The translations under genes were made by a program, and so were the position numbers. The notes under the pieces are model-generated. The model did no database searches, was not told the origin of the DNA, and saw only the letters and a list, made by a program, of their open reading frames with translations. From Octopus vulgaris (lineage: Eukaryota): 64,000 bases of DNA. Where the stretch lies: contig OX597828.1 in assembly GCA_951406725.2 (NCBI GenBank), positions 20,646,001 to 20,710,000 of the forward strand, read 5' to 3'. How positions within the stretch are numbered: position 1 is the stretch's first letter; every line of letters begins with the position of its first letter. Shown in pieces: positions 1-64,000 of this stretch.

Positions 1-270
1 GGTAAACGGAAACTGAAAGAAGCTCGTCGCATATATGCATGCATATGTATGTATGTGTTTGTTGTTTGTGTCTGTGTTTGTCCCTCCACCATTGCTTGGC
101 AACCGATGTTGGTGTCTTTACGTCCTCGTGACTAAGTGGTTCGGCAAAAGTAGAAGATAGAATAAGTACTAGACTTACAAAGAATAAGTCCTGGGCTCAA
201 TTTATTCGACTAAAGGTGGTGCTCCAGCATGGCCGCAGTCAATGACTGAAACAAGTAAAAGACTAAAAGA
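1..270 (+). mobile_element. SINE family A (tRNA-derived, CORE-like), 3' part cut by window edge
   Basis: Matches the complete copy at 45379-45740: GACGGAAACTGAAAGAAG, internal TA/TG tract, CCGTAACTTAGCGGTTCGGC-like block, tail GGTGCTCCAGCATGGCCGCAGTCAATGACTGAAAC. Confidence 0.85.
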
Positions 271-345
271 ATACATAGAGAGAGAGAGAGTGAAATGGAT
301 GGAGGGATGCGTGGGTGTGTGGATATATGGGCGTATGGATTGACT

Positions 346-500
<155 letters not shown>

Positions 501-1084
501 GATAGGCAGACAGATAGATGAGCGCCTTCTGTTTAACACAAGTGACAAAAGATATCACTTATTAAAGAATATATTCATTTGTATGATGCGAGTAATTCAA
601 GCGGTTGCTTTTCATTATTCATCGATCGATGAAGACGAATTCCTTCAGTCGTCAGTAAGATATTTACATACGTGTGTGTGTGTATGAATGTATATATGTA
701 TCTGTATCTATAATTATTTATTAATATACATAGATATTTGATGGCTGTCTCTTGCAGTAAATGTTCAGAGAGCTTTCCACCCACGTTGGCATAAATACGC
801 GTATATATACATATATAAATACATACATACATGCATGCATACATACGTACACACACACACACACACTCACATACATATATACATGCACTCATATAAATAT
901 ACATATATATATATGTTTACATACATATATACGTATGTATATATTTGCGTGTGTATGTATATATATACATATATATGTGTATTTATGTATGTAAATGTAT
1001 ATGTTTATATATGTATATTATATATATATATACACTTATACATATATATTCACATACATACATGTATATTTATACTAGAAGGCA

Positions 1085-1620
1085 TAGTGCCGCAGGCTTT
1101 CTTTCGTAGGTTTTTCCATGCTCAGTCAGATGCACGTTTGTTAATGTTGTTTTCGAACAGTTGCCAGTTAAAAACAGTAGGAAGAACACGGACAAAGAAG
1201 GACTTCCAGAGGGACGACGCTTTGAAGAGGAACGAGTAGTTATAATGGCCAGTGAAGGGCTTGTGGAGAAGACGATATAAATGAGAAGTGGAGAAAAAGT
1301 GAATGACTCGGAAATTCATGTTGTGGGTGATATGAGACCAACTTGCTGCGAAGAAACATTTATATGAAATATTCGTGGAAGGGACAGAAAGATTAGCGGG
1401 AAGATCTGTGGAGCAAAGGTTGGTAAACGACAACATGTCTATAGGTAACATGACCCTTCTTTTGATAGATTGTTTTTGTGAAACAGCAGCAGAAGTTGTA
1501 CTAGACGAGGTCGAGACAAAACTCTACATGTAGTCTCGTTTATCGCTGATTCAGTCATCCTTGATCCTGCATAACACGGTACGTACAATTGTGAAGCATG
1601 TTAAGCTTATCATGAAATGA
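1085..1620 (-). mobile_element. Degenerate LINE ORF2 C-terminal remnant (CR1/L2/Jockey-like)
   Basis: Minus-strand translation SSLWKSFFVRVLPTVFNWQLFENNINK resembles the SFFxR..WNxLP..FKxxIN C-terminus of APE-type LINEs; broken by frameshifts. Confidence 0.5.
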
Positions 1621-1984
1621 TTTGTGATAACAGGGGTTGATAATTGCTTGTACCACAAAAACGTGTGTCAGCTTTTTAATAGAAATTCATATAAAGTTAG
1701 TTTTGTTGTAAAGACCAATGTAACAAAATTACTGGCAAATATTCCCTTAACTGCATTTGACTTTCAAACTCTTAATTCCCTTGTACTAACGTTTAGCTTG
1801 ACGATAGAACTCCTCTTAAATCTTACATTAACCTTCCAGAAAATTCTTTAAAAACAAGACATCAATTATCCAGAAGATACGCTATAACAGCGATTAATTT
1901 CATTTGGCCTTTGAAGGAATCAGTGTCTGAGTTTTGTAATTATTATAATCATGATAATTTTTTTTTTTACCTTTGAGAGTGAAG

Positions 1985-2491
1985 GGGCCAGTCGATTACA
2001 TCTACCTCAGTACGCAAATGGTATTTAATTTATCGACCCCGAAAGAATGAAAGGCAAAGCCGACCACGGCAGAATTTGAACTCGGAACATAGAGACGAAA
2101 TACCTATTTCTTTACTACCCACAATGGGCTAAACACAGAGGGAACAAACAAGGACAGACAGACGGATTTAGTCGATTATATCGACCCCAGTGTGTAACTG
2201 GTACTTATTTAATCGACCCCGAAAGGATGAAAGACAAAGTCGACCTCGGCGGAATTTCAACTCACAACGTAGCGACAGACGAAATACCTATTTCTTTATT
2301 ACCCACAAGGGGCTAAACACAGAGGGGACAAACAAGAACAGACATAGGTATTAAGTCGATTACATCGACTCCAGTGCGTAACTGGTACTTAATTTATCGA
2401 CCTCGGCGGAATTTGAACTCACAACGTAACGCAGACGAAATACCGCTAAGCATTTCGCCCGGCGTGCTAACGTTTCTTCCAGCTCGCCGCC
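1985..2491 (-). mobile_element. SINE family B, tandem trimer (one head plus 184-bp units)
   Basis: Head GGCGGCGAGCTGG starts at 2491 on the minus strand. The junction GACGAAATACC|TATTTCTTT recurs at ~2101 and ~2285, 184 bp apart. Confidence 0.9.
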
Positions 2492-2941
2492 TTACAATCA
2501 TGATAATTATAATTAAAAACTGTGCTTCCAGATGTATTTAAATAAAGAAAACTACAAACTTATTTCGGTTTAAATAAGTGTTTAGAGATGCCCGGATTTT
2601 CATAGACATTATGAGGCCTTTTCCTACAGAAAATTCGTCAAATGTAATGAATATAGCGGCGAAGCCATTTCGTGATTGCGACTTTATTGTCACAGATTAG
2701 AGCTCTTTAATATGTTTCGAGTTATGTTACACATTATTTTGTAAATATGTATGTAATCTACTTTTCACAATATATAAAACATTTTTTCATTCATATTAAA
2801 TTACTTTCGAACAAGCTATTTTTACAGGATTATTTGTTAATATGCTGAATCTAAACAGATTGGGTTTTGAAAGGGGTTTTGCGAGGCAGGGTAGGGGGGG
2901 ATTTTTTCGTTCTCGTTTTTCTTTCATTTTGAAACCACAGC

Positions 2942-2957
2942 AAATAATAATAATAAC

Positions 2958-3006
<49 letters not shown>

Positions 3007-3078
3007 GTAACAACAACAACAACAACAACAATAGCAATAATAATAACAATAACAATAATAATAATAATTATTATAATT
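2942..3078. repeat. (TAA)n/(CAA)n microsatellite
   Basis: Direct inspection. Confidence 0.95.
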
Positions 3079-3146
3079 ACCCAAGGCACGCAGAGCTGCG
3101 CTCAGTAGTGCAGTGAAAGCACGTGATGAAAATAAGGCTACTAATA
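3079..3146 (+). mobile_element. 3' tip of R4/Dong-type retrotransposon in (TAA)n
   Basis: ACCCAAGGCACGCAGAGCTGCGCTCAGTAGTGCAGTGAAAGCACG...CTACT matches the 3' UTR of the 50628-54214 element; TAA repeats on both sides. Confidence 0.85.
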
Positions 3147-3237
3147 ATAATTTAGCTTTCTTGTTATTCAAGACTTGCTCAACGCTCTTTCAATATTAAG
3201 TTATATTTTTCCATTTATAATCAAGCAAAGACTGACA

Positions 3238-3274
<37 letters not shown>

Positions 3275-3278
<4 letters not shown>

Positions 3279-3509
3279 AATATTAGGGAATAAATCCAAA
3301 TTTACAGGGAAAAAATCAGATTTAGGATTAAATCCAATTTTATAGTAAAATATTATATAATATTATTAGAGACAAAACCACTATTTTGCAAAACAAACAA
3401 GGAAAGACTTAAAACAATTGTAGTGGCGGTTTTTTTGACTTTTTATTAAAATTTTATGTATTGATTAAGTCTTTCCTTGTTTGTTTTGCAAAATAGTGGT
3501 TTTGTCTCT

Positions 3510-3516
<7 letters not shown>
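3275..3516. repeat. Inverted-repeat insertion in (TA)n (52-bp arms, 52-bp spacer)
   Basis: 3361-3412 is the reverse complement of 3465-3516; TA tracts on both sides. Confidence 0.9.
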
Positions 3517-3595
<79 letters not shown>

Positions 3596-3837
3596 ATATA
3601 TATATACATATCTATACATATTTATATATATATATATATTGTGTCTATTTGTGTGTGTGTGTGTGTGTGTGTGTTCGTGAGTGTATCGATATATTCTACC
3701 AATCTCTGTCTCTCCTTTTTTATTCTTAATTCCTATCCGTCTATTTCTTTCGATATTTCTATTTACCTTTCTCCTTATCTGTTCATTTGTCTACCTGTAT
3801 ATCTGTCTGTGCATGCCTACCTATCTTTGTACCTATC

Positions 3838-3889
<52 letters not shown>

Positions 3890-4569
3890 ACATATATATG
3901 TATGTATGTATACACATATACATATATACTTATATATATACGTACATATATATGTATATACACACATACGTATATACTTATATATATATATATATATTAC
4001 TTAAAATTATTATATTAGATCATATATCAGATTAAATTTTACGTATATTTTGTACTTTTTTGTAACCCTTTCTTTTATCAATTAGATTTCCAATTTTCAC
4101 CTAAAAGTTGGGTTTCGCTGTTTAATAGTTTATAGATTATGACAGCAAGCGATCGGTAAAATATAATTTCTCTTACTGAGAATTAATCAACTTAAATAAT
4201 CTCCTGCATGATTGATTGCATAGGAAATATGAATATCGATCTATTGAACAGTTCAGCATAGCAATATTCTGTGTATATACTCTAAGCTTATCACCACCAC
4301 CACTAACTAACACCAGTATCACTTTTACTACAACTTGTATTAATAATATTAGTAAGTTCATTATTATTATTATCACTAATACTACAACTACGGCCATCAA
4401 TATTCTGCCATCGTTACTAAGACCAGGATTACCAAATTCTCCCAAAGAATTGGCTTTACTGGCATATATTTGGGTGAGTATGGGAAAGTACATATATGTG
4501 TGTGTGTGTTTTGTGTGTGCGTGTGCATAGGTGCGTAAGTATGCATGCATGTGTGTATGTATGTCTTAC

Positions 4570-5130
4570 ATACCTTATTCTGGCCTCTTCAAATGTTTTC
4601 ATTCCACTCCATACTTTTGTTCGCCATCCAACTCGATCCGAAGCAAGGGTTCTAGGTCTTCTGAATCCATTCCAAGTGACTTCATAGTAGTCCTTATGCC
4701 GTCCTTAAACCTTTTTTTAGGTTTACGCCGAAAGCGGTTCCCCTCTGCAAGCTCACCATGAAACAGCTGTTTTGGCATGCGTTCATGTGTCGTTCGAACA
4801 ATATGTCTTTTGCTGGGCTCAAATCTCATCTGCGAACCCATGTAAAACGAACCTCCAGCAAGTAATTCTGCCTATGTGTCTGTACACCACCTTTAAATGT
4901 AGTGTCTGCCAGAAGGTTTGCAAATCTAACGGAGACGTTAAAATACATTTTAAGATATAGAAAAATCAGAACTTATCTGCAGTTCTTGGTGGCCCAAATA
5001 GGATGTGCAATCTATGTGGGTGTCTTTTAGGAGCATTGTCTGGTTTTAAAAACCACATCAGATGCCATGATGGTGCTAAGGTGTAGGTACCGGAGGTTGT
5101 CAGACTCTGCATAAGAATTAGACAACCACC
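4570..5130. mobile_element. RTE-clade LINE 3' fragment with internal inversion and (TATG)n tail
   Basis: Minus 4570-4840 encodes HERMPKQLFHGELAEGNR..KPKKRFKD (RTE C-terminal region). Plus 4840-5070 encodes C2H2-like CSVCQKVCKSNGDVKIHFKI and CNLCG...NHIRCH. (TATG)n follows 5131. Confidence 0.75.
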
Positions 5131-5811
5131 ATGTATCTATGTATGTGTGAGTATTGTGTATGTACGTATGTATGTATGTATGTATGTATGTATGTATGTA
5201 TGTATGTATGTATGTATGTATGTATGTATGTATGTATGTATGTATATATGTATGTATGTATGTTTCTTCTATTTTTTAATCATGTAAATTCTTCTGAAGA
5301 AGAAGGTGCTGGTTTCTGACAAAAATACAAAACTCCATCGTTGGAATGTACAGAATAAAATCAATGTCACATTTTAAACTTGAGAAAAGTCTTGCACATT
5401 TTTACTGTTTCACTTACAGATTGTAGTTTCAGTGTGCGAATCAGCTGGCTGATTAATTTTTCTGAAACCTCTAAGCTTACCCGGATTGTTGCTTAAGCAT
5501 TTAATCACAGCTAAGTGCACCAATTATTTTGTGGTAAATATGTTGATTTATTATCTGGATGCGGAAGCTGAAGGTTTCGAACATTCGTCCACAGTTATCT
5601 TCTATCTCTTTAATTGTCAGAGATATTCATGTCAGCAGGATATGCATGCATGTATGTATGCATGCATGTATGTATGTATGCATGCATGTACGTATGTACG
5701 TATGTACGTATGTACGTATGTATGTATGTATGTATGTATGTATGTATGTATGTATGTATGTATGTATGTATGTATGTACGTATGTATGCGTGTGTATGAA
5801 TCTATGTATGT

Positions 5812-5915
5812 CATTATTCAGTATATTTCAAAATTTCTTGCTAATAGAGAAAGTACCGGTTTCTAACCTAGATCCAAAACTCTTTCGTTAGAATTTCAAC
5901 ATCAACAAGAGGGTA
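5812..5915 (-). mobile_element. 3' UTR tip of the RLE-type element at 6040-6463
   Basis: Near-copy of 6042-6147 (AATAGAGAAAG..CCGGTTT.TAACCTAGATCCAA...GAATTTCAACATCAACAA), embedded in (TATG)n. Confidence 0.8.
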
Positions 5916-6039
5916 TGTATGTAAGTATGTATATATGAATGAATTAATTTATGTATGTATGTATGTATGAATTTATGCATGTATGTATGTATGTATGTAT
6001 GAATTTATGCATGTATGTATGAATTGATGCATGTATGTA

Positions 6040-6463
6040 TGTTATTATTCAGTTTATTTCAAGAATTCTTGCCAATAGAGAAAGAACCGGTTTATAACCT
6101 AGATCCAAGGTTTCCTTCATTGGAATTTCAACATCAACAACAAGGTATTTTTGTTTGTATGTATGTATGTATGTATGTATGTATGTATGTGCAAATTTGT
6201 ATGTTTTATGTATGTATTCTCATGCATATAGGCGTATATCCTGATATGCTGATATATATTTAAATGATAAACTTCTGGAAAGTTTTACAGATTTTTACAG
6301 TTCCAGTGATGGATTGGACCTGTCGACTTCGAATTAGCTTTCTCCTTTCTAGTTTTGAGAAGCCTAATTTCTCAAGATTGGCATTTAGGCAGTGTGTTAC
6401 ATATCCCAGGGCTCCAGTAATTACAGGTATAAACCTGAAGAAAGAGGGAGTCATTGAAGCCAT
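6040..6463 (-). mobile_element. 3' fragment of RLE-type (restriction-like endonuclease) non-LTR retrotransposon
   Basis: FRFIPVITGALGYV...IQ/VQSITGTVKICKTF resembles the end of the RLE domain (compare TIPIIVGALG in the 50.7 kb element); 3' UTR runs into (CATA)n. Confidence 0.7.
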
Positions 6464-7122
6464 ACGCTATTTCATTAGGTATGTAAGTATTTCAAATCGG
6501 TAAGACAGTACCAAATCCGGATGGCGGACCACGAAATGACCAAGAGTTGCTTTGCTCATCTACGCGCTATGGTTTATGACAATTGTCACATGACAGTCCG
6601 TTAGAATAGGTACCAAGCTTTAAAAAAAAGCAATAAGTCATGGGGTTGATTTGTTCAACGAAAAACCCTTCAAGGCGGTGCCCCAGCTTGGCCGCAGTCA
6701 AATGGATGAAACAAGTAAAAGATAAAACCTAAAAGACCTCTTCCAAAATCAATGAGAATATTTAAAATATTTATAGGCAATTGCTACAAAACCTGATTCC
6801 TCTTCTTTGATTACAAATTCACGTTTAAAAGAATAATCATTGATGCACTTGGTTATCTTAGTAAATATAAGCGGTAATCTGGAAAAGAAAAGCTCGAATT
6901 TTCAAGCAAAGAAACGGACTAACGAACACGAATTTAACAGACACAATCTATAGGTGGATCTGCGAAAATATCTAAGAGAATACGTAGTAGATCAATATGT
7001 AACGTTTATCGTTGTTACTGTCAGAATTCTAGCGATGCAGCTTTGTTCCTTTGTTGGAAAACAATCTTTTCTCCTATGAAGAATTCTAATAAATAAAGAA
7101 ACACACACATATACATACATAC

Positions 7123-7172
<50 letters not shown>

Positions 7173-7528
7173 CACAAACATACATATACATATATGCATG
7201 TATATATATGTACGTATGTACATGTTTAAATATATAAATATACATGTGTGTGTGTGTGTGTGTGCGCGTGTGTGTGCGCGCGTGTGTGTGCGCGCGTGTG
7301 TGTGCGCGCGTGTGTGTGCGCGCGTGTGTGTGCGCGCGTGTGTGTGCGCGCGCGTGTGTGTGCGTGTGTGTGTGTGCGTGTGTGTGTGTGCATGTGTGTA
7401 TGCGTGTGTGTAGATGGGTAGGTTTTGTGGGTGTATTTATATAGATAAATATATTTATGTATTTACACACAGAAATACATGTGTATATATTTGTGTGCAA
7501 ATATATGTGCGCATTAATATGTGTATAA

Positions 7529-7566
<38 letters not shown>

Positions 7567-7692
7567 GCAATATATGTACTCATATATATGTGAGTTCACA
7601 TATATTTGTGTATCCGTGCGTTAGAAAGTGTGTATGTGTGTGTGTATTAATACAATTATTTTAAAACGTAAAAAAAATAATTAAAACAAATT

Positions 7693-8090
7693 GGTGCAGG
7701 AGTGGGGGTGTGGTAAGAAGTTTGATTACAAACCACATGGTTCTGGGTTCAGTGTCACTGCGTAGCACCTTGGGCAAGTGTCTTTTACTAAAGCCTCGGA
7801 CCGACCAAAGTCTTGTGAGTGGATTTGGTCGACGGAAACTGAAAGAATCTCGTCGTATATGTATGTGTGTATGTGTAAATGTATGTATGCGTTTCTGTTT
7901 GTCCCCCTAATTGATGTTGATGTTGGTGTGTTCACGTCCTCGTAACTTAGCGGTTCGGCAAACGAAACCGATTGAATAAGTACTAGACTTGCAAAGAGTA
8001 AGTCCTGAGGTTGGCTTGTTCGACTAAAAGGCGGTGCTCCAGCAAGGCCGCAGTCAAAAGGCTTAAGCATGTAAAAAGAGAAAAAGAGTA
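7693..8090 (+). mobile_element. SINE family A, full length
   Basis: A-box-like GTGTGGTAAG, B-box-like GGTTCAGTG, CORE-like ACCTTGGGCAAGTG, body and GGCGGTGCTCCAGCA tail. Confidence 0.88.
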
Positions 8091-8297
8091 AATTAACCGA
8101 AGACCGAATTCATCATAAGTTGTAGCCTCAGCTATTTATTGGCTGTGACTTCGAAGTTTGGCTAAAACTTAACTTTTCAAACTAACAATTTGAAAAGACA
8201 TTTTCAGACAAAACTCTTAAGTCGCAGTCAAACGTATAATAAATTTATAATGCATGCATATAATCGCTTTTGTACGTTCCTTCAGACAACAAAGATA

Positions 8298-8440
8298 TAA
8301 CTATATGTGTGCGCGCGCGCGCGTGTGTGTGTGTGCGGCTGTATGTGTCGGGGCATGTTTGTTTCTGTGTATGTTATACAAGTATGTAGATATGTCTGAT
8401 GTGTGTATGATTTATGCATACATATATATGGATGTATGTA

Positions 8441-8471
<31 letters not shown>

Positions 8472-8492
8472 TACATATACACATAAACACAA

Positions 8493-8527
<35 letters not shown>

Positions 8528-8760
8528 CCCATGTATATGTATACACACATATAGATAGATAAATTATGTATATATGTGTGTATGTGAGTGTTTTTGTATG
8601 CGTGGGTATGCATGTGTGTGTATGTATGTATGATATATATATATATATGTATATATATATACATTTATATAAATATATATATATACATATATATTTATAT
8701 ATATGTACATATATATATATATTATATATATATACATACATATATATATACATATATACA

Positions 8761-8812
<52 letters not shown>

Positions 8813-10118
8813 TATACATATATATATATATACCAGGAAAAGTCATTCATCTTAGCAGGAATGAAACTGAGTTATGAAGCTATGAAGTTTATTTCCTGCA
8901 ACTCACACAAACACACGCACACACTAACTGACAAGCACCACCACCATCACCTCCAATACTATCACCACTATTATGAGCCATTATTTATGAGCTAATTTCT
9001 CTCCCCACTTTCATACGATGTTGTGACGAAATGTTAGAACAAACACCAGTCATAAAATGTTATAGAATTCTTAAATGATACAAAAAAGTTTCTTTTGATT
9101 TTGGCGTGAAAGAGTGGGAGGGACATTGGTGGACTTATGCTTTATTCTATTGCTTATTTTCTTTATTATTTATGATGTTCCAGGAATGTTTTTTTTTCTT
9201 ATATATATCCAAATATTGAGAAAAATATCTGAAGCAAATATTTATGAAAATAGAATGATGGCGGAATTGCAGTGACAGCAGAGAGAGGAAATGAGATTAA
9301 GTGACTGAGTGAGTGACTGAGTGAGTGAAGAAGTGCGTGAGTGAGAGTGAAGGAGTGACGGAGTGAGAATGAAGGAGTGACTGAGAGAGAGTGAAGGAGT
9401 GAGGGTGATCGAGTGAGGAAGTAATTCCTCCCCCTCCTCGGAACTTTCTAGGAAGGGGAGGAAGGGGAGGAATTATTTCCAGGAAAGTTCCGAGGAGGGG
9501 AGGAATTATTTCCTAGAAAGTTCCGAGGATGGGACGAATTACGTCCTTGAAAGTTCCGAGGAGGAGGAAAGGGAGGAATTATTTCCGGGAAAGTTCCGAT
9601 GTGGGACAGGAAATACTTCCTGGAAAGTTCCGAGGAGGGGAGGGATTACTTCTTGGAAAGTTACGAGGGAAGGGAGGAATTACTTCCTGGAAAGATCCGA
9701 GGAGGGGGAAGAATTTCTTCCTGGAAAGTTCCGATGAGGATGAGGAAGGGGAGGATTGCTTCCTGGGAAGTTCCGAAGAGGATGAAGAATTACTTCCTGG
9801 AAAGTTCCGAGTCTAATTCCACCAATGTCTCCACCCTTTCACGCCAATATCAAAAGAAACTTTTTTGTATCATTTAAGAATTCTATAACATTTTATGACT
9901 GGTGTTTGTTCTAACATTTCGTCACAACATCGTATGAAATTGGGAAAAGAAATTAGCTCATAAATAATGAGTGGTGTTGGTGGTGATAGTGTTGGTGGTG
10001 ATGGTGGTGGTACTTGTCAGTTAGTGTGTGTGCGTGTGTTCGTGTGTGAGTTGCAAGAAATAAACTTCATAGCTTCATAACTCAACTTCATTCCAGCTAA
10101 GATGAATGACTTTTCCTG

Positions 10119-10150
<32 letters not shown>

Positions 10151-10260
10151 CATACATACATACACACACACGCATACACACTTACGCATACACAAACATT
10201 CGTATACACACAGATATACATGCTAATCTATCTATCTATATGTGTGCGTAAATACATGGG

Positions 10261-10304
<44 letters not shown>

Positions 10305-10361
10305 ATATGTATATGTAATATATATATATATGTATATATGTATATGTATATATATACATAC

Positions 10362-10426
<65 letters not shown>

Positions 10427-10545
10427 CATAAATCATACATACATCAAGCATATCTACATATTTGTATCACACACAGAGACACACATACACTGACACATAC
10501 AGCCGAACACACACACACGCACGCGTGCGCGCACACATATAGTTA
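8298..10545. repeat. Large foldback: inverted arms 8298-9133 and 9818-10545
   Basis: Unique AT-rich sequence 8832-9133 is the reverse complement of 9818-10119 with scattered differences; similarity continues through the microsatellite-rich flanks to TAACTATATGTGTGCGCGC / GCGCGCACACATATAGTTA. Confidence 0.9.
9416..9810 (+). repeat. ~33-bp purine-rich minisatellite, about 10 units plus one inverted unit
   Basis: Unit approximately GGGGAGGAATTACTTCCTGGAAAGTTCCGAGGA; 9417-9455 is an inverted copy. Confidence 0.9.
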
Positions 10546-11045
10546 ATGAGTGAGTGCGTGAGTGAGTGAGTGAGTGAGTGAGTGAGTGAGAGAGAAGGAG
10601 TGACTGAGTGAGAGTGAAGGAGTGACTGAGTGAGAGGGAAGGAATGAGAGTGAAGGAGTGAGAGTGAAGAAGTGAGGGTGATGGAGTGAGTGTGTAAGAG
10701 TGAAGAAGTGAGAGTGAAGGAGTGAGAGTAAAGGAGTGAGTGTGTAAGGGTGTGAGAGTGAATGAGTGAGAGTAAAGAAGTGAGAGTGATGGAGTGAGTG
10801 AGTGAGAGTGAAGGAGTGAGGGTGATGAAGTGAATGTGTAAGAGTGAAGGAATGAGTGATAGAGTGATTGAATAAGTGGGTGAGAGTGGTGGAGTGAGAT
10901 TAAAGGAGTGAGTGTGTAAAAGTGGGTGAGTGAATGAATGAGTGAGGGTGATTGAGTGAAAGTGAAGGAGTGAGTGTGTAAAAGTGGGTGAGTGAGGGAA
11001 TGAGTGAGTGAGTGAGTGAGCGAGAGTGAAGGAGTGAGAGTGGTG
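10546..11045. repeat. Degenerate (GAGT)n / GAGTGAAG low-complexity array
   Basis: Direct inspection; a similar tract lies at 9300-9415. Confidence 0.9.
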
Positions 11046-11292
11046 GAGAGTATATAACATTCTGGAACTAAATATTAAGCGGGACAAAGGGCTTCTATGA
11101 AGACGATGAGAATTGAAACCGCGAATCCTTTGCTTGCCTGGAAAACGTGCTACCATTTTGCTACTATATTATCGATCACATACTGGTGATTACAAAATAT
11201 TCCCAAATCAAATATTTATCGTCTACAACTATCTAATATCGTTCATATTACAGTTTTCGTATTTAGTTCAAAATTTTATACGTACATACAAG

Positions 11293-11414
<122 letters not shown>

Positions 11415-11783
11415 CAATATCATTCAACATGCAAATTTAATATTTTTAATATTAGTCATTTGATACCGTTTATATTAAAATTCTACAATGTTATTGTATT
11501 TGTGGATGTGTGTGCGTGTGTGCATGTGTGCATGTGTGCACGTGTCTGTGTATCTGTGTGTCCATGTGTGTGGGTGTATGCATGTGTGATTGCGTGTGCG
11601 CGCGCGTGTGTGTGTGTGTGCCTTTTAAGTTAGTGATTTATTTTGCTTCTACCCGGAGTTTCTCACTCTGTAAGCTCCTTCATGAAGCAAAAACCAAAAT
11701 GAGGGAGAGGAAGGGATGACTGCCGTTAAAGGATTCAAGAACGCAAAACACAGAACAAGCCAAATTGTTCTCTTTTTCAAAAT

Positions 11784-11784
<1 letters not shown>

Positions 11785-11818
<34 letters not shown>

Positions 11819-11879
11819 TTTTAAAAATTGGTAGCAGTAGTAGTAGCAACAGCAGCACCAGCAGTAGCAGCTGCAGCAA

Positions 11880-11958
<79 letters not shown>

Positions 11959-12069
11959 GGTGGTGGTGGTGGTGGTGGTGGTGGTGGTGGTGGTGGTGGT
12001 AGTGGTGGTGGTGGTGGTGGTGGTGGTGGTGGTAGTAGTAGTAATAGCAGAAGCAACAGCAACAGCCGC

Positions 12070-12103
<34 letters not shown>

Positions 12104-12145
12104 ACACCAGCAGTAGTAGTAGTGGTAGTAGTAGTAGTAGTAGTC

Positions 12146-12191
<46 letters not shown>

Positions 12192-12285
12192 CGGCAGCAG
12201 CAGCGTTGGAGGCAGCGGGAGCGGCGGAGGCGGCGGTGGCGGCGGTGGTGGTGGTTGTGGTTGTGGTGGTGGTGGTGGTGGTGGT
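11785..12285. repeat. Compound trinucleotide microsatellite (AGT/GGT/AGC/GGC)n
   Basis: Direct inspection; source of the poly-S/G/V/L/P ORFs. Confidence 0.95.
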
Positions 12286-13113
12286 CGATTATTCAGTGTA
12301 TTGCCAGACGAAAGACATTTACAGTTATATCCCTGTTAATGAATATCTTTGGTTAATGGCAAACACGGTTGATTATTGAACTGTTTGCTCGGTCTGTATA
12401 TAGAGTATTCAACATTTATTCATATGCCTAGACATGGAGAGGATTTCGGTATTTTGTTTAACCTTTCAGTTTGCAATAATGCAATATTTCTCGGTGACAT
12501 AAATTGCAAATCCTTGAAGCATTAAAACGTGTGGGTGGAATAATTCTATAAGTACTCCAGCTTCTCGGGAATTCTGGGAATTTAAATAAAGCTTCAGTTT
12601 CCAAATATATTGAGATAGGCAAGTGGAGATTTATTTCTAAATAGATGAGTGTAGTGTATATGATTGGTTTTAAACTAATTCCTCACGAGTCTTGTGTAGT
12701 TCTTTTCAGTATTATCTGCAGATATCATTTTGCCGTGTAAGCAAGCGGCTTGTGACATGTTTGTCATTAAGTAAATAGGGCATAAAATTTCCGTAGCAAT
12801 ATGCAACGATTGAGTTGAAGTGACTCTTTTATGATTACGTTCGCAGTGATAGGATATTTGCGATGTTCTGCTTTATAAGCAAGTGTAGCTAACTTTAACA
12901 CTATTTCTATTGAAGAACTTTTGATAGTAATTTATCTGTAAATATTGTTACAGAAAAAGACCCAGAAAAGTACTAGTTATAGTGTTTGTTACTTACATCC
13001 ATCCATCCATACATACATACATATATACATATATACATATATATAAATATATACGTATATATATGTATATGAATAGATATATAAATATGTATATATACGT
13101 ATAGTTATGTATG

Positions 13114-13201
<88 letters not shown>

Positions 13202-14006
13202 TATATAATATATATATATATATATACATATATATAATAACTAAATATAAAAGCCAAGAATGATATTATACATGAGTATCTGTGTGAAGTGCATACACTC
13301 ACACATATATACACCCCTTTGCACATTAGAACATCCATACATAGACAACATAAAAACGCACGCATACGTACATACACACATACATACACACACACACATA
13401 CACACATACACACAGAGACTCCGTAAATACAGACAAAAGTGCATACATAAAAATGGCGGATAAATTATTTGCAGTGTGCTCAGGTGTAAGAGACGAGTGA
13501 TATCACATTTCATTTTCCACTTCTCTCCATTGCTGAATGAGATAACAACGGTGAATATTAACACAAAATGTAGAAATCTCAGTAGATGGCATCCATTGAC
13601 ATGCCAACAATGGGAATATCGGAACCGGCTCTTTAAAACTAGACAGTAATATAACTTATGGAAATGAATAGTAGAACGGAAGCGAATAGAGTTCCACGCT
13701 TGAAGAATTTCAATCTTCTTTGTCACAGTCCTACTTCTTAATTGACAGGTTATTTCAGGATCCGTAATAAACACATTATATATATATATATATATATGCA
13801 TGTGTGCATGTATGTATATATATGTATAAATATATATACATATATATACATATATATATATATATATACGTATATATGTATGCCTGTGGGCGAGTATGTG
13901 TATCCATGAATACATGCATGTATGACTATGTTTGAATGTATATATGTAGGTATACATACATACATACATATATATATATATATTGATAGATTGATAAATA
14001 ATATAG

Positions 14007-14051
<45 letters not shown>

Positions 14052-14176
14052 TGTGGGAGTATGTGTGTGTGTGCATGTGGCTGTCTGTGTTTGGGTGTAT
14101 GTATGGGAAGTTGAGTGTTCTTAAAAATTAAACCTGAATTTCACTGTTCCATTCAGCAATTGTGTGTGCATATTAC

Positions 14177-14224
<48 letters not shown>

Positions 14225-14878
14225 ACTGAAGCAAGTAAAAGATATATATATGTGTGTGTGTGTGTGTGTACGTATATTTATATGTTCATATGTATATATA
14301 TTAATAAGTATATGCGTGTGTGTGTAGATTATTTACATAGCCGTACATGTGTACATATAAGTGAGTTTACATCAATGTGTCTACGTATGTATATATATAT
14401 ATATATATATGTACATCGCTGAGAAGCTGAAGATTCTAAGAAACTATATCTGAATTTCCCGGTTCCGATCATTCAGACGATTAATGACTGTAACAGGCGG
14501 CGACGTATGAGCAATGATATTCTAAAACGAATTGAAATATAAATAGTTAACAGCACTTTGAGCTCGCAATAAAAAATGCGTCGAATTTTCCTGTTCATTA
14601 CCAAGTGAGCAAATGCATATTTTCATGAATTTAGGAAGGTAATCAAAACACACGTCAACAAAATAAGTGATACATATGGATGATGGAAGGATATCTAAAT
14701 CTTAATAAATATATGAATGTTTTCGGAATATGGAAGCATCTTTCATTTAATGGAATATCCATTAACGACGAAATATAACTTGTAAGCTAAATGATGGTTG
14801 GAAATTTTTCGGTAAATAGTGATGGAAATATATATGAAGTATTCACTAATTTATGTGTGTGTGTATGTAGTATACACG

Positions 14879-14916
<38 letters not shown>

Positions 14917-15140
14917 TATATGCGTGTGTGTATACATATATATATATATACTGTTCCGTGAAGGTAAGATCAACAAGAAAGGTACTCCATCTGGTGAGAG
15001 ATAAATATTATACATACATATATATATATACATACATATATATATACATGCATATATATATATATACATATATAAATATATATACATATATATATATATA
15101 TGCATATATGTATATTTGTGTGGGGTGTATGTATAATTAC

Positions 15141-15226
<86 letters not shown>

Positions 15227-15479
15227 TTGTATGTATGAATATATACAATTATATATATATATATATAGAAAGATGAAAGAGATACATACATATAAATATA
15301 AACGTGTGTGTGTGTGTCTGTCTGTTCGGAATTCTAAAAAAAATGCCTATAAAATGTAATACTTCTCCTAAAAAATATATCACCTCTTCTGAAACCTTTG
15401 ATCTAAGAAGAAACTTTTTCTATAAAGGACAGTACTAAGACATTAAAATCTCATGAGCCGTCTTCCTGGGTGTCTGAAT

Positions 15480-15810
15480 ATACACATACATTTTGAGAAT
15501 ATTTTTAATGTCTTCAATAAGCACTATAAAGCTTTGTTTCCTTGTCATCATCAGAGATAAACGAGTACTTTGCTTGTCACATTCTTTGCAGAAAGCAGAT
15601 ACTGGAGTTGTTACAATTGCACAGAGAGGAAGGGATTTCCGTATTTGTAATAAAAAGATTTCTTCTGTTAATACTATCTTTGATAGCAGAAGATGTTCTG
15701 GTGCGACTGTAACTGATTTTAACACGATTTTTATAGATCAGCGGTGGTGCCCCAGCATGGCCGCGGCCTTCGGGCAAAAACATTTTTAAGGATTTAAGGA
15801 TTTAAGGATC
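15480..15810 (+). mobile_element. Degenerate LINE-like 3' end with (TTTAAGGA)n tail
   Basis: Ends GGTGGTGCCCCAGCATGGCCGCGGCCTTCGGGCAAAAAC followed by three TTTAAGGA; the motif is shared with the CR1-like LINE tail at 40886. The 5' boundary is uncertain. Confidence 0.55.
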
Positions 15811-15849
15811 TTACAATAAATATCTTTTGTCTATTTATTTGTCTCACTC

Positions 15850-16000
15850 ATTAGACTGTGGGGCACGGCCTTGAAAAATTTTTTACTTCGATGAATCGGC
15901 TCCAGTACTAATTTTTCTTTTAAGTCTGGTTCTTATGCTATCGATAAACACACCAACACCAGTTGTCAAGCGGAGATGGGGGACAAAGACAGACAGACAG

Positions 16001-16050
<50 letters not shown>

Positions 16051-16170
16051 AGAGAGAGAGAGTCGAGCTTCCTTCAATTTCCGTCTACCAAATCCTCTCT
16101 CAAGGCTTTGGACGGTACGAGGCTATAATAGAAGATACTAGCTCAAGATGCCATGCAGTGGGACTGAACT
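15850..16170 (-). mobile_element. SINE family A, degenerate
   Basis: TTTCCGTCTACCAAATCC..CAAGGCTTTGG and ACACCAACACCAGTTGTCAAGCG blocks. Confidence 0.75.
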
Positions 16171-16279
16171 CACTCAAGAGTATATTTTTATATGTATATG
16201 TGTATGAATATGTGCTTACGTATGTGTATGCGTGCGTGTGTATGGTTTACGAAAATAGTGACAATATTAGAGCGAACAA

Positions 16280-16495
16280 TGGCAACGATCTGGCAGAATC
16301 GTGACCGTGCCGGAAAAAACGCTTTGCGACATTTCTTCCGACTTCACGTTCTGAGTTCAAATTCCGCCGGAGTTGATTTTGTCTTTCATCCTTTCGGGTT
16401 CGGTAAACTAAGAACCAGTTGAACATTGGAGTTGATGTAGTTAATAGACTTCCCTCTCCCTCGAAATTGCTGGCATTGTGCTAAAATTTGAAAAT
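16280..16495 (+). mobile_element. SINE family B, ATT-tail variant
   Basis: CTGGCAGAATCG head, GAGTTCAAATTCCGCC B box, TTTCATCCTTTCGGG central block, TTGTGCTAAAATTTGAAA tail. Confidence 0.8.
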
Positions 16496-18341
16496 ATTAC
16501 AGCGAACATTTAAACTAAAGGGAGGTTTGTGCCACAAAATCTTTCTTTTCCTATTTATGTCTATGAGTGTTTGTTCTTTATGAAATGTATTCTATTTTTG
16601 ATGCCACTGTATTTTTCATGCGTCATTACAATAATGGACAGCAGGATTAAGAGATTCTAAGTAAGAAGATAATCTGGGAATGCGTTTAATAATATTACTA
16701 AGATTTTAATACTTGTTGAGAGATTAAGAGAACTAATATTGATGAACGGTAATTTCTCGTTAGATTTACTATAAGGCCACTATTTAGTAATATCTAAATC
16801 TAAAGTTATACATTTAAAGCTTTGACAGTACTTAGATACATATTAAATGCAATCATAAAATCTAACACATTAAATAAGCTGATAAATTCCTTAATATTGT
16901 CTATTATAATGCTGTTCACGCTTCACAAAATAAATAACCTACCTCCACAAAGATAGAATACATTTTATATAGAGCAACACTGTTATTTATAAACTAACAT
17001 CCATAATACTGGATTTTAGTATGCGCTCATCAGCATACAGTTCGAAGGAGATGTTTAGTCGATTGACTCACCTCTCGGTATTTAGCGTATGGGGGGTGTT
17101 GATCTCGTACAATTAAACGGATGAAAGAGTTGTGACAAAGGCCCAGAAAACCAAGGCGAGATGGTCAAGACTTTGAAGGACATTGATCAGGGGTCAGGTC
17201 TTTTCGACCTGGATTGATCTGGACGAAAACAATAGTGAGGTCGGTCACTAACACAACTCCCATTGTATGACCTCTGAGTAGCTTAAATGAGGCTAGTCAT
17301 TGATCACCTGCTAAAACATCAGGCAACTATCCTTCAAGCCTCAGCTTAGTGCCTTCAAAAGACGGAAAACACAATAAATAACTTAGTCCAAGATAAATGG
17401 TGCATTATGATCACGAAAACAACAGTTAAAACTCCTACACCACATCCACTAACGGAAGCGATTTGACCATCGTCTTCTAGAAATAGGAGCCAATAGTCCC
17501 TCAAAACCTGATCACGATAAAATAGTTTTGGAGTTAATTCAAAAAACATTGAAAAGCAACGGACGAATTAACCCGACCCATTCCCCCATAGCCCATGATA
17601 CACTATACTTACGGTCATGACTTCAACGCTTATATTAGGTTTGGTCGATCAAGACTAACTTGAATCTAAAGAACAACGACAACAGTTTATTAAATGATAA
17701 TCAGATGATTTTGTGAAATTAGAGAACGGAATGATTGTTGAATAATGATTAATAAAGCACTGAATTGATGCTCAGTAGACTATACAGTTACGAAAATAAA
17801 GTTATCTTTATTGTCGTAAGGTTCCGCTTTGTTACCGCCATATTGTGATAGCAATTACCTTTATCAATTCACCTATTGTTCTTGGTGTTTTTGTTTTTCA
17901 GTGTTTTTGCACTTGTGGTCATTGAATATGCAGATTGGTGGACAAGGAAAATTAAATTATCGTTAGCAAATTTGTAATTTAATCATTCGAATAAATTTAC
18001 TGCTATAAAAAGCGCAATGCAACAGAAACATAACTGAATACATGGACACGCATAAACCATATATATACACGAACATCTGTATGCGTACACACGTTAATGC
18101 ATCAACATATTAGAATCCTTCTGATATTTTCATTCTCTCCCTTGGTAATGGTTGTGATTAGGAAATTTGGTTTTACCAGACGGTGTCTATCTTCTTAAAT
18201 AAAATTACTGTGAAGGGTTTGTTCTACGCACCGCTATTGTTTAACTTTTGCGAAAGAGTTCGCCTTTGTTATGTTGCTAATGAAAGTATTATTTTTGTTT
18301 TTGTTTCTGTGCCTCTTGCTATTGCCGCTGCTGCTGAGGAA

Positions 18342-18398
<57 letters not shown>

Positions 18399-18454
18399 GG
18401 TGGTGATATTCATCTTCTTGTTGTTGTCTTCGTTGCTCTTTTATCTCTTATTTT

Positions 18455-18665
18455 TAATCTTTTGACTTGTTTCAGTCATTTGACTGCGACCATGCTGGGG
18501 CACCGCCTTAAAAGGTTTTAATCCAACAAATCGCCCCCATGACTTATTTTTTAAACCTGGTACTTATTTTATCGGTCTCTTTTGCCGAGCGACTAGGTTA
18601 CGGGGCTGTAAACACGCCAATATTGGTTGTCAGGCGGTAGTAGGTGACAAACGCAAACACGGAGA
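18455..18665 (-). mobile_element. SINE family A, 3' half
   Basis: CTTGTTTCAGTCATTTGACTGCGACCATGCTGGGGCACCGCC is the reverse complement of the family tail. Confidence 0.8.
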
Positions 18666-18761
18666 TAGATATATACCTACTTACATATATATATATATAT
18701 ATACACACATACATACATATATACATACATACATACATACATACATACATACATACATACA

Positions 18762-18797
<36 letters not shown>

Positions 18798-18824
18798 CAT
18801 GTATACATATGTGTGTGTATAAAA

Positions 18825-19810
18825 ACGGGTATGATATGGATAGAATAAGGAAACAAATTATGCAAAATATTTAGCCAATTAACCCTAAGAACCACAATTA
18901 GTACAAACCTTAAAAAAGCCAACTTCCTAGACATTAACAGGAATCTTAACACAGGAGAATTTAAACCCTACCACAAACAAAACGAGGAAGCATTGGACTT
19001 AGACACAGGTTCCAACCAACACCCGGCAGTAATTAAACAAGTAGTTAACAACAGCAGGCGTGTCTCCAATTTATCCGTCGATAAATACACTTTCGAAAAA
19101 GTCGTCCCATATTATAATGCTGCATTAGAAAGGTCCAACATCAAGAATAGCATACACTACATTGAACTAAATATAAATAGCCCAAGAAGACACAGAGGAA
19201 AATATTATGGATCAACCCATTTTATAGCCTGACTATAGTCACTAACATAGTTAGGAAATTCTTAAAACTAATAGACAACTACTTTCCACATTCACACAAG
19301 TACCACAAGATTTTAAACAGAAATACTGTTAAAGTTAGCTATAGTTCCTTCCCCAATAAACATAAACATAAACATAACACACCAGAAGCACCCCCGAAAG
19401 ACAATGCAACTGTAGATACACAAACCTCTACCCACTAAACAACAACTGTCTCAAGAAAAAACTTGTGCACAAGGCCAAGATCACGAACCCCGACGAAATA
19501 GCAAGGATGTCTATCAGAATGACGGGCATCTCATTCGAGGAAAGGTATACTCAACATCTGGCGTCATTCAGAGACAAAAACAAAAAACATGCAACGTCCA
19601 GTAAAATACGATATGGACCTTGAAAGAAGGGAGATTAAGATCATTGCTAAAGTCAAAAAGAAAAGAATACACAGAACGGGGTACCAAATGTGAACTCTGT
19701 ATTACTGAAAAATTAACATTATGCAATCAACAGATAACATCCTAATCATTAGAGATGAAACCTTCTCTTTTTGCATGCACAAACAATATTTTACGCTCAA
19801 ATATTTCAAA
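18825..19810 (+). mobile_element. Penelope-like element remnant (RT C-terminus, linker, GIY-YIG region)
   Basis: Stitched frames give ANFLDI..NLNTGEFKPYHK, SNQHPAVIKQ..SRRVSNLS..YYNAALERS, LNRNTVKVSYS, CNC..PLNNNCL, FEERYTQHLASFR and CELCITEK, all typical of Penelope-type ORFs. Confidence 0.8.
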
Positions 19811-20487
19811 TATTTACGTGAGGGCAACCATACCAGGATAGCTCATTTCCTAAAGGTGAATACACATAGCACACACACTTCACACAAATAAATATGTACC
19901 AATGACGAACTAACTCAGCACTCAAGTATAAGAATACCATGTCCAGAACAAAAAGAAAATTATGTAAAATAATTCAAACAAATTGATCACAAAAAAGTTG
20001 TCCAAAAGACAAATTAAAAAGAAACAAACATCCACAAGATGTCACTCAAGTGTAACGCCCCTTAATTCATTGTTATATTATTTTATTTACACGAATTTAC
20101 GAGAAAACCCGTAAACGAAGCGAAACTGTTTTCTAAAATAGAGGTTGACACTTTTCTCCATGTAATCGGCTTGACAAATTGTCAAGAAGCAAGGGTATTT
20201 TCCTAATTTTCTTAACATGAAACCACAATGTTAGCCTTAATTCAGAAATAAAGAAATTATATCCACCAATGCAGTGTTGAGCACTCAATTCCATCGTTCG
20301 ACATTTACGTATTGATATATATTCTCGATCACAATAGAGGAATGAAGAAATGCATTGTAAATAAAGGCAGATAAAAAAAACGTATACGATACAGAGGGTC
20401 CCTAATCCTTCATCAGTTATCAACCAGAATCGTAATACTCGATTTCACACCTTTAATGATAAGACTGGGGGGTTTCTCATCTTGGTG

Positions 20488-20731
20488 GACCCATCTGATT
20501 ATCATGTATTCTGCAGTTTTTAAAATCATTTGGACGGAAAAAATATGAATTTTGTCAGAACAGTACTGGAGGAGTATTTTTCGTCACGGACAAGTGAATT
20601 TTGGAAGAGAGGCCTTGGAAGTCTACCAGATAGATGGAAAAGCATTGTAGAAAATGAAGGATTAAAAAGAACTTTGCTTATCTTAATTCTGAAAAATAAA
20701 AGAAGTGTAAATAAAACGCATTATTTATGAT
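20488..20731 (+). mobile_element. Mariner transposase C-terminal remnant and right end
   Basis: PSDYHVFCSF*NHLDGKNM..VRTVLEEYFSSRTSEFWKRGLGSLPDRWKSIVENEG matches the mariner (A)PSDYHLF...GI..L..RW..C motif; ends in TA. Confidence 0.85.
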
Positions 20732-20762
20732 ATATATATATAAATATATATATGTATGTGTG

Positions 20763-20805
<43 letters not shown>

Positions 20806-20879
20806 CACACATACATATATATATTTATATATATATATCATAAATAATGCGTTTTATTTACACTTCTTTTATTTTTCAG

Positions 20880-20916
<37 letters not shown>

Positions 20917-20921
<5 letters not shown>

Positions 20922-21135
20922 CAAGTAATAAAAGAGGGACCACATGTGGTCACTCTAACGCTAGAAATAGATCCGCAAAGGGAATCCACCACTAAAGAAT
21001 TGTTCTCAAGCATTAATTCAACATTAATGCTTGAATTAATGCTTGAGATCAATTCTTTAGTGGTGGATTCCCTTTGCGAATCTATTTCTAGCGTTAGAGT
21101 GACCACATGTGGTCCCTCTCTTATTACTTGTATTA
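20917..21135. repeat. Near-perfect 219-bp palindrome in (TA)n
   Basis: Arms 20917-21021 and 21031-21135, 9-nt loop, 3 mismatches by eye. Confidence 0.95.
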
Positions 21136-21257
21136 ATAATTTTTACTGTATCACATTTTTTTTACGCTAGGCCACTTGGTGTTTTAAATTGATGTTATTA
21201 ATTAATATTAAATTTTTTTTCACCCTTATTGTGATTTATATATATATATAGTTTAAA

Positions 21258-21420
21258 TTTATAGAAAAACAAAAAAAAACGAAGACAAGTGTAAGAACAA
21301 CAAGCGTATTAGTTTGACGCTCGGGAAAAATGGAACAGGTCTTTTATGTTTCGAGCCTATGCTCTTCAACAGAAAGGAATAAGAGGAGATAAATATAGAC
21401 AAAATGAAGAAAGTTGAAAA
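21258..21420 (-). mobile_element. Penelope-like terminal repeat fragment with minimal hammerhead-like motif
   Basis: Reverse complement matches 58575-58700 (CTGTTGAAGAGCATAGGCTCGAAAC...GCGTCAAACTAATAC). Confidence 0.7.
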
Positions 21421-21814
21421 GGAGAGAGGCTGGCAAAGTATTAACGTACGGTGTTTACGTATGGATACATGCATGTACATATATAAACATGTATGTATGT
21501 ATATGTATAGATATATATCGTATTAGGTCTTATATTCTTGAAAAATATGATACTTATGCGTAAATCAGGGAAACGGCTGTGGAGGAAAAGAGGCGAAATT
21601 TTAAAATATCATTGTGATATTTTGCGTTCTACTCTAATACACTTGTGTGTGTGGCCACATGCTCGTGCGTATATATGAGAATGTGTATATGTGTGCGTGT
21701 GTATAACTATGTGTGTAACTATGTGTGTATGTATATATGTGTATATGTGTATATATATACATACATACACACATATATTCGCATACATAGATAGAAAGAT
21801 AGATGCGTATATAC

Positions 21815-21849
<35 letters not shown>

Positions 21850-22314
21850 TATATATATTAAATACATTTAATGTGTTTATTTATGAGAGTGTGTATGCAT
21901 ATTTGAATGTACGTGTTTATTCGACTGTGGTATAATTTTGAGAATACAGTATTTCATTGAAGTAACCACCATTAGCTATGAATTGAATTAACTTGAATTT
22001 TTACTTCAATTAAACTACGTTGACTTTATCTAACTTGTGATTATTATATTGTGTCTGATGTTGTTGTTTCTGTATATCGTTACAGCTTAGATTAGTAGGA
22101 AATTTGAAACATGAAAATAATTAGCAAGAGATGTAATTACTGAAATTTATCTTCTCTTTTAGGATTTGGTAGCGCTAGTTTCTGATAAATGTTATTAAAA
22201 TATTTAAATATATACCGAGAGAGAAGCAGCAAGTCTTTAATAAAATGAAATAAGTGTATTCAATGTATTAAAAATACTATTTTTGTTTTTGTTCTTCGTT
22301 TGTCGATTCAAAGT

Positions 22315-22315
22315 G

Positions 22316-22372
<57 letters not shown>

Positions 22373-22377
22373 GTAAG

Positions 22378-22443
<66 letters not shown>

Positions 22444-22490
22444 CATACATACATACATACATACATACATACATACATACATACATAGAG
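22315..22490. repeat. (GATA)n followed by (CATA)n microsatellite
   Basis: Direct inspection. Confidence 0.97.
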
Positions 22491-23760
22491 ATAAGTTTCT
22501 TTATTGGCCACACAGGGCTGCACACAGATGGGACAAGTTACAAGGTAGAGCTTTTCTTTTGGGGGATGAAAAAAACAAAATACAAAAAACAAAAGAAACA
22601 AAAAAAAGGTGGCGTAGGTTTTCGATCAAAAGGGATTGTAAAAGGGAAAAAAAGAAGAAAAAAATTTTTTAAATGAAAGAAGAAAAGGAAAAGGAATAAA
22701 AGAAAAGAGAAATGAAAAAAAGAAGAAAAAAGGGGAAAAAAAGGGGAAGAGGGAAAAAAACGATCAATAGGGATCGTGTATCACAGTGTTATGATATATG
22801 GTGTAAAGGGAAGAGCGAGTAAGGTTTATCCGTGGGAAGAAAAGCCTACGAAAAAGACCACGGTAACCTTGGTCAATATTCTTATATGTTACCACATTTG
22901 TTTGCAAGTGGGTAACCCTCTGTTTTCAATTTCTGGGTTCATAGGATTATGCTCAAGGTGGCTTCGTCATTCATACGTGCCATCCTTGCTACATTCACCC
23001 ATCTTTTTTTAAAACATTCGCTAGACAAAACTTGCCTCTCTACTCTCACTTTCTTTTCAAGTGGTACTTGAAGAAGTTGATGAGAGATTGACCAGAGAGG
23101 AAAGTGTTTGTCTCCAATCCTTTCAGACGCGTCCACCAGATACATTCTTTCGCCATAGCCACAAGGATGATGAAAATAGCTCTTCCTTCCCGTTTGATGG
23201 AAGGAGGCGTGACAATATTGACGATAGACTCAGCTGATAAACCGACTCGTCCCACACGTGACAGCAGTTGTTCAACATAAGCCTACAGGTCGGAAATTGT
23301 TGGACACTGCATGAGTGCGTGCAGAACGGTTTCGTCGCTCTGACCGCATCTCGGGCAGGTCGGCCCCGTGTTTCTCGAGCCGTGTCTGTAGAGCTTATCC
23401 CGAACGGGTAGCGCTTCTCGGTAGCACTGCCAGGCCAGGGATCTCTAGAAGTTGTCCATGGGCCCTGGCCCGAAAGTCGTCCCGAACAGGCGGGTCAGGT
23501 ACTCCTCGTCGACGTCCAGGTTCGTCCCGAGCTCGTCGTCGTACCTCCCCGCCACTAATCCCCTATAGAATGCTTTGGTTATGATGAAGTCACTCAAGGT
23601 CGACCCAGGACGGCAGAGTTGCTTGAGAGCAACGCGACACTCGCGGTGCCATTCGCCCTTCCTCGGCCTCTTTTTGATCCACGACTGCAGTTCGGTCAGG
23701 AAGACGAGCTGCAGGAAAGCGTGCCTCACAAACGGCGACCACACCAGTTCACCTAGGAAG
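22491..23760 (-). mobile_element. 5'-truncated L1/Tx1-type non-LTR retrotransposon, copy 1
   Basis: Minus translation RSLAWQCYREALPVRDKLYRHG..PTCPRCGQSDETVLHALMQCP..AKECIWWTR is the zf-RVT-like C-terminus of L1/Tx1 ORF2, interrupted by stops. T-rich 3' UTR and AATAAA are followed by TATC/TATG repeats. Confidence 0.8.
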
Positions 23761-23792
23761 ATAGATAGATGGATAGGTAAGCAAATGGATAA

Positions 23793-23877
<85 letters not shown>

Positions 23878-23912
23878 AACATACATAGTCAAGTAGACAG
23901 ACATACAGACAG

Positions 23913-24905
23913 ATAACTTTCTTTATTGGCCACACAGGGCTGAAATACAGAGGGGACAAATACAAATGTAGAGCTTTTCTTTTTGAAGATGGAAAAAGAA
24001 AAAGGAAACAAAACAGGAAACAAATGTAAAATTCCGATCAAAAGGGATCGGGAAAAAAAAGCGATCAAAAGGGATCGTGTATTACTGAAACAAAAAAATG
24101 TTTTTAACAGTAAGAAACAAGATTAGGTTCATCCGTGGGAAGAAAAACCTACAGAAAAGACCACGGTAATCTCAGTCAGAGAGGAAATAAACACATGAGT
24201 ACAAAGTGATCTCTCTCTTTCTCTCTTTTTTCGATTTACAGGATCATGCTCAAAGTGGTTTCATCACTCGCACGCGCCACCTTTGCTACATTCACCCACC
24301 TTTTATTGAAACCTGCCTCACCATTCTCACCTTCCTTTTCAAGTGGGACTTGAAAAAGTTGATGAGCGATTGGTCAGAGAGGTAAGTGTTTGTCTCTAAT
24401 CCTTTCGCTCGGGTCCACCGCACACATTCTTTCACCATGGTCACCAGTACGATGAAAACTGCCTTGCCTTCCCGGTTGAGGGAAGGGGGCGGAGCAAATT
24501 TCACAATAGACTCGGCCGACAGGCGGACTCGTCCCACACGTGACAGCAGCCGTTCAGCATAAGCCCACAGGTTTGAAATGGTTGGACACTGCACGAGTGC
24601 GTGCAGAACGGTTTCATCGCTCTGACCGCATCTCGGGCAAGTCGGTCAAGTGTGTCTCGAACCGTGCCTGTAGAGCTTATCCCGAACAGGTAATGCTTCT
24701 TGATAGCATTGCCAGGCCAAGGATCTTTGGTGATTGTCCATAGGTCCCGGCCCGAAAGTGATCCTGAACAGGCGGGTCAGGTGTTCTTCGTTGACGCCCA
24801 GATTCTGTCCGAGAACGTCGTCGCACTTCCCCTCCACTAGTCCTCACACATTTTACTTGGCTCGAGTAATTCGCCCCCCCCCCGTTCATCTACCAGAGAC
24901 CGAGG
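23913..24905 (-). mobile_element. 5'-truncated L1/Tx1-type retrotransposon, copy 2 (diverged subfamily)
   Basis: Paralogous to copy 1 (FGPGPMDNHQRSLAWQCYQEALPVRDKLYRHG, CPRCGQSDETVLHALVQC) with the same 3' terminus CAGCCCTGTGTGGCCAATAAAGAAA; GATA repeats on both sides. Confidence 0.8.
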
Positions 24906-25079
24906 TAGATAGATAGAGAGAGAGAGAGAGAGAGACAGACAGAGAGACAGACAGAGAGACAGACAGAGAGACAGAGACAGATAGATAGAGAGATAGATAG
25001 ATAGATACATACATACATACATACATACATACATACATACATACATACATACATACATACATAGGCAGATACACAGACT

Positions 25080-25160
<81 letters not shown>

Positions 25161-25520
25161 ACAGACAGATCAGGAGGTGACTACATACAAAAATAAATAG
25201 ATGGCATGAAACAAAGATGAATTAGTTAATCGGAAGTGTCATGACAGATGCACATCGATCAGATCAGCTGTTACAGAGAAAACTATGTTATTGTTCCACC
25301 CATGTGTTGTTGCGAATATAGAAAAAAAAACCAAACCTGTATATGCGAAACCACATACACAGCCCCATTCGAAACGACGTAAGTAACTCCCATGCTGACG
25401 TAAGTAGATTCGTATCACAAGTGTTTATGCCGATTGCATGAATTGCTGTATGTGTGACCACGTTACGTTGTCTCGTAATCACATATACGTGTGTGATTGT
25501 GTAACGCATAACCATGTGTA

Positions 25521-25590
<70 letters not shown>

Positions 25591-25739
25591 TTTATTTGTA
25601 TGTACTTATGCATATATAACATATAGACTTTAATATCTATATAAATATATCACAACACACATATACACTCACACATATATATGTATATCCATATAGGCAA
25701 ATATATGTAGCTATGCATGATATATACATACATATATAA

Positions 25740-25780
<41 letters not shown>

Positions 25781-25849
25781 CATAAATACATACATACATA
25801 TGCATATATATATGTGTGTGTGTATGTATGTATATATATATATGTAAAG

Positions 25850-25880
<31 letters not shown>

Positions 25881-25965
25881 CATACATGTATACATACATA
25901 TATACACATATATACATTATATATATATAGATAGATAGATAGATAGATAAATAGATTTATAATTA

Positions 25966-26011
<46 letters not shown>

Positions 26012-26014
26012 GAT

Positions 26015-26133
<119 letters not shown>

Positions 26134-26659
26134 CATGTATATATACGACCTCACATGTAACCTCATTAGATATCGATCTATCATTTCATGGCGATAATCG
26201 AACATGGGAGAGCCGGGAGTTTAAATAGAAATATATTAATATTGACGTTGATTTCTGAGGAAGACAAAGGGTCAGACATTTTGGAGAAAGGTAAAATCAT
26301 CGATTAAATCGATCCTAATCCTAGACTGGCACTTTGTTATCAGCCAATGTAAGTGCCTGTACCTGGTCGCCCGACTTACTAGAAGCCGCAGCTAAAATCC
26401 ATTTATATCACGCCCTTGGAAATTCGAGTGTTATGTTGTATAAATAAGTTAGGCCATAACCCACGATATACAGCTAATGGAAGGGAGGAAAAAAACAGAG
26501 TTGGTTTATAACTTAGCGGTACGGCAAAAGTACCCCTAGAATAAGTACTAAGCTTCAAGTCTAAGTACTGGGTTCCATTCGCTCGACTAAAATACTGCAA
26601 AATTGCACCCCAGCTGAGTCCTGGGGTCGATTTGATTGACTAATGGCGGTGCTGCTACA

Positions 26660-26995
26660 TGGGCAAGTGTCTTCTACTATAGCCTCGGGCCGACCAAAGC
26701 CTTGTGAGTGGATTTGGTAGACGGAAACTGAAAGAATCCCGTCGTATATATATATGTGTGTGTGTGTGTATGTATATGCTTGTGTGTCTGTGTTTGTCCC
26801 CACAACATCGCTTGACAACCGATGTTGGTGTGTTTACATCCCCGTAACTTAGCGCTTCGGCAAGAAAGACCGATAGAATAAGTACTAGGCTTACAAAGAA
26901 TAAGTGCTGGGGTCGATTTGCTCGACTAAAGGCGGTGCTCCAGCATGACCGCAGTCAAATGACTGAAACAAATAACAGAACAAAGGATTAAAAGA
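26660..26995 (+). mobile_element. SINE family A, 5'-truncated, preceded by extra tail fragments at 26510-26660
   Basis: GGGCAAGTGTCTTCTACTATAGCCTCGGGCCGACC through GACTGAAAC. Confidence 0.88.
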
Positions 26996-28099
26996 ATATA
27001 TATATATATTCTCTTTCTCACACTTTGAAATTTTGGCTAGGAAGAGGAGGAACGATTGCAGCATCAACAGCATGAAACATGAAGAATTCTTGAAAGAAGC
27101 GTAGAGAACAAATGAATCACCACGGACGCGATCTTTTAAAACAACAGACATCGCATCTTAACAATAGTGGGAAGGATTGGGGAACCTATCAACACAACAA
27201 TTTGGTCTGGCACTGCAAAAGGAAAACATGGAAGTCAGCAGGAAATTATAAAATCCCAAATTTCTAGCTGAAATATTTAACATGTACATATAAGATTGTA
27301 GCAAAAATATGTAATAATATTCTGAACGAACCGGAAATAATATTTGATTGGCTCTCTGATTGGAAAACTATAGGTCTATAGCGTGCCTTCCTATAGATTA
27401 GATAGGGTTAAGTGCAATAATATCACGGAGGATAAATAAATGCTTTGTAAGAAAACAAGATATTGTTTTCAGAAAAGTTGAGTAGATGCTGTGAAGATAA
27501 ATTTCTGATCTACGAAATCATAATAGAAGGCTGCTGTAAAAAGAAAATAAATGTGGTTGATATTGATAACATCTAAAAGATGCCTCTTCTTCATTCACCT
27601 TTGATAAATGTAGGTTTGACCTGGAGGTATCGATGTTATCAAACGGTATCCAACGATCATTGGGTGTTTCTACCCTAAAATGTAACATCTTCCTCTTTCT
27701 GGGTCGGCAATGGTAACCAAAACCATTGCTTCTCGTCTGCTCCCTAGTTTCTAGTTTAATTCCTGTCACTTGCTCCATAACAATTTGCTGGTTAATCCCT
27801 TGTCTGTTGGAGCAACAGAGATGTGGCCATCACTGCTGAACGAACCGGAAACAAGATCCGATTAGTTCACTGGTTGGAAATTTACAGGTCTATCCCGTGC
27901 CTTTCTGAGTTTTACAAAGTTTTAACTGCAATAATATCGCAGCGATTAGATACATGGTTAGTAAAAAAAAATTGTTTTCAGAGGAGGTGAAGGGATGCTT
28001 CAAAGTCATATTTTTGTAAAAATTAATTCTTGATCAACGAAACCATAACAGAAAGCTATAGAATGATAAAGAAGGAACTTTCTAATTTGGGTACAAGGC

Positions 28100-28487
28100 T
28101 AGCAATTTTGAAGGCAGGAAGTCGATTACATCTGCTCCAGTGCGCAACTCATACTTATTTTATCGATCTCTTAAGAATGAACGACAAAGTCGACCTCGGC
28201 AGCATTTGAACTCAGGGTACAAAGACACATTATGTCCGGCGCGGTAACGTTTCTTATTTCTTTATTGCCCAAAAGGGGCTAAACATAGAGGGGACAAACA
28301 AGGACAGACAAGCGGATTAAGTCTATTACATCGACCCCAGTATGTAACTGATACTTAATTAATCGACCCCGAAACGATGAAAGACAAAGTCGACCTCGGC
28401 GGAATCTGAACTCAGAATGTAACGGCAGACGAAATACCACTAAGCATTTCGGCCGGCGTGCAAACGATTCTGCCAACTCGCCGCCTT
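28100..28487 (-). mobile_element. SINE family B dimer
   Basis: Full copy 28255-28487 with the GGGCAATAAAGAAATA tail, joined to a second degenerate copy. Confidence 0.82.
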
Positions 28488-28739
28488 AAAAGCATTTCGC
28501 CGCGGTAACAATTCTGCCGTCTAACCGCCTTAGAAAAAGAATAATTATACAAAGAAGCTTTTCTTGTTATATACAGTTAGGTGTTTCGGTCCTTTCTGCC
28601 TCAAAACGTCGCACGGAAAGAAATTGAAAGTGTTGTGTATTGAACTCCTACTGAAAATACAACAAATGTTGTACATTTCTTTAAATGATTTAAAAACCCC
28701 AGTCACATGGTATAAGAAGAAAGAAGCAGAAAGAATTTC

Positions 28740-28940
28740 CCTCTTGAGCTATGCCAAGCTCTTAAGGGCCGGTTTCCCGGTTTCATGGCGTATAAATTCC
28801 CCGCTTGGACGGGACGCTGGTCCGTCGCAGGATTACTCATTTTTTTGCCAGCTGAGTGGACTGGAGTAACGTGAAATGAAGTGTTTTGCTCAAGAACGCA
28901 ACGCGTCACCCGGTCCAGGAATCGAAACCACAACCTAACC
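28740..28940 (-). mobile_element. SINE family C-related copy (V-domain-like)
   Basis: Minus strand has B box GGTTTCGATTCC, TTCTTGAGCAAAACACTT, CTGCGACGGACCAGCGTCCCGTCCA and GAAACCGGGAAACCGGCCC as in 60422-60720. Confidence 0.75.
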
Positions 28941-29030
28941 ACAAAGACACGCGCATCCACAGTCAAATGGCATGCATGAGTTTTATGTGAACTTCTCCGG
29001 TTTATATATATATATATATGTATATATATA

Positions 29031-29227
29031 CAGTAATCCCTCGACTATCGCGTTTGTTACGTTCCAAAACCCCGCGATAGGTGAAAATCTGTGAAGTAGA
29101 AACAGTACTGTACTGTATATTTTTTTAATCGTCTTTATAATTTGTATATAATAAACTGTGAGCTTAAATAATAAACCGTGATAGGTGAACCGCGAAAGGT
29201 GAGCCGCGATATGCCGAGGGATTAGTG
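29031..29227. mobile_element. Tc1/mariner-pogo type MITE
   Basis: Terminal inverted repeats CAGTAATCCCTCG / CGAGGGATTAGTG with TA on both sides and subterminal ATCGCG/CGCGAT; non-coding. Confidence 0.85.
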
Positions 29228-29970
29228 TACATCGCACTTAAAATAAATGGAGACCCACAATTGATTCCATCGCTACAGGATCACGGTTGATGTTGTTACC
29301 CCTCCTCATACGTTCTGCTGTTGGTTGTTCTTCCGCTACGGCGAGATAGAAATTCGCAGTTTACGACTATTTGATCCTTGTTCCTGTATCTGCTCTTACG
29401 AAATAAACAAGTTACAAAATTTGACAGAAAAATAACAGTGTGTGAGACAAATTTTGTCATTCGGGAAACAACTGTTATTTTTTCCTATTTGTTTACCCCT
29501 AGAAACTATGAAAATTGGCTAATATTTCCTTCAAACTTTGCTTTTGTTACATTTATTCAAACCCCAAAGAATCTCTCTCTCAACACGTTGCTATGATGCT
29601 ACCCCACTACTCCAGCTCGTGATCAGAGATGCATATATCGTCAACCACCAAGGGACATGTTCAACTGGTTAAGGTCAAGCAACTGACAAGCAAATTTGTG
29701 GTATTGAGCAGAATATTTTCTATAACGATATTTCTGCTTCAGCCACTCAGCGCTGAATCTATATAAAATGCAATGGAAAATAGGTCAGTGTCAAAACATT
29801 GACCTCCAGGTCACGTAAGCAAAGTTGGAAGGGAATAGTAGTGATTTACTTTGATTTCAAGATAGAAGAAAATAAGAAATAACACTTAGTAACCAAGGAC
29901 AAAACAAAATCAAAATTTTCTCAAAGTGTTACCAAAGCGGAAGGCGACAGGAATGAAAATAAGCAAAATA

Positions 29971-30486
29971 TCTATATATATATAAAACTGTAGTTGTGTG
30001 AGTGTCTGTCCCCTTCTATTTAGATTCCTAACTACTCCCACATTTTGCGGTGCAGTTTAACCAAATTCGGGTATCTTATAGTCATGATTCATTTCGAGCC
30101 CGTCTGGGTATTAGCGCGCGTCTACGATGAGTCTACGATTTTAAAAATAATTTAACATCATTTTTTATTCCATTTTAATGCATAATTTTTCGTGTGTCGA
30201 TGGCGGCGGAGTTGGCGTCCATGGTCACACCTGCACCTGTGTTGCTTCTCCCCCTTCTTCCCTCCCTCGTGAAGCTGTGGGGAAGGGAGTGTAAGGAAAT
30301 CAACGTCGTAAAGCGTTGTCAAGGAGACCAGCGTTCTTTTAGAACAACGACTTCATGGCTTGAAAACACCAAAACAGAAATGGCTAAGAAAGCCCGAATT
30401 GGCATCTATAAGGGAAGTAACTCTCTAAAAATGCTTATATAGTTATTTCCCTTACAAACCCGAGCAACGCCGGGCGATACTGCTAG
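29971..30486 (+). mobile_element. Non-autonomous Helitron
   Basis: 5' TCTATATATATATAAAA, 3' GC-rich hairpin CCCGAGCAACGCCGGG followed by CTAG, inserted between A (29970) and T (30487), no TSD. Confidence 0.88.
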
Positions 30487-30609
30487 TAATGTATAAAAAT
30501 ATAAACAATTCCAATAATAATTGGGTCAGTTGTGTGATAACGAAGAATATGAACAGACGACATAAAGGCAGTGTTTCGAGGTTTACAACACTACACACAC
30601 ACACACTAA

Positions 30610-30646
<37 letters not shown>

Positions 30647-30809
30647 TTTTATTTATTTGTTTATTTTTCACAGCAAACAGACGAATCCCTAAGATAATAC
30701 TTAAGGATAACGAAACAAAATCCGCAACGAAGGGACACAGATGTAACATATATATATATGAGGATGGATGGAGGGATATGTGTGTGGTGGGTGGGTGCAT
30801 GGGTTTATG

Positions 30810-30950
30810 ATTGGTTGGTTGGTTGGTTGATTAGCTGGCTGGCTGGTTTGGATGGATTGATGGATGAATGAATAGATGGCTGGATGGATGGATGGATGGA
30901 TGGATGGATGGATGGATGGATGGATGGATGGTTTGGATGGATTGATGGAC

Positions 30951-30984
<34 letters not shown>

Positions 30985-31052
30985 ATGGATGGTTTGGATG
31001 GATTGATGGATGAATGAATAGATGGATGGATGGATGGATGGATGGATGGATG
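30810..31052. repeat. (GGAT)n/(GGTT)n microsatellite
   Basis: Direct inspection. Confidence 0.95.
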
Positions 31053-31710
31053 GTTAGTGTATTTCTGTGTGAGTATGCATGCATGTGGTTTGTGTCATGA
31101 TAACTGCATAATTATTTAGCATAATATGAACGAGCATAAATTGGAATTATTTAAAACGAAAGATTACAATCTAAAGATTACAACCAATGCTAATCTTGAT
31201 GCTGTCACATTCTCGGCGTCGAGTCAAATTTAAATAGTTGCAATTATTGCTCTTAAGGAAAGCCTAATGAGAAACTGCATTACATCAATAAAAGTGTTGA
31301 TCACCCACACACATGCACAATTATTGTCAAATCTTATGGGAAAGATCATAAAATGCATATTCATTATATAATCTGATGCCGTTTCTTTTGTGTTACACAT
31401 TATTACAACGATGAATTAAAAAATAGAGGATTTAATAACAAAATTCTTTGTCAATATTTATAAACACAAAAAATAGTAAAAGAAAGATTTTATGGTATAA
31501 CCCAATCTATAGTTTAAACGTTCGCAGTAGATTTTTGAATTTATTACATAACAATTTCCAGTTTGATCGCAAATATTACAACATTGCTTACCAGACATTA
31601 CTGTGAAGTGAATATATTCTTGCGATGTGAAGCGAATTTATTATCCATTGACCTTACTGCTAGGAAACATATATGTGCGTATGTGTGTGCACGCGTGCAT
31701 CTGCGTATGC

Positions 31711-31785
<75 letters not shown>

Positions 31786-31787
31786 TT

Positions 31788-31851
<64 letters not shown>

Positions 31852-31929
31852 CACGTAAGTACGTGTGCATGAACTTGGTTTTACTGGGATCAACAAATAG
31901 TCCAATATCTTGTGCAGCTAACACTAGAC

Positions 31930-32605
31930 TACAAAGTAATAAGATTTGATACTGTGTCAGAGACCAGAGCTAAATCATAAATTATCGCTCACAATCAGCA
32001 AGGATCCATCACCAACTGCGGAGACACCATCAATTAAGTTAATGATTTCATGTATTGATGATTTCCTGTACTCCAGTTCAGAGATAACCTTAATTGAAAT
32101 AGATTTAAACCTCGGGTAGCCAAAGCATGGTCGGCCCTAAACGAACTGGAAGTTGTCTACAAATCAGATAACTTTAAGAGGATATTTTCCGTGCAGAAGT
32201 AGGGCCAGTCTTTTTATATCGAGTAACAGCTTGGACGTTTACCAAAAACACTGGAACTTAAGGTAGATGGAACTTACACCCAAACGTTAAGAGCAGTGTT
32301 AAACATGTCTTGGAGAACCCAGCCCACCAAGAAGAAGCTGTGTGGAATTCTCCTGCTTGTTTCCACCATTATAAGAGAAAGGCGCTTGCGATCTTTGGGG
32401 CATTGCCGGTGAGCTAAAGAAGAGCTGCCAAGAGAGCTATTGTTACGAATACCAAGGCATGACTGTACTCGAGCAAGTCGTCTTTACGCGACGTATACAG
32501 ATCAACTCACCAGGGGCACTGGATGCCTCCCAGAAGCCCATCCTCAACTAATACATGACCAAGATGGATTAAGTGCGCGGGTTAAAAATTCCAGAACAAG
32601 CTCGA
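31930..32605 (+). mobile_element. Degenerate RTE-like LINE 3' fragment
   Basis: Stitched frames give AKAWSALNELEVVYKS, IFRAEVGPVFLY..TAWT, DGTYTQTLRAVLNMSW, IRERRLRSLGHC and TYTDQLTRGTG. Confidence 0.75.
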
Positions 32606-32729
32606 CATATATATATGTCTATCTATTAATAATCTCATGTGTATGTGTGTATATGTGAGTGTCTGTGGTTATATAAATGCATCTGCGTGTGTGTGTGAAT
32701 GGGTGAGTGAGTGTGTGTGTGTGTGTGTA

Positions 32730-32794
<65 letters not shown>

Positions 32795-32907
32795 ACAACA
32801 TATGTATTGAAACGCAAGAGTCATGTAGTTATATTTACGACTGGACTGAAATTTGCGAAATGAAATAAGCGCCGCGTATGCGTTGAGTAGCCGTCGCCGT
32901 CGTCGTC

Positions 32908-32968
<61 letters not shown>

Positions 32969-33284
32969 CAGTAGTAGGACGGACGGACGGACGGACGGAT
33001 ATCACATATCACACACGAGAAAAATATACGCAATATAATCTCACCATTTCGGTGATTTAATGAAAAACGGCAAATTGGAAGCATTTTCGAAATCAGCCAC
33101 TCAGCATCGTCTTTTTTCGCTAAGCTACTCGTAGGATGTCGTCTGCAAAATCTCTTTCAAAATGGCATAGCAACTTGAGATGTGGGCTGGGGATGTAATA
33201 TGGAGACATACATACATACATACATACATACATACAGATAGATACATAGACAGACAGACTGTCAGACAGATAGACAGATATACA

Positions 33285-33322
<38 letters not shown>

Positions 33323-33487
33323 TGTATATGTATATATATATATATAGAGAGAGAGAGACATGTATATATATACATATATACACATCCATAATACGTGTAT
33401 GCATAATCATGTATGTATATATATATATATATAATAAATCAAACATTCCGTCTAACCAGAGTATAATTTTTTTACAACGAATGAACG

Positions 33488-33530
<43 letters not shown>

Positions 33531-33533
<3 letters not shown>

Positions 33534-33664
33534 TTTATTATATAGAAGGAGCTTCTACAGGACTAGTACTGTTTCATTCAAGAGAAATCTTCAGGAAGCT
33601 CCTGAAGATTTCTCTTGAATGAAACAGTATAGTCCTGTAGAAGCTCCTTCTATATAATAAATTA
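33531..33664. repeat. 134-bp palindrome next to (TA)n, Penelope-like terminal fragment
   Basis: Arms pair around CTTCAGGAAGCTCCTGAAG with a 1-nt indel. Confidence 0.95.
33548..33602 (-). ncRNA. Type I hammerhead ribozyme fold (putative)
   Basis: Minus strand GGAGCTTC-CTGAAGA-TTTCTCTTGAAT-GAAA-CAG-TACTAGTC-CTG-TA-GAAGCTCC: 8-bp stem I, intact core, GUA triplet; stem II is weak with a U-U closing pair. Confidence 0.65.
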
Positions 33665-33729
33665 ATTTTACTCTGCTATGTATTGAGTACCTTACTTACT
33701 GTGGTTAACCCCGAATCAACCCGGGAACT

Positions 33730-33764
<35 letters not shown>

Positions 33765-33934
33765 TGTGTGTGTGTATGTGTGTGTATATATGTATGTATA
33801 TGTATGTATGTATGTATGTATGTATATATGTATGTATACATATATATATATATGCATAAATGCATGCATACATACATAAATATACCTATAGATATGTATG
33901 TATGTATGTATGAATATAAATATATATATTTGTG

Positions 33935-33988
<54 letters not shown>

Positions 33989-34041
33989 GATTTATGTGTG
34001 TGTGTTTATACACATATATACGCACACTAGTTTGCATAGAC

Positions 34042-34092
<51 letters not shown>

Positions 34093-34836
34093 CATATATA
34101 TATAAGTAGATACATCCATACACACATAGATGAATATATATTTTATACATACATATATATATGTATACGTATATGTATATATATATATATATATCAATTT
34201 ATATAAGTATGTATATGTATGTATGTATATCCTGAGTTGTGTGGTGCTTTACTGTATTAACCTCCGATGTCTTTTTCTATGATTTATTTTGCTTTTTACG
34301 TATTTCTGTTTTTTTTTTTGACTTTTTGGTAACTTTTGTGCTGTATTTATTTATTCATCTTATGCTATTTTCTTTTCCTTTCTTTACCAAGGAAAGAAAT
34401 CGGTTGAAGCGCAGTTAATGAGTGAAGTCTTCTGAAGAAAATGGCTTCTGACAAAAAGTTGTATGTTACTGCATGTGTGTGTGCCTGTCTGTCTCATTTA
34501 GAAGTATGAGTATGTGTGTGTGAATTTTATACGTGTGTCTCTATGAGTGTGTGGACATCTATCAGCGTAGAGAAACATACACGTACATACACGAACCGTG
34601 TGCGAGCGTGTGTGTGTGTTGAGAGAAGTATTGGATGGGCGGTTGTGCATGCAAGCGTATGGATGTGTCTATACATTTACGTGTATGAACGTGTGGAAGC
34701 GCGTGTGAATTTATTATGGAATGCCGTTTGATTATCTGGTCTTTACGTTCATCATCTCATTGAACACATGAATGTGAAGTGAAACAGTGTAGACGAGTTT
34801 CTTTATTATAAAATGATGCATATATAAATATATATT

Positions 34837-34880
<44 letters not shown>

Positions 34881-34914
34881 CCCACCTATTTGTCTATACA
34901 TATAAATCTGTGTG

Positions 34915-34962
<48 letters not shown>

Positions 34963-35093
34963 AATATAGATACATGCTTATTATATATATAAATATGTAT
35001 TTACGTATAGGGAAATATTTATATCTATATATGTATATGTAAATTATATGGATATATATATATATACACATATGCATATATATAGGTATGTAG

Positions 35094-35134
<41 letters not shown>

Positions 35135-35744
35135 GACATAATTGTGTATATATACATGTATATATGGGTATGTATGTATATGTATATATATATGTATATA
35201 TATGCATGTATATATATATATATACATATACATAGGTATGTATATATATATATATATGTATATATATACATATATACATATATACGGTTCCGTTTTCAGC
35301 AGAGAAAGACGTGATTGCCTTTGCTCTGTGAAAAAGTTTGCATAGAACGGCGAAATAACCCACTGTAGTTGCAAAACGTAAAACTCTAAGTCATAGAGAT
35401 CACTACAACACTTTGGTTAAAAATATTTTTAAAAATATATATATAAATATATACATATACACAGTAATTTTCATTTTCGCCGAAACGCACATGGTGCAAA
35501 AATAACTGAATCAAGTTATCTCCTGCAAGAAAGAAAAAAGAAGCATCTCTCCTGAAAAAAATCCCGTAAACCAAAAAAAAAATAATAATCCAGTCCACAT
35601 TGTTGGATTAAGTATCAATTTCATCTATTTCATATTTTATTTATTATTCTATTTTATCTTTCACTTAGGCCCACATCTTAGTTAAAGTTGCGATCGTCAT
35701 TTTGTTTGTTTACATTTTCAATAACTGTTCTCGATATAATAATT

Positions 35745-36945
35745 TTCCAGATACTCTATCTTCTAATTAGCCTTAAGATTAAATTAAATAACGTTTAATA
35801 TTGATACCGTCAAATTAGCCTTAGGATTAAATTAAATAACGTTTAATATTGTTTAATATTGTTAATAATTATTGTTAATTAGCCTTAAGATTAAATTAAA
35901 TAACGTTTAATATTGTTTTAATATTGTTAATAATTGTTCAGATACTCTATCTTCTAATTAGCCTTAAGATTAAATTAAATAACGTTTAATATTAATAACG
36001 TCTAATTAGCCTTAGGATTAAATTAAATAACGTTTAATATTGTTAATAATTATTGTTAATTAGCCTTAGGATTAAATTAAATAACGTTTAATATTGTTTA
36101 ATATTGTTAATAATTACTGTTAATTAGCCTTAAGATTAAATTAAATAACGTTTAATATTGTTTAATATTGTTAATAATTATTGTTAATTAGCCTTAGGAT
36201 TAAATTAAATAACGTTTAATATTGTTTAATATTGTTAATAATTATTGTTAATTAGCCTTAAGATTAAATTAAATAACGTTTAATATTGTTTTAATATTGT
36301 TAATAATTCTTCAGATACTCTATCTTCTAATTAGCCTTAAGATTAAATTAAATAACGTTTAATATTACCCACACTCTAATATAATATTAACATTGCTAAT
36401 ATATTTTCAGATACTCTATCTCCTGATTAGCCTTAAGATTAAATAACGTTTTTATCCACACTCTAATATAATATTAATATTGCTAATATATTTTCAGATA
36501 CTCTATCTTCTAATTAGCCTTAAGATTAAATTAAATAACGTTTAATATTAATAACGTCTAATTAGCCTTAAGATTAAATTAAATAACGGTTAATATTGCT
36601 TAATATTGTATATATAATTTTTCAGATACTCTGTCTTCTAATTAGCCTTAAGATTAAATTAAATAACGTTTAATATTACCCACACTCTAATATAATATTA
36701 ATATTGCTAATATATTTTCAGATACTCTATCTCCAAATTAGCCTTAAGATTAAATAACGTTTTTTTTTTTTTACCCACACTCTAATATAATATTAATATT
36801 GCTAATATATTTTCAGATACTCTATCTCCTAATTAGCCTTAAGATTAAATAACGTTTTTACCCAAATAACGTTTTTACACAAACTTTAATATTGTTAATA
36901 TTTCTTTTTCAAGTACTCTATCTTCTAATTAGCCTTAATATCTTC
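35745..36945 (+). repeat. AT-rich complex tandem array immediately upstream of LINE ORF1
   Basis: About 17 copies of TAATTAGCCTTA(A/G)GATTAAAT..AATAACGTTT combined with modules TTTCAGATACTCTATCT and ACCCACACTCTAATATAATATT. Confidence 0.93.
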
Positions 36946-36999
36946 CTGTCTTCTCTCGAACATAATTAGATAGATAAACGGATAGACGGATTATCCAGC

Positions 37000-37911
37000 A
37001 TGTCCAGAGCATGGAGACGTGACGAGCTGGATTTATTCGTACGAGCATGGGAGTGCGCCGGCGGAGATAGCCCTAGCGAGGTGATTGCGGCTGCGCTGAA
37101 GAGCAGAGGCTACAAGAGGACAGCGGCTCAGATGGAGCGAAAGAGACAGGAATTCGTGCGCTCATATGCGCTTGTACAGTCGCACATTGGCGCACTTGAT
37201 GCCATCTTTGAGAACGAGCGGGGCAAAGATGGCAAGAATGGAGACGATGAAAGAAGTCACCCCCACCTGGTGGACGCCCAGGAGGAGGTTTTGAATGAGA
37301 AACCTGCCCGGGAAGTGAACCCAGGTGCAAGTTCTCCAACCGGCAGCAAGGGCCATGGAGACGGAGAACCCGGTGAAGAGGTAGAGGGAGGAAGAAGAAC
37401 TAAAAGAAGGACTGGAAGAGCTAAAGGAAAAGAAAAAGCTCAAGCAGGACCAAAGAGAGAAACAACCAGGAGTAGAAGTGGAACCGCAAAGGATGGAACC
37501 AAACAGCGCACACGGGTGTGTATGTTCTACCTGAGAGGTTCCTGCTGGCACGGAAAGGAAGGTGCAGGCTGCCGCTTTGCACATCGGGGACCCTGCCACA
37601 GAGACACGAGGCAGATGGACAAACCATCAACACAAAGAAAAGGGATGGACTACGCACCACCTGCCCCAAAGCGGAGGTACGCAGATGTTGTGCGCGCCAC
37701 AAACAGCCAACATGATGTTGTCGAAAGAGCAGCTGCTGAGCAACAATCTTTTTTGTGCATGGCACAAAAGATTGTACAGCAGCTGACCTGGCTTCATCAA
37801 ACCCAAGCCCGCAGGTGGGACTACCCACTATATACCAGACCACCACAGCAAACAGACACAGGATGGACACCGCCGGCAACAACGTACACCTCACCTCGAT
37901 ACTCCTACTGA
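37000..37911 (+). CDS. LINE ORF1 protein, 303 aa: Myb/SANT(trihelix)-like N-terminus, basic linker, CCCH zinc finger
   Basis: ATG in CCAGCATGT context. W-x3-E-x2-LF..W....IAAALKSRGYKRTAAQMERK...Y pattern; CMFYLRGSCWHGKEGAGCRFAH is C-x7-C-x8-C-x3-H; lies directly 5' of ORF2. Confidence 0.85.
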   Translation: MSRAWRRDELDLFVRAWECAGGDSPSEVIAAALKSRGYKRTAAQMERKRQEFVRSYALVQSHIGALDAIFENERGKDGKNGDDERSHPHLVDAQEEVLNEKPAREVNPGASSPTGSKGHGDGEPGEEVEGGRRTKRRTGRAKGKEKAQAGPKRETTRSRSGTAKDGTKQRTRVCMFYLRGSCWHGKEGAGCRFAHRGPCHRDTRQMDKPSTQRKGMDYAPPAPKRRYADVVRATNSQHDVVERAAAEQQSFLCMAQKIVQQLTWLHQTQARRWDYPLYTRPPQQTDTGWTPPATTYTSPRYSY

Positions 37912-40859
37912 ACATCAGAGGACTGCAAACACTCAGTAACAGGACAAAGATCCCGTTCCTGAGAGACTTTGTTGCATGCAATCAAGCCTTATGCATAGCA
38001 CTTACAGAAACGCACCTGAAACCGGACATAGCAGATGCGGAGTTACACATACCACAGTATGCTGTACTACGGACCGACAGGAAAGAAAGGAGTCATGGAG
38101 GTGTTGCTATGTACATCCGTGAGGACCTCACACCCCAGGTCCTCTTGTCATACTCAAACTCGGTGTGTGACACACTAATTGTACATATTAGGCAACTTGA
38201 TGTAGTTGTGTGTGCTACATATCGCCCTCCAGATGCCCCAAGCCATGTGGGCAAGTTTGAAGACTGCCTTATAAAAATAGAAGAAATTCTAACCACATTA
38301 GAACAACACATAGGTGTGCTTCTTATGGGAGACTTCAATCTGCCCAATGTCAGATGGCCCGAGGGCCTTTCTCTCCCAGGAATGACAAGATGTGAACGAG
38401 GACAGGCGAGGTCCCTCCTGAACCTCATCAACACCCTGTACATGGAGCAGGTAATACTCCAACCAACCAGGGCAGGTAACACACTGGATCTCTGCTTCAC
38501 AAATGACATGGATCTCATCCATAATGTGAAAGTGACACCGACACTACTCTCGGATCACAACATGATAGAGCTGACCATGTACGGGCCAAAAGAGAGCACG
38601 GACATGCAGCCTACAAGAAACCCTCAAAATCTTTCCAGCTTGAACTACCATAAGGCAAACTGGAAACAAATTGAGAAAGAGATCCTCAAACAAAACTGGC
38701 CTAAATGTCTCTCCTCGCCAGACATCGACGTGAAACTTCAACAATTCATGTCTGTAATGCAAGCCATATGCTACAAATGTGTCCCAGAGAGAAAGGCCAC
38801 TGTACACAAGAACAAAATCCCCAGAGAGAGGAAAATTTTAATGAGACGGCGTACGAAATTTTCAAATCGCCTAAACAAACAGATTGAAAGCAGTGAAAAG
38901 TCCCGCCTAAAAATAAAACTGTTGGAAATCGAAAAATGTCTGCAACTCTCCCATGAAAAAGAAAGAGCAGACAAAGAAGCCTGGGCTATAGAAAACATAA
39001 AATCTAACCCCAGAGCTTTCTACAGGTATGCCAAAGAAACAGCTACAGTGCACTGTAGAATAGGGCCACTCCTCGAAAAGGATGGCACACTTACAGGAAA
39101 ACCAATGAGGGTAAGTGAAATACTGAATGAGCAATTCAAGAGTGTTTTCACTCCACCCCTTGGGCATCTCCAAATCACCAATCCAACTGACTTTTTTACC
39201 ACTGCAGATATAAAATCAGAGGCGGCGACGATAGATTACATCGATATAAAGGAAGACGATGTAACCAAGGCTATAGATGAAATGAAAACAGACTCAGCTA
39301 CTGGCCCCGATGGATTCCCGGCAATCCTCCTAAAAGCATGTAAGAGAGTCCTAGCAAGACCACTGCAGTTCCTCTTTCAGAGCTTCCTTGCAGCTGGCAA
39401 ACTTCCAGGAAAACTGAAGGAAGGTAAAATATGCCCCATTCATAAAGGAGGTAGCAGAGCGGAAGCCAAGAACTATAGACCTATCTCTCTGACCTCACAC
39501 ATCAGCAAGGTCATGGAACGAATAGTCAGAAGGAAGCTGATCACCTTCCTTGAAGAGAATGACTTGCTGCCCGACACCCAACATGGTTTCCGACCAGGGA
39601 GAAGCTGTTTAACTCAGCTCCTACAACACTATGACTGGGTGCTGAAACGGGTGCTCAACCACTCAAATGTGGAAGTCATATATCTCGACTTTGCAAAGGC
39701 CTTTGATAAAGTCGATCATGGAATGATATGTCACAAACTGCGTGATCTCAACATAGTTGGAAAACTGGGAGAATGGCTTCATGACTTTCTGAAGGATAGA
39801 AGTCAGGTGGTAGTAGCCAATGGGGCCACCTCCATTAACACACAAATAGTGAGCGGTGTTCCGCAGGGCACTGTTCTGGGACCACTACTGTTCATAATGG
39901 CCCTCTCAGACATGCCCTCAGCCACGCAGAGAGCCACGATCACAAGTTATGCAGATGATACAAAAGTTTCACAGGCAATACAGAACCCTGAGGACACTAA
40001 ACACCTGCAATGTGAGCTGGACGAAATATACAAGTGGGCTGAAAAGAATAGCATGCAGTTCAATGCTGGAAAGTTTCAAGCTTTATACTATCAGCATGCA
40101 AAACTGAATGCAATACCCAATGAATACACTGGACCCGGAGGGATTGCAATCCCAGAGGCACAATCAGTGCGTGACCTGGGTATTCACATGAGTGATGACG
40201 CGACCTTTCATGTACATGTTGCTAAACTGACAATGAAATGTAGACGGCTGGCTGGCTGGATTCTTAGAACCTTTAGAACAAGAGAACAAGAAACCATGAT
40301 GGTCCTCTGGAAGACACTTGTCCTAAGCCACTTTGACTATTGCTCTCAGCTATGGTCACCATCCAGTGTCAAGTTGATCACAGAACTTGAGGCGATCCAA
40401 CGAAGCTACACAAAGAAGATAGCCTCTATGCAGAATGTAAGCTACTGGGAAAGACTCAAGAGATTAAAATTATATTCCCTGGAGCGTAGGCGGGAAAGAT
40501 ATGCCATAATATACATCTGGAAGATCCTGGAGGGAAGTGCCCTGAACTTTGGCATCGAGAGTTACGCAAATGCCAGAACTGGGCGCCACTGCGTGGTGCC
40601 TAGGACTCCAAACCTGCCATCAAGATGTAGGACAAGATTCTGTGATAGCCTGGGCTTCCGAGGCCCACAGCTCTTCAATATCCTCCCGAAGAACCTGAGA
40701 GACCTGCATGGGGTGGATACAGATGTCTTTAAAATGAAGCTGGATCTCTTCCTGTCAGGTGTCCCAGATGAACCAACTTCACGGCAGGAGGGGCAGATGA
40801 GGGCAGCTGCATCGAACTCTCTCATGCACCAAATAGCAGTTGCTAGAAAGCCTCCATGA
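37863..40859 (+). CDS. LINE ORF2: apurinic-like endonuclease plus reverse transcriptase, 998 aa from the first ATG
   Basis: APE motifs LNIRGL, LTETHL, YRPP, GDFN, TLDL, SDH. RT motifs [43 protein letters not shown]1-type C-terminus [10 protein letters not shown]. Frame is open from 37740; the track start at 37755 is GTG. Confidence 0.97.
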
Positions 40860-41037
40860 AGTGAAACCAAGTAGCAACACCAAATGGCGGTGCCCCAGCA
40901 TGGCCACAGCTCATAAGCTGAAACTAGAATCAATCAATCAATATGCAGACATATATATATATATATATATATATGAATATATATATATATATATGCATGT
41001 ATATATATATATATATATATACATATACATAGGTATG

Positions 41038-41146
<109 letters not shown>

Positions 41147-41421
41147 GAAATACATTTCAGTATGGCGGCTGAATGTCACCGAAGTAAAATGAAAATATGA
41201 AAACTACTCTGCTCTCCTCCTACCCCCTCACCCCAGTCCACCGCCATATTAATCCATGCAGCTTGACCAATGATAATTATGAAGTTTGTTTCGAAAATGG
41301 CGGCGCGTTTGTTTTCAGTTGTATATTTTTGCTCTGCATTTTTTTCCCCTAACATTTATCTCATGCAACCCATATGTCCATTGTGTGTCTATACATATAT
41401 GTGTGTGTACGTATGTATGCA

Positions 41422-41461
<40 letters not shown>

Positions 41462-41633
41462 TATATACATATATATATATACATATACGTATATATATTT
41501 ATATATATATATACATATACGTATATATATATATATATAAATATACATATATATATATACATATACGTATATATATATATATGTACATATACGTATATAT
41601 ATGTACATAGATATGTATATATATACATATACG

Positions 41634-41669
<36 letters not shown>

Positions 41670-41753
41670 CATATATACATATATACATATACGTATATAT
41701 ATATAAATATTTATGCATAAGTAGGTGTATTTATGCGCGTATATACTTGCTTG

Positions 41754-41801
<48 letters not shown>

Positions 41802-41848
41802 TATATATACGTATATATGTGTGTATTTGTGTGTGTGTATGTGTATAA

Positions 41849-41893
<45 letters not shown>

Positions 41894-42594
41894 ATATTTG
41901 GGTGTATGTATGTATTATAGACTCAGTTTAGTTTCTGTAAATTCGTCAGTTTGTTTGTACATGTTGTGTGTATGTGTGGGCATGTTTGTCTGAGCGTGTG
42001 AATGTTTCTCTGTGGGGGGGGCATGCGTGTGTATGTGTTTAACCGTATCTATGTATTCAGCATCTAAGGATGGATTCTGCGTATTTATATTTCTATGTGC
42101 GCGCAATTCATAAATCTAAATGTTAAAGTGTATGTGTTAATAAATATATATGTGTGTGTGTGTATATGTTAATATGCATGCGGTAACATATGTATAATAG
42201 GAAGGTCCTTCTTTATACGTTATTAAGAGGTTATTGTTTGGTCGAGTTCTTCAAAATTTTTTTGCTTAAGCTGACTCCAATATTTGTCAATTTTTCTTAT
42301 TTACCTGACTGACTGATGCAACTTTCTCTCAATGCATTCTGCTTATTTCACTCTAGTCATTGCTTTGCTTCACTGATGAAAGCTTTTCTCAATATACGCT
42401 CATTTGATTGTCGTTCGTTCTTTGCTTAACTAATGTGAACTTCAGTCATGAAAAAGAAAAAGTAAGCGTATTTCCCTGTTGTCTGGACTTCGTAATCTCA
42501 TTTACTGTATTTGTTCCGTCTCCATGTGCTGTTCTTCGTTTTCTTCCTTTCTTTCTTTCCTTCTTACTTTCTTTCTTTTCTATCTTTCATTCTT

Positions 42595-42970
<376 letters not shown>

Positions 42971-43155
42971 GGGCAAAATACTTAGCGGTATTTCGTCTGT
43001 CTTTATGCTTTGAGTTCAAATTCCGCCGAGGTCGACTTTACCTTTCATCCTTTCGGGTGTCGATAAATTAAGTACCAGTAAAACACTGGGGTCGATGTAA
43101 TCGACTAGTCCCTTTCCCTCAAATTTGAGGCCTTGTGCCTCCAGTAGAAAGGATT
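42971..43155 (+). mobile_element. SINE family B, ATT-tail variant, 5'-truncated
   Basis: TTAGCGGTATTTCGTC, B box, central block, tail CCTTGTGCCTCCAGTAGAAAGGATT. Confidence 0.85.
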
Positions 43156-43159
43156 CTTC

Positions 43160-43395
43160 AATTGGCGTATCAAGTTTCGGGCATTTTGATTGGGTTTTGG
43201 ATAGAAAATTCACAAAAAAGTCACTTCTATTGATTTTTTAATGTCTTTGCGGGGTGGCTGGGGAAATGTAAAGATATGCACGACCACCCTTGGACGATTT
43301 TGAATGATCATAGAAAGTGCGAGTCCTCTAACTGAAAAATTGTGGATTTGTATAAAGGACACACAGACAGACATTTTGCCGTTTATATATATAGT
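43160..43395 (-). mobile_element. Probable 5' part of a non-autonomous Helitron
   Basis: Minus strand starts CTATATATATAAACGGCAAAATGTCTGTCTGTGTGTCC, similar in style to the 29971 terminus; no 3' CTAG found. Confidence 0.45.
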
Positions 43396-43396
43396 G

Positions 43397-43468
<72 letters not shown>

Positions 43469-43474
43469 ATTATT

Positions 43475-43515
<41 letters not shown>

Positions 43516-43587
43516 TATTATTATTATTATTAGTAGTAGTAGTAGTAGTAGTAGTAGTAGCAGTAGCAGCAGCAGCAGCAGTAGTAT

Positions 43588-43790
43588 AAGGCTGTGGGCT
43601 GGCACAATCGTTAGCGCGCCTGGCAAAATGTTTAGCGACATTTCGCCTGTCGCTACGTTCTGAGTTCAAATTCCACCCAGGTCGACTTTGCCTTTCATCA
43701 TTTCGTAGTCGATAAATTAAGTACCAGTAAAACACTGGGGTCCATCTAATCGACTCATCCCCGTCCCCAAGCGGCAAAATTTGAAACCAT
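43588..43790 (+). mobile_element. SINE family B
   Basis: AAGGCTGTGGGCTGGCACAATCGTTAG head through AAAATTTGAAACCATTATT. Confidence 0.85.
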
Positions 43791-43914
43791 TATTATTGTT
43801 GTTGTTCTTATCATCATCATCATCATCATCATCATCATTATTATTATTATTACTGTTATTGTTGTTATTTATCGTTGTTATTGTTGTTGTTGCTGCTGTT
43901 GCTGTTTTACTTCT

Positions 43915-44148
43915 TAAAGCGCTCGGTTTTGTTTGCTCTGGTAGATTCTGTGAGAGTGGACAGAGGTCTCACAGGCTCTCTTTCTGAACATTATAAGCTT
44001 TGATACTTGGTTGTTAATTATTGTGAAAGACATTCAACATCCAAGTACCCATCTCAAAGCCCTAGCTGTCCCCAGTAGAGCAGTTTTTAGGGTTTTCCCT
44101 GCTCTCGTGCCAATTCCTATTTCCCTGGCATGTTTCTCAAACTTGGTA
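43915..44148 (-). mobile_element. 3' fragment of another RLE-type (R4-like) family
   Basis: Minus translation KLPSLRNMPGK*ELAREQGKTLKTALLGTARALRWVLG resembles the QKIALLGTAHILR end of R4 ORFs; abuts (TAA)n. Confidence 0.55.
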
Positions 44149-44174
44149 GTTTTATTATTATTATTATAACTTTA

Positions 44175-44347
44175 TTCAGTAGTTTTATTTTTATAGCGTG
44201 TTTTCACTTCACTACCGAGCGCAGCTCTGTGTGCCTTAGGTATGTGCTGTGATTTGTTGTGATGCTCCGATGGTTTCTGTATGGAAAGTGTTCTGCGTAG
44301 GATGTGTGCAGTGCCTAGTAGTGCAATTTTCTGTATGTTATATGTGC
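44175..44347 (-). mobile_element. 3' fragment of R4/Dong element in (TAA)n
   Basis: TYNIQKIALLGTAHILRRTLSI plus a 3' UTR nearly identical to 50628-50800. Confidence 0.92.
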
Positions 44348-44376
44348 TTATTATTATTATTATCATTTTCATTCTG

Positions 44377-44459
44377 AGGCAGCGAGCTGGCAGAATCGTT
44401 AGCACGCCGGGCGAAATGCTTAGCGGCATTTCGTCCGTCTTTACGTTCAGGGTTATTAC

Positions 44460-44546
<87 letters not shown>

Positions 44547-44712
44547 TATTATGCATCCGTCTTTATGTTTTGAGTTCAAATTCCGCCGAGGTTGACTTTG
44601 CCTTTCATCCTTTCGGGGTCGATGAAATAAGTACCAATTACGCACTGGGGCCGATATAATCGACTAGCCCCCTTACCCAAAAATTTTCAAGGACTTGTTC
44701 CTAGAGCAGAAA
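44377..44712 (+). mobile_element. SINE family B pieces separated by a (TTA)n/(TCA)n tract
   Basis: Head 44377-44450; body resumes at ~44555. Confidence 0.8.
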
Positions 44713-44725
44713 TAATAATAATAAT

Positions 44726-44775
<50 letters not shown>

Positions 44776-44783
44776 TACTAATG

Positions 44784-44873
<90 letters not shown>

Positions 44874-45303
44874 GTGGTGATGGTGGTGGTGGTGGTGGTG
44901 GTGGTGGTGGTGGTGGTGGTGGTGATGGTGGTGGTGGTGGTGATGATGATGATGGTGATGATGATGTTGATGATGATAATTATGCGTCCGTCTTTATCTT
45001 CTGAGTTCCATCGAGGTCGACTTTACCTTTTGATCCTTTCGGGGTTGATGTAATCGATTTTTATTTCCTTCCCTGAAATTGTTGGTTTTGTGCCAAAATT
45101 TGAAATTAAAATTACCATTATCATTATTATTGTTATTTTGGTTTGGCTCAGGTACACTCTAATTCCTTGTACGAATTATGTGGGTAGCGGGTTTCAACCT
45201 GTAACCTTAGGTATCCACAAATTGTCCGCAGTCTTAGAACCTTCCTAATAGTCCTTGCTGTCTCTAAGAGATAAATTTTCTGCAGGAGCTCTACCGGGCA
45301 TCA

Positions 45304-45374
<71 letters not shown>

Positions 45375-45378
45375 CATA

Positions 45379-45740
45379 GGCGCTGGAGTGGCTGTGTGAT
45401 AAGTAGCTTGCTTACCAACTACATGGTTCCGGGTTCAAATCCACTGCGTGGCACCTTGGGCAAGTGTCTTCTACTATAGCCTCGGGCTTACCAAAGCCTT
45501 GTGAGTGGATTTGGTCGACGGAAACTGAGAGAAACCCGTCGTATATATGTATATCTATATACATATATACCGATGCTGGTATGTTTACGTCCCCGTAACT
45601 TAGCGGTTCGGAAAAAGAGACCGATAGAATAGGTACTAGGCTTACAAAGAATAAGTCCGGGGTCGATTTGCTCGACTAAAGGCGGTGCTCCAGTATGGCC
45701 GCAGTCAAATGACTGAAACAATTAAAAAAGTAAAAGAGTA
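45379..45740 (+). mobile_element. SINE family A, full length reference copy
   Basis: GGCGCTGGAGTGGCTGTGTGATAAG (A box), GGTTCAAATCC (B box), GGCACCTTGGGCAAGTG (CORE-SINE-like), 3' stem-loop tail. Confidence 0.9.
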
Positions 45741-45764
45741 TTATTAATTATGGTTTCTTTTCGT

Positions 45765-46072
45765 TATAACTTTATTTCAGCTGCCTTAGTACCGGGCATC
45801 CTCCGGAGGCCAAGAGTAGCAAGGGCACTTTTGTTTTGCTATGCATACTAAGGTTATCACCACATTTATTCTCTTTTAAATGGAGAAAGCTTTCCGTAGT
45901 ATATGGGCTGTATCCATTAAGGTTATCTTTTGTAGTTCACGGAGATTGGAATTACCAGGGAGTTGCTTAATATTCTTCTCAGCTCCCTTTTTAATCATTC
46001 CCAACGCACCAATTACTACTGGTATTATTGTAGTATTAAGCTTCCATATTTTTATGATTTTAATTTGCAGAT
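45765..46072 (-). mobile_element. 3' fragment of a further R4-like RLE family
   Basis: Minus translation KIWKLNTTIIPVVIGALGMIKK...ELQKITLMDTAHILRKAFSI with its own 3' UTR. Confidence 0.8.
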
Positions 46073-46074
46073 CA

Positions 46075-47937
46075 TTATGGTGAGAACACTATTCGTATTC
46101 CTTTCTTGGGAGAATTGTTCAACATTTGATAGCTTGAGGCTTATTTCTACTACATCACCTGCTACACCTCTGTATTGTTGGTGTGTGTGCAGCATTAGGC
46201 TTTCTTTTCTGCTATTGGGAGTGTGCAAATTCTTCCCGGTGTTGCATTGTGTTAGCCTTTTCTCTCTTGAGGTGTGCTGTAGTCTTTTGTTGTGTTGCTG
46301 CTTGAAGTGTGTGCTGAGAATGTAATGCATTGTTTAATTGGCTTGCTGGTGGGAGTTTATTTCACTGGGTAATTGTTGCATAGAGTGTGTTTTGTGTTTG
46401 TGGGTTGTTTTGTCCAAGTTGTATTACTGAATGGATAGTGCCATGCCTAAGATGAGGGCTGTTCCTACTAGGGCTATTTTCGGACAGAGTGTAGTGTTGA
46501 GAATACAGGCATAGCTTCTACGTTTTCGTTCATATGTTTTTATCATACCCAATCCTCCAATTATTACTGGAATTGTTTTTACCTTCATACCCCACTTCTT
46601 GAATACTTCAGCTTCGTGGTCTTTGTACTTTGACAATTTCTCCATTTCTTTTGGACAATATTTTGATCAGAATGGACTGCAATATTTATCAGTAAGCAGA
46701 TGTTTTTTTCCTCAAGCCTTGACTATTATGATTGGACGATTAGCTTTTATTTGTTTGTCGGTTTGAACCGGCATATTCTAGATGATTGTGGCCTGGTCGT
46801 AGTCTTGTACCTTGTTTGGTACTTGCTTATACCACCTATTGTCAGTTTAATGTTGTAATGTTGGCATACTGTCCAGTGGGTATAACTGCTAACTTTTTCG
46901 TGTCTGTATACATATTGGGACTTGGCAAGGACTGGACAGTCCGAGATGATGTGGTCAACCGTTTCATTGTGCTGGTTGCACATTCTGCATTTGCTGTTGG
47001 GGCCTGTTTTCATTATTATGTTTTTATAATTGTTTGTAGCAAGGCATTGGTCTTGTGCATCGAGAATCAGTCCTTCCGTTTCAGCTTTTAGTCCAGAGCG
47101 TTTGAGCTATAGTTAGCTCTTACTTTGACTCACTTCCTTTCTGTCAAGCCTTGCAAGGTATTGGCCATGGAGTGATTTTTCTCTCCATTTTTTTCTTCTG
47201 TATCTCTTACAATTCTGTTTTCATGTTTTTTTGTTTTGTTTTGTTTCTTTGGCCATTTCTGTGATGTTGTCATCTGAGGTCAGTATGTCAGTATAGTTTG
47301 GCTGCTTTATATTTTGTCGCCTTCTTGTGTATAGAGATAAGCATTTTCTTTTTCCTGTGTTGCTTTACTACATGCAGTTGTCTTCCACTATTTGTTTCTA
47401 AGTACTTTCCTAGTCCAACTGTTGGTATTTTATAGTAGTTCTCTATCTGTATCAGACTACAGCCTCCTTCTGAGCGGGGTAGATATATTCTGTCTGCGTC
47501 TGCTCTGGGACGATGACTTCAGTATGCTCTTAGTAATTTTCTGAGGTTTTTCTGTCTAGGCTTCTCAGTTCACTGGCCTTGGTATGGCTAGCATGTTCAT
47601 CACTACTATCTTATTTTTAGCATTAAGTTCAATGTTTAATATTAGTCTTAACTCTTCCGTAATACGCTCTCCTAATTTTCTCTTTCATTTCTGTGTGTTG
47701 TATTTTAGCTGTTTCTTCTATTCCTAGATATTTCTATGGGCGGTTCTAGTTTAATACTCTCATTCCTGTATCTATGTCGAGTGCCGTGTTTTCAGTTCTG
47801 ATTAATTTGCCTCCTCTCAGTGTGACTTCGACACATTTGTCCAGCCCCATGCTGATTCCGATGTCTTTGCTAAGACTCTGGACAATTTTGATAAAATTTC
47901 TCTGTTCCGTGGCGCTTTCAGTGAAAAGTTTTAGATT
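46075..47937 (-). pseudogene. Degenerate R4/Dong-type retrotransposon (RT C-terminal part, RLE, long 3' UTR)
   Basis: CRMCNQHNETVDHIISDCPVLAK, MEKLSKYKD, KTIPVIIGGLG and DIGISMGLDKC; many stops and frameshifts; 5' end abuts (TAA)n. Confidence 0.85.
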
Positions 47938-47944
47938 ATCATTA

Positions 47945-47985
<41 letters not shown>

Positions 47986-48012
47986 ATTATTATTATTATT
48001 ATTATTATTATT

Positions 48013-48098
<86 letters not shown>

Positions 48099-48166
48099 TA
48101 TTATCATTATTATCATTATTATTATTATCATTATTACTATTATTATTATTATTATTATCATCATCA

Positions 48167-48230
<64 letters not shown>

Positions 48231-48231
<1 letters not shown>

Positions 48232-48380
48232 GGCGTTGGAGTGGCTGTGTGGTACGTAGCTTGCTTACCAACCACATGGTTCTGGGTTCAGTCTCACAGC
48301 GTGGCACCTTGGGCAAGTTTCTTCTACTATAGCCTCGGGCCGACCAAAGTCTTGTGAGTGGATTTGGTAGACGGAAACTG
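48231..48380 (+). mobile_element. SINE family A, 5' half
   Basis: Head through GACGGAAACTGA, following a long (TTA)n. Confidence 0.85.
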
Positions 48381-48442
48381 ATCATAGAGTGACTCGCTCC
48401 TAAGCCAAACAATAACAACAACAAAAATAATAATAATGATAA

Positions 48443-48661
48443 TGGTTTCACAATTTGGCACAAGACCAGAAATTTGCGGGCGGGGGGTGCTAGTCGATTA
48501 CATCGAACCCAGTCATCAACTGGTACTCATTTTATCGACCTCGGAAAGAATGAAAAGCAAAAATCGATCTCGGTGGAATTTGAACTCTGAACGTAATGAC
48601 AAACGAAATACTGCTAAGCATTTTGTCTGACGGCTAACGATTCTACCAGCTCGCCGCCTTA
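48443..48661 (-). mobile_element. SINE family B
   Basis: CCAGCTCGCCGCCTT head on the minus strand, with body and TTGTGCCAAATT tail. Confidence 0.82.
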
Positions 48662-48696
48662 ATGACGATAATCACAACAACAACAACAACAACAAC

Positions 48697-48786
<90 letters not shown>

Positions 48787-48847
48787 TAACAAGAAGAAGA
48801 AGAAGAAGAAGAAGAAGAAGAAGAAGAAGAAGAAGAAGAAGAAGAAG

Positions 48848-48901
<54 letters not shown>

Positions 48902-49224
48902 AACAATAACCACAACACGGAGACAAACTTTTAATAGATTGTGGCCTCGCTACCATTCTTTGTTAAATTTTAATTTAATTACCAAATAAAACGTTGAATT
49001 TGTTGATTATAATCTTATCATTTTAATTACCAATTAAATCAAATAACTAATTGATTGTACATCCTATGAACCAGCTTTACAAATGTTTTATAAATTATAT
49101 TTTATATTTTGTTTTTATTGCTGTGCTTCGGGTTTTTTTTTTGTCTGCTTACTCTTTTTTAGCCATGGACCGCTTTTTGCATCTTTATCCGAACTTGTCT
49201 TTCATTATAAATCAAAGATAAAAA

Positions 49225-50530
49225 TGGCGAACGACTAGAATTGTTAGATCGTCGGAAGAAATACCTTGCCGTATTTACGTCTGTCTCTCTAGATTTTTGT
49301 GTTCAAATGCCGCTGAGGTCAACTTGGCCTTTTATGCTTTCAGAGTTCGATACAATAAGTACCAGTTGTGCACTGGTGTCGATGCAGTCGATTAGCAACT
49401 TCCTCGAAAATTTTAGGTCTTGCGCCTACCGCAGAAAGGATTATTATAAGGTGAACTGTCATGAAAAATTATTAACGGCAGTTCCTCAGAGTTCGAGTTC
49501 CACCGAGATCAAGTTTGCCTTTCATCCTTTCGAGGTTGCTAAGTGCCAGTTGAACGCTGGGGATCGATGTAATCTGCTTGTACCACCCCACCCTCACTTC
49601 TCCCAAAATCGCTGACCCTCTACCAATATTTGAAGTTATTATAAAGTGGGTGAGCTATCAGAATCGTTAACACGCCGGGCGAAATGCTTAGCGGTATTAC
49701 ATCTGCCGCTACGTTCCGAGTTCAAATTCCGTCGAGGTCGACTTTGCCTTTCATCCTTTCGGGGTCGATAAATTAAGAACCAGTTACGCACTAGGGTCGA
49801 TATAATCGACTTAATCCATTTGTCTGTCCTTGTTTGTCCCTTCTATGTTTAGCCCTTTGTGGGCAGTAAAGAAATAATAACGAGGGCAAGCTGTAAGAAT
49901 CGTTAGAACGCCGGACGAAATGCTTAGCAGCATTTCTTCAGGCTTAACCTCGGCGGCATTTAGGTTCTAATGCCGCCGAAGTCGTCTTTACTTTTTATTA
50001 TTTCGGGGTCGATGAAATAAAGTATCAGTGGGGTCGATGTAATCGACTACCTCCCATCTCCTCACAAACAAAATTCCAGGCTTTATGCCCATTAGAGAAA
50101 GGACATGAGCAGAAGTGCTTAGCGACATTTCGTCCGTTTTTACGTTCCGAATTCAAATTCCTCCCAGGTCAACTTTTCCTTTCTATCCTTTTGGGGTCAA
50201 TAAAATGAATAGCAGCTGAGCACTGGGGTCGATGTAATCGACTTAACCCCCTTCCTCAAAATATCAGGCCCTGTGCCTATTGTAGAAAAGATTATCATTA
50301 TAATTATTATTATAAGGTGTAGAGCTGGCAGAATCGTTAGCTCGCCGGGCGAAATGCTGAGCGGTATTTCGTCTGCCGTTACGTTCTGAGTTCAAATTCC
50401 CCTGAGGTCAACTTCATATTTCATCCTTTCGGGATCGATTAAACAAGTACCAGTTACTCACTGGGGTCGATGTAATGTACTTAATTCCTTCCCTCAAATT
50501 TGAGGCCTTGTGCTTCCAGCAGAAAGAATT
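49225..50530 (+). mobile_element. Head-to-tail cluster of about six SINE family B copies
   Basis: Copies start near 49225, 49450, 49645, 49880, 50110 and 50315, all on +; several junctions read ATTATTATAA(G)G. Confidence 0.85.
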
Positions 50531-50579
50531 ATTATTAATATTGTTATAATAATAATAATAATAATTATTATTATTATTA

Positions 50580-50627
<48 letters not shown>

Positions 50628-50632
<5 letters not shown>

Positions 50633-53600
50633 TAGTTTTATTTTTATAGCGTACTTTCACTTCACTACCGAGCGCAGCTCTGTGTGCCTTAGGTATGTGC
50701 TGTGATTTGTTGTGATGCTCTGATGGTTATTGTATGGAAGGTGTTCTGCGTAGGATGTGTGCAGTGCCTAGTAGTGCAATTTTCTCTATGTCATATGTGT
50801 TTGTAAGTCCTGGTGTTTTTGTTATGTATTTGTCTGAATATTTTTTTATCATGCCTAATGCACCTACTATGATAGGAATTGTTTCTGTTTTTAGATTCCA
50901 CATTCTGGTTACCTCTATTTTCAGGTCTTTGTATTTTGAGAGTTTTTCCATTTCTTTTAGAGACACGTTGTCATCTGCCGGTATTGATACATCAATTAGA
51001 AAGCATTTTTTCTTTATGATCTCTGGTCTGTTGGTCTTAATTTCTCTATCTGTGTGTATCGGCATATCCCAGAGTATGGTTGCTTTCTCGTTTTCCGTGA
51101 CCTTTTCTGGTGTGTGCCTATACCATCTTTTTTCTGTTGTTATTCCATAATGTTGGCATAGTTTCCAATGTATGTAGGTTCCAACTCCGTCATGTCTGTG
51201 AATATATTCCTTCTTAGCCAGGACTGGGCAGCTAGAGATAATATGATTTATTGTTTCTTGTCCATCTCCACATATTCTGCAGTTACTTGTTATATTTATT
51301 TTCATTACATGTTTTTGGTAATTTCTTGTGGGGAGGCTTTGGTCTTGTGCTACAATTAAAAATCCCTCTGTCTCTGATTTGAGTCCTGAGCTTCTCAACC
51401 ATTGCTGGGATTTTTCTTTGTCTATTTCTTTTGCGTTTAGTTTAGCCCAGTATTTACCATGAAAGGGCTTTTCTTGCCATCGTTTTATTATGGTTCGTTG
51501 CTGTTCTATTTTTAGTTTGGATTTCATTTGTTTTATAGCTTTTGTTGTTTCTTCATCTTCTTCTTCTTCTTCATATTTATTAGGTGGTATGATTTCTTGT
51601 TTGTATTTGTCAGCTTCCTTAAATACTGAGAACAGTTTTTTGTTTTGCTCGTGTTTTGCCGCTATTTGTATCAGTTTTCCTTCCTTCTGAAGTAGATATT
51701 TTTGCAGTCCTATGGTGGTTATTTTATAGTAGTTTTCCAGTTGTATAAGGCCTCTACCACCTTCAATACGTTGTATATATAGTCTTTCTATGTCAGATTT
51801 TGGGTGATGCATCCTAGATCCTGTCATTATTTTTCTTGTTTTCCTATCTATTTTGGTCAGTTCATTTAGTGTCCAATTAAGGATATTGTAGCTGTAACTT
51901 ATAACTGGGACAGCTAAAGTATTAATACCAATTATCTTGTTTTTAGCATTGAGCTCTGTTTTTAGTATTGATCTAACTCGTCTATAATATTCTTTTTTAT
52001 TTTCTCTTTCATTTGTGTGTGTTGTGTCTTATCTAGTTCATGGATTCCTAAGTATTTGTAAGTTTGGCTTTGGTCTAATTCTTTTATTTCATTGGTTTTA
52101 TCTAGTGTGATGTTGCTACTCTTAACTAGTTTTCCTCTTTTCATGGTTACTTTGGCGCATTTTTCTAATCCAAATTTCATATCTATTTCTTTGGTAAATC
52201 CATGAACTGTCTTTAATAGTGTTTCCAGCTGTTTGTCATTTGCAGCGTATAGTTTTAGGTCATCCATATATAAAAGGTGGCTGATCGTTTTGCCGTAACA
52301 TTTATATCCGCATCCAGTTCTATTTAGCATATCAGATAGAGGTGACAGTGCCAAGCAGAAAAGGAGTGGAGAGAGCGTGTCTCCTTGGAATATTCCTCTT
52401 CAAATGGGGATGTCTTTGGTTTTCAAGAGTCCCTCTTTTGTTTGGAGCTGTAGCACTGTTTGCCATTTATTCATAGAGTGCCCTATGAATTTTATGATTG
52501 TTGGTGCTACTTTGTTAATGGCTAGTGTTTCGAGGATCCATGTGTGGGGGATGCTATCAAACGCCTTTTTGTAGTCGATTCAGGCAATACTGAGGCCTTT
52601 CTTCTTTCTGTGGCTGTCTTCAGTTATGGCTTTATTAATCATTAGTTGATCTTTACAGCCATATGAGCCTTTGCGGCATCCTTTCTGCTCTTCTGGGAAC
52701 AGGTTGTTTTCGTCCAGGTGCTTGTTCAACCTTTGCAATATCACTGCAGTAAATGCCTTGTACATTGTAGGGAGACAGGTTATTGGTCTGTAGTTTTCTG
52801 GTTTTGCTGTCTCATTTGATTTGGGAATTAAGATGGTTTTCCCCTTCGTGAGCCATTCAGGCATTGTCTCTGGCTCTGCTAGTATGTTGTTAAAGTTTTC
52901 AGCCAGCTTTTTGTGCATTCCTGTTAGATATTTCAACCAGAAGTTGGGGATCTTGTCGTGCCCAGGTGCCTTCCAGTTGCTTAGTCTTTGCAGTGCCTGG
53001 GTGACCTCTTCAGTTGTTATGGGGGTCCAAAGTTGCTCAGATGCTGAGTTTGTTGTTTTGATACTCCTTTTATTTGGTTGTTCTTTCGCCGACCATATTT
53101 CTCTCCAGAATTCTTCCACTTCTTCTGCCGTTGGTGCTGCAGTGATTTCTATTTTATTTTTGCCAAGTTCTTGGTAGAACTTTTGGGGTTGGAGTTGAAC
53201 TTTTTGTTTTGTTCAAAGAAGCGCTGGCGTTTCTCGTACCGGCGGATCCTTTGTGCTTTGGCAAGGAAACCTTGCTTCAGCTTTTCTTTTATCTCAGGTA
53301 AATCTTTTTCTGTGATGTTATATTTGCGGAGTATTTTTGTTTTCTTATTGTTGCTCAGTAGCGTTGATTGTCTACTGATTTCATTAAGAATCGACAGATC
53401 TTTTCTCATTTTTAGTATTTTGTTTTGGATGTTATTTATCCACAGGGTTTGTTTAGGTGTTGGTACTCCTGTTTGGATGGGTTTGAGTGAGTATCCAGCT
53501 TCTTTTGTGGCTGCAGTGGCTGCTGCGTATACTAAGTCATTTAGCTCAGTGATATCGCTTTTTGTTTCAGTGGCTATTAGTTCCGTGACGGCTAGGTTTA

Positions 53601-54212
53601 TGCTGTTTATAATTGGTGTTGTTTTTCGTCTATTTTGATTCTTGGGAGGTATGGTCGGTGGTCCATTTTGAGCTCTGTGGTTTTCAGTTCTTTGATTATT
53701 TTACTTTTTATATTATCATAATCATTAGGCTCCCCTTCGTTGTTTCCAGGTTTTAGCTTTGTGTCGCTTTCTTTCTTATTTATATGTTTGTTTGCCGTGT
53801 TTTGGCTTGCTGTTTGTCGTGTATTATTATGCATCCTTACGGTCTGGGTTTGTTGTTTTTTTGTTTACATCGTGTTTGTTGGGAATGTTACGTTTGTCTT
53901 CGTGTTTTACTGCTTCAGTGTTTATATTATTGGGCATTGTTGTGTGGCTTCTATCTACATTTTCCTGGTGTATTTTTTCTTTTAGATGTTCTATTTCTAT
54001 TTCTGATATTTTTTTGCGTTGAGAATGTATCTTCGTACGTTAGCTAATTTATTAGGGTTCATTGCTGTATCCAAGTCTATATTTATGTTATTTTCCTTCC
54101 ATATTTTATATGTATGTGTTGTTGTGTTTTCATTTTTTGGGTAGAGCACTGCTGTGAAGTATGCGTGTAAGATAGAAATGTATTCCTCACGTGTCCATTT
54201 ATGTCTTTTGGG

Positions 54213-54214
<2 letters not shown>
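50628..54214 (-). mobile_element. Near full-length R4/Dong-clade RLE retrotransposon in (TAA)n, frameshifted
   Basis: Ordered ORF pieces: N-terminal KRHKWTREEY, RIRRYEKRQRF, NWKAPGHD..YRPITCLPTMYK..EQKGCR, HLLYMDDLKLYA, CRICGDGQETINHIISSC, FLIDVSIP..EKLSKY, KIALLGTAHILR. (TAA)n at both ends. Confidence 0.93.
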
Positions 54215-54275
<61 letters not shown>

Positions 54276-54278
54276 GTA

Positions 54279-54495
54279 AGGCAGTGAGCTGGCAGAAATT
54301 TTAGTACGCCGGGCGAAATGCGTAGCCGTATTTCGTCTGCCGTTACGTTCTGAGTTCAAATTTCGCCGAGGTCGACTTTGTCTTTCATCCTTTCGGGGTC
54401 GATTAAATAAGTACCAGTTACGCACTGGGGTTTATATAATTGACTTAATCCCTTCTCCCAAATCTGAGATTTTGTGCTTCCAGTAGAAATGATTA
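54279..54495 (+). mobile_element. SINE family B, ATT-tail variant
   Basis: Complete head, B box, central block and TTGTGCTTCCAGTAGAAATGATTATT tail. Confidence 0.88.
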
Positions 54496-55119
54496 TTATT
54501 ATTGTTGTTGTTGTTGTTATCCTCATTTTCTCCGTATTCTTATCATTATCCTTCTTTTTCTCCTTTTATATTCTTCTCATTCTTATTATCATTACTATTA
54601 TCATCATTCCCCTGCTCCTCCTCCTTCTCTTCCTTCTTCTTTAATTTCAGTCCTAATCGATAAATTCTATGAACAAAAACGGCTTTCCAGCTGTGATAGA
54701 TAAACTCTATGATCAAAAACGGCGTTCCAGCTGTGAAAATCCCATCTTTTTCCTTCGCACACAACATACAAAATACAATATTATTGTATGATGTATCATC
54801 TTTCTTATAATCTCAGGATTTAGTTGCTATGTCTAGCATGTCGAGTGACCGTACTTATCCATTTTCACATCATTAGCTTGTGTTGTTGATGTCGGCTTTG
54901 TTTGGGGTTGGTTTTGCTGTTGTTATTCTCATTGTTGCTGTCGTGTGACTTCAGTTCAACTTTTATTAAGCAAACATATCAAAATAAATCCAACAATGAC
55001 TCTCCCATTTGAGGAGTGTCAAGGACTACATTATCCAATGTAATTGTCCTTGTTTAACACAGTGAATATTAATCTGAGGGAAATTTCGCTATTTTTCCTG
55101 GCATGCTGTTGTTGTCTAC

Positions 55120-55611
55120 TTCTTTCTTCTTCCAGTCAGGACTCACACCATTAGCCACAAAGAATAATCTCTAATTCGAGTTTACTCTATGCTACTTAGA
55201 ATGCGTGTGGCAACTTGAAGATCCACCCACCACACGCGATAGACTGGCGGTTGTACAGGCGCGAAAGCTACGTTGTTATCCTCATTCTGTAAACGATGGT
55301 TTTCAACGGGTGGAGAGCTAAACCATCCTGGGGTACAGAGGATTCGCAATCTAGACAAGGGTCTGTAAGTTTTACCACACCATAGTGGATTACACCATGG
55401 TTCATCTGCTTTGTGGCAGAAGTAGGAAGAAAGAGTGAGAGAAAGTTGTGATGAAAGAGTACAGCGGGGATCAACCCCCGCCCCGCCGGAGCCTCGTGGA
55501 GCTTAGGTGTTCTTGCTCAATAAACACTCATAATGCTTGGTCTGGGAATCGAAACCGCGTTTTTACGACCGCAAGTCCGCTGCCCTAACCACTGAGCCAT
55601 TGCGCCTCCAC
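55120..55611 (-). mobile_element. SINE family C-related (tRNA head) with a different 3' region
   Basis: Minus strand GTGGAGGCGCAATGGCTCAGTGGTTAG (A box), GGTTTCGATTCC (B box), ACAACTTTCTCTCACTCTTTC as in the 60422 copy; diverges afterwards. Confidence 0.75.
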
Positions 55612-56050
55612 TGCTGTTGTTGTCGTTGCTGTCATCGGTGGTGTTTTTTTTGTTGTTTTGTTTTTTAAGATGACAAGAGTTCAGAAGAAAGAAGCGCAGA
55701 AACCGCTGTTGCAACAGGAATAAGAGGCTAACGAGTCACGACAACAATTTGACAGCTAGATAAATTAATCAAGATGACTTAGTTACGGAGTTAAACGTCA
55801 TGACACACCAAAAATACATTTTCTGATCTCCCTCATCCTTTTCCTTCTTACCGTATTGCCACCAAACTCCTATTACAAAAGAAAAGAAAGGAATATATTT
55901 GCTATATCTAAGACTAACATAAATTATTACACTGGAGCAATGCAATAGATAGATATAGAGATAGATAGATTGATAGAGAGAGAGAGAGAGAGAGATTGAT
56001 AGAGAGAGAGAGAGATGGACAGATAGATAGAGATAGAGAGAGAGATAGAC

Positions 56051-56128
<78 letters not shown>

Positions 56129-56264
56129 CAGTTTGGTTGTTTTTTTTGTAGATTCGATATCTTTGAGTTTGGTTTGTTTCCTCGCATAGATGATTTAGAG
56201 AGGAAACACTTCTCAGAACTAGAAAACATCTCTTCATCTCATTTTATTTTTACTCTTTTACTCT

Positions 56265-56318
<54 letters not shown>

Positions 56319-56429
56319 ACTCACTTTCTCTCTCATTGTTTTTTTTTCCTTTATCTTTTCCTTTTTCCTTTCTCTTTTTCTTCTTTTCTCTTCACCTGTA
56401 AACTATACAATGAAGACGCTACTGCTGTT

Positions 56430-56721
<292 letters not shown>

Positions 56722-57383
56722 CTCACAGAATATTCTCATTTCAATGATTTATTCGCTCGTATAATTAATTTCAAGCTCTGCATTTTCCAACACAGAATGT
56801 TTCTTTTCTCTCTTCTTTTACTTTCGTATTTCTTCCTTCTCCACTTATTCCCCCCCCCCACTCTCTCTCTCTCTCTCTCTCTTAACAATCTTCCTTTACG
56901 TATTTTCTCTTTCATTCTCTACTTATTCTTCCTTCTGTTTGTTCACTCATCGTAATTTACTCTTTTATTTCTTTCCTTCATCTCACTTTCTCCTTTCATA
57001 TATTTCTTAATTTATCAACTTCTGTCTTGTATTACATCGTACATCAAATCTCCCCCTCCTTATTACAGGTAATATGTTCAAATTACCTACAGTGAGATTG
57101 TTTCCACTTCTCTTCTTTTCTATTTATTTCTTTAACTTTCTTTTTACTTTATTTTATTTCTGTCTTTTACTTTTGCTCCTTCACTGTTAAAGAACTACAC
57201 GCACTTCCTGTGTAGTATTACTTTCTCTGTTTTTCTCTTTACACACCTCTCACTTCTTTAATGCAATCAAGTCGAAAATTTCTACATATTCCTTTCAGCC
57301 TATTGCAATTAGTTCTACCATTATGTTTATTTACTGATTTACATTTTATTAGAGTTATCGCCGTCGTCGTCGTGGTTCTTGTT

Positions 57384-57600
57384 AAGGCAGCGAGCTGGTA
57401 GAATAGTTACAACGTCCGTCAAAACGTTTAGCATCATTTCTTCGAGCCTTACGTTCTGAGTTCGAGTGCACACCAAGATTGACTTAACCTTTCATCCATT
57501 CCGGATCGATAAAATAAATACGAGTCGACCACTGGGGTCGAGGTTATCGACTAGCCCCACCACCAAAAATTTTAGACCTTCTGCCTATTGTAGAGAAGAA
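57384..57600 (+). mobile_element. SINE family B, degenerate
   Basis: AAGGCAGCGAGCTGG head, CCTTTCATCC block, CTGGGGTCGA. Confidence 0.78.
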
Positions 57601-57753
57601 AGTAAAGTTCCTTCCCGAGTCATATAAACTCATGAGGGCCGATTTCCTCGGCTTCCATAGCGTATATATTTACCATCTGGACGGAACACCGGTCTGCCGC
57701 ACGATTACTCTCAACCCCACCCCTATCATCTCACCGACTCTTTTACCTACACC

Positions 57754-57781
57754 TCAGGTAATGTTATTTATTGCATCTCCT

Positions 57782-57834
<53 letters not shown>

Positions 57835-58705
57835 TTGTCCTTCCTTTTACATTGGTCAAACGGGACTCCGCTTGGCCGACCGGTTCACTGAGCACCTCCA
57901 AAACCTCAGATTCGACAACGACACTTCCGCTCCACCGATCATTCGCTACGATATCTGTCTATGTTCGGACTGTCTCTGCACAAGGGTCATCTGGACCCTC
58001 GCCTCCACTGTGAACAAGAATCTTCTCCCTTCATTCTTTTGCTCCTCATGGGTTTAATCCGCCACCTTTCGTCATCTAACACCAACATCACACATATTCC
58101 CACACACGTTCCACCTTTAAATGCCCCTCCCCTCACATACACGCCCTCCCCACACGCACATACTATACACAGCCTCATATAACATATAACATATAACATA
58201 TAACATATACATATAACATTTCTATACGCACGCACACACACACACACACATACACACACACACGAAATGCACATTACTTCACACAATGCACTACACAATA
58301 TACACACGCTCTCATACGCACACACAGGCCCACATAATTTTAAGCTCACCCACACATACATTTACACGCATTCACCCCTATTCACACACACCATTCTTAC
58401 ATACACACACACACCTGCGCACCCTAGTTCAGTCGGGCCACCGTTGTTATCTCCCTTTCACTTAGCCTCTTTTCATCATGTTTAACCGTTAATCCGTACA
58501 CATTTTTTCTCTCAGTTTTTTTTTTTTGTTTGTTTGTTTCTTTTTCTCTCTCCCCATTTCTTCACTCACAATACCTTCTGTCGAAGAGCGTAGGCTCGAA
58601 GCGTCAAAGACTTTTCCATTCTTCCTGTGCGTCAAACTAATACACCTGCTGGTCGTTCCTTCACCTGTCTTTGTCTTTTGTTTTCTGTAAGTTTCAACTA
58701 TATAT
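57754..58705 (+). mobile_element. Penelope-like 3' remnant: GIY-YIG fragment plus terminal repeat
   Basis: SGNVIYCIS-(CT)n-LCPSFYIGQTGLRLADRFTEHL is the GIY-YIG signature; downstream hammerhead-like CTGTCGAAGAGCGTAGGCTCGAAGCGTC at 58578-58605. Confidence 0.8.
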
Positions 58706-59549
58706 ACATATACATTATCGAGTAGTTATTGCGCCTGAAGGGTCTACGATTCCGTACCAATGCTCTTATCAGCAATGCATATATTTCTCCCCGTCCCTTT
58801 TTCTCTCTTTCTCTCTCACTCACTCTCTTTCTTCGTCACTGTCTCATCTCTCCTCTTTTCATATTCTTTTCCTCCCTCGACCGCCATGTTTTCTTTTTCT
58901 TTTTCTCTCACCAACACAGCCAACACTTGGATAATCTCACCATTCAATTACTGACTGTAAAGACGTTTATGCATTCAACCCGCTAAGAACGGAAGATAAG
59001 AACAAGGCTTTAATCTCCTAGCCAAACTAAACTCTCAATGCTTCATTTTCTTCCTCACTTAACTTTATTCTATACAAAACTCATAAATAGACTTTCATTA
59101 TGGAAACATTTATAATATTACATGTTTTATATCCCAACAGAAATAAAGATATTTTTTTATTCTCTTCTAACATTAAATACTGTATTTAGCTACAACAATA
59201 CGATAATGAAAAGAGTAATGCTGAAAAATAAAAGTATTTTAAATATTTGTAATTCTTTTAAATTTAAACTAGAAGTTTCAGCTCTTCAAATATACAATAT
59301 TTCTGATAATGAATAGATTTCGAAGCGATCGTCTGCATACGGTAGCAAAGGAGAATACATATAAGAACGGTAATCTTATACAAGATTTTGTTGTCTCGAT
59401 ATCATTTCGAGAGCCACGTTTTCAGTCCGATAACTATGGAACGGCGTCGGTGACATAATCGAAACTTTTAACGCGAAGAAACAATATTTACGAATATCGA
59501 TAAACACATCCACCAATATAGAAATATGGCCATTTATAAAATGTTGAAA

Positions 59550-59962
59550 TTTCCCCATGTGCTTGATGTAGCTGTTTGTTGTTCGAAGCCACCCTGTGAT
59601 TGGATAGTGACCCACTAGTCTTCCCATATCGAAAATAGTTCTCGTTTGTTGACGCTGGGATCCAGTTCCGGAATCTCATTCCCTCTCTGGAACACCAACA
59701 CACTTGTTTTATCTCTTTGAAGCGTGAGCCCTAATGCAGCTCCTCCAAACATTGGCCCCGGTGGTTTCGCAGTCAGCCTGCACTTCTTTAGGTGACCTAT
59801 GACCTCTGCGGCAGACACTACAGTTTCGTCTCCCAGGATGTCGTCTATATAGAAATTGGAGACCTTTTTTTACCTTGTTCACCTTTCCCAGGATGGATAT
59901 TAACATCTTTGCCGTGATCTTTGGTGCAGAATTCAGCCCGAAACCCAGCCTAGTCAAGTCAA
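59550..59962 (-). mobile_element. LTR-retrotransposon reverse transcriptase fragment (Gypsy-like)
   Basis: Stitched minus frames read [14 protein letters not shown]...NFYIDDILGDETVVSAAEVIGHLKK...RELFSI..RLVGHYPITGWLR; FGL-x-x-AP and YIDD are LTR-type RT motifs. Confidence 0.8.
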
Positions 59963-59984
59963 ACAATATGTCTATCGTATATAT

Positions 59985-60045
<61 letters not shown>

Positions 60046-60064
60046 CGCGCGTGTGTGTGTGTGT

Positions 60065-60260
60065 GTGCTTGTCCCCCCACCATCGCTTGACAACCGATGT
60101 TGGTGTGCCTACGTCCCCGTAACTTAGCGATTCGGTAGTAAGAGACCGATAGAATAAGTTACCAGGCTTACAAAGAGTAAGTCCTGGAGTCGATTTCTTC
60201 GACAAAAGGTGGTGCTCCAGCATAGCCGTAGTCAAATGACTGAAACAAATAAAAATAGAA
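60065..60260 (+). mobile_element. SINE family A, 3' half
   Basis: TTGTCCCCCCACCATCGCTTGACAACCG through GACTGAAAC. Confidence 0.85.
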
Positions 60261-60275
60261 TGTATGTATACATGC

Positions 60276-60419
<144 letters not shown>

Positions 60420-60421
60420 TA

Positions 60422-60720
60422 GTGGAGGCACATGGCCTAGTGGTTAGAGCAGCGGACTCACGGTTGAGGCATCGCAGGTTCGAATCTCACACCGGGTGAT
60501 GTGTGTGTTTATGAGCGAAACGCCTTAGCTCCATGCGGCTCTGGCAGAAGGTAATGGCGAAACTTCTGCTGACTCTTTCGCCACAACTTTCTCTCACTCT
60601 TTCCTCCTGCATCTTGCAGCTCAGCTGCGACGGACCGGCGTCCTGTCCAGGTGGGGAACCTATACGCCAAGAAACCGGGAAACCGGCCTTTATGAGCCAG
60701 GCATGGCTTGAGAAGGAACA
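60422..60720 (+). mobile_element. SINE family C (tRNA-derived, V-domain-like), full length
   Basis: A box TGGCCTAGTGG, B box GGTTCGAATC, CTGCGACGGACCGGCGTCCTGTCCAGG block, 3' hairpin GAGCCA..TGGCTT, then (CATA)n. Confidence 0.85.
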
Positions 60721-61387
60721 TACATACATACATTCTATACAATATCTTTTCCTTACATGAACAACTACAAGTATTCTTAAACAGTAGGACGATAATTAGA
60801 ACTGTACAGTAATTTGTCATGGGGTTTTCTAAAGTGATTATCCTATTTGGTAGCATATGAAAAAAAAACCTTTACTCAAAAAAATCACTTTGGGTTTTAT
60901 ATGCAAAGGTGAGCGTCTGGTATGGCTTAATGCAGAAAAAACGTTTTACCTGAATAAGCACTGGGGAAATTAGGGTGCATCTCATATGCGGTTTTTCTTT
61001 TGTCATCTGATATGGTAATTTTTCAATCTTTTCTTGTATCTTTTATTTGTTGGCTGCGACCATGCTGTGGCACTGCCTTGAAGTGTTTTCGTCTAACAAA
61101 TCGACATTATTACATATTTTTTTAACACACACACACACATACGCACACACACATAAGGATGTGTATCTTTATACGCGCATGCGTTTCATCGTAGAAGAGC
61201 AGAATGGACTAAGCGAAGCAGGAGCACACACGAAGACGGAAAGTGTCGCTGAAGAAGTCACAGATGTGTGACGAAAGATTTCTAGACAACAGGCATGAGT
61301 TAAAATAAGTACAGTAACAAGCGAGTGAAGAACGAATATATAGTGCATGTGACCGTCCTGAAATACAACAATATACATCTATCTATC

Positions 61388-61420
<33 letters not shown>

Positions 61421-61651
61421 GGGGTATACTCTTTTACTTTTTTACTTGTTTCAGTTATTTGACTGTGGCCATGCTGGAGCACCGCCTTTAGTCGAGCAAA
61501 TCGACCCCAGAACTTATTCTTTGTTAGCCTAGTACTTATTCTATCAATCTTTTTTGCCGAACCGCTAAGTTACGGGGATGTAAACACACCAGCATCGGTT
61601 GTCAAGCGATGTTGGGGGGACAAACACAGACACACAAACATACACATACAC

Positions 61652-61707
<56 letters not shown>

Positions 61708-61713
<6 letters not shown>

Positions 61714-62109
61714 AAATATAACGAATGGTCATAATAGGACATTCGACTCACTAGAAAGAGCAGCCAAACTCGTGGATATATGTTCGTCCTTGGCTTCTCT
61801 GCTGACGAGGCACGCCAGTTGTAAACAAATTTAATTTAATTTAATTAATTTGTTTACTAAAGTTTGCCGAAACTATGCATAGTCCAGAGATGAAAGGGTA
61901 AACGTTTTTATTTCTCTTTCAATTTCAGAATTACAACTATTAGCGGTTTGAGTTTGGCTGCTCTTTCTAGTGAGTCGAATGTCCTATTATGGCCATTCCT
62001 TATATTTTTGAATGTATATCATATAGTCTTTGACTATCTTTTCTTTCTCACTGGACAGCTGGTAGCGGAGAATTTTTTCTAGAATTTTTTACTACCCTTA
62101 TATTTATTA

Positions 62110-62110
<1 letters not shown>
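61708..62110 (+). mobile_element. Penelope-like terminal fragment with 64-bp inverted arms enclosing a hammerhead
   Basis: 61708-61771 is the reverse complement of 61950-62013 with 2 mismatches; (TA)n on the left. Confidence 0.8.
61796..61890 (+). ncRNA. Type I hammerhead ribozyme (Penelope-type, palindromic loop 3)
   Basis: TCTCTG-CTGACGA-GGCA..long hairpin..TGCC-GAAAC-TATGCATA-GTC-CAGAGA: 6-bp stem I, complete core, G-C closed stem II, GUC triplet. Confidence 0.85.
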
Positions 62111-62169
<59 letters not shown>

Positions 62170-63404
62170 TATATGCATATATACGACGGGCTTCTTTCTG
62201 TTTCCGTCTACCAAATCCCCTCACAAGGCTTTGGTCGGCCCGAGGCTATAGTAGAAGATACTTGCCCAAGGTGCCACGCAGTGGGACTGAACCCGGAACC
62301 ATGTGATTCGTAAGCAAGCTACTTACCACACAGCTACTCCTTCGCCTAATTATTGTGTAAATTCAACTGGACATTCAGAAAATTAGCAACACTAAGATTA
62401 GTAACAACCATTATTCATTAGATTTAATCATTTAAATGTATCCATAACACTTTTCTAAGTGTATCTAATTCTTATTTATCCTTTATATTAAGAGAGATTA
62501 TTAAACCATCTTCTGGTAGAAACCAAGCTAAAATGCAGAGGATATTTAGTTTTGAAAGCTTAGAATAGAAATCTTATAATTTAAGATAATTCTGCTCCAT
62601 CACAGAGACACTCATCGGCGTTCTTTTCAATCCAAAATTATTTGTCAATAAATAGATTTCCGCCTGCATATAATAATCATATCAGATTCTCTGATTAAAA
62701 CAAAATTACAAACAAAAGACAAAGAATTTTAAAGCGTTTATTCATTATAGAGGGACGAAATTCTATTATATCAGGTTTTCGAAATTTTCAATGATATTTA
62801 TTATTAATAGCATAGAACCACATCATGGCGGAAACACTATCATTCGATAATGGATGAGAATTTAGTTGTAAATCTTATGAATAATAGAATTTAGAGCGTT
62901 GTTGCTGACTATACTTCTTCATTCATTTTACCTTACATTTTTGACTACATAAAAATAATTGGTCTTATCTTTTAATTCAACCTAAATATTTTATTCTCTT
63001 ATCCATTTCAAAATTAGTAGCTATTCTTTGACTTCTAGATTTAAAGAATTGTGTTGTTTGTCAGCAGATTCTTTGAGAAGTTTGTTTTATTCTTTATTTA
63101 TTTACTTATTTGTAAAAGTTTGCGATATTACCGTACAATAATCCTTACAATGTGTGCCATTCGTTGTAAATACAATTTTCGTGTTGTCCGATGAATTGAA
63201 TTCTTTAGTGTTTTGCAACATTTTTCGAAACTCTTAAAGAATTTCTAAAGTTATTTTAAATATTTTAAAACTTATTTCTTAAGCAAACTTTTTTTTTTAA
63301 TATCAGATCTGTTTCGCATTGTTTTCTGATACTAATTTCCTCTTTCTGAATCTAAAACGAAGAGGCATTGCTGTTGGTTTTGTTAAAAAAAAAAGTCTTC
63401 CAAA

Positions 63405-64000
63405 GGCGGCGAGCTGGCAGAAACGTTAGCACGCCGGGCGAAATGCTCAGCGGTATTTCGTCTGCCGTTACGTTCCGAGTTCAAATTCCACCGAGGTCGA
63501 CTTTGCCTTTCATCCTTTCGGGGTCGATTAAATAAGTACCAGTTACGCACTGGGGTCGATGTAATCGACTTAATCCGTTTGTCTGTCCTTGTTTGTCCCC
63601 TCTGTGTTTAGCCCCTTGTGGGTAGTAAAGAAATAGGCATTTCGTCTGCCGTTACGTTCTGAGTTCAAATTCCGCCGTGGTTGATTTTGCCTTTCATCCT
63701 TTCGGGGTCGATTAAATAAGTACCAGTTACGCATTGGGGTCGATATAATCGACTTAATCCGTTTGTCTGTCCTTGTTTGTCCTCTCTGTGTTTAGCCCCA
63801 TGTGGGTAGTAAAGAAATAGGTATTTCGTCTGCCGTTACGTTCTGAGTTCAAATTCCGCCGTGGTCGATTTTGCCTTTCATCCTTTCGGGGTCGATAAAT
63901 TAAGTACCAGTTACGCAATGGAGTCGATGTAATCGACTTAATCCGTTTGTCTGTCCTTGTTTGTCCCCTCTATGTTTAACCCCTTGTGGGCAATAAAGAA
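63405..64000 (+). mobile_element. SINE family B tandem multimer (head plus at least 3 x 184-bp units)
   Basis: Units begin at 63452, 63636 and 63820 with the junction AAAGAAATA|GG(T/C)ATTTCGTC; runs off the window end. Confidence 0.93.

Follow-up and report, generated by a model that had tools for sequence, protein, structure and literature searches.

What does a domain of DNA-binding type do on the ORF1 protein (ORF1p) of an octopus LINE, and how did it get there? The usual view is that LINE ORF1 proteins act as RNA chaperones and that the insertion site is chosen by the ORF2 endonuclease or, for R2, by DNA-binding domains of the reverse transcriptase (RT) protein. The question arises from a 64,000-nucleotide stretch of Octopus vulgaris DNA (GenBank assembly GCA_951406725.2, contig OX597828.1, positions 20,646,001 to 20,710,000), hereafter the window, in which a first-pass annotation had proposed an ORF1 that joins a Myb/SANT-like domain to a CCCH finger, possibly for targeting or autoregulation. 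Positions given below are those of the window.

Structure and age of the element

The + strand of the window carries a complete LINE, with a 5' untranslated region (UTR), ORF1, ORF2, and an (AATC)n tail. Its start was located to ~4 bases at about position 35285, and the ~1.7-kb 5' UTR (35285..36999, +) belongs to the element, as indicated by a common start among full-length copies and by sequence common to the copies. ORF1 (37000..37911, +; 303 aa), with at least 130 scored matches in the genome, precedes ORF2 (37863..40859, +; 998 aa) and overlaps it by 49 nt. Pfam analysis of ORF2 revealed an APE endonuclease (Exo_endo_phos_2, E = 5e-12) and an RT (RVT_1, E = 2e-30) and found no domains beyond these two. 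The 3' UTR (40860..40942, +) closes with the (AATC)n tail at 40928-40942, which consists of 2 to 7 units across 37 copies. TRF analysis revealed TA-type arrays on both sides of the insertion, namely, a (TA)n-type microsatellite in the 5' flank (34922..35284) and a (TA)n microsatellite in the 3' flank (40951..41146).

The UTR of full-length copies ranges from 1.4 to 2.0 kb and includes an AT-rich tandem array (35750..36940, +; TRF) whose length differs from copy to copy; in this lineage a 12-base AT-rich core is present in 14 exact copies at 35764-36926. The array also repeats a splice-acceptor-like word. Contigs of four sequencing runs, which are only presumed to be RNA, cover ORF1, and no UTR splice joint was seen in them. 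In several young copies (L002, L005, L010, and L018), a piece of the 5' UTR is duplicated.

Comparison of 40 copies, mostly the best ORF1 matches, with the window copy gave a median identity of 99.6%, and both ORFs were open in 18 of the 40 copies checked. Thus, lineage A, to which the window copy belongs, is a many-copy family, and it is young and intact, as the annotation had supposed of the element. The features of CR1 elements, i.e., two ORFs, an ORF2 with APE and RT, and a short tandem-repeat 3' tail, are all present, and by this layout and tail the element is provisionally classed as a CR1-type LINE, the RT trees holding relatives without named CR1 reference RTs. The outgroup loci in these trees have ORF1s with PHD and RRM-like modules. 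According to Table 1 of Bonar 2026 (PMC13282606), CR1 is the sole Jockey-group type among the recently active LINEs of O. vulgaris, and the same paper counts 787 insertions for 13 CR1 families of recent activity.

On the opposite strand of the window (50727-52330, -), the remains of another LINE encode a motif of a restriction-like endonuclease and end in an (ATT)n array. We take this second element to be Dong/R4-like.

A Myb/SANT-like domain at the ORF1 N terminus

Residues 1-77 of ORF1 (37000..37230, +) were assigned to a putative Myb/SANT-like domain of the trihelix type on the basis of Pfam, profile comparison, AF2 modeling, structure search, and dN/dS. The domain is present in five octopus lineages, designated A to E; the ORF1s of lineages A to D are composed of the Myb domain and one CCCH finger, and those of lineage E of the Myb domain and four. 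The residues that the annotation had read as a Myb/SANT pattern occur in the proposed order (W5, E9, L12, W17, I29-A30, L33, G37-Y38, R40-T41, Q44, K48, and Y56), although their spacing is looser; W17 ends helix 1 and is separated from I29 by a gap of 11 residues. The second and third Trp of host Myb/SANT proteins are replaced in ORF1 (S26/N and R49/K). Of the Trp core, W5 alone is kept (15/18), with N/S and K/R at the second and third positions in lineages A to D and Y and I in lineage E.

The window protein itself fell below the curated Pfam cutoff of 27 bits for PF13837 (Myb_DNA-bind_4), scoring 15.9 bits as a whole and 20 bits over residues 1-80 (E = 0.00093), and 6 of 22 homologs matched this profile at E ≤ 1. 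In contrast, the homologous domain of lineage E cleared the cutoff (29.9 bits, E = 7.6e-7). A genome search with PF13837 gave 43 matches above the cutoff, of which 30 were retrieved; 25 belonged to LINE lineage E, and the remaining five, with no ORF2 nearby, look like host genes. Residues 3-73 of the window ORF1 (P0001) are 26% identical to lineage E (BLASTP, E = 3e-10), and hhalign scored the domain of lineages A to D at 97.7% against lineage E and at 95.5% against the five host Myb/SANT proteins over the cutoff. A donor gene for the domain was not found, these five host matches all being distant.

Harbinger ORF1 is a Myb/SANT-like DNA-binding protein. As the window protein, taken alone, lies below the Pfam cutoff, chance or a one-off chimera with Harbinger or a host gene at this locus could be put forward as the source of the Myb-like stretch. 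This explanation, whose probability we put close to nil, is ruled out by the same architecture in well over 100 copies and in five lineages, always before ORF2; moreover, host Myb/SANT genes match the family profile far worse (E between 0.003 and 0.27) than lineage E does. The domain precedes ORF2 at every one of 32 loci from lineages A to D and one further family, as well as at all 20 lineage E loci, one locus in each set having only the end of ORF2.

An HMMER scan of 1.84 billion proteins returned 32 matches, several of which are unrelated CCCH proteins, and word-indexed protein searches returned 1 and 6 relatives; of 10 HMMER matches looked up, 5 were labelled O. vulgaris or O. sinensis. 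The alignment of 22 homologs, covering residues 1-75, was composed of 19 HMMER matches, P0001, and two lineage B copies. K34, R40, Q44, K48, and Y56 are at least 90% conserved in the homolog alignment, and the linker is poorly conserved. The domain has a predicted three-helix core followed by a fourth helix, with a conserved basic helix 3 (R40, Q44, R47, K48, K/R49, and R54) in which R40 and K48 are each kept in 21 and R47 and R54 each in 17 of the 22 homologs. With its basic residues conserved, helix 3 is the candidate DNA-binding helix, if the domain has one. Residues 1-72 have a net charge of +2 in the window copy and of +1 to +6 in six relatives. Considering the loss of two of the three Trp and a net charge of only +2, a SANT-like protein-binding role or an RNA-binding role is also possible.

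The AF2 model based on the homolog alignment has helices at residues 7-20, 25-35, 42-60, and 63-77 (pLDDT 86.7). Foldseek ranked RAD MYB first (E = 0.32, probability 0.98, TM 0.62/0.76), with TEAD4, the DNAJC2 SANT domain, and GT-1 near and calmodulin rows interspersed, although neither model had a match at E ≤ 0.001. Among 48,161 chains, VIA-align likewise placed RAD MYB at the top (Z 7.7, rmsd 2.4, 58 aligned), followed by LUX (7.6), TEAD4 (7.5), GT-1 (7.4), DNAJC2 SANT (7.3), and Zeste (6.9); these top Z scores are all <8, and such scores can reflect a common arrangement. Myb/SANT clusters predominate among the ESM Atlas matches, the best of which scored 0.86-0.87, below the lead level of 0.9. 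Compared with solved structures by sequence, the N-terminal domain matched just ribosomal S8 and further weak, unrelated rows. With lineage E above the Pfam cutoff, hhalign values of 95-98%, and a predicted fold for which Myb, SANT, and trihelix proteins rank first, the match that the annotation had expected was recovered, and the ORF1 N terminus is predicted to have a Myb/SANT-like (trihelix-type) three-helix fold homologous to PF13837 members. Similar to PF13837, GT-1 trihelix, and Drosophila Zeste, it has three helices, the first Trp, E-x-x-L, I-A-x-x-L, G-[FY]-x-R-[ST], and the Q and K of helix 3; unlike them, it has its second and third Trp replaced, a shorter loop 1, a fusion to a CCCH finger, and no DDE transposase partner.

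When the window copy was compared by the Nei-Gojobori method with six older copies of the subfamily, in pooled comparisons that are not independent of one another, dN/dS was 0.22 in the domain and 0.12 in residues 223-272, versus 0.63 in the linker and 0.67 in the finger, the last over 27 codons with few silent changes. The Myb-like domain is therefore kept by purifying selection.

CCCH finger, linker, and C-terminal helix

The K/R-rich linker noted earlier corresponds to residues 130-172 (37387..37515, +), with 17 K+R versus 3 D+E, and is predicted to be disordered (pLDDT <50). It is followed by the CCCH zinc finger (37519..37584, +), whose ligands C174, C182, C191, and H195 agree exactly with the C-x7-C-x8-C-x3-H spacing that had been read from the sequence. 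Pfam zf-CCCH matched it at E = 0.0008 and 19.7 bits, slightly below the cutoff of 20.5, and comparison with Muscleblind CCCH fingers gave E values of 1.5e-5 to 5.6e-4. The ligands are invariant or almost so across 10 diverged ORF1s and fit C-x(7-8)-C-x(4-8)-C-x3-H. No RRM, CCHC, PHD, transposase-22, or esterase was found in the window ORF1 (Pfam, E ≤ 10) or in the 22 homologs, in line with what the annotation had said of CCHC, PHD, esterase, and RRM, and the AF2 model of ORF1 leaves no room for a beta-sheet domain.

Toward the C terminus, AF2 predicted a long conserved helix at residues 237-273 (37708..37818, +), a candidate oligomerization helix that lies in the region of low dN/dS (residues 223-272); its heptad a/d positions are hydrophobic in 7 of 11 cases at best. 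This helix, the 1.7-kb 5' UTR, and the (TA)n target described below were all absent from the first-pass annotation. Two further occurrences of ORF1 are worth recording. In O. sinensis, a partial LPIN3 (lipin) prediction terminates, at P0012 residues 381-446, in a fragment of the ORF1 linker, reflecting either exonization or a gene-model error. In addition, a diverged member at 92.07 Mb on C10 (L113) represents an ORF1-only form with an internal deletion, in which ORF1 continues directly into the final 46 codons of ORF2.

Origin of the ORF1 architecture

CR1/L2 elements (Jockey superfamily) have been divided into ORF1 types I to V, with RRM, CCHC, PHD, transposase-22, esterase, and zf/lz in the table of Metcalfe and Casane 2014 (PMC4120745), the main text of which has 0 occurrences of "Myb," "SANT," and "CCCH." The octopus element is similar to these types, as characterized there, in having two ORFs, an ORF2 with APE and RT, a tandem-repeat tail, and a modular ORF1 moving between lineages, but its ORF1 has no module listed in that table and would file as type V (unclassified).

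A metagenome scan with the ORF2 alignment, from which 80 loci were kept, revealed that the RT-nearest loci with a visible ORF1 (L122, L125, L131, L137, L138, L140, and partly L135) encode three tandem CCCH fingers, preceded in four of the triple-CCCH loci by a helical and PHD-like module. These relatives share with the octopus element an RT identity of 35-40%, a homologous finger 1 (hhalign 93% with the octopus finger), and a short C-terminal helix after the fingers; unlike it, they have three fingers, often with the helical and PHD module in front, no Myb-like domain, and no (TA)n flanks that could be seen. The Myb profile had no match among the 80 loci (best E 0.52), and none at E ≤ 1 with lineage E in the profile. 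The helical module before PHD in sister-clade ORF1s was considered as a Myb-like candidate and rejected (hhalign 0.5%). As an observation in its own right, the triple-CCCH ORF1 (the six loci fully named above and P0030) is widespread, occurs with or without the helical and PHD module, and is mostly missed by Pfam.

Since the non-octopus relatives have triple CCCH without Myb, the CCCH finger is best read as clade heritage and the Myb domain as an addition. The survey of the nearest RT relatives thus leaves the pairing that the annotation called atypical partly so; a Myb domain with CCCH is a type absent from the main text of PMC4120745, whereas CCCH itself is usual for the wider RT clade.

Phylogenetic analysis indicated that lineages A to D, with 64-73% ORF2 identity between them, group with an Argonauta protein in a single RT clade (support 100/99) and that lineage E is placed elsewhere. 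Trees joining E with A to D were rejected for the RT (p-AU 0.006, 40 rows) and for the endonuclease (p-AU 0.0125, 41 rows); the grouping tested was defined once a first tree had been inspected. The endonucleases of E and A to D are 35-38% identical. Lineage E (L321:4514-5674 (-), L323, and L325) has a 423-base UTR, a (ATCTAAGTTT)-type tail, and an ORF2 36-38% identical to that of the window.

Silent divergence in lineage A peaks in the N-terminal domain (pS 0.51 versus 0.14-0.31 elsewhere), and the 5' start of lineage C copies is of either a D-like or an A/B-like kind. Because of these two features, a transfer of the 5' module is favored, and the Myb domain likely reached E and A to D by 5'-module exchange inside octopuses rather than through repeated loss elsewhere; this is held at "likely" because the AU group was chosen after the tree and few non-octopus ORF1s are known. 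Alternatively, the Myb domain may be ancestral and have undergone losses, ORF1 being visible for just ~7 non-octopus relatives. Separately, the 5' starts common across lineages fall into two kinds (L089, L092, L095, L103, L112, and window 35285-35300), a pattern resembling promoter swapping. One of the kinds is presumably YY1-like and the other similar to a site for ETS factors.

Insertion into (TA)n repeats

A flank was counted as TA-repeat when at least 70% of steps in 30 bases were AT/TA, with 3' ends located by position in the fetched loci, not by DNA search; 3'-flank counts cover lineages A, B, C, E, and F and the RTE. Results revealed TA-repeat 3' flanks in 31 of the 37 young lineage A copies with an intact 3' end and TA-repeat 5' flanks in 30 of 39 mapped (40 copies in all), compared with 2.3% of background positions (20 evenly chosen 10-kb stretches, 200 kb) and 38% of very AT-rich windows. 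Lineage A insertions are thus concentrated in (TA)n, a strong but not strict preference (6/37 outside), target-site duplications being unreadable within the repeats. The older copies of lineage E had TA 3' flanks in 8 of 17 cases, and under a looser rule (background 5.2%) such flanks were found in 3/3 copies of lineage B and 4/4 of lineage C.

Two controls from the same genome gave far lower values. Young RTE copies had TA flanks in 2 of 29 cases (P = 3e-10), and the Myb-less CR1-like lineage F in 5 of 39 (P = 4e-10 versus A and 0.013 versus E), or 6/40 when L372, a distinct TA-flanked locus, is counted; five true duplicates were removed from lineage F, and five loci had no mapped end. Lineage F itself lies above background (13-15% versus 2.3%). 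By eye, no (TA)n was present in the visible 3' flanks of non-octopus relatives, whose hosts are not necessarily (TA)n-rich. Lineage F (L341-L390) is abundant and young, with a Cys-rich, Gln-rich ORF1 and an (ATT)n tail; its ORF1 appears PHD-like and RRM-like by eye and has no Pfam matches. Several of its copies share an identical downstream flank, as would result from nested or segmental spread. Inside a Helitron-like stretch (L385), another family was observed, this one with a (TAAC)n tail.

A possible role of ORF1p in target choice

We propose, at a probability of roughly 40%, that ORF1p packages RNA and that the added Myb-like domain binds (TA)n DNA or chromatin and steers the CR1-type LINE particle there. 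The proposal starts from the architecture, its conservation, the Myb/SANT homology, the youth of the copies, the (TA)n flanks, and the occurrence of the domain in two groups that the RT trees do not unite. ORF1p would coat the element RNA via the CCCH finger, to judge from the family of this finger, together with the basic linker, and according to the model may multimerize through helix 237-273. Displayed in this way, the several Myb-like heads would attach to (TA)n DNA, or to the chromatin on it, and so steer the particle to (TA)n sites, where ORF2 would then nick and prime reverse transcription, aided by AT at the end of the tail. There is a precedent in R2, in which, as described in PMC12503042, a Myb domain follows the N-terminal zinc finger of a non-LTR element protein and binds target DNA; by the same description, the R2 Myb lies within a single RT/RLE protein, whereas the octopus Myb-like domain lies on the separate ORF1p of an APE element.

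The targeting role suggested by the annotation gained correlative support, with a (TA)n preference in both Myb-bearing groups and a weak one in the two Myb-less controls; the link is a correlation drawn from two independent groups and two controls. E and A to D are not one clade by RT or endonuclease, so the target they have in common is not explained by recent descent of their endonucleases from one source.

A close rival, which we consider a real possibility, is that the endonuclease, together with T/A microhomology at the tail, chooses (TA)n and that the Myb-like domain does another job, such as histone or protein binding, nuclear import, or RNA binding. Endonuclease-led target specificity is the rule for APE LINEs, and Takahashi and Fujiwara reportedly found in 2002 that the endonuclease of R1-clade LINEs carries target specificity. 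Several results fit this explanation: AT or AAT follows the tail at all 37 junctions, the best fold matches include SANT domains, the net positive charge of the Myb-like domain is weak, the Myb-less lineage F is still enriched over background, and only about half of the older lineage E copies lie in (TA)n. Moreover, the microsatellite-biased Penelope-like Naiads, which occur in Octopus spp. too, are described in PMC8557442 as preferring (TA)n without such an ORF1. However, with the endonucleases of E and A to D so diverged and not one clade, an endonuclease-led bias either arose twice or is ancestral, and no (TA)n was seen by eye in such 3' flanks of non-octopus relatives as are visible. Lineage F, whose (ATT)n tail offers equal T/A microhomology, is nevertheless rarely TA-flanked. 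Simple repeats as safe landing sites are likewise described for the telomere-targeted SART1/TRAS (PMC7265360); these elements and Naiads belong to other clades with other endonucleases, and SART1 ORF1 is described as RNA-binding.

The other role named by the annotation was autoregulation, in which the Myb-like domain would bind its own 5' UTR (in lineage A, the AT-rich tandem array) and regulate transcription of the element. Myb/trihelix domains are transcription-factor modules, and the repeated 12-mer of lineage A could serve as a binding site in this scenario, but the domain is conserved even though the UTRs are unrelated (an AT-rich array in A, CT-rich in B to D, and 423 bases in E), which makes autoregulation weaker. 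No 8- or 9-mer with at least three G+C was common to the 5' UTRs of the five lineages, AT-only words having been filtered out. The suggestion thus drew no support, and we consider it improbable.

Still more improbable is an origin of the (TA)n flanks partly after insertion, by slippage from a short AT seed, or through survival of harmless insertions, with the domain a relic that is neutral to targeting. Microsatellites expand quickly, and RTE elements are said to seed microsatellites. Nevertheless, long arrays lie on both sides of copies that are 99.6% identical, 5'-truncated ends included, and equally young RTE copies are without such arrays, while the purifying selection on the Myb-like domain argues against a relic.

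Returning to steering by the Myb-like domain, a broader version would be that octopus CR1-type LINEs captured a Myb/SANT domain on ORF1p, exchanged it across two RT lineages that are only distantly related, and rely on it as a swappable module that directs an unspecialized APE to (TA)n; this version is less likely than not.

Implications for octopus LINEs

Bonar 2026 and its supplement, in the parts available, contain nothing on ORF1 or targets of the CR1 families (PMC13282606); similarly, CR1 and Myb are not mentioned in the accessible part of Petrosino 2022, and ORF1 domains are not treated in that of a bivalve survey (PMC10294476). In the literature searched, with Repbase, Dfam, and subscription journals outside the scope, we found no LINE ORF1 described as having a Myb/SANT or CCCH module and no CR1 described as (TA)n-targeted. 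Within the same scope, the architecture is not already catalogued, being absent from the main text of PMC4120745; the (TA)n-biased octopus LINEs thus carry a conserved, real, and apparently uncatalogued ORF1 type. Even if the targeting proposal is false, Myb/SANT with CCCH and the wider triple-CCCH are ORF1 types lacking in the ORF1 table of PMC4120745.

A DNA-binding-type domain on ORF1p that tracks target bias in two lineages provides a direct test of whether ORF1p picks the site, and swap experiments are simplified by the many intact copies and by the Myb-less controls that this genome supplies. If the proposal is true, RNA-based gene insertion would gain a targeting module that can be separated from the rest, and it would be easier to account for how a large, repeat-rich octopus genome tolerates active LINEs.

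What the first reader, a model, noticed from the sequence alone, without database searches (positions are those of the whole stretch)
61708..62110. Complete hammerhead with ~60-nt extended stem II, enclosed by inverted arms and nested in a SINE
Seen: all core nucleotides are present; stem I TCTCTG/CAGAGA; stem II GGCA/TGCC extended by an inner GTAAACAAATT/AATTTGTTTAC hairpin; stem III is only 2 bp with palindromic loop TATGCATA. Established: short stem III with a palindromic loop characterises Penelope and retrozyme hammerheads that cleave as dimers. The long stem II and flanking 64-bp inverted arms are unusual. Predicted cleavage is after C61884. If this lies in an intron transcribed on plus, it could cut host pre-mRNA (inference).
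Basis: partly seen in the sequence, partly recalled or inferred. Interest (0 to 1): 0.72.

Follow-up and report, generated by a model that had tools for sequence, protein, structure and literature searches.

The report
Truncated long-armed hammerhead retrozyme copy
This is one shortened copy of a 468-base protein-free repeat that carries a hammerhead motif (predicted to cut its own RNA) with an unusually long side arm; its mirror-image flank and its place inside another repeat are likely by-products of being pasted into a TA stretch by a Penelope-type retrotransposon enzyme, not a device for cutting a host gene.

Summary
The hammerhead is real: intact core at 61796-61890, 60-nt stem II, predicted cut after C61884. 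It lies in a 5'-truncated copy of a dispersed 468-nt non-coding family (131 exact 24-mer hits). A 71%-identical sister family keeps all 14 core-flanking pairs, 8 by double changes, so the fold is likely selected. Stem III can form 4 bp, not only 2, but is marginal alone (+0.4 kcal/mol; dimer duplex -15.9). The 'enclosing arms' are not part of the unit: 72 of 123 sampled insertions carry an inverted second arm of varying length. Outer ends fall at two fixed points 98 nt apart, one per arm in 45 of 48 classifiable cases. That is the Penelope 'inverted copy plus tail' footprint. The SINE merely supplied a (TA)n target (4 of 123). Long stem II is the rule here (9 of 11 motif types) and Rfam misses it. 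Cleavage, circles, a host gene and the autonomous partner were not shown. The scan already noted the sister family and similar elements in other genomes; this 468-nt family gave no earlier match.

The parts
61425..61678 (-). 3' half of a host SINE, split at its internal microsatellite
   Evidence: 89% over 256 nt to positions 172-427 of an intact copy, L008:1011-1440
61662..61709 (.). (TA)n target, left side
   Evidence: sequence; 154 of 160 outer ends at the two fixed points abut TA/TTA runs
61708..61771 (-). inverted second arm, starting at fixed end E1; copy of 61950-62013; joined to the main arm over 3 shared letters (61769-61771)
   Evidence: 2 mismatches in 64; arm length differs between insertions
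61769..62110 (+). main arm: last 342 nt of the 468-nt monomer (first 126 nt missing), ending at fixed end E2
   Evidence: 93-97% to the best genome matches; monomer length from a real tandem, L009
61783..61788 (+). segment predicted to pair with the catalytic core and block it
   Evidence: minimum-energy folds; prediction only, not seen in the sister family's fold
61796..61890 (+). type I hammerhead: stem I 6 bp, core 61802-61808 and 61869-61872, predicted cut after C61884
   Evidence: core intact in 27 of 30 aligned copies; 14 of 14 core-flanking pairs kept in the sister family
61809..61868 (+). 60-nt stem II: 4-bp base, internal loops, A/U-rich inner hairpin 61821-61857
   Evidence: sister family has a 67-nt version with the same apical loop and different paired letters
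61872..61883 (+). stem III, 12-nt palindrome; 4-bp hairpin +0.4 kcal/mol, intermolecular duplex -15.9 kcal/mol
61970..62013 (+). hairpin plus CCTTATATT box ending at E1 (about 62012-62013), likely first reverse-transcription start
   Evidence: 72 of 195 outer ends; end position and folds; direct repeat D8 with the E2 box at 98-nt spacing
62014..62110 (+). 98-nt 'tail' between E1 and E2, with hairpin 62061-62096 plus a second CCTTATATT box; E2 is the likely second start
   Evidence: 88 of 195 outer ends; hairpin kept in the sister family with changed letters
62111..62175 (.). (TTA)n then (TA)n, right side of the target; the TTA run is likely a local expansion
   Evidence: sequence; most copies go directly into (TA)n
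62160..62348 (-). 5' half (head) of the host SINE
   Evidence: 93% over 189 nt to positions 7-195 of L008:1011-1440; ARAGORN finds no tRNA; tRNA-derived origin is recalled, not tested

Best explanation
The locus is a 5'-truncated, two-armed genomic copy of a 468-nt non-coding repeat family with a long-stem-II type I hammerhead, likely a non-autonomous retrozyme that was likely copied into the (TA)n of a SINE by a Penelope-like element's RT/GIY-YIG enzyme. Shown: family, tandem monomers, two fixed ends 98 nt apart, one per arm, TA targets, compensatory pairs against a sister family. Inferred cycle: tandem source copies are transcribed; hammerheads (best as pairs, through the palindromic stem III) cut out monomers, which may be circularised; the Penelope enzyme nicks both strands of (TA)n; one strand primes cDNA at E1 and the other at E2, each just 3' of a hairpin plus CCTTATATT box; both run the same way along the RNA, stop at variable points and are joined head to head, which gives the inverted arm on one side and the tail on the other. 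This copy has one hammerhead, lacks 126 nt of the monomer, and is likely inert.
For: Family: 157 matches from 40 scored of 2175 candidates; 131 and 146 exact 24-mer hits, reversed controls 0. Ends: of 123 distinct insertions, 72 two-armed; 45 E1+E2, 3 E2+E2, 0 E1+E1, 24 with an unclassifiable end; TA/TTA next to 69 of 72 E1 and 85 of 88 E2 ends. Template longer than a cut-to-cut linear monomer: 65 of 106 anchored runs pass the cut site, 29 of 106 pass the monomer junction; 7 of 123 insertions hold two same-strand hammerheads. Fold: 8 double, 1 single (G-U), 5 unchanged, 0 broken of 14 pairs against the 491-nt sister family; 100% paired versus 30-46% for slid controls on 11 pairs. Enzyme source present: RT + C-terminal GIY-YIG frames of 725-781 aa with a CxxxxCxxC linker, ending at (TA)n, some copies with tails. 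Literature: inverted copy and tail are standard (PMC8557442); both strands are extended from two internal starts that bound the tail (PMC11167929); retrozymes make circles and are proposed PLE passengers (PMC7229834; 10.64898/2026.07.22.740005).
Against: No autonomous element sharing DNA with the monomer was found among the GIY-YIG loci examined; their tails look 35-50 nt (read by eye) against 98 here. No pile-up of copy ends at the predicted cut (1 of 106 at 240-246). The covariation rests on two lineages only. Within the family the core is only slightly better kept than its flanks (3/330 vs 14/810 deviations; stem II base 10/240), as expected of neutrally decaying copies. The circular monomer folds only modestly better than shuffles (z -2.2; its reverse complement -1.9). 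The insertion sample is enriched for long, hammerhead-bearing copies. In one published test 8 of 9 predicted retrozyme dimers did not cleave, and hammerhead cleavage was dispensable for PLE insertion in vitro.
Confidence: 0.8

Rival explanations
1. The copies are 3' fragments (pLTR plus tail) of an autonomous Penelope-like element not yet found, not an independent retrozyme.
For: Same footprint as autonomous PLEs; PLE copies are mostly 5'-truncated (PMC8557442). My GIY-YIG search scored only 150 of 6136 candidates and may miss Hydra-type endonucleases.
Against: Wherever copies extend beyond one monomer they continue into another monomer (46 of 145 runs cross the junction); in the 30 + 50 maps read I saw none running into shared non-monomer sequence; the sister family forms trimers and longer with no coding frame among the frames of 150 aa or more.
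Confidence: 0.08
2. Same element, but the template is an uncleaved linear multimer and the hammerhead is a passenger that rarely cuts.
For: No end pile-up at the cut site; PAc inserts from unprocessed RNA and its hammerhead needs protein (PMC11167929); active fold predicted 3.7 kcal/mol above the ensemble even in a full monomer.
Against: Eight compensated pairs and an invariant core across 29% divergence imply selection on the ribozyme; 5' ends are 2.7-fold denser just 3' of the cut (242-289) than just 5' of it (170-241), p=0.005 for a window chosen after seeing the data, though a hairpin there could explain it. This rival differs from the best reading only in the template; I put circle versus linear multimer at about 55:45.
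Confidence: 0.3
3. A miniature inverted-repeat DNA transposon, or a host regulatory hairpin that cages a ribozyme to cut a plus-strand pre-mRNA.
For: 70-nt near-perfect inverted arms; whole region folds at z -16.
Against: Arms are asymmetric (element continues 97 nt past the right arm), vary in length between insertions and are absent in 51 of 123; no host exon recognised; no second same-family hammerhead nearby; copy is an ordinary 96% member.
Confidence: 0.05

Closest known systems
Metazoan non-LTR retrozymes (Cervera and de la Pena 2020, PMC7229834; Li, Clavereau and Pollet 2026, 10.64898/2026.07.22.740005)
   Same: Non-coding, 35% GC, canonical-core type I hammerhead, head-to-tail monomers, dispersed monomers and dimers, co-occurring autonomous PLEs.
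   Different: Monomer 468 nt (150-450 in the 2020 paper; 51-972 in the preprint); 60-nt stem II instead of a short capped helix; strict two-armed TA insertions, which the parts I read do not describe; expression, cleavage and circles not shown here.
Penelope-like elements: inverted 5' copy, partial tandems, tail, (TA)n bias (Craig et al. 2021, PMC8557442); two internal RT starts of PAc (Frangieh et al. 2024, PMC11167929)
   Same: Inverted truncated arm, two fixed ends bounding an optional tail, microsatellite target.
   Different: No ORF; tail 98 nt rather than 30-40; canonical rather than minimal hammerhead; here each arm nearly always takes a different start (45 of 48), whereas the PAc assay saw no difference in start site between strands.
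Canonical metazoan type I hammerhead (Cervera and de la Pena 2014, PMC4209133)
   Same: Helix I 6 bp, helix II base 4 bp, intact core, palindromic helix III suited to dimer cleavage.
   Different: Helix III up to 4 bp rather than 1-2; helix II extended to 60 nt, so the usual loop 1-loop 2 contact cannot be read off; no Rfam model matches.
491-493-nt sister retrozyme family in the same genome (earlier scan notes; loci L233-L252)
   Same: 71% identity over the whole monomer, same two ends, same hairpins.
   Different: Sister is younger (long matches mostly 95-99%) with longer arrays; this family is 85-97% and mostly one monomer or less.

Membership tests
Type I hammerhead ribozyme | Conserved core CUGANGA / GAAA / UH with three stems, helix I open | tested here: met
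   (27 of 30 copies with intact core)
Type I hammerhead ribozyme | Stems supported by covariation | tested here: met
   8 of 14 pairs changed on both sides, none broken, two lineages only
Type I hammerhead ribozyme | Match to a curated Rfam hammerhead model | tested here: not met
   long stem II is the likely reason (inference)
Type I hammerhead ribozyme | Self-cleavage at the predicted site | not testable with these tools
   needs in vitro assay; copy-end proxy inconclusive
Non-LTR retrozyme | Short non-coding low-GC monomer with one type I hammerhead | tested here: met
   468 nt, 35% GC
Non-LTR retrozyme | Tandem copies with hammerheads in consecutive units | tested here: met
   family level: 7 of 123 insertions; this locus has one hammerhead and would count as a monomer derivative
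Non-LTR retrozyme | Expressed as linear and circular monomer RNA | tested here: inconclusive
   only assembled contigs of runs guessed to be RNA were available; they hold fragments but cannot show ends, strand or circles
PLE-mobilised element | Inverted 5'-truncated copy, partial tandems, optional tail, microsatellite target | tested here: met
PLE-mobilised element | Sequence shared with the pLTR of an autonomous PLE | tested here: inconclusive
   none in the GIY-YIG loci fetched, a small part of 6136 candidates; Hydra-type elements not searched
Autonomous Penelope-like element | ORF with RT and GIY-YIG endonuclease | tested here: not met
   no such frame at the locus; copies continue into further monomers
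MITE / DNA transposon | Fixed terminal inverted repeats at both ends | tested here: not met
   arm length variable, absent in 51 of 123, right arm internal

The most novel reading that the evidence does not exclude
This genome holds a radiation of retrozymes with a distinct long-stem-II hammerhead class that standard models miss, all carrying a duplicated 'hairpin + CCTTATATT-like box' signal that places two Penelope RT molecules on one RNA circle, one per cut DNA strand and each at its own start; the 468/491 pair gives a covariation-defined map of that signal, and the excess of 5' ends in the upstream tail marks where an RT coming round the circle meets the protein-bound tail.
Probability: 0.3. 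Interest if true: 0.7.

Novelty: new variant of a known kind. Interest (0 to 1): 0.43.

Why it matters
The locus itself is an ordinary, likely inert copy. The family matters in two ways. First, the long-stem-II hammerheads are invisible to Rfam and to descriptors with a 7-17-nt spacer (as used in PMC8557442), so ribozyme counts in such genomes are likely too low; the sister-family covariation gives a ready template for testing whether the long arm supplies a new tertiary contact. Second, how Penelope-like elements make inverted copies and tails, and which enzyme moves animal retrozymes, are open questions in the papers read; the one-start-per-arm rule (45 of 48) and the duplicated hairpin-plus-box signal make both directly testable with a short RNA and a locally encoded enzyme.

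Tried and rejected
Rfam: nothing at gathering score, only chance hits at E<=5. Parent search: GIY-YIG family search (150 of 6136 scored) and a protein search (150 of 17320 scored) gave several young PLE families; none of the 52 loci compared (L031-L053, L056-L075 less overlaps, L088-L107) shared DNA with the monomer, except a 74-nt piece beside L033. That lead failed: L033's family stops before the piece, which belongs to the non-coding sister family. A shared 17-nt motif (21,709 hits, control 2) led to more non-coding families and an unrelated repeat context, no coding parent in 30 loci. A second Pfam family could not be searched. RNA: no RNA holder listed on record; contigs of 4 runs guessed as RNA hold fragments only. 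Splice joints across the locus were not obtained, so intron status and strand stay open. Host exons: 150 of 448 frames scanned, none convincing; short exons would be missed. Cut-site footprint: 1 of 106 ends at the site, broader excess 3' of it, inconclusive. My first idea, that both ends are set by pairing of TA-rich RNA with the target, was dropped: the sister family shares only about 2 letters with the target at E1. The first SINE-splitting count (0 of 123) had a threshold error that missed this locus; corrected count 4 of 123, a lower bound. Literature: 'long stem II', 'extended helix II', 'large loop 2' had 0 occurrences in the 15 papers listed of 24; 'octopus' or 'cephalopod' with 'hammerhead ribozyme' listed 1 and 2 papers, none on such retrozymes by title and abstract start. 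Supplements were not read: File S1 of PMC8557442 ('HHR_half_core' cases with 35-50-nt spacing) and the supplementary figures of PMC7229834 and PMC4209133 may already show long-stem-II motifs; the preprint's are closed.

Full report
Observation. The type I hammerhead spans 61796-61890 with an intact core, 60 nt between the core halves and a predicted cut after C61884. It is the only hit of my descriptor in the window; 100 simulated windows gave 0.04 hits each and none of this quality. The 95-nt motif folds better than all 200 shuffles (z -3.6). Rfam has no match. Stem III sits in a 12-nt palindrome and can form 4 bp; that hairpin costs +0.4 kcal/mol (2-bp form +2.8), while two copies pair at -15.9, so the dimer reading stands although the '2 bp' description is too short. 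The inverted arms differ at 2 of 64 letters. The two halves of one SINE flank the insert collinearly on the minus strand.

The family. The window lies in a 2.8-Gb genome; its SINE resembles octopus SINEs as I recall them, and earlier scan notes call the genome cephalopod; neither was tested. The best matches cover query 62-403 (61769-62110) at 93-97%; 2175 candidates, 40 scored. Two exact 24-mers occur 131 and 146 times, controls 0. A real tandem (L009) gives a 468-nt monomer; the window copy lacks its first 126 nt. Of 123 distinct insertions, drawn from the 30 best matches, 50 hammerhead-pattern loci and 66 loci of a downstream pattern (so enriched for long copies), 72 have two back-to-back arms and 51 one arm. 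Outer ends fall at E1 (72), E2 (88) or elsewhere (35). E1 maps to about 62012-62013 and E2 to 62110, 98 nt apart, each after a predicted hairpin and a CCTTATATT box. TA or TTA runs follow 69 of 72 E1 and 85 of 88 E2 ends, but only 14 of 35 others. Among two-armed insertions, 45 pair E1 with E2, 3 E2 with E2, none E1 with E1, and 24 have an unclassifiable end. The window copy is the common type: a short E1 arm inverted, a long E2 arm. I had the two ends; the pairing test followed my reading of earlier scan notes on the sister family. This SINE is split in 4 of 123 insertions, so it is an occasional target that happens to carry (TA)n.

Template. In 106 runs anchored on the downstream 24-mer, 65 extend 5' past the predicted cut and 29 past the monomer junction; the longest run seen is two monomers; 7 of 123 insertions carry two same-strand hammerheads. 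A linear monomer cut at both ends cannot template these, so the RNA was a circle or an uncut multimer. Only 1 run ends at the cut itself. Ends are denser in the 48 nt 3' of it (26 stops, 0.0069 per nt) than in the 72 nt 5' of it (11 stops, 0.0026; p=0.005, window chosen afterwards); a hairpin lies there too, so this is inconclusive. A second excess lies in the upstream monomer's tail (hazard 0.011-0.017 per nt from -70 to -11), which fits a hairpin, TA-like microhomology or bound protein.

Is the ribozyme selected? Within the family the copies decay nearly neutrally: deviations are 3/330 in the core, 8/360 in stem I, 10/240 in the stem II base, 1/180 in stem III, 48/1549 in the long arm, 14/810 in flanks; 27 of 30 cores are intact. 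The better test is a sister family found through a 74-nt shared piece: about 491 nt, 71% identical over 459 aligned columns, with arrays of three or more units. Anchored on the core, 8 of 14 pairs change on both sides, 1 becomes G-U, 5 are unchanged and none breaks; on the 11 pairs that the alignment keeps in register all cells pair, against 30-46% for slid controls. The long arm is also kept, at 67 nt, with the same apical loop. This is two lineages, not many. Among canonical-core motifs met in the fetched loci, grouped by eye into 11 credible types (three doubtful rows left out), 9 have 26-68 nt in stem II and 2 have 10-12. One lies 1.3 kb beyond the window end as an inverted pair. The long arm is therefore the local norm.

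This copy. Forcing the active fold costs 2.6-3.0 kcal/mol for the isolated motif, 3.7 in a full monomer, 7.1 in this copy without its arm and 8.6 with it; the competitor pairs 61783-61788 with the core. There is no second same-family hammerhead nearby for cis dimerisation. The 150 longest of 448 frames show LINE-type RT pieces and weak hits only. Contigs from four runs guessed to be RNA hold family fragments but cannot show strand or ends. Cutting of a host transcript is possible in principle and has no support.

Enzyme. The genome has young RT + C-terminal GIY-YIG elements (781-, 753-, 776-, 725-aa frames) with a cysteine linker, ending at (TA)n, some with short tails. By the description in PMC8557442 such a linker marks Neptune/Nematis-type elements; I built no tree. 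None of those examined shares DNA with the monomer. A 17-nt motif about 60 nt before E1 occurs 21,709 times; in 30 loci it marked several further non-coding families with the same hairpin-then-box ending, an unrelated repeat context, and no coding element. The partner remains unnamed.

Comparison. What I saw of each paper: PMC7229834 passages and parts 2-4 of 6; 10.64898/2026.07.22.740005 parts 1-3 of 5; PMC8557442 passages; PMC4209133 part 1 of 4; PMC11167929 passages and the second half of its main text; all others as listings only; no supplements. Together they describe tandem type I hammerhead repeats that give circles, their proposed dependence on PLEs, the inverted 5' copy and tail of PLEs, and two internal RT starts used on both DNA strands. 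The element works like a PLE passenger and meets the sequence-level tests of a non-LTR retrozyme; expression, cleavage and a shared pLTR are not shown. What I did not find in print is a 60-nt stem II class or the one-start-per-arm rule; the scan's own notes report both for other families.

Verdict. Real hammerhead, correct class, but arms and nesting are integration by-products. New variant of a known kind; interest 0.43. Confidence 0.8 in the PLE-mobilised retrozyme reading, about 0.55 that the template is a circle, about 0.05 for a host-gene role of this copy.

Noticed in passing
window 63393-64000: Another SINE-type repeat whose 3' part is triplicated head to tail: three 184-nt units at 93-95% (D2/D4).
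   Followed up: no
window 37740-40856 (+): Open 1039-aa frame with endonuclease and RT domains, preceded by a 313-aa frame at 36970-37908: a near-intact LINE.
   Followed up: no
window 50730-53700 (-): Broken LINE with RT and zf-RVT pieces in several frames.
   Followed up: no
L054:1000-1500 (1.0-1.5 kb beyond the window end): Inverted pair of a different hammerhead family (54-nt stem II, 8-nt palindromic stem III) between TA runs.
   Followed up: partly
L046-L051, L090-L092: Young Penelope-like families with many open 781-aa and 753-aa RT/GIY-YIG frames; the 781-aa family has an upstream 330-480-aa frame and a hammerhead-like motif with a U3/A8-type core near its 3' end (read by eye).
   Followed up: partly
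L254-L283: A 17-nt motif shared by several non-coding TA-inserted families about 60-73 nt before their first end; 21,709 genomic hits, some in an unrelated repeat.
   Followed up: partly
L009:1425-1475 (monomer part absent from the window copy): Read by eye, a possible degenerate second hammerhead-like arrangement (variant core, weak stems) in the first 100 nt of the monomer; the sister family differs there, so likely chance.
   Followed up: no
L259/L260, L265/L266, L279: Diverged subfamilies of the 468-nt family with a perfectly paired hairpin before E1 and different loop letters.
   Followed up: partly
window 59379-59675 (-): Short match to DUF7047 above the Pfam cut-off, probably a transposon fragment.
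   Followed up: no
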